A DNA stretch of 64,000 nt, taken from positions 4,960,001 to 5,024,000 of the forward strand of contig OZ059899.1 in NCBI GenBank assembly GCA_964057225.1, in the 5' to 3' direction. Source of the stretch: Auanema rhodensis. Taxonomy: Eukaryota > Animalia > Nematoda. The notes below the pieces were generated by a model, which saw nothing but the letters and a program-made list of their open reading frames with translations, was not told the origin of the DNA and made no database searches. Position numbers and translations under genes: made by a program. This document shows, piece by piece, positions 1 to 64,000 of the stretch; the first letter of the stretch is position 1, and each line of letters starts with the position of its first letter.

Positions 1-448
1 AAATTGCCCAATCATCAGATACTCGAATCTTGCATTCTCTAGGTTTTGCATATAAGACCATTTGAAGAAATCTTGATGTTGGCTTATTTGAACTTGATTG
101 ACATGATATAGTTGATTTCATCTTAGCTATTACCCACCTAAATATAAATACAATAGAGTGCTAGAACTAATTTTAATAAATAAATAACTTTTTATTATTT
201 AAAAAAATGTTTATATTACCAATCACATCCGTCATTGTAAAAACTTGAAGATTCATATTCTTTCTCTGGATCATCAAGTTCTTGAAGATTTTTGAATGTA
301 TGCGTAAAAGATAAATTTGTTGAAATGCTGAAAAGATTATATATTCCCTTCAAAACTTGTAAATTATAAGAAAATCAGTAATATTAAACATCTCAAAATG
401 ATATTACCGATAATTCTTAAAACCAAAATAAGATATCCCACTTTGCAT
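1..448 (-). CDS. Partial gene (runs off the window start), probable MATH-domain protein
   Basis: Three exons splice in frame: MQSGISYFGFKNYR|ISTNLSFTHTFKNLQELDDPEKEYESSSFYNDGCDW|WVIAKMKSTISCQ...RFLQMVLYAKP...DDWAI. The pattern FTHTFKN..L...Y.S..F....W resembles nematode MATH domains. The start codon is uncertain. Confidence 0.5.
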
Positions 449-2006
449 ATTTGTGATAATCCGTATTAATTGATATCGTAACCATAGTCCAGAAGTTGCC
501 ACAGTAATGGAAATAGAAATGAGAGTACCAGTATATTAAACTGAAATTGCAGAAAGCATATGAATAGATTCAAAAGTTTCACTAAATTTTTCTGAAAAAT
601 CGAAAATTGTCTTCTTTTCTGGAAGGTGAGTTAGAATTAAAATAATATGAGAATACAAACAACATATTGTTTTAAAAAGAATAAATCAATATTATACTTT
701 ATATTTATTCCATTCTATTCTATTTAGATCTTAAAAACATTGTATATCTTTTATATTTACAATTTTAAACTTGTTAATCTTCAAATAAAATAATAAATTT
801 CATTTCAAATATTATCTTTAAATTGTCTTTTTCAATCAGTTTTCAACATAAAGAAAAAGAAAATAAGATCTAAGAAATATGAATTATATTTGATGGTTTT
901 CTTTGATTACTACTCATTCAATTCAAATATTTATTATTTTGTATCGAAATTCTAATTATTTTTATTTTGTAAACAATCAATATTTTATATTATTTACTTT
1001 TTGTTTTTGGTTTGATGTTCTTTAAAGTTATTTATACTTATAGATTATATTTATAATTCTAATAATATAAATATCTATCTAACTAGTATTTTAAAATCAT
1101 TTACTATTTAATAATCTGTTTCGATGTAAATCCATTTTTGAGCTCAGATCATCCACATTTAATTATTTCAATTTCTCATCCTTTTCTTTTTTATTTTTTC
1201 AGGTCATTTTATATGATACAAACGGATATATATGCCCTTTTCTGTTAAAATTTTTATTTTTATGAACTTTTAAATTTATTTTTCTGAGTACAAACATTTA
1301 TATTTTTATTTTTATTTATAAATTTAAAAATATTTCAATGATAATTCAATTTTTCTTTTTCTATACAAAATATTTTTCTTTAACATATATTACTATGTAA
1401 TAAATAAAATAAATTGTTTTTTAGTTGTTTTTGGTTAATCATTATTCATATTTTGATTCATTTATTGAAATTCATCAGTTTTTTTTTGTTTCTATCAAAT
1501 ATCATTTATTTTTACTTCTGATTGAAATATTTCAGCTTATAAGCCTTAATAATTCTTAAATTTTTATTTATAAATATAAAAAAATATATTTATTCTTTTG
1601 ATTTTACTCAGATCTCATGACTAGTTCTTCTCAAGGTTGAACACAGGACGCTCTATTACCACCCCCCACCTTTCCATCCAATCTCTACAACCATTACTCG
1701 ACCATTCATCAATCTGTTTCTTATGTTTTTCTATTTTGGCTAACATTGTCATTTCCTCTTTTTTCTGTGTAAAACTTATGATTCATTACATTAATCAATG
1801 TAAATAAACATTTTTGAATTAAAAAAAAAACTAAATTTACATTGAAAGTAATAATTTCAATCGGAGATTAACTAAATAATCAATGTTATATGAACATAAA
1901 TAAGATTTCGGTCAGATAGCCTCAAGGCCAATCAATAAAGTTTCGTTTATATTTTCTTAGTTTTTCTATTTATTTCTTTATTTATTTTAAAAAATATTTT
2001 TAATAG

Positions 2007-3529
2007 ATGTCAAGAGAAATTTATGAAATGACATGTGAAACACAAGCTGAATGTACATCTTGGTTAAGGCTATTTCGAGCTGTTAGTTGAAATAACAAGA
2101 ATATTAATATTTTAAAATATTTTTTATATATTTAGTTTGATTATGATCATGATGGATATATTCCACATTATGATTTAAGAAGAGCTATCAGAGAATCTAC
2201 AATATCATTTGGGTGGGTCTGTCTGTCTATATTTGAATATATTTAACATTTTAAAATCTTTTTATTTAGGCTTTCTAATGGCCAAATCGATCGAATGACA
2301 GCAGATATTGACAGAAATCAAGATGGAATGATAGATTTTTCAGAATTTTGTATTTTAGTAAGTTTTTCATTGTTTTCAAGCATATTTGAAGCAATTATAA
2401 ATCTTTAAGATGAGTAGAATCAAGAATATGTACATAAAACATGGAATATTTCGTGCTGGTCAACTTGTTGTACCTAAACATCATCGAACAGAACAATTTA
2501 ATCGTTTACAAAAGTATTTTTAATTAAAAAAATTAAAATAAATAATATATTTTTAGATTTAATTGTTTTCCTCCACCTATATTTATGATTCTTATTAGTA
2601 TTCTACAGGTTATAAATTAAAATATAAAGAAATAATAAAGAAAATATTTAGATTGGATTTTATTTATATTATTTGGAACAATCTGGAGAAAAAATATCTG
2701 TTGATGGTCCTGTTCCAATTAAATCTCCATTAATCTTTGATCCAAATAAAATGAATGAAATATGGAGATTTGCATCATATATGTTTATTCATATAGGGTA
2801 TATTATTATATTATAATTAATAAAATTTAAAATTAAAATTTTGAAGACAGAAATTCTTGAACTTTTCAGTATTACTCATGTAATTTTCAATGTATTATCC
2901 CAGCTTATACTGGGATTTCCACTAGAACTTGTACATCAATGGAGAGTTCTTGTTGTATATATTGGTGGAGTAATAGCTGGTATGTTAATTCAATTTAAAA
3001 AAAAAAACAAAAAAATTTCACATAAAGGATCATTGCTTGTGGCATCTTTTGATTCACATACCTTTTTGGCTGGAGCTTCAGGAGGAGTTTATGCGATGTT
3101 ATCAGCACATCTTTCAAATCTTATTATGAATTGGAATGAAGTATTTTTTAAATTATTAAAATAGAATAAAAAATATAAAATTATAGATGGAATTTAATTT
3201 TATTCGATTATTTGTTTTACTTTTTATGATTTTCTTTGATGCTGGTGTTGCTATATATCAACGATTTTATACAGATCGAACAACAAAGGTTTATTATTAT
3301 TTTATAAAAATTATTATAATATTTATTATAGGTTTCACATCTTTCTCATTTGGGTGGATTTGTTGCTGGTCTACTCTTAGGTATAATATTTCTTCGAAAT
3401 CTCCGTAAGCATCGTTGGGAAAGAGTTGTATGGTGGTGCTCATTAATCATTTTTCTTATTTTATTTATTGCATTAATAATTATTTTAGTTTTCAAAAATT
3501 ATAATATTGTAATTAGTTTACCATTTTAA
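2007..3529 (+). CDS. rom-1: Rhomboid intramembrane serine protease with two N-terminal EF-hands (ROM-1/RHBDL-like), multi-exon
   Basis: EF-hand loops DYDHDGYIPHYDL and DRNQDGMIDFSEF; WR motif (EIWRFASYMFIH); HVIFN; catalytic GASGG; catalytic His in SHLGGFVAG; hydrophobic C-terminus ending ISLPF*. The symbol is from resemblance; a rom paralog is possible. Confidence 0.85.
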
Positions 3530-3683
3530 TTTTCTTTTTATTGTTTAATTTAATTTTTGAAAACCCAAAAGTTTCAAAAAATATTTCGTACAAAACAAAA
3601 AATTTTTATTTCTTTTTTATAAATATATAAATATTTTTTATTTTTATTCTTTTTAATTTTTTAATTAAAAAAACTAAAAGTTG

Positions 3684-3755
3684 GGGCCGAGCCGGGGATC
3701 GATCCCGGGACCTCTCGCACCCTAAGCGAGAATCATACCACTAGACCACTCGGCC
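3684..3755 (-). tRNA. tRNA-Pro (AGG)
   Basis: Minus strand reads GGCCGAGTGGTCTAGTGGTATGATTCTCGCTTAGGGTGCGAGAGGTCCCGGGATCGATCCCCGGCTCGGCCC: 72-nt cloverleaf with anticodon loop TTAGGGT. Confidence 0.95.
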
Positions 3756-6564
3756 TGCTTTACCAAATTTTAAAAAGTATTATCAACCAGATTAAACTAA
3801 CAATTGATTGAAAAAGGTAGGAAGACAGTTATTTTTGAACTTTTTCAAAAAATATTGTTGTCATCTATTTAACTGAAATTGATGAATGTTATACTATTGC
3901 TATTATATTTGAATTGTCAAGTATTTACAAAAAGAAAATGTCATCTTAATATATTCTGAATTACCCACTTATATGCTCAACGTACTATATTCATGTTATA
4001 GAAAGCAAGCTTATGCTTCTCATCCAACAGCTTATATTTCTATGAATATTATTGTAGTCAGAAAGCTTTAACGATTATAAATCTTCAAAAATTGAGAGAG
4101 AAAGTTTGTAAAGAGAGAAAGAAGGAAATCTTCATGCTTCTGCTTACAAAGGTGTGGTAGTGGTGGATGGTGATTGCTAGACAATCATTTTCAGCATCTT
4201 CTCTGTGCAGAGCTAGTATATTCTCTCTCTCTTTCTCTCTCTCTTTCTCTCGCTCTCTCTTTTTTTGCTTTTCAACTACCAGAATCAAAAAACTGTACGG
4301 TGAGTTCAGAAGATAGAAAGAACAGTGAATATAGAATCCTTGTCGTGTTGCCTTCAAAATATGCCAACAAGCTCAACAGCCTTCTGTCCTGTTTTCCACT
4401 CTTCATCCGAATGCTGGACGAATGTGTGTTTGGTTGTCGTTGATCAGCACCGGACTTCAATAGCTCAAATCAAAGAAATCTCTCAGAAATCTTCAAGAAT
4501 TACTTCTTCTCTTATAATTTTTGAACCTTGTATTCTGTTTTTTCTTTTTTTCATTCAAAATACTTGGTTTACAATCAGTACAATGAAAGCATTGAATCAT
4601 AAGTTTATGTTTTAATTTATATTAAAATATTATTAAATATTAATTAATTTAATATTAAATATATATATATATATATAGTATACTATATGTTAATTTATAT
4701 ATTTTGAATTATTATTTTTCTTTTTTAAAAATATAATTAGTGATAATCAAGAATTTACATTAACTAACTACAAAGGGTTATAAGGAACTACAAGGTGGGA
4801 ATGAGTTCACAAAACCGACAATGATGAAGCTATAAGCCAATGCACTACCAATAGTTGATGTTCAGTTTTACTTTCTTCTCTTTTCCCGAATGTTTACTTA
4901 TCCGTAACGACTTTTTCTTCTTTTATTTTCTCCCCCTCCCCCCCTCTCTCTCTCTCTCCCTCTTTCTCTCTCTATCTCTCCCCCTTTGTCGTCGTCATCA
5001 TTTACCGACCCCTACCTCGTTCGCATTCCGTACAATCCAGGTTCATATACGAGAGAACTGATGGATTCCTGATTTTCATTTCATTTCAATTTGAATCAAC
5101 CATTATTAGTCATTTATATAAATCTATACTATATCATATAGTTAACGAATATTTCTATTTCTATTATTTTATTTATAATAAAATAAAAAATAATTTAAAT
5201 TACTAATACTAACTATACTAAATATTTTTATTTGTAACTTCTTGTTGTTGTGTTTTTTTTCTTTTACCACTGTTCAGTAAAGTTTAAGGAAAATCATTTG
5301 TCTACGTGGCGCCTGTTCCTCCCACCTTACTTCCTTTCCTTTTTTTCTTTTTTTCTCTCATTTTCGCTCGTTACCTCAATATTTTTCTCTCCATCTACTA
5401 CTTTTTCATTACTTTCTCTGTGAACAATCGGATCTTTATCCAATAACATCCGTCAATCTCATCATAAATACGCCCTCAAGGCATAGATATAGTTTCTGTC
5501 TTATACTTCATTAGAGTTCTGTTCTGCTTATTCTCTTTCTTTTCTCATATTATTTTTCCTTCTTCATCTTCTTCTTAATCTTATGCTTCTACCGATTAAG
5601 CTGCTCCAAGTCTTCTAATTGACGTCGTTGATGTCCAGCTCGTGAATCATCCGTCTCATTTCCCACTTTCAATATCTTTCTTTTCTGTTCTCTTCTCTCC
5701 GTTCCTTGATACACGATGATGACGATTATTGCAAATCTGAAAAATTGAGTCACTCGTTGTTTCAGTTTCATCGAGAAGGCTATTCATCTTTATATTCTTC
5801 AACAATTTCTAAATCTTTTCCATTTTTATTAAAATATTTTGAAATTATTTCTTAACTTTTCCTTCACTTGTTTCAAATATTTTTAGCTTTCAACATATGC
5901 TGATGAATCGTAGTTCTTTCATAAAGTTTTATACTTTCTCTTCAAACGTCCTTGTAATGTTTCGTTAATCTCACAGACTTAAATCTTACTATATAACAGT
6001 TGAAACTGGGCCTCATTCATATGTATAACCATCCATTCGACAGCTTGTTATGTTGACTTCTTCTCTATTGGACAATTTTTTGTATGTCTTGTCGGATTCA
6101 ATGATACCTGAAGATATACTCATCCTCGTCACGTCTTCTGGTTTCTGCTGTTTCGTTTACGCCGATATCTTCAAAATTCTCTCGTTTTCTTCTTCCTCAC
6201 AGAAATAACTCTGCGTTTCCATCCAAGTGTAATGTCTTTCTGCGTCATTTCTGGCCAAACAGACTGTGTGCTCCGTCGTTGATTTCTTCTTCTGCTCCTT
6301 TCCTCCCACTTTTCTCTTTCTTGTCTTCATCATTTTCTCTCTCTCTCTCTCCCTCTCTCTCTCCCTCGCGTTTCCCAGTTTTTCACTGCTCCGCCAGTTC
6401 AAATCTTGTTTGGTGCAAAGCACATTGTGATGGAAAGACCGTTGTCTCAATTCCCTTTTAACACTCTTCAACTTCTTTTCATAAAAAAATATTATTTTCA
6501 TTGTTTAGTTCTCTTCAATAAATTAATTCTTAATTAATATATTTATGTTATTATTTGTTTCAGA

Positions 6565-9082
6565 ATGCCATTCAAGCCAGTTGAACACCCTAAATGCCCA
6601 AAGTGCGGTAAGTCCGTATATGCTGCTGAAGAGATGTGTGCCGGAGGATATAAATGGCATAAATTCTGTTTCAAGTGCAGTAAGTTTTTCAAATTTTGTT
6701 ATAAATTGACTCAATATTCAATGTTCATTGAATTTTACAAAAATATTCTATTTTTCTTGATTGATTCTATTGAAGAAAAAGTATTTTTTTTACTTTTCAT
6801 TCTACTATTATAAATCATAAAACAGTATAGTATTGTGTGATTTGTAATATAGAAAATGTGGAATTCATATGGTGACTATGTGAAGAAATTGAGATTAAAG
6901 ACAGAATATATGAGAAAACGAGTCCGTTTGGTTGCCAGAACTTAACGTTGTATTATCCTCACGGCGACCTTTTAGTTTTCTTCTCCTTTCAAAGAAGCTC
7001 GAACGGTTACATCTTCTTTCCATATCTCACATCTGATTTCTTATTGTTATTTATATTCTATCCTTCAACTAATCTCTCTCTCTTTCTCTCTCTTTCTCTT
7101 TCTTTCTCTTTCTTCTCTCTCTATATATATTATAAATTCAAAAAGGGCTTTTGCTTCGATATAGATATTGTTGGTTGTAAAAATTACATAGATACAGTAG
7201 TTAGATGTTCAAAATCTATCGAAGAAAAGTTAAATGAGATGCAGCTGTTCAAACCGAAAATAGTTGTCGATAATTATCATCTTTTTCATCATATTTTTCT
7301 AATCTTAAACTTTAAATTGGGCTCAATGTTGTCAACTTGTGTCTTTCTCTCACTTTCTTTGTCACCAAAAGAAAAAAAAAGGAAAGACAGTCTAGATCAA
7401 GAGAAACGTAAGATAGACAAGAGAGAAGAACGTTGTCGTTTGTCGTTTAACTATGTAAGCTGTTTGCTCCATTGTTGTATTTTCTAATCAGATGGATAAA
7501 AGTTGCTTTAATCGTAAAAGTTGCTCAAATTTAAATTTGAAATAATTTAAATTAATTATGTATGTATAGTTATATATATATATATATAGTTATATATATA
7601 TCTTGTAGAAAGATGATGCATAAGAGAAACATGAAAAAATAGAACAGGAAACATGCTATATCGTGTTTCCGGCTTTTGCTTCAACTATTTGCTAACATAG
7701 ATTAAAATGTATTATTTGAGCAGAAATACCAATATCATTTTTTCTTTTGTCAATTATGAAAAATTAAATATTTGTATATAATTAGTTAAGAAAATTAAAA
7801 ATCAGATATTGAATGATATTGATATATAGACAGTTAGATTGAATATAAGAATTGTTTGTCTATGTTTATTGATTCTTGTAATAAGTTAATACTAATCTTA
7901 ACTATATGTATATAGTATAAGTATAAGAATATGTTGTGTTATGTTAATGTCTTTTGTCCATTGTTGATTTCAGCTATGTGTAATAAGTTACTTGATTCTA
8001 CTAACTGTTGTGAACATCAAGCTGAACTTTATTGTAAACAATGTCATTGTAGACGATATGGTCCAAAGGTATGATATTATCTATTAGCTATCTATATAAT
8101 ATAGTTAAATATATTAACTATATTATTTTGTGTTTGTTATGTATGTTTTTGTTTTGTGTAGGGTGTTGGATTTGGTATTGGAGCTGGATCTTTAACTATG
8201 GATACAGGAGAACAATTTGGAAATAAAGAAGTAGATATGACGTCAGTAATGATGATTAATATCTAAGTTTTATTCGTTTTTTCATGTTATTTATCATTTG
8301 TTTTTAACATATTTGTTATATTAACCTTCAAATAACCCTAATCATGCATGAAATATAACTCTAAATTCTATATATCAGCGTAAAATCAATTTCTCTCCTT
8401 ATTTAAAATAGGATATCAATCAATATATATTATTATTCTTTAATTTTTTATTCAGTTTTCCTTTAAAAAAAAATTTTATAAACTAATCTCTCTCCTTTCT
8501 ATTACCCCCATTTTCAGATATGTGCAATAAACTTCTTGATTCCTGCACTGTTGCTCCACACGAAAATGAATTATACTGCAAGCAGTGCCATGGACGTAAA
8601 TATGGACCAAAAGGAGTTGGATTTGGTCTTGGAGCTGGTTGCCTCACTACTGATAATGGAGAAAAATTCGGAAATGGCAAAGAATAGTCAGCAACTTGAT
8701 CATTATTTGTCAAAAAAAGTTTCAACCAATTTCTTAATTAGTTGCATGTTACCAACCAACTAACCCGCATGTTTCCAACTTTACTTATTCAATTTGAATA
8801 GAAAAAAAATTATAATTAACAATCTTTATATCTTTTTGAACTTAAAAAATAACTTTTAGAAACGAAAACGTTAATGGAACCCCCCTCTTCCTCTCCTTAA
8901 ACTAATTTAAATGATTTTCAATGATTACCCAAAACCATTACCTTAACTAAAACCAAATGATTTAAACAGAAGATAACGAAAATTGATTATTTGACAGATG
9001 AACTCTTCAATTTCTTTTTTTTAGAAATCGTCCTATGACTGCTGAAGCCTTCACAGCTCCTATCAATCCTTCTCATAGCTGA
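6565..9082 (+). CDS. mlp-1: Muscle LIM protein / CRP-family single-LIM protein with alternative second-half exons
   Basis: Exon 1 6565-6679 encodes [23 protein letters not shown]...WHKFCFKC. Isoform A uses 7974-8068 + 8162-8241 + 9025-9082. Isoform B uses 8518-8687. Both carry the CRP glycine-rich linker [12 protein letters not shown]. Confidence 0.93.
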
Positions 9083-9681
9083 AGAGTATCTCATCTTCAA
9101 CCGATCATAAATTCCGATCACTTCATAAGCGTCTTCAGCAAACCTTATTATGTATCAGATTTTCTTTCATCTTTTAATTAATGTAATACAGAATGAATGT
9201 GATTGTATATTAATAAAATAAAATTTGAAAAATCTTTGAAATTGATTTGTGGCAACAAGTATAAACACAAAAATGAACAAATTTGTTTATGGAAAAACAA
9301 AAATAATGTACAAAAGATAAATGAATCATTTCTGCTAACATGATATTGAACTTCAAAACAACAATATCATGTTACAGACGAAGTTATAGAAATGTATTTT
9401 GATTTGGCAGCAGAGAAATGTCGTGATTTCTGAGAAAATTACGATAAAACACATAAGAAAACAAAGGTTAAAAATAATTTGAATGAAATTAAATTTCTAC
9501 ATTCATGATTAGCGAATGTTAAACCAAATGAATACAGACAGAAAATTGTTTAAAACATCTTCTAAAGGTATCAGAAAAAGAATGAGGGATTTTCAAATAA
9601 ATTAATGCTGCAAGTTGAGACGAATGAAACATTAGATGTATGTAAGAACATCAGATAAAACTAAATCTATCTATTAATAGA

Positions 9682-9717
<36 letters not shown>

Positions 9718-9840
9718 AAGAAAACTAATTTTCAGACTTGACTTGAAAAGTAACCGAGATGTATGTTGATTAGACGATTATGTTACAAATATAAAGAGAT
9801 TGGAATTAATAAATGCCAAAAAATATGCTTCAAAACAGCC

Positions 9841-12800
9841 TCACAATTGAGTTATCACGCGGCTTTGTGTGGAAGGAATGCCTGATGTTGCAATTGGTAT
9901 ATAAGTTATGCTTGACCCGCCTGATCTGCAAACATTGGTAGTAGATTGATTACTTCATAAAATATTTTTAATACAAAATGGTTTATAAATATAAAGAAAT
10001 ATTCGTACTTACACAAAAGCGCCATTGTTTTGGTATGATCGACCACCGCTTGCCATCTTGGGTATACGACTAGGGCCAGTTGGCTAAATGAAAATTCATT
10101 TAAACAGTTCAAATTAAATGAAAGAATGTTAAGAAATGTAAGCAAACCTGTGCTGTATTCATCGCCAACAATCGTGTGGGCTCTTGAAGCCTAGATTTGC
10201 TAGGCTTAGGAATGCCGGTGTTAGGTTTGATAGCAGGTGTGATTGCAGTGCCAGTGTTATTAGAATTTGTCAAATCAGTAGACGAGCAGGTTGAGCTAGT
10301 AGGGGAGAAGAGAAGCTTATCGGGCTCTTGTTCAATTGGCTTGTTCTCTTTTTCGGGTGTGGTTCCTTCAGAAGGTGGGGGAGTTAAATGAGCCGAAGAC
10401 AATTCAGTCTGAGAAAGATGTGGATAAGCGTTATACATTAGAGCTATTAGGAATTTAAGGAAAGACTTAAAGAAGCTTTGTGTTGAAGAAAAAGCATACT
10501 AAGCATTCCGATGGTATAATAGTTAGCAAAAATATTTTACCTGCATTGGTGCTACAACATATTTAGGAATACGGCTGACATTACGAACTGGAGAAGTAAC
10601 AGGAGTGGTCTCCGACATAATATGATTCTTCTCTAATGACGGAGAAAATTTCTGAAACATGAATTAAACTAATGCAAATGACAATAAAAAAGAAAAATTG
10701 ATTATTAATATTTCAGAATTTGCGAACCTTGTCGGATTGTAAAGTGCCACCCACTGGGATAGTTGTGACATGATTATGAGACTGGTAACTAATAGAAGAA
10801 GTAGGAATTCTAGATGGAGCTGGATTAGCAGTAGAAGGTTGACTATAGAAAGGGTTGTCCAATCGAGCATCAACAGTCTAGAAATATAAAAAATGAAATC
10901 AGTTACGATTAATGTTATATTACCTTTGGTGTGATGCTACTAGAAGAATGCGTTAGTTGGGGTGCCTTAGGTGGGATAGAATTTCCGGTTGACTCGTTTA
11001 AAGACAAGTGGCTGATAAGCTCTCCCGTTGGAACAGAAGTACTAGCATTAATAGTAGCAGCAACTTGTTCACGAATCATTTCGCGTTTCTGATGGCGAGC
11101 AGCAGCATGACTTTGCCGCGGACCATATCGTTGACTTGGTCTACGCTCAAAGGAAGATGACGTACGACGAGACATGCGCCCGCTTTCTTTATGAACAGTT
11201 TCATACTCAGTTCGACCTCTGAAGACCAAACAATAAACTTTAATTAAAAAAGCAAAATCATACCTATATTTGAATGTACTTCCTAATCTAAACAATTGCA
11301 TTCGACTTTGTCGAGGGTTTTGACGAATTTTCAAACGGAAGAAAGTATGATGTTCAATAGCACATTTCCATAAATGTTTACAAGCTTTGTGAGAGCATAA
11401 ATTGAAAACAAAAGTATGAAGTTGAATTTGTCCATTATTCTAAAAAAATTAAATAAAAAATTAATTTAAATAAACGACTAAATACCGAAGAGTCTGCATC
11501 TTCCTCAACAACTAATGTGATTCTCTTGTTCTTGAAATCAAGTTTTTGGATTTTCTCCCAGAAGAACAAACCAATTTTCTGAGATCCATCAAACACTAAC
11601 ATCCCCTGTGGCGTAAGGCCTAAGGTATACCTAAACATACATTTCATATCACTAAATAAATACAATATACTTACGTATTTCCATCTCTTCCTTCTACTTT
11701 GTGGGTATCAACCCCATACATTTCCAAATATTTTGCTTTATTAAGGTAATTCAATTCAGCTTGTGCTGGAGTTTGACCACGACAAAGCTTGAAACGTTCC
11801 AATATATCTAGTTCCATCTTCTCGTCCTGTTCCGGATGGAAACGGAACTCGGATATCAAAAGAGCGGTATGATCTATTGCATTATAATCTCCGAGTTCAG
11901 CTTAAAAATATATAAAATTAAGAAAACCATTTGAGGTTTACACTCACATTGCAAAGCAAAAGCTGCTAATTCAATAGCAAGCTCCTTAGAACATGATAAG
12001 CGGCCGGAAAGAATATCAAGCTTAAGTTGCAAGAAAAATTGGTATCTGAAAACACTCGAATCTGGAAAAAAACAATCAATGTAACTTACCTAGTAAGCTC
12101 TTCTTTCAAGTTACTACAAGGCTCCGAAGTGAAGAACTTTACACGGAAGCGAAAAGTAAATGGAGGACCAATAGGTACTTGCTTAGCTATTTTCTTAACA
12201 GGATCAAGCCAATGCTGAATAAATAATTATAATATTAAGATGAAAACTGTTTGTCCTACTTGAACGTTGTATTGATCAGTAAACAATAAGCCAAAGTAAT
12301 CTCTTTCTTCCAAATCAAGGGAATAGAATACTTGATCGTAAACTTCTTCCCCTAGGGCATTTTTCTGCAATAAAGGAAATATATACTGAAAAATCAAAAA
12401 AACTATGAATCAACCATAATGAATTTCGAAATTAGTTTCATTACTATACATTTCAAATTGATTATCACATATGCATACATCTTGAGCATACAATCCTCTT
12501 GTCTCATCACTACGCTTATAATAGTTTTAATGTGGAAATAATGATCAATGAGAGCAGCAAAAGAACTTATAAAGATAGATATCTTCTTTATTTAGATTAT
12601 TCAATGTATACCTACTCATTCACTCACTCAGTCTTTAACTCTTTTTGTTTCATCAAGAAATTATTCTTTAAATATCACATTTGAGCGGTATTTCGTATTT
12701 ATGTGTCATATTGGCTGGGAATGATAATATGTTGAGAATGACAAGGGTTTACTAATGCTTTTTTTCAAAAATTTTTTGCCATGTATCAAACATGAGATCG

Positions 12801-14168
12801 AATGTGTAAACTTTGGCACATTTATTTAAATCTATGAAACCATAAATATGTCAAAACGAAAATGGTTGTTTGACATATTGTCTATATGGTAAAGTTTGTG
12901 AGAATGGCTGATAAGATATAATTAATTAGTTTCACTTTATGTGATAATATACAAAATGAACAAGCTCAGATAACTATTCAGATTCATTTTGTATTTCATT
13001 TTTCACTGCTACTGATCTGCGCACACCTGATCATCCGGTGCACTTGACAAGTGAAACCCGGTTTTTGCTTCTCGGTTGCAGCTACAAAAACCAGATAGCA
13101 CACTGCTGGTCAGTAAAAAATTATACGCTGAATTAATATATATAGATGTATATATAAGTTGTATATGTTGAATCGAACAATAGGCTATTGGATTGAGGAG
13201 AAATATTGAATTGGACAACTCTAAGCGAACTATGATAAGTGGCCAAATAATACGCTCTCCAAGGCATGCACTATACAACATTATCAAAACCCGAGAGATA
13301 TAGGGTTAAAGATAGATGTCTGAATGCAAGAACAGACTGTCCGGTTGGTTGAGTTGTATAAGTACCATGGCAACAACACTCCCATATACCATACTCAATA
13401 CTTGACCTCGACTAAACTGTAATTACTTGCTGTTTTTGGGATGAACACGGTCGTCTCCCTCATTTGCATTTCTGTTTAGAGACTGGTGAAAATAAATTTA
13501 GGGGAAAAGAAGACAATAGTTCTCAGAAAACTGGTGAGGAGACTAAATATGAGGATCTATGAGTAGATAAACAGGCCTATCCAGATAGGTTGAGAAACCA
13601 CCCAATCGCGTGCGCAAAACACGTAAGTGTTATTGAATGAACAAACATACACGCACATTCCATTTACAATTCTTAGACAAGCGTATGCCACTAGCACTAT
13701 CGCTAATTAGTTAAAATCATCAGAGAATCTCGTGAACTGAGTGACGGTAGAAGATTGAACAATGGGTGATGTGAGAAGAAATTGACGCATCACATAAAAA
13801 GCTTGACCATGCGGAAAATTTAGAAGAGGTGTTGACCTCATGTTGATGGATGACATGTGTCAATTTTTCAAAAAATAGAAAACTAAATTACTTAATTATA
13901 ACGGATAAGAGAGAAATAGTAATAATACAAATGAATAAAAATCTATGTATGTATAGTAGAAATATAGAATATTGAAAATAGAAATAGAAATAATACAAGA
14001 TTACAAATAGAAACTTACTGAAACAATAATGTTCAAATCTGTTCCATCCAGTAATAGCACTTTGCAGCTGGCTTGCTTTTTAGGATCAAATTTGGGGGGA
14101 GTCGCCATTCGTTGTGCTGTAGGCTGACGCCTAAAGCGAGCCGATAATGAACGGAACATAGAAGGCAT
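9841..14168 (-). CDS. frm-2: FERM + FERM-adjacent protein, EPB41L4B/L5 (Yurt)-like
   Basis: Spliced translation includes [71 protein letters not shown] and [15 protein letters not shown], then a low-complexity tail ending ITQL* (class I PDZ-binding motif). Non-coding exons are likely at ~14619-14693 and upstream. Confidence 0.88.
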
Positions 14169-17100
14169 CGTCGCGTCTAGTCCTAAAAAAAAGATAAGAT
14201 AACAGTACGCACATCTTCAGCTGGCTTGTTGACAGATAATGAAAAAGTTATGAGCAACAACAAGTTGTGTGGAGAAGTAGTGAGAGACCATGATGATTTC
14301 AAATGTAAAAAGAGAGAGAAAGGTGAGAAAAAAAGAAATCGAGACGACAACGTAAACGAAATTAAAAAAAACAAACTGAAACACATAAAATGTCTATTTG
14401 AAATGATGACGAGGACATAATCGACGTATTGAACGTGATTCAAATTAGATTACAAAGTGCTGTGTTTCAGTTGTTTCATTCGCTGTTGTTCTGTTTGTGA
14501 CCGTTCATCGGTCATCCTTATATTACTTCACAACGTGTCACACAATATTTGGAGAAAAATTAGAAGAATATATATGTTAGGAATAAAAATATTTAAAAAC
14601 AAAAAAAAATAAACTTACTGTATTTGGTCGTTCGTAATAAATCAGTTAAAAGTTAAGAAATGTTGTCGAGACATACAAATGGTAAGAGCGAATCTGAAAA
14701 AAAAGAGAAAAATTAAACTGTGAGAAAATATCGAATCGAAAATGAAAAGCAAACAATGACGACGACGACATAAATAGATGGATTGGCTAAAACCTATTCT
14801 TCAGGTCTCAGGTCCCAGCGTAGCTAGGGGCAGTGAAACAGAAACGACAAAAGTAAACCAATACGAACAGCTGAAACAGCAATGGACTCAGAAAGGGGTG
14901 AAAAGAAAAAGAAGGAAATAGAGAAGGTGAAGATGATGATGAACGAGAAAGACTACGAAGAAGAAGATGAAGAATAAGAAGCAAGTAAAGTGATACGATC
15001 AAAAGTGCTGAAGAAAAGACCAATCAGAGTGAAGTCGATGGCTAACAGATCAACTAAGCAGGTTTTCGATCAGCCTCTTCGAGCAAATTCAAGCGTTCAA
15101 GCTCATTAAGAATACACAATGAGTGAGAGAAATGAAATTATATGTGGAAATTTAAACACGCTATAAAATTTCTTTTTGATGCTTCCATTTGCCTGGGGAG
15201 ATAGAACTGTTGTTTTTTTTGGATCAGATTAAAAGGAATTTACATAAACTATTCACACTTGGAAAAAAAATTGTTTTTATAATAGAAATTAAAAGAATGA
15301 AAACAAGAAAACAAGAAAATTGAGACAATCAATGAAAAAAGACCGTTTGAGGAATAATCAAAGAATTTTGAAAACTAAAATAATAGTTAGAAGGCAGCCA
15401 AATACCTAGCAACAGTAACGCTTTATAACAAAAACGGAACAAGTAAAGTATATAAATGGGTATAACCGAAATAATATCTTCAAGAAATTCAAATGACCAA
15501 CGACTTAAGCCCATAACTGCTATCCTCTGTGCTAGTTAAAACTAAATAGTTTCCTATAGATAATTTTCACAAAACGATTGAAAATCATGAATAAGTGACC
15601 GAGATTCTTTAAAAGGTCAATAATACTGAGAAAAGACATAATAAAGCGCTCGAAAGAAAATAATCTGCAAATTTCATGAGCGAGTCCAGTAGCAGACAGA
15701 CTTAGGTATTCTAGTCTGACAATGGCGAATCAATTTCTTACTGTAATTTTAATTTGAACGCACCACTTATGATGATCATCTTTTCAATTTAGCGCATTCC
15801 GAAAAGTGTTCAGAGGAACTATCAGGAAGGAAAGAGAATTGACCTTCAAGATTTGAAGGCTCTCATCAACACCTAGAGGAGCTGGGCTATTCATCATTAG
15901 ACAGATGAACTTAAGTAAAATAATAAGAAGTGGCCTGTCGAAGTTTTGAAGTGCGTATGAAAAGATTGGCTATATTTCGAAGATGATGAAACATAGATCA
16001 CTTAAAACTTCAACAAAAGGATAGAAACAATAAGTTACATCAATAGATTTAAAGAAAAATATGGAAAAGATTTCTTCAAAAAAAAAAAACAAATGAGCAC
16101 TCATAGAAAATCATTAATATGACACAACAGCAGCGACAGGTGTGTCACCTAAAATTAGTAAAATAAGGATCAACTTAACCAGGATCAAGCGAAGCTCGAA
16201 TTTGCATTAGATTAGGCTAGAAGGTTCATGGCCACATGTAATTAACATGCCTGGTATACATCTGCCAGTCCAATAGATTCAGCTGGTCAACTAAAGAGGG
16301 TTGAGAGGAGGAGCTGGTAAGAGATGAATGAGATATGTCAAAGAGCACAGTATGATTTGAAAAAAATCATAAACTAATAATTTGTAAACTGATGCATTGG
16401 ATATACGCATCTGTGTAGAGATCTACCGCACGTTTTAACTCTTTACACCAATATATTTCTTTGTTCTTCTCTTTTTTTTCTTAGATTGTTGCAAAGAGGG
16501 TAATAAGACGGTGAATAAAAACATTTTGAAGAGATGGACGATTAATTGCTTCACTTATGAAAGTGATAGCGACCAAACGTATCAAATTTCATTAGATTTC
16601 CACCAGATATACTATTATTAAGGATAATATATCATTTTGCTTCTGTGATAAACATAATGAATGAAGGTGGACCTGTAGATCGACATGATAAACGGGAATG
16701 ACCCCCGAAGCTAGCAGGAAATATTCTTCATGGCCAGTTTTTTCATGAAATGATACAAAGGATTAAGCAGAAATACAAATCATTTGAGACATAATGTGAC
16801 ATGAGACCAATCCATAATAAAATGTCACAGGTTATAAATAGGCTTACCTGCGTATAATCTTGATTTAACGGTGATGGTGGGCAAAATATAAAAATTTACA
16901 AAGATTTCTAATTAGAAAGAACTAATCAACAGTAGCTTAGCTTTCTATAGAAAATAGTGGAATTTGTGTTCTTCAAAGCGGATATTTCAAAAAAACACAA
17001 TCCAACAAGGCAAAAGTTGTTGACAGAAATGAAACTGAACAAACAGAACAACTAGATAATGATAAAGAAAGCTCAAAAGGAACACTGATCATGAAGAAGC

Positions 17101-20100
17101 GTCAATAAGCGGTATTGTTTTGTGTTCAGTTCATTTTTCAATGAAAATAGGAGAGACATTGAGAGACATATGAAATCAAAACAGTATGGTTCGAACAATT
17201 CGATTTCGTAACTCAGTGAATCATTCAAGGCTGAATGAAAGAAGGCAAAACTGCTACTGCGGAGAAAGGTAATGGAGATGAATGAAACATGGAGCAAATA
17301 AAGAAATTTGCTAATTTTTAGTCAAACCGTAACCTTGAAATCAAGTAAAATTAATTGTTGAGGAAAATGATAAAGGTGGATAGATTGAAACATAGATAGG
17401 TATTAGGTGGTCAGATAATTAATGAGAATAAATGATATTTCCTTATGTATACTTTAGTTAATCAGTAAACAGGAAAATATCGTTAGCAGCTGAAATAACT
17501 CACGCTTTGACACAAGGTAAAGCTTGTATATGCAGCAAGCAAAGTGCAAATATAATTCCATTCATTGGGATATAAAAGAACAAAACACAAAACGGATATA
17601 GCAATTGAGACAACGAGGAAACATTAGATAAGTCAGAAGAATAGAAAAATAGATGTATATGAGACAAAAAACAACATGAGGTCAAAACGGCTGGCTAAGA
17701 CAATGAACAACGAGCAGCCGAACTGTTATAAGGCATGCCAAATGTAGATGTGGTAGGACTGAGAATGGGCCTCGGAGGCCAGGTGTCAGAACTGGCCGGA
17801 GCCACCTTGACTGGCCTTCAGCTGAATAGATCGAGAACAGTAAAGGAAAGTTGAGAGGTTTAGAGGTAGTAAGAGTGGATGAGTGAACAACAGATAGATG
17901 AGAATGGAATGGTGCTGTTCAATGGTCACCCTCCACGACCCTCATTATCCAAATTAATCTCGCATGGATTCAATGGATATATTACCTGATACACGGAACG
18001 TAAACAAATTTGTTTGGGCCCTCATACACCGAAATGAGTACCGACCATGGTTCACCCAGTGAGGCATAGCTCGATATGAGAACAATGTGGTCAGAATAAC
18101 AACAGACAATTTACCGAAATGGTCGCTGAAGGTCTGTCGATAATGCATGACTTCTAACGGCAGGTAGCTGCGACAGCTGAGAATTTTCAAACGAAAATTG
18201 CTAGTAAACGACGCGAAAACTAGGAAGTATAATACAAGTCGTTTACTGAGGAAGGTTGTTCTTATGTAATTTTAGACGATAGAAGGAATCAAGAAATAAA
18301 CAGAATCAAATGGAAGGTATGGTGTCGTAAGAGGCAAATTCGACGAGTGAGGACTAGCCAGCTTCACATTCATACCAACAAAAAACTGTGTTTGCAGATG
18401 AAATTAGCGTATAAAAAGCTGACAAAAGGACAGCATCTCCAGTTATCAGCAACTGAATATGTATATATTAGATATGACAGTGAAGCTGTTGGCGCTTTCA
18501 GCGGTTTAAAGCGCTTTAGTAGTAAAACAGTCGGCGTCGGTACAAGGGCTTTTAGCCATACTCCTTGAACGAACGCTATGTCCTTTATCTTGCCTCTGTT
18601 TGAGGTCAAAGCAGCATATACAAGAAACAGTTGCAGCGATCGCGGTTGGCATGATGGCTTGAAAAGAGCACAGACAGTGTAAAGGACGCCATAAAAGGAC
18701 AGATGTTATAACAAACTAGCAGTAATATTTGGTGCAATAATAAATAATAAAATAGAAAATGAAACAGATTGTTGTAACGGCAGTCAATATTATCAATACG
18801 ATCGGGTTAACTTTATCATAAACTGTGAGGAAAGGCAAGAGATGGGTGATTATATTCGATGATTTCTGAGACATTATCTTTAGAAAGAACTGAAAAATCT
18901 CTCGAAAAAAAGGAACAGTGTGAGAAAACGACAGAAAAGCTTTAAGAGAACAGGTGAGACAGCGTAAGCATTATTCATAAACCATTGTCGATGTTAGCAC
19001 ATGTTGTGTGCTTTTATGAAGCTCACACAGAAATTCCACCTTGAGATTGAGATTTCCAAAAGGCAAGCAGAACCAAAGAGAGGCCGAGAAGATGGTTGAT
19101 GATAATGTTTAGCAGAAAAAAATGTGAGAGAAGAAACCAAATTCGGAGAAGCATCGGCGGATCCTAACATCATACGCACACCTAGTCGCGCCCCATGCTT
19201 GCAATCATACACAAAGAGAGAGAAGTGAGCTGAGAACAAAATAATGAATTGAAAATCTTCGAATACAGCAAAAACCAACAGTCTAGGGACGCATCAGGAA
19301 TGAAGCTGAATTGTCTAAAAAGACGATTTCGTCAGTCCTCATCCAGTAGCTCGGAATTTCAGTTTTTCGCAATCAAGCTATGGGAAAACCAATTTAATCT
19401 TGATTAGGATCACACAATAGGTATATGCACTTTTATAAGCATGAATTAAGATATAGAAAACATCAAGCAGTTTGATATGAATGATATAGCTTGTATCTTT
19501 CGTAATAATTCAAATAAATAACTTATAGGTAACAAGAAAAGAACGAAGAACAAATAGCAAGTGAGCTTACTTCAGCAAAAATGTTGAACTGGCTCTCAAT
19601 GACTAAACAATATCAACTTAGAACTGGAAGAAAATAATTGAAATGAATAGCAAAAACAGACATAAAGCTCATGTAGAGGTGAGTGAATGAAACGCGAAGC
19701 GAGGAAAAGAAAAAATATAGTTTGAGTTTGAAACAAGGAAATAAGCGATACGAGCAAAGTAGAAATGAGTGGTCAAACTCAAATCAATTTTATAAGCAAT
19801 ACAGCGGGACTCTTAACTCGGGTCGTCATCATCTTCATCATCATCATCTATTTCTTTCTTTATTCCTACACGACAATGTTATGCTCTTCTATGTAGTCAA
19901 TATTTACTTGCGAGAAGTCAAAAAGCACTAACCGAAGCCGCCTGACCACCTTTGGACAGCCTGATCAGATGGCTCTCTTGCTGATGATGCGTATTAGCGG
20001 AATAGATGGAGCTAGCAAGTAGAGAACAAACGAACGTGTAAGAAACGGATAGAAATGTATTGAAAGTTTCCAATTATATGAATAGAATAAATATATGTAT

Positions 20101-23100
20101 GTATATATAGTACATAGGTTTATTCAAGAGTTATTAAGGTAAAGTTATTGTCTAAGAGTATACAAGTAGCTAATGTACATAATACGAATAATAACTAAAT
20201 TGAAATAAGTTTCAATTAGAAACCAAATATTAGGTTTCTAATGAGATTTTTATATACATTAAAGCATAAGTTAATAAATTTGGATAAGAATAGTAGCATT
20301 TGAAGGCATTTTTATAAATAATGTTAGAGCTCTTTTTGCAAATTTGAAATGTCATAAGACTCCATAAGGCAATAAGGACAGTAGGCTTATGTTTCTCGAG
20401 TTAATTGCCATGAAATCAATGAGGACAACGAAAAAAATTGACTGGACCTCGGTTACACAAAGGAGACTTGAATAACAGGTGCACGATAATCGTCAAAGCA
20501 AAAAGGACCCTCAGCTATGTTCAAGCAAATTCCGAAAATATCTAATTCGCAATCTGGTAAATTAAAAGAGATTCCGAAAAGTCAGCTATTTGGGGAAAGA
20601 AGTCTGCTTAATCGGTTGCAGATTAAAAGTATCGCGAAAATATGTTCAAAAGACATGACTTAAACAATTTCAAAGATGAGTCAAAAAAATATAAAATTAT
20701 TAGAGAATCAAAACAAAAAAAACAAAATAAATTAACGAATACTGTACGAAAATTAAAAATAATAATACTATGAATATTAAAACTATAATGTGATAAGTTT
20801 CAACTGCGCTTAATTCAATTAAAATAAATAATTGTAAGAAACAAAAGATCTATCACATTTGAACGATTACTTCAACTATTGACAAACAAAAAAAATGGCA
20901 TATATCATAAAATTCTTATTGATGCGTTTAATGTAATTGATGATTTTCTATGAGAATCAGGATTCGCAATGAAAATCGCATTAAATGAAAGAGCTTAGCC
21001 TAATACAACATTCTATTATGAATCAAATCAATAAGAAATACACAATACGGTTCTGGCAGAAGAAGTGTATCAGTATATCCGCTAGCCGTAACTGCCGAAC
21101 AATTGCGATCTTTATCTGACTCGTAATGGTAAGGCCAATGACTAAGATATAGACTGAGGAATGAGACTGCATACAAGATTAGACACAGAGAACTCAAAAT
21201 TATGGATTGATGGTAAGGAATATTCCAAGATAGGTGGCCCTAACCGATAGATGACCTCTACGAATGGCTGATAAAGATGCCGACTCGGCTGGGGATCCAA
21301 AAGAGAATGAGGACTAACTTTATCTAACTGGTCCTCATTATCAGGCACCATACATATGGTTCTTCTGATGTATATTTGCATGACAACGAGGTGAGGACGA
21401 CACTTATTCTACCAGTCCTACTCAATAAGCAAAATCTATAAAAAAACATCAAAAGTGCCGCAGAATAAGAAAATATGAGAAAAGGAAAGATTAGATGGGT
21501 GAACAATGCGGCTACATATTATGATATATTTCAAGCCGACATGACGATATAGAAGACAGCTAAATCTGTAGAATGATGACGCCTATGACGCAACCTTCAG
21601 CGATCTGTTTAATTGATACACAAGCTGGTCATCCATATATCACAAAGAACAAGCTGCATAATCAGCAATTTGATTGTGGAATACTAATGATGATGTCGTT
21701 TCAAACAGCATTAATATCTCTAATACGTATAATGAAAATATCTTATGAATAGTGTGATGAATTTCGTACAAGTCAAAATTTAACTGGATTATAAATACAT
21801 AGACAGGTTTACATTTCTAATATATAAACCAAAGTATGCCAAAGTACACAAAAGGAGACAATAAGTGCTGGAATTGATGAAAAAGAAAAGGCTGGACAAT
21901 CTTGGTATGTTTCCGTAGCGCATAGACGTATGACCAACCATTCACGACAAAATGCCAAAATATTTGCTCATGCTAAGTTCTCACCTCTCAATGATGTTAT
22001 GGATACTTCAAAACTGGTGAGAAAACCTCATAGCTAGAGCAGATTAGGCTCGTATGTACAAAAAATTTAAGACATATTCAGAAACAAATAGAAGAAGAAG
22101 ATAAATACACTATAAAGATATTTAAAATATTCAAGTAAAATATGGATAAAGAAATAAAAAGGAAAAATGTTGAAGAGCGGGATAATAGTAGGCATCGTAT
22201 ATGATCTGCTATATTACAGCCCGGCAAATATGAAAGGGATTTACGTTATGCCATCTATAGTTATACGGTTCTATCCTAAACCAATAATGCTTCAAACACA
22301 AAATCATGATATGGAAATATTGCAAGCATTATACGGTTTGATGCAATCATGCAATGTCAGGCTTAAACAAGAAATTTGGATCAGTTACAGCATTGAAATG
22401 ATAGAAGATTAAGCAATAAATTAGTCAATTTTGATCATGAAATTGCATTACATAAGATAAACAAAACTAAAAAGCTAATGTAAAGCAATTTCATGCATAT
22501 TTTAAATCAGGAAGAAAAAGACGATCAATTCGATCACCTAGAGGTAAGTACGGCGAAAACATGACCTTCGAAATGAAGGAGCTATCTGCATAGATGCGAT
22601 CAGATGACTAGTTTAGAACAAGAAAACACCCTACTGAGAAGGCCCGAATGAGTGAAAGATTGAGTAGACGAGACGGAACTTACACAACGCACATATGGAA
22701 GCAAGGTGTTAATCCAAAAGGTCAGGTAAGATGCAGCTCTATTTGCTTAACCCACCCCAGGCATTAGACAAAGTTGCAGTGTATTATGAACATATAGGAA
22801 TAAAAAAAAAGATTATGATATAAATATAATATATTAATTTAAAAAATTAAGAACTATACTGTTGAACAAAGATAAAATTTGAATATACATGAAAAAACAG
22901 TGACAAGCATTATTTGAACTAAATTTTCGCGCCATTTTACAACGAACAAGTCTCCAAACTGAATGACAATGTAAAAGCTAATATTATAACAACAATAATT
23001 TTATTTAAGAAAAATATAATTAAAAATGGAACGATGAAACTAATGTGTTCAGTTACAACTACTAAGTTTTTCGCACAATGCCAATAGGATAAAGGTTTTG

Positions 23101-24059
23101 CATGCCTGTAAGTTACTTGATTGATTGGCAACCTCATCTATTAAGCACAAAAAGAAGTGAACAATTAAGGGAATTACTATGTAAGAAGAGAAATAATATC
23201 TATTTCATTATAAATAATATATGTTACGAAATGAAGAAAAAACATATTGAATAATACCGGGGAAAATAGAAACGTAATTGAAGAAATTTCAGAGTAAATG
23301 AACCATTATTATAACATTCGACTAAACAACGAAGATATTGCTAAATGCAAAGTATAATATATTCAAAGTTTCGAAATAAGTAGTAGAATACGTAGGGTTT
23401 GTTATGTTTTCATAGAACTTGACCTCAATACTATGTCAATCAGTTTTATTGTTAGAAGAATACAATTCTAAAGCAAAAGTTTATAATTTTAAGATAAGAG
23501 AATCATATTTAATTTCTTTTTTTTCGATAGAAAGATCTTTTTGTGTTCATATTAATTATTCGTTTTAAGGATACATACTCCTGTTTACTTACATTCTTTT
23601 AATTTTTTGACGTTTTTGTTTTCCTCTTAAAGTATTATTGATTCAATTTGATTGATTGCAAATGTTTTTATAAGGTGTGGAGTGCGCAATGAATCTTTGT
23701 TTGACTTTAGTCAGATATTTCATGTTTTCTAAACCCTTTGAATGCTGGCTAACATACAACAGACAGATATGATTGATGAATTTTTTATTAAAAAGAAATA
23801 ATACTGGTGGGTGATAAATGAAACAATTTGTTTTTCTTTTAATATATTATGTTTCTTTTTATTTGTTAAATAGAAATAAATCAAATGTTTTTACATAACT
23901 TTTATGTTTTTCAATTATTCTTTTTCAAATATTATTAATCTTGTTTACAATTAACATTTATTAAAGTTATAATTTAAATTTATTTTATTTGTCAAGAGAG
24001 ATCAAAATAATGATAATTTCAAGAAAGAGTTCATTTAAAGTTGGAATTTATTAGTTGAT

Positions 24060-27000
24060 CTATGCTTTAACTCTGCTGATGAAATCTCTTGCTTCATCTG
24101 CAAGTACGCTCTTCCAGCGACCGACGTGATCTAAAACTTCAGCTTGTTCCCGATATGCTCGGAAGAATTCAAAGTTTGAATTAGGTTGTTCAATAAACTG
24201 AAAAAAAAAGTTTTCTCTTTTTATTAAAAGTTTACTTACACTAATTGGGTCAGCACGACAAGCATAACCTACAGCTTTGATAATTTGGTTGAATAAATTA
24301 GTTTTTTTCCCATATCTAAAATTAATTTAACGTAATGACTCTTTGAACTAATAGATATACTTGTTCATCATTTTCATGAATTCATCTGATTTAGCAATAT
24401 CTACACCAACTCTTGAAGCGCCTTTATGTTTAAAAGCTTCTTCGAACAATGTTCCAATATCTCTTGATCTTATAATATCCGCTATAGATTGTTCATGTCT
24501 CATAATACTAAAGTGATGATTGTATTCGAAATTTGTCATTATTTTAAGAAAAACATACCTCTTGCCGATGGTAGAACAACCAAAAGTTCCCAGAATATTG
24601 CGAACTTCATGAGGCATATGTTCCATTTTATACCAATCAATCATTTTACCAAACTGAGCATCACCGATCGCAGCATAAGCACAGTATACATCCGCACGTT
24701 GTTCAGGTTTTATGCTAAAGCAAAGTTCTTATCAATGATATATATAGAAATATCTTACAAATCACATTGACTAAGAGGTATTTCTGTAGAACAGATCCTG
24801 TCTAGCATAGCAGCATGTTGTTGAATCAATGCTTTTCGAGTAACATTCATAAATGGTTTTTTCAATGAATTTTCATTATTCGTTAGATCCATTCTTGAAA
24901 CCATGTCTTTTGTAAATTCAGGTTTTGATGCTGTATGGTTACTATACGATTTGTCAAGATAATCGATGAAATTCTAAAATATTATAAATCTGAAAATTAT
25001 TTTCAAAAAATTATAAACCATAATATCATTATAATCTTTTTCATCATAATATGATGCCAAATACTTCTCAAAAACATCCCTCCAGTAGTCAATGTCATAT
25101 CGTCCAGCATAATAGAGTCCAATAAGATGCTCATAACTAAGTTTTCGACGTGCAGCCATGAGAGTAGCACTCAAATACAAGAATTTCAGATTTCGTTGTG
25201 GAATAATCTGAAATGAAATAATAATTTTGTTTTATTTTATATAAAATATACTGAGGAATCATTGACGTATTCCGTTATTAAGCTGTCCCATTCATCTTTT
25301 TCATAATTTGATAAAAAGTATGAAGGAAGAAAATATAGAGCGATTGGTAGACTTGTAAGATGATATTGGAATGGATTTTCTGAATATTTTATTATAAATA
25401 TATAAATAAATATATATATATATACTTACTAGCTTGAACATGAGCGATATCTCTATTATCTAATAACCGGTATCCCCTAATCTCTGCATTAGGAAAGAAT
25501 ACCATACCATCAGCCAATTTTTTTTCATCTTCAACATAATATCTTGAATTATTGCTATATGTAGGATTTAGACGATAACGTGAATAAGAAAAATAAAACA
25601 AATGAGGATTAGTTCGTTCCGGATATATTTCTACTATACCAGGCTGTAAATAACGTTATAATGAATATAAGTTTATAAGTTATTACCTTATTTACAAAAT
25701 TGATAAAAGTTTTTGTTATATTAGAATCTGGGTCGAATGTTCCTGCTAATTGCACAGTAAAGTATTTATGAATATAATGAATAAGAGTATTTGAATCAAT
25801 TGAAGTAAACTGTTTATCATTTGTCAATTTCTGAAATAAGTTGATGAAATATTTAAAATAAAATTTTAAAAAAACTATACAGAATAATATGTAATATCAA
25901 GTCTATCATTAGATGCGAATGAATATATATATTGCATAGATGCAGCCTTAAATTATATATTTTATAACTATATTAAACTATAAATATTATATAAATAACT
26001 TACTTTATTTATTGTTATAGCATCAAATGATTGTTCATATTCATGATATGTTTGATGTTTGAATACGATAGCATGATTATCCAAAATATCAGCTTCAATA
26101 GCTGGTTCAAATAGTTCAAATTCAATTAGACGTTGTAACTGAAAATAAATAAAAATTAAAAAAACTTTAATCTTATTATCAATTACTCTTTCTTCCACAT
26201 CACTTTTTTCATAAAGCAAGAATCGAACTGCCCAAAGCTCTCCTACACTTTCCGTAACCCAACCTTCATCCCATGAAATTGGAGATAACGATACTCCAAA
26301 AGACTGAATATAATTGTTTCTATTACAAAATAAAAATCAAATAGAAACTTGATAAGTAAGAGCTTTTGTTAACCATCGTGTAACAGTTCTTTCATCTTTG
26401 GCAGTTGAAGTGTTTTTATCAAATAAGCCAAAATCTTCTCTAAAATCAATGAATCTTAATAACAAAATACTAATAGAATGATTACCGAATGATAGCTAAA
26501 CGATAAGTGAATACAGCACCACTATCTAATTCAGGAACAAATACAACTTCTATAATGAAAAATAATATAAATTTTAAAGAAATATTAAAGTTAATACCAA
26601 ATGTTTCATAAAAAGAAAAAATGTTTTGTAAATTTAATTTTGGTTTCAAATAAGTATAAGCACGTTGAAGAATATCAATGGACCATAGAGGGGCATTACC
26701 ATGTATATGTCTACTAGATATACCTAGCTGTAAATATAATTAATAAATTTAAATTATAATATTGAAAACATACCTTAATGGGTCCTGAATTCTCGATACG
26801 CTTAAAACTACTAACATGAAATCCAATTGCATAAGCTGGAACATGAAATGAAGTTACAAAACGGCTAATAACATAATTGCTTTGTCTATAAATTAATATT
26901 TTCTTATATTCTAATATAATCTAATCTTACTTGATAGCTTTGACTTCATCACATGGTACAACTTTATGATCTTTTGGATGGATAATTTCAAATGTATATT

Positions 27001-27931
27001 TTGCTCTATATGATGGTTCATCTTGGCAGGGAAATACCATTCGAGCATTATGTGGTTTGAAATTTGTTGCAATATATGATCTATAATATTATAATTTAAA
27101 CTATAAAATATAAAATTATAAATACTCTGTATTATTTTCAATTAAGAATAATCCTCTATTATTGTGATTCAATGTACTATAGTATGTAAGCTTAATATCA
27201 ATAATATATTTTAATTATTACAATTATATTGAAAGCTTACCAATAGCATACCTACATCTCCTCTTTTGAAATTTCCCAATAAATGAATAAATTCAGATTC
27301 AGAATCATATTCAAGTCTTGAAGAAACAATATTTTCATTCTATAAACCAAATATTATTATATAAAATTATAATTTTTTGATAAATACACATACAATTTTG
27401 AAAATTCCAGAAATATAGCTTAAGCCTACAGAATTTAAAGTCATCCGATCGGTATTATTTAATACTTGGAAATGAATTAATACCTATTAATATAAATATT
27501 AATAATATTTTTATAATTAAACATACTTTTCCACCAAAATCGTTTTTGAAAAATCCATTCTTTCTACTAAATTCTCCATATAAATCTTCGTTATTAAGTG
27601 CCAATGTAAGAGTAATCTTATAACGATCTTAATTTTTACTTTTAAACTTTTTGATTAAATAAAATAAAATTTTACCAATTAAAAAATTGTTTGGAATCTT
27701 TTTGAATTGTAACTTTGAACCAATTTTTCTAGTTGGAAAATTTTTTTCATCATATGGATTAAATTTTTCGTCAATAGTTATGCTTGAAGCATCTGGATCA
27801 AACCCTTTATGTTCAGCGAAATTTGCATTTGTTTTACTTATAGTTAATCTATGATGTATTATATCTATTAGTTCATCAATATAAAATTAAACTTACATAA
27901 AGCTGATAAAGCATATACTGATGAACCGCAT
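24060..27931 (-). CDS. Secreted M1 (aminopeptidase N-like) family protein, predicted catalytically inactive; many short exons
   Basis: Signal peptide MRFISICFISFILTISKTNA. ATNFKPHNARMVFPCQDEPSYRAKYTFEIIHP matches the M1 N-domain motif (TQF.PT.AR.AFPCFDEP). The catalytic region PELDSGAVFTYRLAIIRE...WLTKALTYQSFG...WDEGWVTES aligns to the GAMEN/HEXXH-18x-E region but is substituted. Confidence 0.8.
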
Positions 27932-28109
27932 GGTTCAACAGTAAGTTGCTGATAAACTCTTAAAAACTTTATTAGACATCCCACGTGGAGCATTACACGT
28001 AACACGTATTACTTTTATAACTTCATTAGCATATGAAACTTATATAAAATATGAAACTTGAAGAAAAATTAACGCCTTACCTACAACAATATAATTATAA
28101 ACGATCTGG

Positions 28110-29588
28110 TCAAGATAATAAATAAGAAAGAAAAAACATAATAAATCTGAGAGATAATAAATCAGAAATACTATTTAAAACATAATCTCGAAATATATAT
28201 ATTATAATAGATAATAGAATTGAAATAATTATAAAATAAATATATATATATATGATATAGATATCTTCATCATTTCTATTATCAGATATTGGAATATAAA
28301 ATACAATTGGTAAATTATCTTTTTTTAATTTATTTTCTATATCACATTGAGCAACATTTAAAAATGTCTGAAAATAAATTAAAAAATTAAGAAAAAAGAT
28401 GTTAAAAGACATTACAGTTTGTCCATTTGTTACAGCTCCATAACATGCATGAATTTGACCAAAAATATGAAATCTAAAATATATATTTGTTTATTTTAAA
28501 TTAATTATTATAAATATTTACTTGGGTATTATACGATTTGTAATTTCTTGAAGTAATTTAAAACATCCCATATTTGTTGTTCCTTTAAATACATCAAGAT
28601 ATCCTAAATATTCAAAAATATTATTTTTTCTTCTTCTCTTTTAATACCCAAAGGTGGAGTATATGTAATTAATACATCAACATCAGTTGGAACATGAGAC
28701 CAATCAATGCTCTCACGAGATTTATAAAAATTTCTTTCCTGATTAGCAAAATTCCAAGGAGATCCATAAAATTTAATTCCTTCAATCTATTATAATAATT
28801 ATATAAATTATAATATTATTAAATTCTCACTATAATTCCTTCATCTAATAAAAAAATTCCATTTGTTAGTGAATTACCTAATATACTTTGTTTTGCCTGA
28901 ATATACTATGCTTATACTACAAATATTTCTTTTAAAACAACTGACTAATAATGACTTAAATTCTTTATCATGATCACCACCAACTATTAATTTATATTGA
29001 TGTGGAAGAATTTCTATATTAAATAAACTTATTATTTGAAATATATTTTATATTTTACTTAGAAATTCATTGAATACGTGAATTGAAGTATTTTTTGAAT
29101 GTAATACATCTCCAGCAAATATAAGTACATCACCAGATGGAATAAACTTTAAAATATTATATTAAATAAGAATATTATTATATTTATAATAGAAAAATTA
29201 TTATTTTTTAAATTTTAAATTTACCTTCATTTCTTTGAAATGACCATGAAGATCAGATATACAAACAACAGTAAGATAACGTCCATTTGGTTGTTCATTA
29301 ACAACTCGAACTATTAAATCTTGATATATTTCATCAATAAACTTTACTTCATTTTGAATATAATCATGTTTAATATTTTCCCACATCATACTTATACTGT
29401 CCGATGAATTTGGCAATTTAATACACCTTAAACAGAGATTTATTATAATTTTTGTTTAAAAAAAGATATTTTAGAGATTGAAAAGCTTACATTTCTTCTG
29501 GATTTACAATTTTAGAAGATAATTCATTTGAAAATATAAGAATATATGATATAGATAATATCCATAATTTCAAATAGAATGTCAGCAT
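28110..29588 (-). CDS. Calcineurin-like metallophosphoesterase (MPPED/239FB-like) with signal peptide; several metal ligands substituted
   Basis: VVCISDLHG, DVLIFAGDV, KLIVGGDHD, GIKFYGSPW, DVLITYTPPLG, HIFGQIHACYG, TFLNVA. Hydrophobic N-terminus MLTFYLKLWILSISYILIFS. The 3' end is uncertain (AT-rich hydrophobic tail). Confidence 0.8.
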
Positions 29589-30489
29589 ACTAGTAGCAAA
29601 TTCGAATAAACCTTGTCACTAAAATGACTTAAAAGTAGTTGGCTTGTTGAAGATGAATCACAAGCCTGATTCATATTCAAGGTAATGTGTTATGCTTAAT
29701 TCAGCTATGTATGATTCAAAGAAATTCATGTTTCTTTTCTTTTCTTTTTTTTAAAATCTTATAAAGAAATTAAGAGAAAACAATTTTATAAATCCTATTC
29801 ATCAACCAACAGTTTTAAATAATGTGTAATTGACTTTATTCGAAAAAAAAACTTTTTTGTATTTAATTTCTTTTTTTTATATTTCTACTTCTATGAGTAA
29901 GAATTCTGAATCATTTACGGCAACAAAAGATGTTACTGTGCCTTTCATTCTGCTAATTCTTTGGCTAGCAATAGCTCTTCTTCTCATTCTCAACGAAAAA
30001 TTCCATCAAATTCCCAAATTCTCATATAGTTTTCCCTCACAATTCTTAGTTTTTAGTAAAAATTTCTTTTAGTAGATATTAGAAAATGGACACATGATTA
30101 ATCTGTAGCAGATCACTCCTATCCCCAAGTGGTATTACCTGTAGCATACTACCCGTAGCAGCTAATCAGATAGACCAACTTGAATATTATAAACATATAC
30201 ATAGATTATATGAATTAATTCTCTTTTTTTTACGTTTTTCATAATTCTTAGACAAATTAATTATTATTTTAATATATTTAAATACTTCAAACATGTTTAG
30301 ACATCATCAATTATTTCGTAACCAGTCTTCTTCACTGAAAAGAAAAGAAAAAAAACTGGATAGATGCTTGTATTTATTATATATTTACATCTATAGTATA
30401 TATAATATCTATGATTCATGTGAATATTCTTAAAACATTGTAATATGGCTTTCAATTCTTTATTGATTTTCACATTTAACTTTCGATGT

Positions 30490-31591
30490 TTAATATCCTG
30501 GAGCCAAGCGTGCTGGAGGACAGTGATCACAAGATCCAGGTGCTCCGTTATCTCCATCTGGTCCATTTGGTCCAGCAGGTCCGTTTGGTCCTGGTTGTCC
30601 TGGACTTCCTGGCAATCCGGGTGGACCGGATTGACCGCTTTTCCCGTCGTTTCCTGGATTTCCTGGTGGTCCTGGTGGTCCTGGTGGTCCTGGTCTTCCT
30701 GGTGATCCTGGTCTTCCTGGTGGTCCCATTTCAGTGCGGTAACTTCCAGGTTCTCCTGGTGGGCCTGGTCTTCCCATTTGTCCAGGTTGTCCTGGCATAC
30801 CAGGTGGTCCTCTTTCTCCTTGATCTCCTGGTTTTCCATCATCTCCTGAAACTCCTGGAGCTCCTGGTGGACCGTCTGGTCCAGGAGCACCCTTTGGTCC
30901 CGGCTCTCCTGGTGGAGCTTCACATGGACATTGTTCTGGGAAGAGCGATTGTGGATCAGGTCCGGGAGGAGCTGGTGGTCCTGGCTGTCCAATATCTCCA
31001 GTGTTTCCATCAACTCCATCTACACCGTCACGTCCGGGTTCTCCAGCTGGTCCTGGTGGTCCACGGTGGCATGTACAACAGCCTCCACCAACTTGAGGAG
31101 CTTCACTTCCTCCTGCTCCATGCTCTACAAAAGCGGAAGGTCCGTCATAACCAACGGGCTCGTCTCTGAGTTCTTGATCGTGAAGACGGCGAGCCCAGAA
31201 GTCGGCCAACGTATCTCTGAAGAAATCACAGAATTTGAAAGAAGATACGAATTTATTGGAAACCTTTTAGCTATACGACGTTGAGCCATGACAATGCTCG
31301 CAAGCCGAGCAACATCACGTCTACCACCAGTTTCAATGTCCAGCATTTCTTTCCACATATCACGAGCTCTGGCCTAAAAATTGAAGGTTTCAACGTTTTT
31401 TATATTTCAATAATGATAGTAACCTGACAATATTCGATATCTAATTGAACTTGAGATTCAAGTGTCTGAACATAGTGTAGAATAAGGGGAAATGTTAACA
31501 GACAACTAGTCAGAGCAACTGTGGAAAATACAACAGCGGCAAATGCTACTGGTCGTAATGAACGACGTGAGTCGTCCTTTTCGTCAGACAT
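30490..31591 (-). CDS. Nematode cuticle collagen
   Basis: N-terminal cuticle-collagen domain with TM segment ([28 protein letters not shown]); furin-like RIAKR; Cys clusters CCTC, QCPC and [13 protein letters not shown]; interrupted Gly-X-Y blocks; two short introns. Confidence 0.95.
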
Positions 31592-32253
31592 CTGAAAATC
31601 CAAATACTTGATAAAAATTGTAAATAATTGGAAGAAATACGTGATTTATAGAACAAAAATGGATTTTGAAACTTAATACGTAGTTTAAAGGCTAAAATAT
31701 TCATTCAAATATTAGAAAAACTATAGATGATACAAACACAGGAAAGTAGAAACACTAGCGAAGAAACAACGCAATAGAACAAAAATAAAACGACCAAATA
31801 CTAAGAGACAACCTCAATATGGAAGTTTAACAGAAGAAAAAGAAGACTAGTAGAAGAAGAAGAAGCATCGTCACACTATGCCGACCAACAGCCTATATAT
31901 CCTACTCAGCTAGGCCTCGCCACTCTCTAGAATCCATCTACTCACTACCGTTCCACCGTCGTGTACAGTTCGCCTAAATCTCTGCGCGCTCTTTCTCTTC
32001 CATTATCCTTCAAATCAAGACAATTTGAAACGGCTGCATGTACAAAGCAAGGCGAAGTATTCCGCCGCCCAGTGGAAGTCATCAAAGTTGATCATCAGGA
32101 AAGCTAGGTTTTTTACATAAGATGTGACACACCAGCATTATCATGTGTCCGTTTATTTTCATTTCAAGCGTTGATGCAGAGTTAAAAATCGTGTTTAACA
32201 ACAGGGTGTTTTAAAATCCAATATTTTCATTATATTTGAGTCATGAAATTGTA

Positions 32254-33438
32254 AAATCTTTATTTACAAAACAGAAACGACAACAATAAAACAACAATAA
32301 AATAAGATCTAAGTCTATTTCTGAAGTCTAAGAAAATATTATAAAATTATGAAGTTCGGAGCATCTTAGCTGCCTTCTTATCAGCCAAATCCTTCAGTTG
32401 CTGTGCAACAGTTTCTCTTCGTTCATTCAAAAAATTCTGAAACATTCTAAATTTTAGAAAATTGAACTACTTGAAAAAATTACCTGAAGTTCAGTCGGAT
32501 CAATATCCTCTCGCTGTACTTGAATACCAATACAACGACAAGATTTTATGAGTTGCTTACATATTTCCTGCACAAATATAGATAAAATAAAACATCTCAT
32601 TAAAAAAATGTTTTACCTGTAAAGGTACACCCTGTAAAGCTTTATCTCGCGCTTTAACCAATGCTATTTCATAAATATGCTTCACCGAAAGCTTTCCTGA
32701 TATTTCACCTGGAATGCATAATAGAATTTAGTTGAGAAATAGAAGTCAAACCTGGATTTTGCCGACCCCGTGAAATACCAGCAGCTTTTTTTAAAAGCCA
32801 CGATGAAGACGGTGTACATATTTCTAAATCATAAGTCCTATCAGGTTTTACAACAATACGTGTGGGCAGTACAGCACCTGGAACAGAAAACTTAATGGGA
32901 TTATACTATAGTTAGTTTAGCAGGGAATTTAAAATATACTACCTGGATGAATATGTCCAGTTTCCTTATTAAATTCCTTGCAAAAATTAGCAACATTTAT
33001 TCCTCTTTGACCTAATTGAGGACCAAGAGGTGGGGCAGCAGAAGCCATCTGAGCTCTAAATGCCTAATTTATAGAAAACCTAATTATTACTATATTTCAC
33101 TACTTGATATTAGTTTTAAGCAGAGCTCCATGTATAACCTTAACCACTTCCTTCTTTCTTACACGGGCAGCAGCTTTTGAGGCCATATCTAGTATAACAA
33201 ATCATAATATTTCATATAAAGAATAAAAGAACTACAAGCTACACTTATATAAATTAAAACTCGTAAAGCTATCAGTACATATATCAAGACTAGAATTCAG
33301 ACAGCATCAAAATTAACAAATATGAAAAGTATTATATAATTGTGTGAAAACGTGCTCCCAAGACTTATACGTAATACTGCGTTAGTTCTCTTCGTAATCA
33401 GATTTCACGGACTAGAGACTCAACTTCTAATACTCAAA
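32254..33438 (-). repeat. Left arm of a 1185-bp inverted duplication (whole mrpl-11 gene plus 5' flank)
   Basis: Reverse complement of 34441-35625; no mismatches seen in spot checks of exons, introns and flanks. Confidence 0.95.
32347..33186 (-). CDS. mrpl-11: Mitochondrial ribosomal protein L11 (uL11m), copy 1
   Basis: [20 protein letters not shown]...[32 protein letters not shown]...[13 protein letters not shown]...[10 protein letters not shown]; intact spliced ORF. Confidence 0.93.
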
Positions 33439-33475
33439 CCTATGTCAGCCTATCAAATCAAAAGTAGGCATAAAC

Positions 33476-33540
33476 CTGCATGCTAATTAGTTCAGCGTGA
33501 AATTTACGCTTGCAACCTCTTGCGCAAGTTTTATTTAAAA
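33476..33540 (+). promoter_or_regulatory. Conserved upstream block shared by X1 and X2 (second copy at 35694-35758)
   Basis: ATGCTAATTAGTTCAGCGTGAAA.TTACGCTT.CAACCT..TGCGCAAGTTTTATTTAAAA lies directly before both start codons; it includes a TATA-like TATTTAAA and a small AGCGT..ACGCT inverted repeat. Confidence 0.6.
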
Positions 33541-33546
33541 GCGAAC

Positions 33547-34293
33547 ATGCGTAGTATTTGGTTGGTGATTAGCATTTTCTTAACGTTCACAGCTGTGGAA
33601 TCGAGAAATTATCCAATTTTTACTACCAAAATTGACATTCCACGCTTCGCTTGGGTTAATTTATTTCTTATAGATGCCTATTAAAATTGTTTTCAGACCC
33701 CAAAGAACTATTTTAGTACAGAATATTTCCCAGAAGGAATAACTGACAATTTTGATCAACAAATTAATGAGTATTGTGATAATGTGAGATTGATCCTTCG
33801 ATGTTTAACAGATATATTCCCTTTAGCCAGTTTTAACAGATAGTTATTTGGAATTCGTAGCCGATGCACAAAGTAGAATAAATAAATATAATGGAACAAT
33901 TCATGATAGACCCTTAAACATTCCAAAATTACGTCATATTTTTAGAATGGTTTAGAATTTTAAGTATTGAAACGCTTCTTTTAAATTTTATATTAGGTAT
34001 GTCGGATGGTATATTCACGTTCTGATGTGAACAACGATGGTCTTTTAAATGTTGATGAAACTAAGCAAGGATCGGAAATCGTGATGACTTGGTTGAATTC
34101 GATTGCAACAAAAATTAATTTGAATGCGGTTTCCTTGAACACTATGTTGAAACTATTTATCAATATACCGTTCGCAAACATGGAAGAAACCACAGTGAGT
34201 ATAAAAATTGAAATCTTAATATCAAAATTTATTTAGAATAATTTCAATACAAAATTTGAACATTTAGTAACAGAAGTCAATGAAAATCAATGA
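33547..34293 (+). CDS. Small secreted protein with one EF-hand-like loop, paralog X1 (family not recognised)
   Basis: Five exons in frame; signal peptide MRSIWLVISIFLTFTAVES; EF-hand-like loop SDVNNDGLLNVDE; same exon structure as 35765-36571. Confidence 0.8.
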
Positions 34294-34440
34294 ATTTTAA
34301 AAATTAAATTAATTAAACAAATTTTAACCTGTGTACAGATTGCTTGAATAAAGACAACATTATTAGAAACCTAATCGCAATTCTGATCTGATCTTAGGCA
34401 AAGTAATAGCATTCGATATTAAATTTTTTTAAGACGAGGT

Positions 34441-35625
34441 TTTGAGTATTAGAAGTTGAGTCTCTAGTCCGTGAAATCTGATTACGAAGAGAACTAACGC
34501 AGTATTACGTATAAGTCTTGGGAGCACGTTTTCACACAATTATATAATACTTTTCATATTTGTTAATTTTGATGCTGTCTGAATTCTAGTCTTGATATAT
34601 GTACTGATAGCTTTACGAGTTTTAATTTATATAAGTGTAGCTTGTAGTTCTTTTATTCTTTATATGAAATATTATGATTTGTTATACTAGATATGGCCTC
34701 AAAAGCTGCTGCCCGTGTAAGAAAGAAGGAAGTGGTTAAGGTTATACATGGAGCTCTGCTTAAAACTAATATCAAGTAGTGAAATATAGTAATAATTAGG
34801 TTTTCTATAAATTAGGCATTTAGAGCTCAGATGGCTTCTGCTGCCCCACCTCTTGGTCCTCAATTAGGTCAAAGAGGAATAAATGTTGCTAATTTTTGCA
34901 AGGAATTTAATAAGGAAACTGGACATATTCATCCAGGTAGTATATTTTAAATTCCCTGCTAAACTAACTATAGTATAATCCCATTAAGTTTTCTGTTCCA
35001 GGTGCTGTACTGCCCACACGTATTGTTGTAAAACCTGATAGGACTTATGATTTAGAAATATGTACACCGTCTTCATCGTGGCTTTTAAAAAAAGCTGCTG
35101 GTATTTCACGGGGTCGGCAAAATCCAGGTTTGACTTCTATTTCTCAACTAAATTCTATTATGCATTCCAGGTGAAATATCAGGAAAGCTTTCGGTGAAGC
35201 ATATTTATGAAATAGCATTGGTTAAAGCGCGAGATAAAGCTTTACAGGGTGTACCTTTACAGGTAAAACATTTTTTTAATGAGATGTTTTATTTTATCTA
35301 TATTTGTGCAGGAAATATGTAAGCAACTCATAAAATCTTGTCGTTGTATTGGTATTCAAGTACAGCGAGAGGATATTGATCCGACTGAACTTCAGGTAAT
35401 TTTTTCAAGTAGTTCAATTTTCTAAAATTTAGAATGTTTCAGAATTTTTTGAATGAACGAAGAGAAACTGTTGCACAGCAACTGAAGGATTTGGCTGATA
35501 AGAAGGCAGCTAAGATGCTCCGAACTTCATAATTTTATAATATTTTCTTAGACTTCAGAAATAGACTTAGATCTTATTTTATTGTTGTTTTATTGTTGTC
35601 GTTTCTGTTTTGTAAATAAAGATTT
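34441..35625 (+). repeat. Right arm of the 1185-bp inverted duplication
   Basis: Exact reverse complement of 32254-33438 in spot checks; ends 5 nt after AATAAA (35615-35620). Confidence 0.95.
34693..35532 (+). CDS. mrpl-11: Mitochondrial ribosomal protein L11 (uL11m), copy 2
   Basis: Same spliced ORF as copy 1, on the opposite strand. Confidence 0.93.
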
Positions 35626-35764
35626 CATAAATGTTTTACTTCCATCCTATATTCTTCTAATATTTTTCTCGGATCGAGAATAAGTGAATGATGCTGTATG
35701 CTAATTAGTTCAGCGTGAAAGTTACGCTTTCAACCTGCTGCGCAAGTTTTATTTAAAAAAGAGA

Positions 35765-36571
35765 ATGCACAGCATTCAGTTGGTGGTTAGCATTCTCTTT
35801 GCTTTTGCTGCTGTCAATTCAAAAGCTGATGAAGTTGATTCTTTTTATGCTAGAATTCCACGAGTAGCTTGGGTTATTTGTTTTTCAAAGTGTTAAATTC
35901 CTATTAAAATTATTTTCAGACTCCAAAGAATAATTTTGGTACAGCATATTTCTTGGAAAAGAAATTAGACTTTTTTGATCAACAAATTAATGAGTATTGT
36001 GATAATGTGAGCTTGTTTCCTGATCTATGCTTAACCAACAAACTTTGTTTTAGCCTGCACTAACAGATACCGAATTAGAGTTTCTTTCTGATGCTCAACA
36101 TTTCATGATAAGTAGCACATATGTTCTAAATATATTCCAACCTGATTTTTCATTGCACACTCAAAAACTGAACGAAATTCACAAAATGGTTTAGAATTTT
36201 AAGTATTGAAACGCTTCTTTTAAATTTTATATTAGGTATGTCGAATGGTATATTCACGTTCTGATACAAACAACGATGGCGTTTTGAGTGAGATGGAAGC
36301 TCGTAGAGCAAAAAACACAACCTTGTCTTGGTTAATGATTATCGTATCAAAGATTTATGTTCATGTTGCTCCTCTTAAACAAGTTTTCAAAGCATTAACT
36401 CTTATACCGTTCAAGACATCAAGTGAAGTACCGGTAAGGCAAACTTAAAATTTGTTTTTGTATAAGACAAATGTTTAGATAGAATTATCTAATATTATGG
36501 AAAATTTGGGTGGAGGATTAGAAAAATTAGATTTCCTAATTCGTGGTCCTCTCAAAATGGAATCGAAGTAA
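35765..36571 (+). CDS. Small secreted protein with one EF-hand-like loop, paralog X2
   Basis: Signal peptide MHSIQLVVSILFAFAAVNS; IPRVAW|TPKN..., FDQQINEYCDN, VCRMVYSRSDTNNDGVLSEME; same intron positions as X1. Confidence 0.8.
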
Positions 36572-37097
36572 TACTAAATATGTGATTATATATGATATAT
36601 ATTATATTAATTCAAATATTTTACTAATACATATAGTTTATATTCTTGTGTTCATTTTATTTATTTGAAATATATTACAAATTAATCGAAAAATTAATAG
36701 TGTTCATGAAAGTTACTTAATCTTATTAATAACGAATCTTTGATTTTTCCTTTTTCTAATTTGTTGCAACCAGTTTCACAATTTGAATGAGAAAGGAAAC
36801 TCTTGTCATCATTTCTTCTCGCTTCAGTTAAAATAAAACAATTCAGAAAATTTAAAAGAAAGTTTAGTTTCTAGTTTGAACAATCTGGAATAAATAATCT
36901 TTTTTTGAGATGAACATGTAGAAAGTTGAAATGTATCCTAATTTGCAAGGGGCAGCATCGGCGCATACAGTGTTACTCACTCACTCGCACACATATCGGT
37001 CTTGAGTGTAACACGGTTCATTTCTTTTTGATCCCTTTCCTCTTTCATATTTTCTATTTCTTTATTTTGTTTTTCTCTTCAGAATTGTCTTGTTATC

Positions 37098-38595
37098 ATG
37101 AAAGATGCTGCCATAAAAGAAAATATGTTGGAAAGTAAAACATCTCTTAAAGAAATCCGTTCATCATATTCATGTTGCATACGACGCTTACATCGATCAA
37201 CTTGTAGTTTTATATTAATTGGAATTATATTCATAATATTATTTACTATACAATCAAATAATCTGACTGATCAAATAACAACATTAAGAAATGCTTTTGG
37301 ATCATATAATATTGAAAATGAATATACACCTTATCAGAATACAACTGAAGTTTCTCCATATACTTTACAAGTTCGACAAAATATTCATTATTATTTAAAT
37401 GATACAAGTATGATTAGAAATATTATTATTTTCTTATTTTATATTTCAAATTCTTTATTTTAGAAGCTTTATTAGATTCATTTCATCCTTTTAATAATGG
37501 AACAAATAACTATACTATTACTGTAACTAATAATTATACAGTATGTTCATTTTAATTTTTTAATTCAAAAATCATTTTCTGTTTTAGATTGTACCTAACT
37601 TTCATGTAGCTTATTGTCCAATATCAGAAGCATTATCTACTACTCTTAACAATATTTTTTGTTATTTATTTGATAGTGATGGATTTGTACAAGATGGTAG
37701 CGATATTATAATGAATTATGATCAGCCACCGTTAGTTTTTAAATTTCAAAAACAATATTCCCATGAATTCATATATTTTTTCAAATATTTTCGGTACACT
37801 AATGAAATCTTTTTCCAGATTTTGTGATGTACGTAATCAAGTAGGAACAATTGAAGATTTAAATCGTATAATGCCATTCACATTTAACACTTTAACGGTA
37901 ATTCGTGATCCAATTTACCGTTTTGTTAGTGCATTTATACGTTATTGTATAAAGTATGAATACAAAATAATATTTCAAATTTAAAATATTTTTAATTTCA
38001 GAAATAAAGAAAAAACAAATGGAAAAGATAATTGGAATGAAATTTGTTATTACTGTGAAGAATCAGATTTAATATGTGTTATAGAGAGACTTTATAAAAA
38101 TGTTGCAAATCTTGATACATTCTGGCAAAATCGTTTAACTATCAAATATGTTTTCAATATTTGGGCTCCTCAAAGTTGGTAAGTTTGTATTATATTTATA
38201 TTAAAAGTTTATTAATTAGGAATTGTGCAATGAGTTTTACTTATTCGGATTTAACATTTGTCCGATATGGTGAGGATGGTGAAGAACGAGAAAGAATGTT
38301 ATTTGATATAATGACGGAACTAGAACGTTTTAAAGTACCCGAAGAATATTTATCATATATTCAAGAAAGAATAAATGGTTAGTTTTAATTATTAAAACTT
38401 TAATTTTTATAATCTGTAATTTATTTTATAGTTGGAATGCATACAATGACTAGTCTACGTTCACAACCTGAAGCTAAGAAAGTTTTACAACAATTGAAAT
38501 CAAACTCTACACTTTTTGATATTTTAACAGCAATTTATCGTTATGATTTTAAAATTTTTGCTTTTGAAAAACCTGACCGTAACAAGTTAATATGA
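37098..38595 (+). CDS. Type II membrane Sulfotransfer_2 (carbohydrate sulfotransferase-like) protein
   Basis: N-terminal TM (FILIGIIFIILFTI); YCPISEALSTTLNNIFCYL (5'-PSB region); VIRDPIYRFVSAF (3'-PB motif); WAPQSWNC; C-terminal IYRYDFKIFAFEKP. Confidence 0.85.
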
Positions 38596-38929
38596 TTAGA
38601 TAAAAAGTTTTCAAATATCTTCCAAATAAGACCAGTGGCATTAGATTGACTACCAGATTTCTATAGAAAAATGACCTCATTTCTTTTATAGATGTACGAT
38701 ATAAATTAATTTGAAAATAAAAAATTTATTATTGAATTAAGCGCAATTTAATTGTATTCGATGATGATTTTGTTCGGTTTCTTAAAAAAAAACGACGAAC
38801 TGTTTGCCCGTAGTAAGTGAATCACAAGTTGCTTTTCATATTGACAACATGATATAGATCTTAAATAAAAAATTTAATATAATTTAAATAAAATTTATAT
38901 TTACCTGTTGAATTTGCTAATAATATATT

Positions 38930-39740
38930 TTAGATGCTTAATGGTTCAAATTGACGGTCTCTTCCGTATTTACAAGTATAAAAACAGTGTAATGACCAAC
39001 GAAAAGCTTCAATGAAAAAGATTCCTAATATTGAAAATACCAAAATCATAACTAGCAGAGTACTGAAATCAAGATCATTTGAATTATTTTTAAAGAAAAA
39101 TTGTTTACAATAAACTCGTAAAGAATGTATTTTCTTTACAACATTCATATCCGCAACATATTTCGGATTCTGGACAACCATAAACAATTTCTTGGGGTCT
39201 ACTATCGTCAGGGAAATACACCTAAAATACAGAAAAATATCAAATTTCGGGTGACTGACTCACCCTTCCTAATTGAGGATCATTTGGATCAATTTTATTG
39301 ACACACTGTGTAGGAAGTTCATCTGTTGATGAGAAGAAAGACGAATCCCAGTAATAGGATCTACTTTCAAATCTGAATAAAGAATTAATATGAATATTAT
39401 TAAATTAGTTTATCGAATCATTACGTCATAGGTTCAGATGGACGATTTATGATATGCTTCCCAGCTGCATAGGTTACATATCCTGTTGCTGCACCTAATA
39501 TGGTGGATCGAAATAAAGCTGTTCGCTCAATTGATCCAACTTGTGCTAATCTGAAGATGCTCAACAAATGTTTTAAACGATTGAATAATTGAGTAAAACA
39601 AACCGTTTTGTAAATCTTAATCGCGATCTTGATCGTGAAGTTTTACTTCCTCCTGATTTTGAAGAAAATTTTCCTGATGATGTTAGAATGACAGATGAAA
39701 ATAATATAAGAAAGTTTATTGTATAATGTGATATGTTCAT
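38930..39740 (-). CDS. CX-module protein with signal peptide and C-terminal TM
   Basis: ILGAATGYVTYAAGKHII, SYYWD, QCVNKID, VYFPDDSRPQEIVYGCPESEICCGYECC, then TM LLVMILVFSILGIFFI. Confidence 0.8.
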
Positions 39741-42708
39741 ATTGTTCTAAAAGAATTTATTTTTATTTATTGAATTCAATCAAATTGAAATACATATGAC
39801 ATAAGAGAATGATAGAAATCAAGTTGAGGAAGATAATAAAGTTGAAAAATAGTTCATGAAATCAGAGATGATTGATTGACATTTAAAAAAAAAAGAGGAG
39901 ATTTTGAGGTCATGAATCCACAATTTAACTAACAATTTAAACAATAAATATATAGAGAAGTTTAAGTATAAAATCAGATGTGAATGACCTCCAAAAGGTT
40001 TTTTGGTAAGTATCAGATAAGATTGTGAAATACACCATGATTTACTCATTAAGATGACAAATTAAGATCAATAGGAAATAACAAACATTGAATAAAGAAA
40101 TCAAAACGTCATTGTACTATGGGTTAACCTTCGATTTCACAAAACCTGGTGTTAGAATTAGATCGTAACATACATGTATATGTAAGTCTATTAACGAATT
40201 AGATGATGTAAAAGGCTATAAAGCATATTAACAATTCTTTTTGTTCTTTGCAAAAGCTAAAACCAAAACATAAAACAAACACTTGATCATCATAATCTGA
40301 AGACAACAACAACATTAGACCAGAAGCTCTTCCGTCATAATCAGACGATTCGCTATGTGTATGATGTGACTGAGAATCGTCTAGCGATCGTCGCGACAAT
40401 CATAAGCAGCACTACACACATTCGACATTCAAATAACGACTGTCCTTTTACAATTTTGAGTAGAAGAACTAATAGAAAAACGAAATCATTCGAGAATCAT
40501 CTGAATTTTGAAATAAAGGAAAGTTTGAGTGCGTTTGCCGGAAACGTTTGAACGTACAATTGGCGAACGGCTCTTTCAACTTATTTCTCTAGCAGTATCA
40601 CATTTTCAACACAAAAATAAGTGAGAATGAAAATAGAGATTAGCTTGAAGTTGTCAATTTCAAGGCATCAGATCGACGAGATCATGCATCTATCAGGATA
40701 AGATGGAGAGTAAGGTCTTGAATTTCAGATTTTCATATATGCTATAATTTCAGTTGCATTTGAGGTTCGTCATCGCGAGAATTTCCGGAAAGTTTAGCGT
40801 TTGCCGCACACGGAAGCTTTCAAATTTTAAATGAAATGATGTGAATATGAAAGAAATCATGACGCACAATTCATTTTGAAATAACCAACGAAGGTATTGA
40901 CTTGAAATTTCTATGTCAGACTCATCTGTACAAGATAAGGAGCAAAGAGAGAGAGTTGGACCTTACATGTTCTTAGACTTCTTTTTTAAAATTTGTGTAT
41001 AGAACCACTCCTTAGGGACAGAAGCAGAAAGTTGAAGTGAGTGACTGACGACTATGCCGAACGATACATTCAAAAGGAGCTGGAATAAACTTCTTTGTCT
41101 TCTGGCTTGACTTGTTTTAGCTGTTGCAGCTCCATCTATTTTTACATTGGAACTCTATATCATCATTGATGATTTATTTGAATCAGCTGGAAGACAGATT
41201 CAAACCTTTTTTGGTTTTCAGAGAAGATAATGGTCAAAGTTCGGATTGATATGCTATGGATAGGGTTAAGTATCCAAGGAAAACATAAAATTATAATTTT
41301 CAAGCCTATACTGAAAAATTTTAAATGGGAAAATAAAGAAAATTACTAAAAATAGTTGTTAAATGCAATGAAAAGTACTTGAAAAGGAAATCAAAATACA
41401 AGAAATAGAGAATGATAGAGGACGAATACTAAAAAATGTTAGAACGGGAAGAAAGACTGACGCAGTGATGTTTCAGACACTTAAATAGAAAGATAGAAAA
41501 GATGGAATCAGTAATTAACTTAAGATTCAACCACATCACATCCGCACAAATGATGCCGATAAACAGAAGCAGTTGAATCTGAACCAGCTGCGACAACTTG
41601 AACATGTTGCTGAGTTGGCTTCATGTAGTGGTAATGGGATGACAACCAATCGCACAGAATTCAGAAGGGTCATGTCGGATAAGGCGGAGCCACGCGAATG
41701 ACAAGAACAGAAAAGCAGACACAAAGTTTGATTAGACCAATTGAAACATCGTTTGAGATTGGAATTACTAAACAAAATGCCATTGAACTTCATGAAAATG
41801 CTTCAATTAAATAGCATTTTGGTCAAATGTTGAAAGAAATATTAATTTAAGAAAATATTTATTTAGAATTAAAAAGAGAAATAGTGGAGTATAATACTAA
41901 AATGTTTTAATTAATTCATAAATGAATATCATATGTATATGGTCAGATAGATCAAAAGAAATTATTTTGGATTCAGTATGAGCTTACAAAGTGGACCAAA
42001 GCTATTAGGCTTGTACTTTGGATATGGAATATCCTGCATTCTACAACTTTGAGCAAGATAGAAAAAGAAATAAATACGAGACTGATTAAGCGGTTTTCGT
42101 TCAACCTGAATGACCTCTGATCCACCTTTAAGCCTCGTTTATACACAAGTTTTATGAAAAAGTAACACATAGAGAGCAAATGTAAATGAATTATTAATAA
42201 TAACAGATAGATGTTAAGAAATAAGATGATGGAAATAAATCATGTGATATATAAAACGAATGAAAGAAAAATATAAATTCTAGAAGATTAGAAAACTTAA
42301 ATTTAAATAGTTTAAAACATCACAAACACATAGAAAAGAAAAAAAATGTACTTAAAGTAAAAATCTTGCTGAAGATACATATCTTCTGAGGACAACAATA
42401 TTTTAGTCAAACAAATTTTTTCAAAATACTTGCATACATATATAGAATCACAATATTCTATGAATGAATATTAAAATTATTGCGCAACCATATCCTAAGG
42501 CTATTTTCAAATCCGTAAATAGAAGAGTTCGGATGGATAAGTCATTAGTAATAGTAATCTATTTAAAAATCTGAGATTATAGTTCAGAATAGAAAGTTAA
42601 GCAGAGAAACTGAGTATAAGTATATATCCAAGTGTTTATGTAGTCTTTTCGTCTAGTTTACAGGAAAAAAAAGCTGAACAATTCCCATGAAAGGCTGAAT
42701 AGAGACTG

Positions 42709-42712
<4 letters not shown>

Positions 42713-42765
<53 letters not shown>

Positions 42766-42782
42766 AGAGAAAAAGAGAGAGA
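42713..42782 (+). repeat. (GA)n microsatellite with an internal G-run
   Basis: Visible GA tandem array. Similar (GA)n at 45436-45468 and (TA)n at 46023-46047. Confidence 0.9.
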
Positions 42783-45429
42783 GTAGCAGGTTGAACTAAA
42801 GCTCTGTCAACAAATCTCCAACGGGCTGTAATTATATGATGTAGAGATGATAATTTTGAATAATAAGATGTACCAGAATATATTGAATGTGTATATTCCC
42901 AAAAGTAAAAGTATTTCAATAGAAAATGAAAATTATCTGATGAGGTAAACGATATATATTGAGAATCAAGATAAGCAACGATCAGTGTACTGACAAATTG
43001 TCAGTCAAATGATGAATGATGATGGAAAGTGGAGATTGATGAATGAAAATTTGTATGCAAAATGTGAATAAAAACCATTTATCATTAAATAATAATAATA
43101 AATTTAAAATAATTAAATAATTGAACAGGAATTTTAAGTTCAAATATTATATAATGCTTGAATATTATATTCAACCGCTTAACATCTTTTTTTTTTCGAA
43201 AAATAAATGAATTTGACAATTTATTGAAAAAACATTAATACTCATGAAAACGTTATCATAATGAGTATTAAGTCTTGAAACAAAGTAGGCGTGAATGATT
43301 CAATTAACTTGAAATATATAAGCATATTCTAATCTTTATTTGAAAATAGTAAGTGAAGGACCACCATAATTTTAGAAACAAGCACCTATGCAGCTTGACT
43401 GCTTTTCATTATTATAGTATAATGAAGTGTAAAGTTCATTTAAATTAAAATTTATAAATTTCAAAACAGTTTTAATACTTAAATTTTAAAAAATAGTAGC
43501 AGAATCATGAACTCTTAGCATGAAAACTTCAAAATGTACTTATATAGAGTATTAAGAATAAATTGATGAATAAGTTCTACGCTTGATTCAGAATAGAGTT
43601 AACAGTACTTTTAATTAAAGTTGAAACTTTCTTTAATGGAATTGAGAAAAACACTTTTTGCCATATAATTTGCCTTGGGAAAGAAAACGGATAGAGAGGT
43701 AGTATTAAAAATTTTCATGAATATTACTAGTAAAGAAACGAAATATTCAAAAATTTCAAGAAAACAAACAGAATCCAAACATTATAAAAATAAAATTTCT
43801 TATGTAAAGGATTGAGTGAAAGAGTAAACCAAAGAAGATGGATAATGAATACACAAAAGATAAATGAGGTGATAGATTTGAAATGTGATGGAGGATAAAA
43901 TATAAAATAAGAATACGTATTTCGAAAAAAAAACATGAAAACATTATTTGTTTTTGTTTTTAATTTTCAGAGTTATGTAATACTATGAAAGAACAAAAAT
44001 TTCATATAAAACTTTGTTTAAAAAACTTAATATCATAATGACATAAATCAAAATAATGTTTTTTTTTCTTAAATTAAGAAGAAAAGAAGAAAAAAAATAG
44101 AAAATGATAGTAAATTCAAATAATTTTTAATAATTTTATTCTAAAAATAATAATATTGTTACCATTAGAAATATATTTTCGATTAAAATTTTAAAAAATG
44201 AATTAAAACCAAAAACTATGCCACAACATTAGGTTGCCTATATATAGAATATACTATGTTGAATACAGAAGACAACATCAGAGGCATGTGATGATGACGA
44301 TGAGAGGTCGTTTATCGATCGATTGTGGTCAGTTCCATGACAACTTATGAAAGAGTCTGTATAAAACGACAATGTATTGAAAAGTGAAGTGGATGGTATG
44401 GACCGGAATTAAGAAAACAGGACTTTCGGCCATTCTTGACTCCGAAAACAAAGATAATCTTAATGATATAACGACTATTTGATTAAAATAGTATATAGAT
44501 GAGACTTTTCTCAAAAAAATGAGAAAGAGAGCTGAATACAATTAAAGGAAGTTATTAAACTTTTTTCTCTCATTAAAGACAATTTGAATTCAATTTTTAT
44601 GTTTTTTTTACTTATATTCTTATAATTTTAAATAACTTTATGATAATATAAAATTTTATAAAAAATTGATTAAAAGATTTGTATAACATCAATTAAAGTA
44701 TTTGTAAAAGTTATAATAAATATATATAATAGTTAGTTATTATATTAAAATATATTATAATATTCCTTAATAAGTATATATAAATATATAGAAGAAGGTA
44801 TATATTGAAGAGAGATCTTAATAAACATAAGGTGAAAGAAAAGAATAAAAAAGAAAAAAAGATAAAAGAAGAGAAGGTTAAGTTGAGTAGAGAAGAACAA
44901 TGTAAAAAGAAAAAAAAGTTTTATGAAGAGCAATTGAACACGAGTTAGATGACTGACACAATACCTTCAATTTCAATATATGTTTTTCAAATATTTTCTT
45001 AGTTTTGAATCTAAATAAAGGTAACAATATTGGGTTTTTTTGGGATAAATAAGGTTAGAAGTCAATGGTATATGAAATTGTGATTGACAGATTGACGAAT
45101 AGCAGAACTAGCGTAACAAAAATAACATAAAAATACATTTATTCGATTAAACATAAAAATATTTTTATTTAAATTCTAAAAAAAGAGTTTATTTAATATG
45201 TATGACGATATAATATGGATAGAAGAGTACATATGGAATATAATGTTCAGTTGAATATAAAGACAATGAAATTATCAGTGCAAAATTTAGATGAGAAAGC
45301 TGAGTACAGACCAGAAAAATTAAGGAAAATTAATAGATGTATTATGTAGAACAAATGTTTAAGTGAGTGACAATGAGAGGAGCATGAGATATAAATGAAG
45401 ACAAACGATGAAAGTATAGCAAGAAGATG

Positions 45430-45472
<43 letters not shown>

Positions 45473-47894
45473 AAGAAAGATTAATGGAGGTAGAAAATAT
45501 TGAAAAGCTAGACAAATACAGATATTTTTCTAATCCCCGAATACAGGGGGAGGAAAAACAATTTAGAAGAGATTGAGAACTGTCTAACTACTTCTATGGT
45601 AAATTATGTTTATTTTGATCGAAAAAGATGATGTAAAAAACTATAAGTAATCCATACAATAATGGATTATCTGTGAAGCATTATTTGTTTATTTATAAAA
45701 ACGTTTTTCTCATTTTGTTTTATTGTATATGTTCCAACTGATAAAAATTACTTGTTCACTCCCCCCCCCCTTCTAACTCACCTCCGTGGCCCTTACATAC
45801 TCTTACTATTCATCTAACGTATCCTCACATTTTCCTTTTATTTTCAAATCTTTTGTTTTCTTATGGTTTTTTTTGAAAAAAAAAGACTCCTTTAAAAAAA
45901 AACAATTGAATATATATAGAGGATATAGAATATATATATATATATATATGTGCATGTATATATAAATCTAAGTAAACGATAACAAATAATAACAAATCAA
46001 AAATAAATAAAAATAAAACTAAAATTAACATATGAAGTCTTATATATATATATATATATATATATATACTATGCTCTTAAAAGAGAAATCCTAAAAATGA
46101 ATTAACATCGAGAAAACAGATAAGGAATGACATGTCGACTCTTGATGTCCAGTAGTATACAACAGGAAAAGCTTTTTAAGTCTTAAAAAAATTAAGTTTT
46201 AGACGTTAAGCTTTATACTATATTAATTCAGGTCGTTCTTTTCTTCTAATATTCCATCTTCATATAGTATATTCATCAAAAAGTTCTCTTCTGAAGTTAA
46301 TAAATATAAAGAATGTGGATGTGGTTCTACATTACAATTCACCAGCTTTATTGTTAGTTTTGAATTTTAAAAACTAACAGAACACAACTACTACGTGCTG
46401 ATAATATATATATATATATATAAATTTTTATATAGTAAATTAAATTATTCAATATGAAGTTGCGGTTGCTGCTGCTGATGCTGCAGGCGATGCTGCTGCT
46501 GCTGCTGCTAGTGGACCAACATTGAAGTGAGACTACACTGGACATTACAAATATTGCTTTGGGTGTGTATTCAAAGCTTCAAATGAAATTGGTATATTTT
46601 TCGTATAAAGCCAATATACCATTTAAGGATAACGAAGCTTCCACGTCAGCAAGGAGAGGAGAGCTCAATCGAAAGATAAAAATAATTGAGAAAAAAAAAG
46701 TTATATATATATGTATATATGTATATGTCTATGTATGTAAAACATATGTATGTATGAACTGGCAAATATGATATGAAATAAGCTTTGGTGTAACTCGTTG
46801 CGAATGAACTTTTCATATTATCTTAAGTACAATTATGGCAACAATGAGTATGCGATGAAAGAAACTGCCGTCCGGAAGTATTTCAAACTGAACTAACAAA
46901 AAAATATGAAAAAGTAAGGTTATATTTTAAACAAAATATATAAATTCATGAATGAATAAGAAAATAAATGTTTTTCAAATTAAACATTCTTAATACGGTT
47001 TCATTGTTTTGATCATTTTTTACTTTTTCATATTTGGTATTAATTTGAATATCCTATAAAAACTTTGTTTCCTTAAATAATATTTTATAACTAATAAATA
47101 ATTCTAAAACGAACAACGAATACTAGAAAACTAAAAAGAAAAGGCTTTTGAACGAAGAATCTGAGTATGAGTCAGTCATATTAGGTTCAACAAAAGTCAT
47201 TTAAGCGGAAATGTTTTAGAGTTTGAGTTGTTCTATATATAAGAATATGACATTTCTCCCATAAAATAAACCTGGAATAGTCAATATTGAGATAGAATCA
47301 AAAAAGAAAATTTAACTATTTATGTATAACATTTACTCATTTTTAATATTATCAGTAAATGATTAAATTATTTGAAATAAAAACGGAAACGTTAAACTTT
47401 GAAGAAAGAGAAACAGGTGAAATTATTAATAGATCAATAGGAAAACTTACTATTTAGACATGTCAATGTTTTTTTTTGTTAAAAAATTATCAAATTATTA
47501 TTTTTTTCACCAAATAAAAACATTTTTAAGATACATAAAGAAAATACAATTAAAGAACATCGTTTGTTTTTTAGAAGTAAACAGAAAAAAAATTTTAAAA
47601 TTAAGAAATAAATTGTAAAACTTTATTTTTAATAAAATCAATATTTCATTCAATCCTCATGAATAAAAACAGCTAATATTACCCATAATAAGCAACGAGA
47701 TTTCAAGAAGTTTGGCCATGAGTTGGTTTTGTCGTTTCAAGCGTATAATACAGATCATAATAGAATTGAAATTCGTAAATATAAATATTCTAATCGAAAC
47801 GAGTGAAAGAGCTGAATTTCAGATAATTCGAGAAATTATTTAAATACTAACTATGTGTTTGTTGAATATATATAGTTAGTATATATGAATCAGT

Positions 47895-50484
47895 TTAATT
47901 CATCATGGTATTAGGATTCCTTGCTGCTCGGAAGTACTTGATAGCCATCGGGATGAAGAAAAAGAAGAGAAACAGCAGAAATAAAAGAATTCTGAAATAA
48001 CAAATAATATGAAAAATAACAAAATGAGTCTTTATAGTTCTTCAGGTTTTTTTTAAATTTTGAAATATCAATTGTAAATATTATTTACATGTGAATTCAT
48101 ATATAACTCTTGTCATCATTACTTCTAAACTAAGCTTCAATACCTATGTTTCTAAGACAGAAGTAGTAAAGAATGGATATAGAAATATTTATTTCTAAAA
48201 TTACAAAAATTTTAATTTATAATTATTATGAAAAGAAATAAAACTTTTTCTTAAATTTGAAAAAAAGAGGCAACAGGTAATAAAGAAGGAGAAAAGAAAA
48301 GTACTAAGGGAGATGTTGCTATGTAGTAGATATAATGCAATTTCAAAAGTTGTAACAACTATTATGAGTCTTCAAAAATTAAAATTCAAAAAGAAGAACT
48401 AATATTCATATCAGAGGTGGATGATATGTCTCTATGTGTCGGAGAAACAGTCACCGCGATGAATGGTGCATGTGTTGGTCTGAAATAACCAAGACGACAA
48501 CTTTTAAGAAATTGAGCATTTGGGCTTGGTCTATTGAGTCAATCAAGAAACAAAACTATGCAATCAATTTCAAAGAAAATATTAGATAAGTTGTGTTAAT
48601 GCACAACGTATTCTGTATGTTAACCTCATATGTTATATCATATTAATAGATCTAGTTCTTTTAGATTTTAGCTATGGAAAAGTGAAGGAAAAAACACAGA
48701 TATCCGAAACCGAGACAGACGACAAGAGCTTAACCATTCAGTTAAAGTTATATTACACTCACTAATTATGTAGAATTATGAACATATAGAAACTTTAAAA
48801 GAGAAAATGCATGTAAAATAAATGAAAAGAATGAAAATTATAAAATAGAGATCAGTTCATAAAAGTTTGCTCATTTACATAAAAATAAAATTATTTTGAA
48901 AACAGGCAAAACTTAATCAATTTTTTTAAAATTTAAGGTTTTTTTTTAAATTTTTCGGTTAATATTATAAATAATATCTAAGTGTGTACAAGAGGGCAAA
49001 TGTGTACCCGATTGATTGACCAATAGATGGTTTCCAGTGTGACATGCTGCCACCTCCCCGACAACATTCATATCCGCAGCAATATTCATAGTGACCACAA
49101 CCCCAGACAATTTCTCTTGGTCGTGTCTGATCCTAAAAACATAATATTGGAATATTTTAATTTATAGATAAGTAGCTAATTCCCTTTTTTCTAAATGAAT
49201 ATTTAGTCAATAAAAATATTTTCAATTCCTATATATACATATGAATATTACCTGGAAATACACATTTCCAAATTGATTGTCTCCTTGTTCTATAGGCATA
49301 CGACACACGTTTGAATGTCCTGACCTGGGATAATAGTTAGAACCCCAATAGTATGGTCGATTATTCCACCTAAAGCAATAATTTAATAAATATTTTTTAT
49401 ATTAAGATAAAGCTTAGAAATATCTCCAAATGAAATAACTAATTAGCTTACATCATTGGTCCTGCAGCAGCTCTAATGATTGCTTTACCAGCTTGATATG
49501 TTAAATAACCAGCGGCAGCTCCAACTATGGCATTTTTAAAAGTGTTTGATCGTAATTTAGATCCGATTCCTGATCCTGATGTATATCTGAAGATTTAAAA
49601 TTTTTCACAGTTATTAATATCATATAACACTTAAAACTTAGTTAGTAACCGTGGTTATAAATTAGTTTTTCATTCTAACTAACAAACGACAACCCATTAA
49701 TAGTAATTTACTTTTTTTTTCTCAAAGTTAGTATATTGTTTCAAATGAACACTGGTAAGAACAAAGCACTCATTGGACATTATATGAACCTATGAGCACG
49801 TCCCATTCCACCTCCCATACCATGGCCGAATAAACCACCACTTCCTCTGAAGATTTCATGTTTTGAATTATTTTAATTTAGTTGATTTGGATCTTTATCC
49901 AATTTTGGTAACAATGTGATCGCAAATTGGGGTAGAAAGAAATCACATATGAGACTCAAAGTAGAACTCTATCTGAATCTAAAGTGGAAAAGCTACATAC
50001 AAGTATAAGCTAGGCTGTATGTGTATATTATATTTTTTTACGATATTTGTATGTGGCAAAAGATAAATACCTTGAATTTTGGAATCCTCCACCATATCCA
50101 CCGCCATAACTTCCACCTAAAAACAAATATTAATTGAATCCAGTTGTATTATTGATACCATTTCTGTTCATACTATTTGAGTTTATTCCACTTTGTTGAT
50201 TAGGACGATAACCTTAATTTACACATTATAAAATATATTCAAATTAAATTTAGTTCGTTACCTGCGTCAGCGCCATACCGAGGAGGAGGTGGATTTCTCT
50301 GATATGGTGGAGGTGCTACACCACCCCGACCTCTGTTAGCTCCACCAAAAGTTCCTCCTCGATTGTTATTTGATCTTCCCATAGATCTACCGATTGAAAA
50401 TCCTCCTCTTTTAGCCTCTAGAGGAGGTAAAAGCGTAAGTATTAAAAGGGTTGACCATGCTAGAGCATATGCTTTATTATGCAT
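47895..50484 (-). CDS. Gly/Arg-rich CX-module protein with two possible C-termini (stop at 48965 unspliced; TM exon 47895-47991 spliced)
   Basis: Signal peptide, then KRGG/RGG- and Gly-rich exons, NAIVGAAAGYLTYQAGKAII, PYYWG, VCRMPI, NVYFQDQTRPREIVWGCGHYEYCCGYECC. Paralog of 38930-39740. Confidence 0.85.
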
Positions 50485-51207
50485 ATCTGCAAAAAAAAAC
50501 TTTTTAGGGCTTCACATAACCAGAAAGATTAATATATATAATTGCATGAAAAGCATTGATAAATTCAGCATATTACTTCATCACTTTACAAATAGAAAAA
50601 AATGAAAATAATTCAACTAGTAGTTCACGTGATTTAGCTAGGCCTAGAGACAAATATCAAACAAAAGCTAAATGAAAAGCGAAGTGGAAATCAAGTTACA
50701 ACTGATACTAACAGCTGAGAGTGTAGAGAACCATGATCAAACACATTTTTCTAATAGCGAAATTGCTTACATAGTATTAGTTATATATATTGTTAAAGAT
50801 AAAAACATAAGAACAATCTTCTAATTTAATTTTTCCTGCTTCTATATGGTGAAGTGATGAGCTTGAATTCATTTTTTAACCATATGTTTTTCTTATATAC
50901 AAAACGTAGTTCGAATTCTTTGTAAAAAAATGATAATACAATCATGAAAAGATCGAAAATTGAACAATGGTTAGAAATACATGTATGTATAACAAAAAAT
51001 GTCTGCCAAACAGCTTCTAGGTTACAAATATTTCTGAAACCTCATTCTGAACGCCAGAATAACAACGAAAAAAATCAATAAAGCATTTGCACAAAATAAC
51101 AGGCATGAATACGAGAGCTGTAAGATCTAGTCTGATAGTTAAATAGAAAAAAAGACAAATGTTGTTCAATTGTTCTTTAGTATCGTAAGATAAATACAAA
51201 AAGATAT

Positions 51208-51281
51208 TGCCGCCAGCAGGGGTCGAACCTGCGACCTTGGGCTTATTAGACCCACGCTCTAACCGACTGAGCTATGGCGGC
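51208..51281 (-). tRNA. tRNA-Ile (AAT)
   Basis: Minus strand reads GCCGCCATAGCTCAGTCGGTTAGAGCGTGGGTCTAATAAGCCCAAGGTCGCAGGTTCGACCCCTGCTGGCGGCA; anticodon loop CTAATAA. Confidence 0.96.
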
Positions 51282-52412
51282 ACGGAAGCCGGCCATTTTG
51301 GAATCAAGAAAAACAGATCTTGAACAGAAAATTATCTACTACATCAATGATAAAGAAAACCGAAATAAGCACAGAGCGGTAAGAGCTAATATGCTAAAAG
51401 AGGAAAATAATACTGAGAAAAATAGCGAAAATCAAGTTGTAATTTTAAAAAAAACGTGAATGTTCCTTTGAAGCAGTTGGACCTTAAAGCAAGGCACCAT
51501 GAAAACAGAAATGTCTTCTCACTACTTCACATTAAAAAAATGCAACACTTGAGACGTTTTTGGCAGAAATTTTAATGTAGTTTAAGTGTTTCTTTTACTT
51601 ACAACTACATTATTGAAAAGAAGGTGATAAGTGCTTTAAAATTGCAAATGCAATAAAACAAGAGAAGTTGGAACAAAAATTTAAGAATTCTAACCAAACG
51701 ACACAAATGGTATACAATCCCTTTATGTTAATAGAAGTTTTGGAGAACAAGGTGAGTAATTAGAAAACTATGCTTCAATGAGAAACAACAAAAAAGATTA
51801 AGTGATGATTGCAGCTTTGTGTTGTGAGCTCTTCGTGCCTGAATTACACAGCTAGCCAAAATCGATAACCTCGTGCTTGCGACACTATAGAGACAATTAA
51901 TGCAGAAAAGCGGCTTTCTACCTAGAAGAAAAACACTTTCGTTATTTTTAAGATATTGTAATAAGATATTAATGTAACCTCAACAACTCGAGAAACATCT
52001 GAGGCCGGAAAACTAATTGAAATTTTCGATGATGTCACCGATGCATTAACCTGAGAATATTTTTTAAAAATTAAATTATATAACCTTAATCTGTCTATAC
52101 TTAAGGTTTGTTCCATAGAATTAACTAATCATATAATATTAATGCCTATACCTATTTTATGAAGACTTCCTTAAGTGTTACATTATCGCGCTCTATTGCA
52201 ATTTGGTGCTCGCGCCGTTTGTATTCGTATGCCTGAATATCAAGTTGGGCTACAGTAATCCAGCAATGAAATGCCGATTGGGGCCTAAAAATTTCATAGC
52301 GACGTGTCCGCCGCATACTTTCTAATTGTGTTCTATTCTTCTCATTTTGATCTATTTGTCTTTTATTTAAGTTATTAGTATAATTATTATATTTTCCAGA
52401 ACAAGGGTAAAC

Positions 52413-53345
52413 ATGATCTTTGTCAAGACCCTAACGGGTCAAACATTGACCCTCGAATCTACCACTGTAGGTAGCATCAAGCAGAAGATCCAAGAGATCG
52501 AAGGTATCGCTGCTGAAGACCAACGTCTTTCCTTCGAAGGTGAGTGAATTTTGAGGTTTTTTGCTGACTCTCGAGAGGTTTTCCCCGAACCTTGAGGACA
52601 GACTTGGCTTTCCCCAAGAATGACCCGTCTTCACTACAGGACGTCAGCTCTCCGATGAACTCGATGTTGCCGAGGCCTCAACCCTCCACCTCTCTCTCAG
52701 GTTTGTGAAATAACGATACAGAGAATTCTATGATGGCGATGATGAATATTTTTTTTCTGGTGTCCAGGCCTCTGAGAGTTCCATGACTGATTTTTTGAGT
52801 TCCTGAGCTATAACATAGAATTCTCACATTATTTATTGTTCTGTTGGAGAAAACATTTAAAACCATTTGTTACAGACTTTTGGGAGGAGGAAAGAAGAGA
52901 AAGAAGAAGGTTTACACCACCCCAAAGAAGATCAAGCATAAGAGAAAGAAGGTCAAACTCGCTGTCCTCAAGTACTACGAGGTTAGTTCTAAATAGGTTA
53001 CACTTCTGAAAAGAAAGACCGGCGATGATGAACATTTTTTTTCTGGTGTCCAGGCCTCTGAGAGTTCCATGACTGATTTTTTGAGTTCCTGAGCCGTGTT
53101 TTTCTTATTTAGAATCTTAATTAATAATTTTGTTCCGAAAATTACAAGGATTTTTATAGGTTGATGGCAGTGGAAAGATCCGCCGTTTACGTAAGGAGTG
53201 CCAATCCGCTTCCTGCGGAGGAGGAGTCTTCATGGCTGCCCACGAGAACAGATACTACTGTGGTCGTTGTCACGATACCCTTGTTGTTGAAGAGCCAGTT
53301 GCTGCTGCTGGAGGAGCCAAGAAGGGAGGAAAGGGAAAGAAGTAA
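52413..53345 (+). CDS. ubl-1: Ubiquitin-like / 40S ribosomal protein S27a (eS31) fusion
   Basis: Divergent ubiquitin-like domain [15 protein letters not shown]...[12 protein letters not shown]...[12 protein letters not shown], fused to [30 protein letters not shown]...[19 protein letters not shown]; four exons. Confidence 0.95.
52735..52809 (+). ncRNA. Intronic box C/D snoRNA, SNORD66-like (copy 1, ubl-1 intron 2)
   Basis: C box ATGATGA; guide GGTGTCCAGGCC before D' CTGA; terminal D box CTGA; GGC/GCT terminal stem. Confidence 0.85.
53020..53096 (+). ncRNA. Intronic box C/D snoRNA, SNORD66-like (copy 2, ubl-1 intron 3)
   Basis: Near-identical to copy 1; CGGC/GCCG terminal stem. Confidence 0.85.
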
Positions 53346-53543
53346 ATTGTTGTTGATTTCTGAATAAATTGTTATAATATACATTGTTATTTTTTAAATT
53401 TGTTAAATCGAATAATTATTGCTTTCAATCGGGGTGGGACCTAAAACTAGATATATCGATATAATTGATAAAGAAACAGAATTTGGGATTCTTTCTTTTT
53501 CTTGGTTCACTCAATTTCTGGTAATTAGTTATCATTGTAGAAA

Positions 53544-56500
53544 ATGGGTAAGAAGGTTAAAATTGGAAAGCAGCGTCGTGACAAGTATTATAAACTTGCA
53601 AAGGAAGCAGGTATGGTTTTACACAGATTTGTAATTAGTAATTCTTTCTAAAGGTTTTCGGTCACGTGCTGCTTTCAAGTTGATTCAACTTAATAAACGT
53701 TTTGAATTTCTTCAAAATTCTCGAGCAACTGTCGATTTGTGTGCTGCTCCTGGAGGATGGATGCAAGTTGCTGTTCAAAATATGCCGGTTTCCAGCTTGG
53801 TTGTTGGTGAGGACAATATTAATAAAATGAAAAATGAATAGCCTAATTATTTAAGGAGTCGATCTTGCTCCTATCAAACCAATTGCTAACTGTATAGGTT
53901 TGCAAGGAGATATTACAACAGAAAAAACTAGGCAAGATATCAAAAAAGAATTGAATAATTGGGAAGTAAGAATATATTCGTTTTTACATGTGCTTCATAC
54001 TTAATTCTAGGCCGATTGTGTACTTCACGACGGAGCACCCAACGTCGGTTTAAATTGGATTCACGATGCCTTCCAACAAAATTGTCTAGTATTATCTGCT
54101 TTGAAGCTTGCCACTCAAATTCTTCGCAAAAATGGTACTTTTGTCACAAAGGTGCGTTTTTGACAAACAGCATGTTATTAACCTCGCTTCTACATGTTTA
54201 GGTTTTCCGTTCTAATGACTATTCCTGCTTGATTACTGTTTTTGAAAAACTCTTCAAGCAAGTTCATGTGTGGAAGCCAGCAGCTTCGCGTCTTGAATCT
54301 GCTGAGATTTTCGTTGTTTGTGAAAAATATTCGAAGCCTGCTAAGGTTCCTGCAGAATATCTTGACCCCAAGAAAGTTTTCGCTGATCCCGATGGATCTA
54401 ATAATGAAGCCACCAAAGTTAACCCGTACGTTTCACGAAACGATTATCGTAAGATTAATTCTAATTTAGACAAACATTGCTATTAAGTAACAGAAAGGAT
54501 AAGAAAGCTAAAGCTGAAGGTTATGATGACGGACTTACTATATTCAAAACTATCGATGCAACAACTTTCATTCAATCTAATGTAAATTGGTTCATTAATG
54601 TTTTTGAAATTAAGCTATATTATTTAAGCAATACCTAGATATTCTTGGCGGAGCAAATAAAATCATCTTGGACCAAGATAAATGGAAAGAAAGTTCACAC
54701 ACAAATGAAGAGGTTTCTTTTGTGCAAAGATAAATCCTCTAATTTTATTTAGATTATTGAATACTTGAATGATCTTAAAGTTTGTGGACCAAGAGAGTTG
54801 AGAACACTTCTCAAATGGCGTAAAGCCATGCGAAAAATCATTGAAGATGAAGCTGCTGAACTTGAAGGGTTTGTATTTTTTAACTTAATCATTAATTCTT
54901 TTGTTCTTTAGAGAAGAAGATGATGACGAAGTCGAGGAACCTTTGAATGAAGACGAGATTGAGTATATTTATTCTTCATTTAATATAGTCATTTGATGTT
55001 TTAGGGATAAGGCACTAGCTGAAATTGATGCTATGATTGCCAAGGCTTCAGCAGATGAGAAGGCTGCTCTTAAAAAGTTTTTATTTATTCATGTTATAAA
55101 TTAATATTATTTATTCAGAAAGAAAAAGAGAATGCTCAAAGCTAAAGCTAATATTATTAAGCGTCGTGAATTAAAAATGGTTATCGAAGGTGATCAAGCT
55201 GACTGTGTTGAAGATTTAGAAGTTTTTTCCCTGAAAAAGATTCGCAGAGTAGGATTTTTATTAGGAATATGAATAAAACAAGTGTCAATTTAGGCTAGAG
55301 AACTTGCTGCTATAAATGCTGAGGAAAATGAAACTCCAGATGTTATAGATGATGATGATGAAAAAATTGAAGATGAAGAAGATGGATTGGGAGAGGGAGA
55401 ATGGGAAACTCGCGAAGGAGCCAAGTAATCGTAATTATGTCAGTTGTTTTAAAAAAAAGGTGTTTTAGTGAAGATGACGATGATGACAGTGATAACGAGC
55501 TTGTATACACTGAAGAATCTTGGTTGAGTAAACAGGAGAAAAAGGAAAGCCGATCAGATAATTGGTTTAAAAAGGTACATGTTATCACCGAAAGATTATT
55601 ATTAACAAACATTTAGGATGAAATCGCTGGATTAATATCAGATGATGATGAGGACGAAGATTTGAATATAATCGAAAAACATATGAAGAAAAATAACAAA
55701 AATAAGTTTGAAAACACTGGTAAGTATACTTTTCAGTTTTCTCTTTGCATCTTCTGATTTAAGTTACCTTTGATGACAAAAACGAAAATATGAAAAGCAA
55801 AAAAAGGAAAAGAGATGCTGAAAACGAAGAAGAGTTCAACAGAGCGGATAGTGATGATGAAAACGACAGCACTGATGAGGATGACACCAAATTTGGTGCT
55901 GAAATGGACTGGGAAGATGTAGAGGATGAAGAAGGTTTTGATTACAAAAAAAGAGTTGTTGTTATTTTTATTTCTTAGAAGATACTCGAGCTGCTAAGCG
56001 TGATGCTGCAAAAACTATTCTTGGAGAAGATCTAAAGCCAAGTATGTGTGGTCCTTTTTTTAATTATTCGAAATCAATCTTTACAGAACAAAAGAAAAGA
56101 AAATTAACCCCTGAAGAGTTAGCTTTAGCAGAACAATTAATTTATTCAAGCAAGAGTGCTAGAGAATTAGAAGAGTGGGGGTGGAATAGGTGAAACATTT
56201 GAGGTGCTTCTTTAATATTATCCTATATTCAGATATGCTAATAACGATGAAGCATTACCTGATTGGTTTGTTCAAGATGAAAAGAAGCATTACAAGAAAG
56301 AACTCCCTGTTACAAAAGTAATTTATTTTTATTTTCATGTTACAATTTGTTTACCATCATTCTAGGAACAAGTCAAGATGTATCGTGAGCGAGTTCGAGA
56401 ACTTAATGCAAGACCTTGCAAGAAAGTTGCTGAAGCCAAAGCTAGGAAACAAAGAAAGTATGTTCGTCTATTTCTCTATGTAGCTGAAAAAAATATTTAC

Positions 56501-56836
56501 AGAGTGAAACAGAAAATGGACAAAGCTCGTAAACGTGCTGAAGGTGTGTTAGAAAATGATAATCTAGAACATTCGGAAAAAATCAGAGAGATGAAGAAGT
56601 CAGTGCAATTTTTTCAACTTAATTATGAATTATTTTGAAGGATTTATGCTCAAGCTGGGAAGAAAGAAAATAAGAAGGTTGAATTAGTTCGAATGACGAA
56701 GGGAAAGAAGGGAACAACAGCTCGTCCTAGTGGACGGTATAAGCTTGTTGATAATCGTATGAAGAAAGATTTACGAGCTATGAAAAAAAAAGAAAAAACT
56801 AAAGGCAGAAAAGGAGGTGGTAAGAGAAGACGCTAA
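53544..56836 (+). CDS. Pre-rRNA 2'-O-ribose methyltransferase Spb1/FTSJ3
   Basis: [131 protein letters not shown]; ~20 exons. Confidence 0.96.
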
Positions 56837-57195
56837 ATATAAACGCTACGGAAAACTGGTCTTATTTGTTAATCCTTGATATGATTGTTTCACAAGATAT
56901 ATAATAACACCATTATGTGTTATATCATTGTTAGTTTTGTTATAACTTTGTTGTTTACAATTTTTTGTTGATTTTGCTTGTTGACAAATAAAAACTATGA
57001 TTTTTATAACAAAGTTTTAAATTTGGTTCTGTCATAAATATGGACCAGTGATAACTGGCGCCAAGGATTATTTTTAAAATTTTCTTTCTGAAGTATCATC
57101 TGGAGCTCTAAAGGAAGTAGGTTCAGCATAAGATTTATCGGATGTTGGAAAATCGTAAACAGGGTTTCAGTATTTTACATTCTTATGAATATTAA

Positions 57196-59912
57196 ATGGA
57201 GGTCAGTTATTTTACCATATAAGAGTTAATCTATGAATATATAAGCACACTAAACATTACAAATTCTAAAGCAATCTGAATTTTATTTTCTATGTGGATA
57301 AGTTATCTATCAGAATTTTTAATATCTAAAAGTTTTTTGGATTTTCTATTTTGGAGTGTATCTTCATAAAATGTGGCGATGTATATGCGAATAGAGCATT
57401 GATTTACGTGTTTCTACTACAGCCTAACGACGAAGCAGCGTTCTCGTTGGATACGACGAATAATCCAAATAGCGGGCAAGAACTTTCAAATCAGGTAAAA
57501 TATTGCATTTGACGTTAGCTAATCGTTTTTATCTGATTGTAATTATATTACTAATATTAAATTAATTTCTATCCCGTTTTTTAAAAAATTCTACTCCGAA
57601 ATATTCAAAACTCCTCCTTATTCCGAGACTATTTCTAGCTAAATATAATGGATATGATCAATGTGCCAGTACGGGTAGCTGTTCAGTTAGGTTAGTACAC
57701 TTGCTTATTAACTTCATTAGTAAATGAACTTACAATTTTTCTAAAATCGCTAGTATTATATTGACGTTTTTCTTCGATAGTTTTCAATTCTTTATTCAAT
57801 GCTTTTACGAACTTATTTTGAAGATTATAATTTATTAAAGACCAAACTTCACTATAATATATTTCTTATTTTTCTAGAGAAAATGAGTGAAGTTATGAGG
57901 TTGCAAACCACGGAGTTAGACCGATTGACAGCTATTAATAGACAGCTCCAACTTGAAAAGCTTGAAATGAGTACAGAATTAGAAAAAATGAATGCGGATT
58001 ATAGGTAAATTTTCTTGGTGTCCAATTTGTTTTTAAGTCCGACCCATTTCCCTTATTTGACTTTGCGTAGTTCGAAAGCTCAAATTACTTCAATTTTGGC
58101 ATCCTGTTTCCTACATTAGCTATCCTCAAGTTCGCTTTTTTTGCATTTTGTTGTCGTCTTCTTTTATTCTTTGTCAGTAAATTACCCCATAAAGTTCCAT
58201 GAAGAGCTCTGTTCTTTCCTTATACTTATTCATTTTTTGCTCACGATTTGGATCAAGAGGGAGCTGGACATGCAAGGCGCGCGTCAATTTCATTATTTGC
58301 TGCTTTGGATGGAGAGAATGGAAGAAGGGGCTTGAGCTTGTCAAATAAGCACATTTCCGTCCAAGTCTAAAATAAATTGAAGTTTTCAGTTTTTTGCCTT
58401 TCTCTTCAATTTTTTGTACTAAATTATGATCTATTTCTATAACTTCTTCGTTTTGCTTTTTGCAATGGTGAGCTATAAGTAAATTAAGTATAGCCTTTTT
58501 TCGTTTTCACAATGCAAATCTATAGTGGGCATTCTTCTTAAACGCATTTACCCAACCTTTCGGATTTAAATGTAAGCTTTTTCAGTTTTCTTAAGTAAAA
58601 GTGTGCTTTCTTATTTATTTGCTTGCTCATTGCTACTTCCACTTGGTTAAGTTAACTAAGATTTTATGCATCCTCGCTGTATTTGTTGTTGAGTACGGAA
58701 AGTTCTTTACTTGTTAGAACAACTTGTAACAATGCCTAGATTTTTTTAAGCTATTTCCCCTTTTTATTAATAATGATTCGTTCATATCAATTTTTTACGA
58801 TATGATCTGGTTTTTTTAAAAATCATTTTATACGCTAAAACCTCTTTTCTCTCAGAATTTCCTGTGATAAGCTGATGGAACACGATTCGTTGTTGTCATC
58901 TGTAAATGCTGAATTAACATCTTTGCTACGAGAACGACACGGGATGCAAGAAAAAATATTACAACTTGAAAGAAAATACAAACAGGCTAAAGCAGCAAGT
59001 ATGGAATTTTCCCGAGTATTGGAGGTTTGTATGATGCTTTTAAGAGAGATGTTATTCACCTTCGTATTTATTTTGTTTTCAGCTTGAGCATGAGCTATTT
59101 CCTACTAGGGCCATTTTGGATAAGGAAATGATGGAAAATGCTTTGCGAATACCTGCTACAACACCTGATGTGGTAGTTATATTGCATTGAAATTGTTTTC
59201 TTATCTTTCAAATGACACAGAGCCAGATTGAAGAGGAGAAGCAAAAAGTACTACGTGAATACGAGAATGTGATGAATGAGAAAGAAGAACTGCGTAAGAA
59301 GTTAGAGAAAGAATGTAATTATTCTAAAGAACTTTTGCTTGATTTAGAAAGGAATAGAAAAATGGTTTGTCGTAAACATATTTTAATCCTTTAATCTTTT
59401 TTTATCTTAGCTACTCGACCGAGAAGAAGATATTATTGATTTGAAAAAACAGTTGGCAGATTCTGAACTTATTTCAAAACAGGTGAAATTTCATTTAAAA
59501 ATATTATCATAATCATTTTTTCAGAATCAAGAACAGCTATCTTGCACTCAATCAGACCTTCAGATGGAAAGGGGGCGATGCGACTGGCTTACATTAGCTT
59601 TGACAGATAATGAAGTTCTCATAGCACAGGTAAGATTTTTTAAAACTAAACATTTGAAATTTTTAAGTTATAAGTTAAAATAATAATTAATGTTTAGAAT
59701 CGTAATGAATCAATGATTTATCTAGAAGAAAATGCTCGTTTATGCAATGAATTAAAAGCTGCAAATGTAACCATAATATCTCTTAAAGCTAAATTGTAAG
59801 CTTAGCTGAATATATACTAACTAATATTATTTATTATAGGGAAGCGCAGGGTCGTGACTTGTTAAATACTAAAAAAGCTCTCTTAGGTTGTCAAAACGGT
59901 ATAACACAGTGA
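57196..59912 (+). CDS. Coiled-coil protein of unknown function, multi-exon
   Basis: About 11 exons splice in frame (ME|PNDEAAF...|...EKMSEVMRLQTTELDRL...|...EAQGRDLLNTKKALLGCQNGITQ*); heptad-rich E/K/L/Q composition. Confidence 0.75.
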
Positions 59913-61299
59913 AAGAACACGGGTTTTTCTTAGAAAATGAAGTTTTATTGTGATTTTATATTTTCATTTTTAAATGTACATAAGATGATAAATAGGAAAA
60001 AAAATTATTTTAATTCTTGCACCTATTAATCAAATTTCCTCGCTTCATATAAGGATAGTAGATCAAAAAGCTTGTTTTTATTTTGAATTCAACTGAAGAA
60101 GCTCACGGCATCATTATGTTGTTAGTAAAAATTAATGGAGCTTATAACATTTATATAGAACGACATTGTTAATACTTTTGACTAATTTTCGGACACATCT
60201 AAAAGAGAATTCTGAAGAAAAACCAAAATACGTTGAAATGTTAGCTTAATCACGAATGTTGATTCTAAATGAGATTTGGGATTAGTTCAGTATTCAGTTC
60301 GTACTTACTTTATTAAGATTACGAATGTTTTAGGCTTTTGTTTCCTTTTATATTTTCTTTTTTTCAGTCGTCATTACTCTCACTTATTGTATAAAAAATT
60401 TAAGAGATTTACGGAGGTTTCCCATGAGATAGTAAGGAGAACAAAGGAAATAATATGGATTAAATGTATTTGACATGACTATAATCCTTTTATTATTTTT
60501 CTTAGAAATAGCTAGAAGGGTTTTCCACATCTTGGTAAAGTATCTTATTGTTATTAAGATAAGTATTAAAGCTTTTGAGCACATAATGTCAATAAAAAAT
60601 ATTTAAAATCCAAAGCTTTTTGAGATAAGCTCACTTTATGTTTAGTTACTAAGGTCTAATACAAACAATTAGTAATAATAGAGCAGAATAGTTGACTAGA
60701 TCGACTTAGTCTTTTAATTCAACTTTCTTCTAATCTACTCTCTTTGAATTTATTTATAATTCCATTCGTTCTACATTGTTTTCATGAGTTTTGAGTACAA
60801 AATTTGTATTTTTTATAATATATTTGAGTTATATATCATCAAATTGATTTAATATTCTTCCAATTCAATTTCCTGAAATTTGTTTTTCTGCTTTTTTCTT
60901 AGCAAGACAAACTAATACAAAAAGTATCATATATATGTTTGTGATCTTTTATCATTTCTGAGTGTTTGGATGAAATTTCAGAAAAATAGTAATCGTCCTT
61001 TCCTTCAATGCGGAATGAATTTTCAAAAAAAAGTTGTTGCAGCCTCAGTGTTCCCTTTTCTATTCCCGTATTTGCTAATTTACTTTGAAGTTGTCTTCTA
61101 TTAAGTTAACATCATCCCTTTTTAGGATATTTCGATAATTTTAGCAGTTCGTACAATGTCCAAAAGATTTGAGACATCGTTGTAGGAATATGAAACCCAG
61201 ATTTCTAAACAAAACCCCGAACTCTATGTTTGTTGCAATGAAAAACAATATCGATAGAGAATCAAAAGTTTGCATACTGAACATTTGTTTTTCCATGAA

Positions 61300-63800
61300 C
61301 TATGAACTTCATCTTTTCATTTTCAGCGAAAATTATTTTTATTTCCAACCCGCTTTTTCCGTCTACTTTGTGTGTAGTAGTCACATTCTTCCACTACTAC
61401 TTCCACAAAATAACATAACACACTCCATATTATTGACAGAAATCCGGAATCAGCATAATTCAAAAATACCTGGATCTCAAATGATCAAACCATCAATGTT
61501 CATGGTCAATGGGAAAGACTATATCTTAGATCAATGAATGCTCTGCGACATTGTCGCCAATTCTAAACTTTGACGTCTTTTCTTGTGATCTCCCACATAC
61601 TTGATGATCAACAGTTTTATGTTCTTTATCTCATTGGTATCTCTGTTGCTGTATTTCGTTTTTTGTTCTCATTATCTGGTCAGATATGACATAGCCAATG
61701 TGTTAAAAGAATATTTTGTATCAATACAACTGTTATCTTTGTGATATTCATCTGTTCTCTCGTTCAATTTATCTCCGTCTTGGTACTTTTTTTTAATTTT
61801 TTTTCTCCAATTCTCCGCACAAGAAGAATGCGAAACAAATTGAGATTAAAACAGCTGTCTGAAGAAGTTTATCATGCTATAAACCAATGGTCATACGATT
61901 CATTAATTATATTCTTTAAAATAGCTCAATAAGTCCTTCGGCAGGTATTTTTCAAGTTACATGCTTGTGATTTTTGTTTTATTTGTTATCGTTGTTTGAT
62001 CTTCGATTATCTGATTGAAACGCACAATATCAGAAACTACTGGTAATCTGAACGTTTGGACTCCATTCAGTATCATTTCTGTCCTAGTTGTCATGTCTTT
62101 TTTTCCGTCTCATCTATCATATCAAAGAAAAAGCTTTACCCTTCCCGATTGTTTGCAAAGTCAGCATGTCCGTTTCTAATCTGCTCATGCTCTTTGAACT
62201 CCAGGAAATAACTCCTCAATTTCTAATCATAACGTCATCTTTGTGTGTGAATAGGCCTCGAAATCATATCACTAACGTAGCTCTTAATACGAAATCAGAT
62301 GCCATCCACTTCTTGAGCCGTCCTTTTCTCATTTCCAGATATTTATTTTTCCAATTCATAGTGCATTGAGCATTGCAGAATAACTTGTTAGTCAGATAAA
62401 CTAGCGGGGATTACACACGTCAGTTGTCTGTTTCATTTCACATTCATCTCATGAGCAATTGCTCAATAATCACAAGTAGGACTATGTAACATGAAGAAAA
62501 ATTGTTTAATTACCCATAACTTTTCCGGAGTGCTGTACATGTGATCTTTGTTTTTTTTTGTCATTACTCCAAGTCATCTTAATTCTCTCTTCTATAGTGG
62601 TATTTGTCTCAATTCTTTCTGCTTAAATTACATTTTACCATTTCTCGAACTCTTTGTTACCGGTGATGTTACACACTCGTTGAATCCCTACATGTTTTTT
62701 TCCAATTTCATGTTATCTTATCGCTTATGTTCTGCAAATGCCAGAAACAATTTAACTTATTTTTTCTCACTTACTCTCCATTTATTTTGAGTTTTGCCGC
62801 ACGAAGTATAGCTGTGTTTCCCTTCTGTATACTTGTCATGAATTTAATTTGAATTCGTCATTTTTGCTTTTGCAGGTGTTAGAAGAGGTTGTGCTTTGTG
62901 TCTATCTTCTTGTTTCATCTATTTTCTTCTTTTTCTGAGCTAGGAAGTTCAATTTTTCATTCCTTTTCCCTATCTCTCCTTCTATGCTTTTGCCTGCTGT
63001 GAAAATCACTTTCTTGTTCTTGAGCTTTAAGCGTAGTCTTCATTCAGCTCTACTTTAACGTCATCTGGATTTAAATTTGTTGCCATCGTCGTTGAGAGCA
63101 GACATGTCGACTCGTTGAAAGCAACTACATGGTTTTGCCTATCTCTACTTCTCTTTCATCCGCCTCCGTCTTTTTCGCTAAAGGCAAATCCATTTCAAGT
63201 ATTCTCGTCTTTATGACTTTTTTTGTTACTCTATTCTATTCTATCGACCTCTATAACTATTTGTTCCTCTGACCTGCATCTGTTGTGCAAGCCTTGTTCC
63301 TAATCACATTTGCTAATTCGACAACATTCGTGAATGTTTGGCATTCTAAAAAAATCGGCTTTGTTGTTAGATCTTACATATATTTTCCTGCACTAATCAC
63401 CTGGTTTTTGGTTCTTATTATTGAAATGTATGCATGTTTCACCACGGGTTCCACCAATAAACTCAACATCATTATTTTCTCGGACTTCCTACTCCATTTT
63501 GAATAGCTGCTAGCTTTTCCTGTTAGTTGGTGATGTTTGATATCAAGGGTTGTAACCATACTTCTACATTTTTCAAAAATAACAGTTCTTTGTTGTTCTT
63601 GGTTACAGCTTCCCTTGCAGCATTCTTGTCTATGGCTTTTTCTCTTTCTTCTTTCCTTACAGCTACATTCTACAAATCCAGATGTTTTCCCGGGATGATT
63701 TCAGGTCTTCGACCGGCTTTCTTCATAAACAAGCCTCTACTGCCTTAGGAATTCAACCGAGTTAATAAAACTTCGTTTAGTAAAAGTTGAACTTTTCTGA
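61300..63800 (-). mobile_element. Heavily decayed non-LTR (RTE-like) retrotransposon reverse-transcriptase remnant
   Basis: Broken minus-strand fragments in RT order: KAGRRPEIIPGKHL (~KAPGPD.IP), MMLSLLV (~ISLLS), QQSRF (~QAGF), STPEKLWVIKQ (~GIPEKL..I), RQLTCVIP (~RQGCVLSP), YSHKDDVM (~YADD), HIGYV (~WFGHV). Many stops and frameshifts; boundaries approximate. Confidence 0.45.
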
Positions 63801-64000
63801 AATAATCACAACTTATTCCAAGAACGCAATCTTTATGTTTCCACTTCCTGTTCCTTCTCTTATTCTTTAGGCCCTTTTAAAGTTTTTTGACCATTGTTCA
63901 ATAGTTGTTTTGAATTTATATCTGTTGTTTTCGGGTCTTCAAACTACATACTACTAATACGAATATACTAAGTTTATTGCCACTTTTGATAATATTGGCT

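Follow-up and report, generated by a model that had tools for sequence, protein, structure and literature searches.

Two identical inverted mrpl-11 genes in the nematode Auanema rhodensis are best read as a very young gene duplication

How does a housekeeping gene come to stand twice, without a single difference, on both sides of an unrelated gene, and does such an arrangement have a function of its own? The question is raised by a locus of Auanema rhodensis lying about 5 Mb inside a 21.5-Mb contig, within a stretch of 64,000 nucleotides analysed here (the window). In this locus a copy of mrpl-11 on the minus strand is followed on the plus strand by a gene of another kind (X1), a second copy of mrpl-11 and a paralog of X1 (X2). 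This four-gene layout had already been recognized in the first-pass annotation of the DNA, and the gene models and strands agree with it. In our best reading, the cassette is what a very young inverted gene duplication ordinarily leaves behind, and not a DNA switch or an RNA-silencing device.

The left arm (32254-33438, minus strand) carries a complete copy of mrpl-11 (uL11m), with its coding part at 32347-33186 and its 5' flank toward the spacer, and the right arm (34441-35625, plus strand) carries the other complete copy, with an AATAAA signal at 35615-35620. Each arm extends from 252 bp 5' of the ATG through to 5 nt beyond the AATAAA, and the coordinates of the left arm mirror those of the right (left position = 67879 minus right position). 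Between them lies a unique spacer of 1002 bp (33439-34440), which contains X1 and its 108 bp upstream. Letter-by-letter extension gave 1185 bp with 0 mismatches, introns and flanks included, the figure of 1190 nt returned by the repeat search being this arm plus 5 nt of non-matching flank. Inverted arms with these limits had been described around a 1002-bp spacer, and an alignment had been proposed to establish whether they are exactly identical; they are, at 1185 of 1185 bp. The 64-kb window has no other inverted repeat of 80 nt or more, and 264 kb of contiguous sequence no other repeat of at least 200 bp at 90% identity or more, so this is not a chance match. The arm sequence was found at no other place in the 181-Mb assembly. 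High-identity inverted arms, a unique spacer and sharp ends of homology are what defines a gene palindrome or young inverted segmental duplication, and all of them are present here.

The gene in the right arm consists of six GT-AG exons (34693-34740, 34816-34936, 35002-35127, 35171-35262, 35312-35395 and 35443-35532, plus strand) coding for 186 aa. Pfam and protein searches were run exon by exon, the joined models being used for annotation only. Exon 2 matches Ribosomal_L11_N (PF03946) with E=1e-15 and 57.6 bits (cut-off 32.9), while exons 3 and 4, taken singly, match Ribosomal_L11 (PF00298) with E=2.5e-4 and 3e-4 (21.8 and 21.6 bits, cut-off 21.4), covering profile positions 2-22 and 26-47. 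Among solved structures, exons 2 and 3 come closest to mammalian entries named "39S ribosomal protein L11, mitochondrial" (E=3e-9 and 2.5e-8), bacterial L11 ranks lower, and no cytosolic uL11 is found among the solved relatives listed for these exons. Judged by these similarities, the gene in the arms is the mitochondrial paralog uL11m / MRPL11. A genome-wide scan recovered the L11_N domain in both arms (for the left arm at C7:4992938-4993063, minus strand), and an additional L11_N match on contig C4, stronger than these, presumably marks the cytosolic gene. The gene had been described as normally single-copy; searches of the whole genome with DNA, Pfam profiles and exon proteins found two mitochondrial L11 copies in the 181-Mb assembly, one per arm, and no third copy or relic, for example 3' of X2.

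The enclosed gene X1 (33547-34293, plus strand) has five exons, GT-AG introns, every exon in phase 0, and codes for 190 aa with a signal-peptide-like N-terminus. Its paralog X2 (35765-36571, plus strand), just beyond the cassette, has five exons coding for 206 aa and matches it in exon structure and phases. The two proteins share about 40% amino-acid identity and are the only members of their family genome-wide. X1 and X2 are lineage-restricted secreted proteins, the signal peptide being a prediction from the translations. At the start of exon 4 (33997-34194 in X1), both have a canonical 12-residue loop, D-x-N-x-D-G-x-[ILV]-x-x-x-E. EF-hands occur in pairs; one EF-hand-type loop is visible in the X exon translations. 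The label "EF-hand" given to the gene in the first-pass annotation therefore holds for one canonical-looking loop but not for a recognized domain, as exon 4 of X2 reaches 11.2 bits against Pfam EF-hand_1 (E=0.29), below the gathering score of 25.4, and exon 4 of X1 has no Pfam match. A word search for relatives with exon 4 found nothing, and a full HMMER search with an exon 4 profile returned only EF-hand loops of unrelated multi-EF-hand proteins, via positions 5-30. The longest exact match between X1 and X2 is a tract of 59 nt (33946-34004, with its partner at 36185-36243, plus strand), which spans the entire 47-nt intron 3; this intron is identical at 47 of 47 positions, whereas the exons are 50-82% identical. 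No signal of structured RNA was found in the identical intron. X1 and its old paralog X2 are best explained as bystanders of the mrpl-11 duplication.

The limits of the arms inform on how the second copy arose. Flank alignments show that identity falls from 100% to the level of shuffled sequence at all four arm ends, with no leftover homology outside the arms at any of them, and the two spacer ends, compared in the inverted sense, show no homology (score 12, shuffle mean 12.4). The four junctions are each different and unique; microhomology is confined to the inner ends, where a weak 3-nt match, AGG, is shifted by 1 nt. There is no direct repeat indicating a target-site duplication in the 20-nt flanks of the whole cassette or of each arm, and no A-run beyond the arm end. 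The copy includes introns as well as 252 bp of 5' flank and lacks a poly(A) tail, so the event took place at the DNA level, as had been supposed. A retrocopy of pre-mRNA, an idea prompted by the end of the arm 5 nt after AATAAA, was rejected on the same grounds, with five of five introns kept and no target-site duplication.

We consider it probable that the cassette is real and arose very recently at the DNA level, by inverted duplication of one complete mrpl-11 transcription unit, with X1 and X2 as bystanders and with no switch or silencing role. One mrpl-11 unit, starting 252 bp 5' of the ATG and ending 5 nt after the poly(A) signal, would have been copied and set in mirror orientation across the neighbouring gene X1, likely by a replication template switch or a fold-back repair event. 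The outcome would be two intact, identical, outward-pointing mrpl-11 genes and a doubled gene dose, and a flip of the spacer through recombination of the arms would be possible but functionally silent. The identity of the arms is best explained by too little time for mutations to build up. The mutation rate of C. elegans is about 2.7e-9 per site per generation; with a rate of this kind, 0 differences in 1185 bp would place the duplication at less than roughly 5e5 generations ago at 95%, both the reality of the cassette and its age being deduced from one assembly. The sharp arm ends also favour recency, being what would be expected of a single young event rather than of an old, eroding duplicate.

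Such an event has close parallels. In C. elegans, newborn duplicates frequently lie next to each other in inverted orientation, and their median span is 1.4 kb (Katju and Lynch, as reported in PMC2728529). The present arms share with them zero divergence, adjacency, inverted orientation and a span of about one gene (1185 bp here), and inversion seems in both cases to be part of the duplication event. Whereas many of the C. elegans duplicates are partial or chimeric, here, in another species, the copy comprises the complete gene, 5' flank and poly(A) signal included.

The main rival is an older inverted duplicate whose arms have been kept identical by recurrent arm-to-arm gene conversion (concerted evolution), which we regard as rather unlikely. 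Very recent duplication and gene conversion had both been put forward at the outset, and they are the right pair of options. Close inverted arms without any difference are the classic sign of conversion, and conversion tracts in Caenorhabditis reach into introns. X1 and X2 are otherwise diverged, and their 59-nt exact tract may have been produced by conversion, suggesting that conversion may act at this very locus. The nearest precedent is the C. elegans hsp16-1/hsp16-48 locus, in which inverted modules of 1.9 kb, 100% identical, lie 416 bp apart (Russnak and Candido 1985, as described in PMC3966223), and for which the authors, according to the same source, preferred gene conversion. In both cases a nematode has a module of 1-2 kb with genes in it, repeated in inverted orientation at 100% identity, non-coding DNA included, on either side of a short unique spacer. 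However, the hsp16 arms each hold a divergent pair of stress genes around a non-coding spacer, whereas the present arms have one housekeeping gene apiece and the spacer contains a whole unrelated gene; and while conversion was argued there, the sharp edges here favour recency. Old converted duplicates are expected to have eroded edges, and no zone of decayed homology is present at any of the four arm ends; the 0 differences in 1185 bp also speak against conversion.

Sex-chromosome palindromes offer a further comparison for arms maintained by conversion. In the human Y, palindrome arms measure from 10 kb to more than 1 Mb; they contain testis gene families and have been conserved over millions of years with arm-to-arm conversion. 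They resemble the present locus in having near-identical inverted arms with intact genes and a unique spacer, for which an inversion polymorphism is possible. They are set apart by the length of their arms (1185 bp here) and by established testis families and long conservation.

An assembly artefact, with one true mrpl-11 gene and an inverted second copy arising from long reads that were chimeric or folded back, or from an erroneous path through the assembly graph, appears improbable. Fold-back chimeras do occur in long-read data, and a duplicated consensus would give perfect identity. However, the arms of fold-back reads meet almost without a spacer, typically at contig ends, whereas the present arms enclose 1002 bp of unique, gene-bearing DNA, far inside a contig. 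Moreover, the arm limits coincide with those of a complete gene unit, and the surrounding 264 kb hold no other repeat of the size and identity given above. The cassette also requires four distinct junctions, of which a single-copy genome should supply only two; the remaining two would not be explained by a collapsed repeat, nor by a heterozygous inversion joined wrongly. A mis-assembled heterozygous inversion was rejected by logic, as the junction of the X1 3' end to the arm would exist in neither haplotype.

A functional cassette, in which X1 would act as a switch flipped by recombination of the arms, or a transcript of both arms forms a 1.2-kb hairpin that directs RNAi on mrpl-11, or both, is in our view very improbable. 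Inverted repeats can indeed recombine and invert the DNA between them, but here the flip would be symmetric: X1 carries its own 108 bp upstream and meets an identical arm on either side for 1185 bp, so that inversion would be functionally silent. The invertible segment suggested in the first-pass annotation thus loses its force as a mechanism. Site-specific invertible switches combine a recombinase, encoded within the element or next to it, with an inversion whose two outcomes differ, a promoter or gene part lying inside and the target outside; the cassette has no recombinase gene or short crossover site, since only X1 lies in the spacer and only mrpl-11 in the arms.

As for the hairpin, one RNA with both arms would form a perfect stem of 1185 bp, and the ERGO-1/ERI-6/7 siRNA pathway of C. 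elegans prefers recently duplicated genes as targets (PMC3213143); its eri-6/7 targets, however, are poorly conserved genes and not housekeeping ones (PMC3213143). The geometry of the locus is also unfavourable. Both mrpl-11 copies are transcribed outward from the cassette, and transcription from X1 would enter a single arm, the right one, in the sense direction. On the left, a cuticle collagen gene (30300-31603, left end approximate, minus strand; Pfam Collagen E=8.5e-25, Col_cuticle_N E=8.2e-13) and, on the right, a Sulfotransfer_2-like gene recognized from its ORFs (37098-38595, extent approximate, plus strand; Pfam Sulfotransfer_2 E=9e-5 in one exon-sized ORF) are likewise transcribed away from the cassette. 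With the mrpl-11 copies and the outer neighbours all directed outward, no evident promoter would produce one RNA spanning both arms, and the proposed dsRNA hairpin finds little place in this arrangement. In addition, silencing of an essential mitoribosomal gene that has only these two copies should be selected against. The hpRNA loci that yield endo-siRNAs in Drosophila are single transcription units running through both arms (work cited in PMC3213143); they share with the present locus an inverted repeat able in principle to fold into long dsRNA, but here there are two outward-facing genes and no promoter pointing inward.

The description of the locus as "foldback-like" is apt for its shape, long inverted terminal arms around a central segment being also found in Foldback (FB) transposons, but it does not extend to its nature: there is no target-site duplication, no internal subrepeat and no further copy in the 181-Mb genome, and the arms are a host housekeeping gene, so a transposon or foldback element was rejected. 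Finally, a live flip-flop palindrome, in which the X1 spacer occurs both ways round within the population or germline and occasional transcription of both arms gives a 1.2-kb hairpin with siRNAs that tune mitoribosomal dose as a self-limiting duplication, would be barely credible.

C. elegans already provides documented cases of this pattern, to which the locus adds one without raising a new question. In practice it could serve as a test locus, and the mRNAs of the two copies might be separable by 3'-end reads, because the arms stop 5 nt beyond the poly(A) signal. It represents a snapshot of gene duplication at age zero, with a complete housekeeping gene mirrored and all four junctions sharp. 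Such cases shed light on the origin of inverted duplications, through template switching or fold-back repair, and on the tolerance of dosage-sensitive mitoribosomal genes to a doubled dose.

Only one inverted repeat in the window reaches 80 nt; a repeat search places its arms at 32249-33438 and 34441-35630, 1002 nt apart. Letter-by-letter extension gives a perfect stretch of 1185 bp without mismatch (32254-33438 on the minus strand versus 34441-35625 on the plus strand), and the same 1185-bp identity is returned by a DNA search of the whole genome. The coordinates and layout proposed in the first-pass annotation, with two inverted mrpl-11 copies bracketing the small gene X1 and its paralog X2 just outside, are therefore right. 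When the survey is widened to 264 contiguous kb by adding the 200 kb upstream of the window, these arms are still the only repeat that reaches 200 bp and 90% identity.

The right-arm gene has six exons (34693-34740, 34816-34936, 35002-35127, 35171-35262, 35312-35395 and 35443-35532, plus strand) with canonical GT-AG introns and codes for 186 aa; the left coding region (32347-33186, minus strand) is its mirror. Single exons were used as queries, the spliced models serving annotation only. Pfam Ribosomal_L11_N is found in exon 2 (E=1e-15) and the L11 RNA-binding domain in exons 3 and 4, each barely above cut-off; among solved structures, exons 2 and 3 come closest to mammalian mitochondrial uL11m, with bacterial L11 behind. 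These matches justify the name mrpl-11. Each arm includes 252 bp 5' of the ATG and 93 bp 3' of the stop codon, and since the 5' ends face the spacer, both genes are transcribed outward. As read from the sequence, an AATAAA signal lies at 35615-35620 and the duplicated segment stops 5 nt past it (35615-35625, and 32254-32264 in the left arm). The mRNAs are probably cleaved within unique flank, so that the two otherwise identical transcripts could differ in their last few bases.

In the 181-Mb assembly (112 contigs), of which the window is C7:4960001-5024000, whole-genome searches by DNA, by the Pfam L11_N model and by the exon-3 protein all identify two mitochondrial L11 copies, namely the two arms, and none of them finds a third, parental copy or a decayed relic. 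One stronger L11_N match, on contig C4, presumably represents cytosolic uL11. Elsewhere in the window are a cuticle collagen gene directly downstream of the left mrpl-11 on the same strand (30300-31603, minus; Collagen repeats and Col_cuticle_N, an N-terminal domain that marks nematodes), two tandem copies of a C. elegans-type C/D-box snoRNA (52734-52810 and 53020-53096, plus; Rfam ceN106, 60.6 and 65.1 bits, gathering score 60) and two tRNA genes (3684-3755 and 51208-51281, both minus; RF00005).

X1 (33547-34293, plus, 190 aa) and X2 (35765-36571, plus, 206 aa) share a structure of five exons, all of phase 0, and are about 40% identical as proteins; they are the only members of their family in the genome. 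They had been described as paralogous secreted EF-hand genes. The paralogy holds, as do a signal-peptide-like hydrophobic N-terminal stretch, read from the sequence, and a single loop of EF-hand pattern where exon 4 begins (exon 4 is 33997-34194 in X1, 36236-36433 in X2), but Pfam does not confirm an EF-hand, its model reaching 11 bits where 25.4 are needed. A word search with exon 4 among proteins of 36-115 aa gave no match. A profile built from both exon-4 sequences matched 128 of 1.84 billion representative proteins (best E=2e-10), nearly all best matches being confined to positions 3-40 around the loop, with several stretches per protein; all eight matched proteins that were scanned are ordinary multi-EF-hand proteins. 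As this search finds only such loops and no full-length relative, X is, judging from sequence, a secreted protein restricted to its lineage, with a single EF-hand-type loop. The duplication that gave X1 and X2 is old, their exons being 50-82% identical and most introns 58-75%, and so very different in age from that of the fully identical arms. They nevertheless share an exact 59-nt tract (33946-34004 and 36185-36243) covering the whole 47-nt intron 3 and exon edges, without RNA structure signal (z = +1.0), which may stem from conversion of a small patch or from splicing or regulatory constraint. About 70 bp 5' of the start codons also remain similar (33476-33546 and 35694-35764), with an exact 23-mer and 20-mer. 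An A/T-rich TATTTAAAA motif upstream of both genes ends just 6-7 nt short of the ATG, an unusual distance for a TATA box.

Similarity falls to shuffle level immediately past all four arm ends (outer flanks, score 12 versus a shuffle mean of 11.5; inner flanks, 12 versus 12.4). No direct repeat was found around the cassette or either arm, and no A-run after the arm end. The only similarity at the junctions, an AGG of 3 nt shifted by one T at the inner ends, lets BLAST extend to a 1189-nt alignment with one gap and is too weak to count as evidence. With such sharp ends and neither direct repeat nor A-run, the cassette can be no transposon, foldback element or retrocopy. Its features agree with one inverted duplication at the DNA level, which would have been made by replication template switch or fold-back repair.

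We regard a young inverted duplication of mrpl-11 as the probable, if far from certain, origin of the cassette. If mutations arise as in C. elegans, at about 2.7e-9 per site per generation, the absence of differences over 1185 bp would place the separation of the arms less than about 5e5 generations ago (95%), unless they are being homogenised by gene conversion. Conversion between the arms of an older duplicate is the less likely account, since the abrupt arm edges favour youth; a conversion patch in X1 and X2 at this same locus could speak for it. The closest single case is the C. elegans hsp16 inverted repeat, with 1.9-kb modules that are 100% identical and 416 bp apart, whose authors favoured conversion (PMC3966223); this precedent cuts both ways.

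An assembly artefact is quite improbable, although the argument against it is indirect, drawn from assembled sequence. Fold-back read chimeras have a near-zero spacer and usually lie at contig ends, whereas here a 1-kb unique gene separates the arms and the locus lies far from either end of C7, a chromosome-sized contig of 21.47 Mb. Each arm spans precisely one complete gene unit, and the layout needs four different junctions, of which a genome with one copy would offer no more than two. Mis-joining of a heterozygous inversion could not yield the junction at which the X1 3' end meets the mrpl-11 5' flank.

Least probable is the earlier proposal of a functional cassette, in which X1 flips as a switch or a hairpin RNA feeds RNAi. 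Inverted arms of 1.2 kb can recombine and invert the spacer, but X1 would keep its own 108-bp upstream stretch and again face an mrpl-11 5' flank; the context being identical for 1185 bp on either side, a flip switches nothing on or off, and a recombinase is absent since the spacer holds only X1. A hairpin needs one RNA across both arms, yet both mrpl-11 promoters fire outward and transcription from X1 runs into the right arm only as sense strand. With the collagen gene to the left (minus) and X2 and a Sulfotransfer_2-like gene to the right (plus), the cassette sits at a point of strand divergence with no promoter aimed inward. Recent duplicates are targeted by ERGO-1/ERI-6/7 siRNAs in C. elegans, but these targets are poorly conserved genes (PMC3213143), and selection should disfavour silencing an essential mitoribosomal gene in both of its only copies.

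In C. elegans, newly arisen duplicates often lie next to each other in inverted orientation and have a median span of 1.4 kb (PMC2728529). The mrpl-11 cassette matches this documented nematode pattern, of which it is a real, tidy and ordinary instance.
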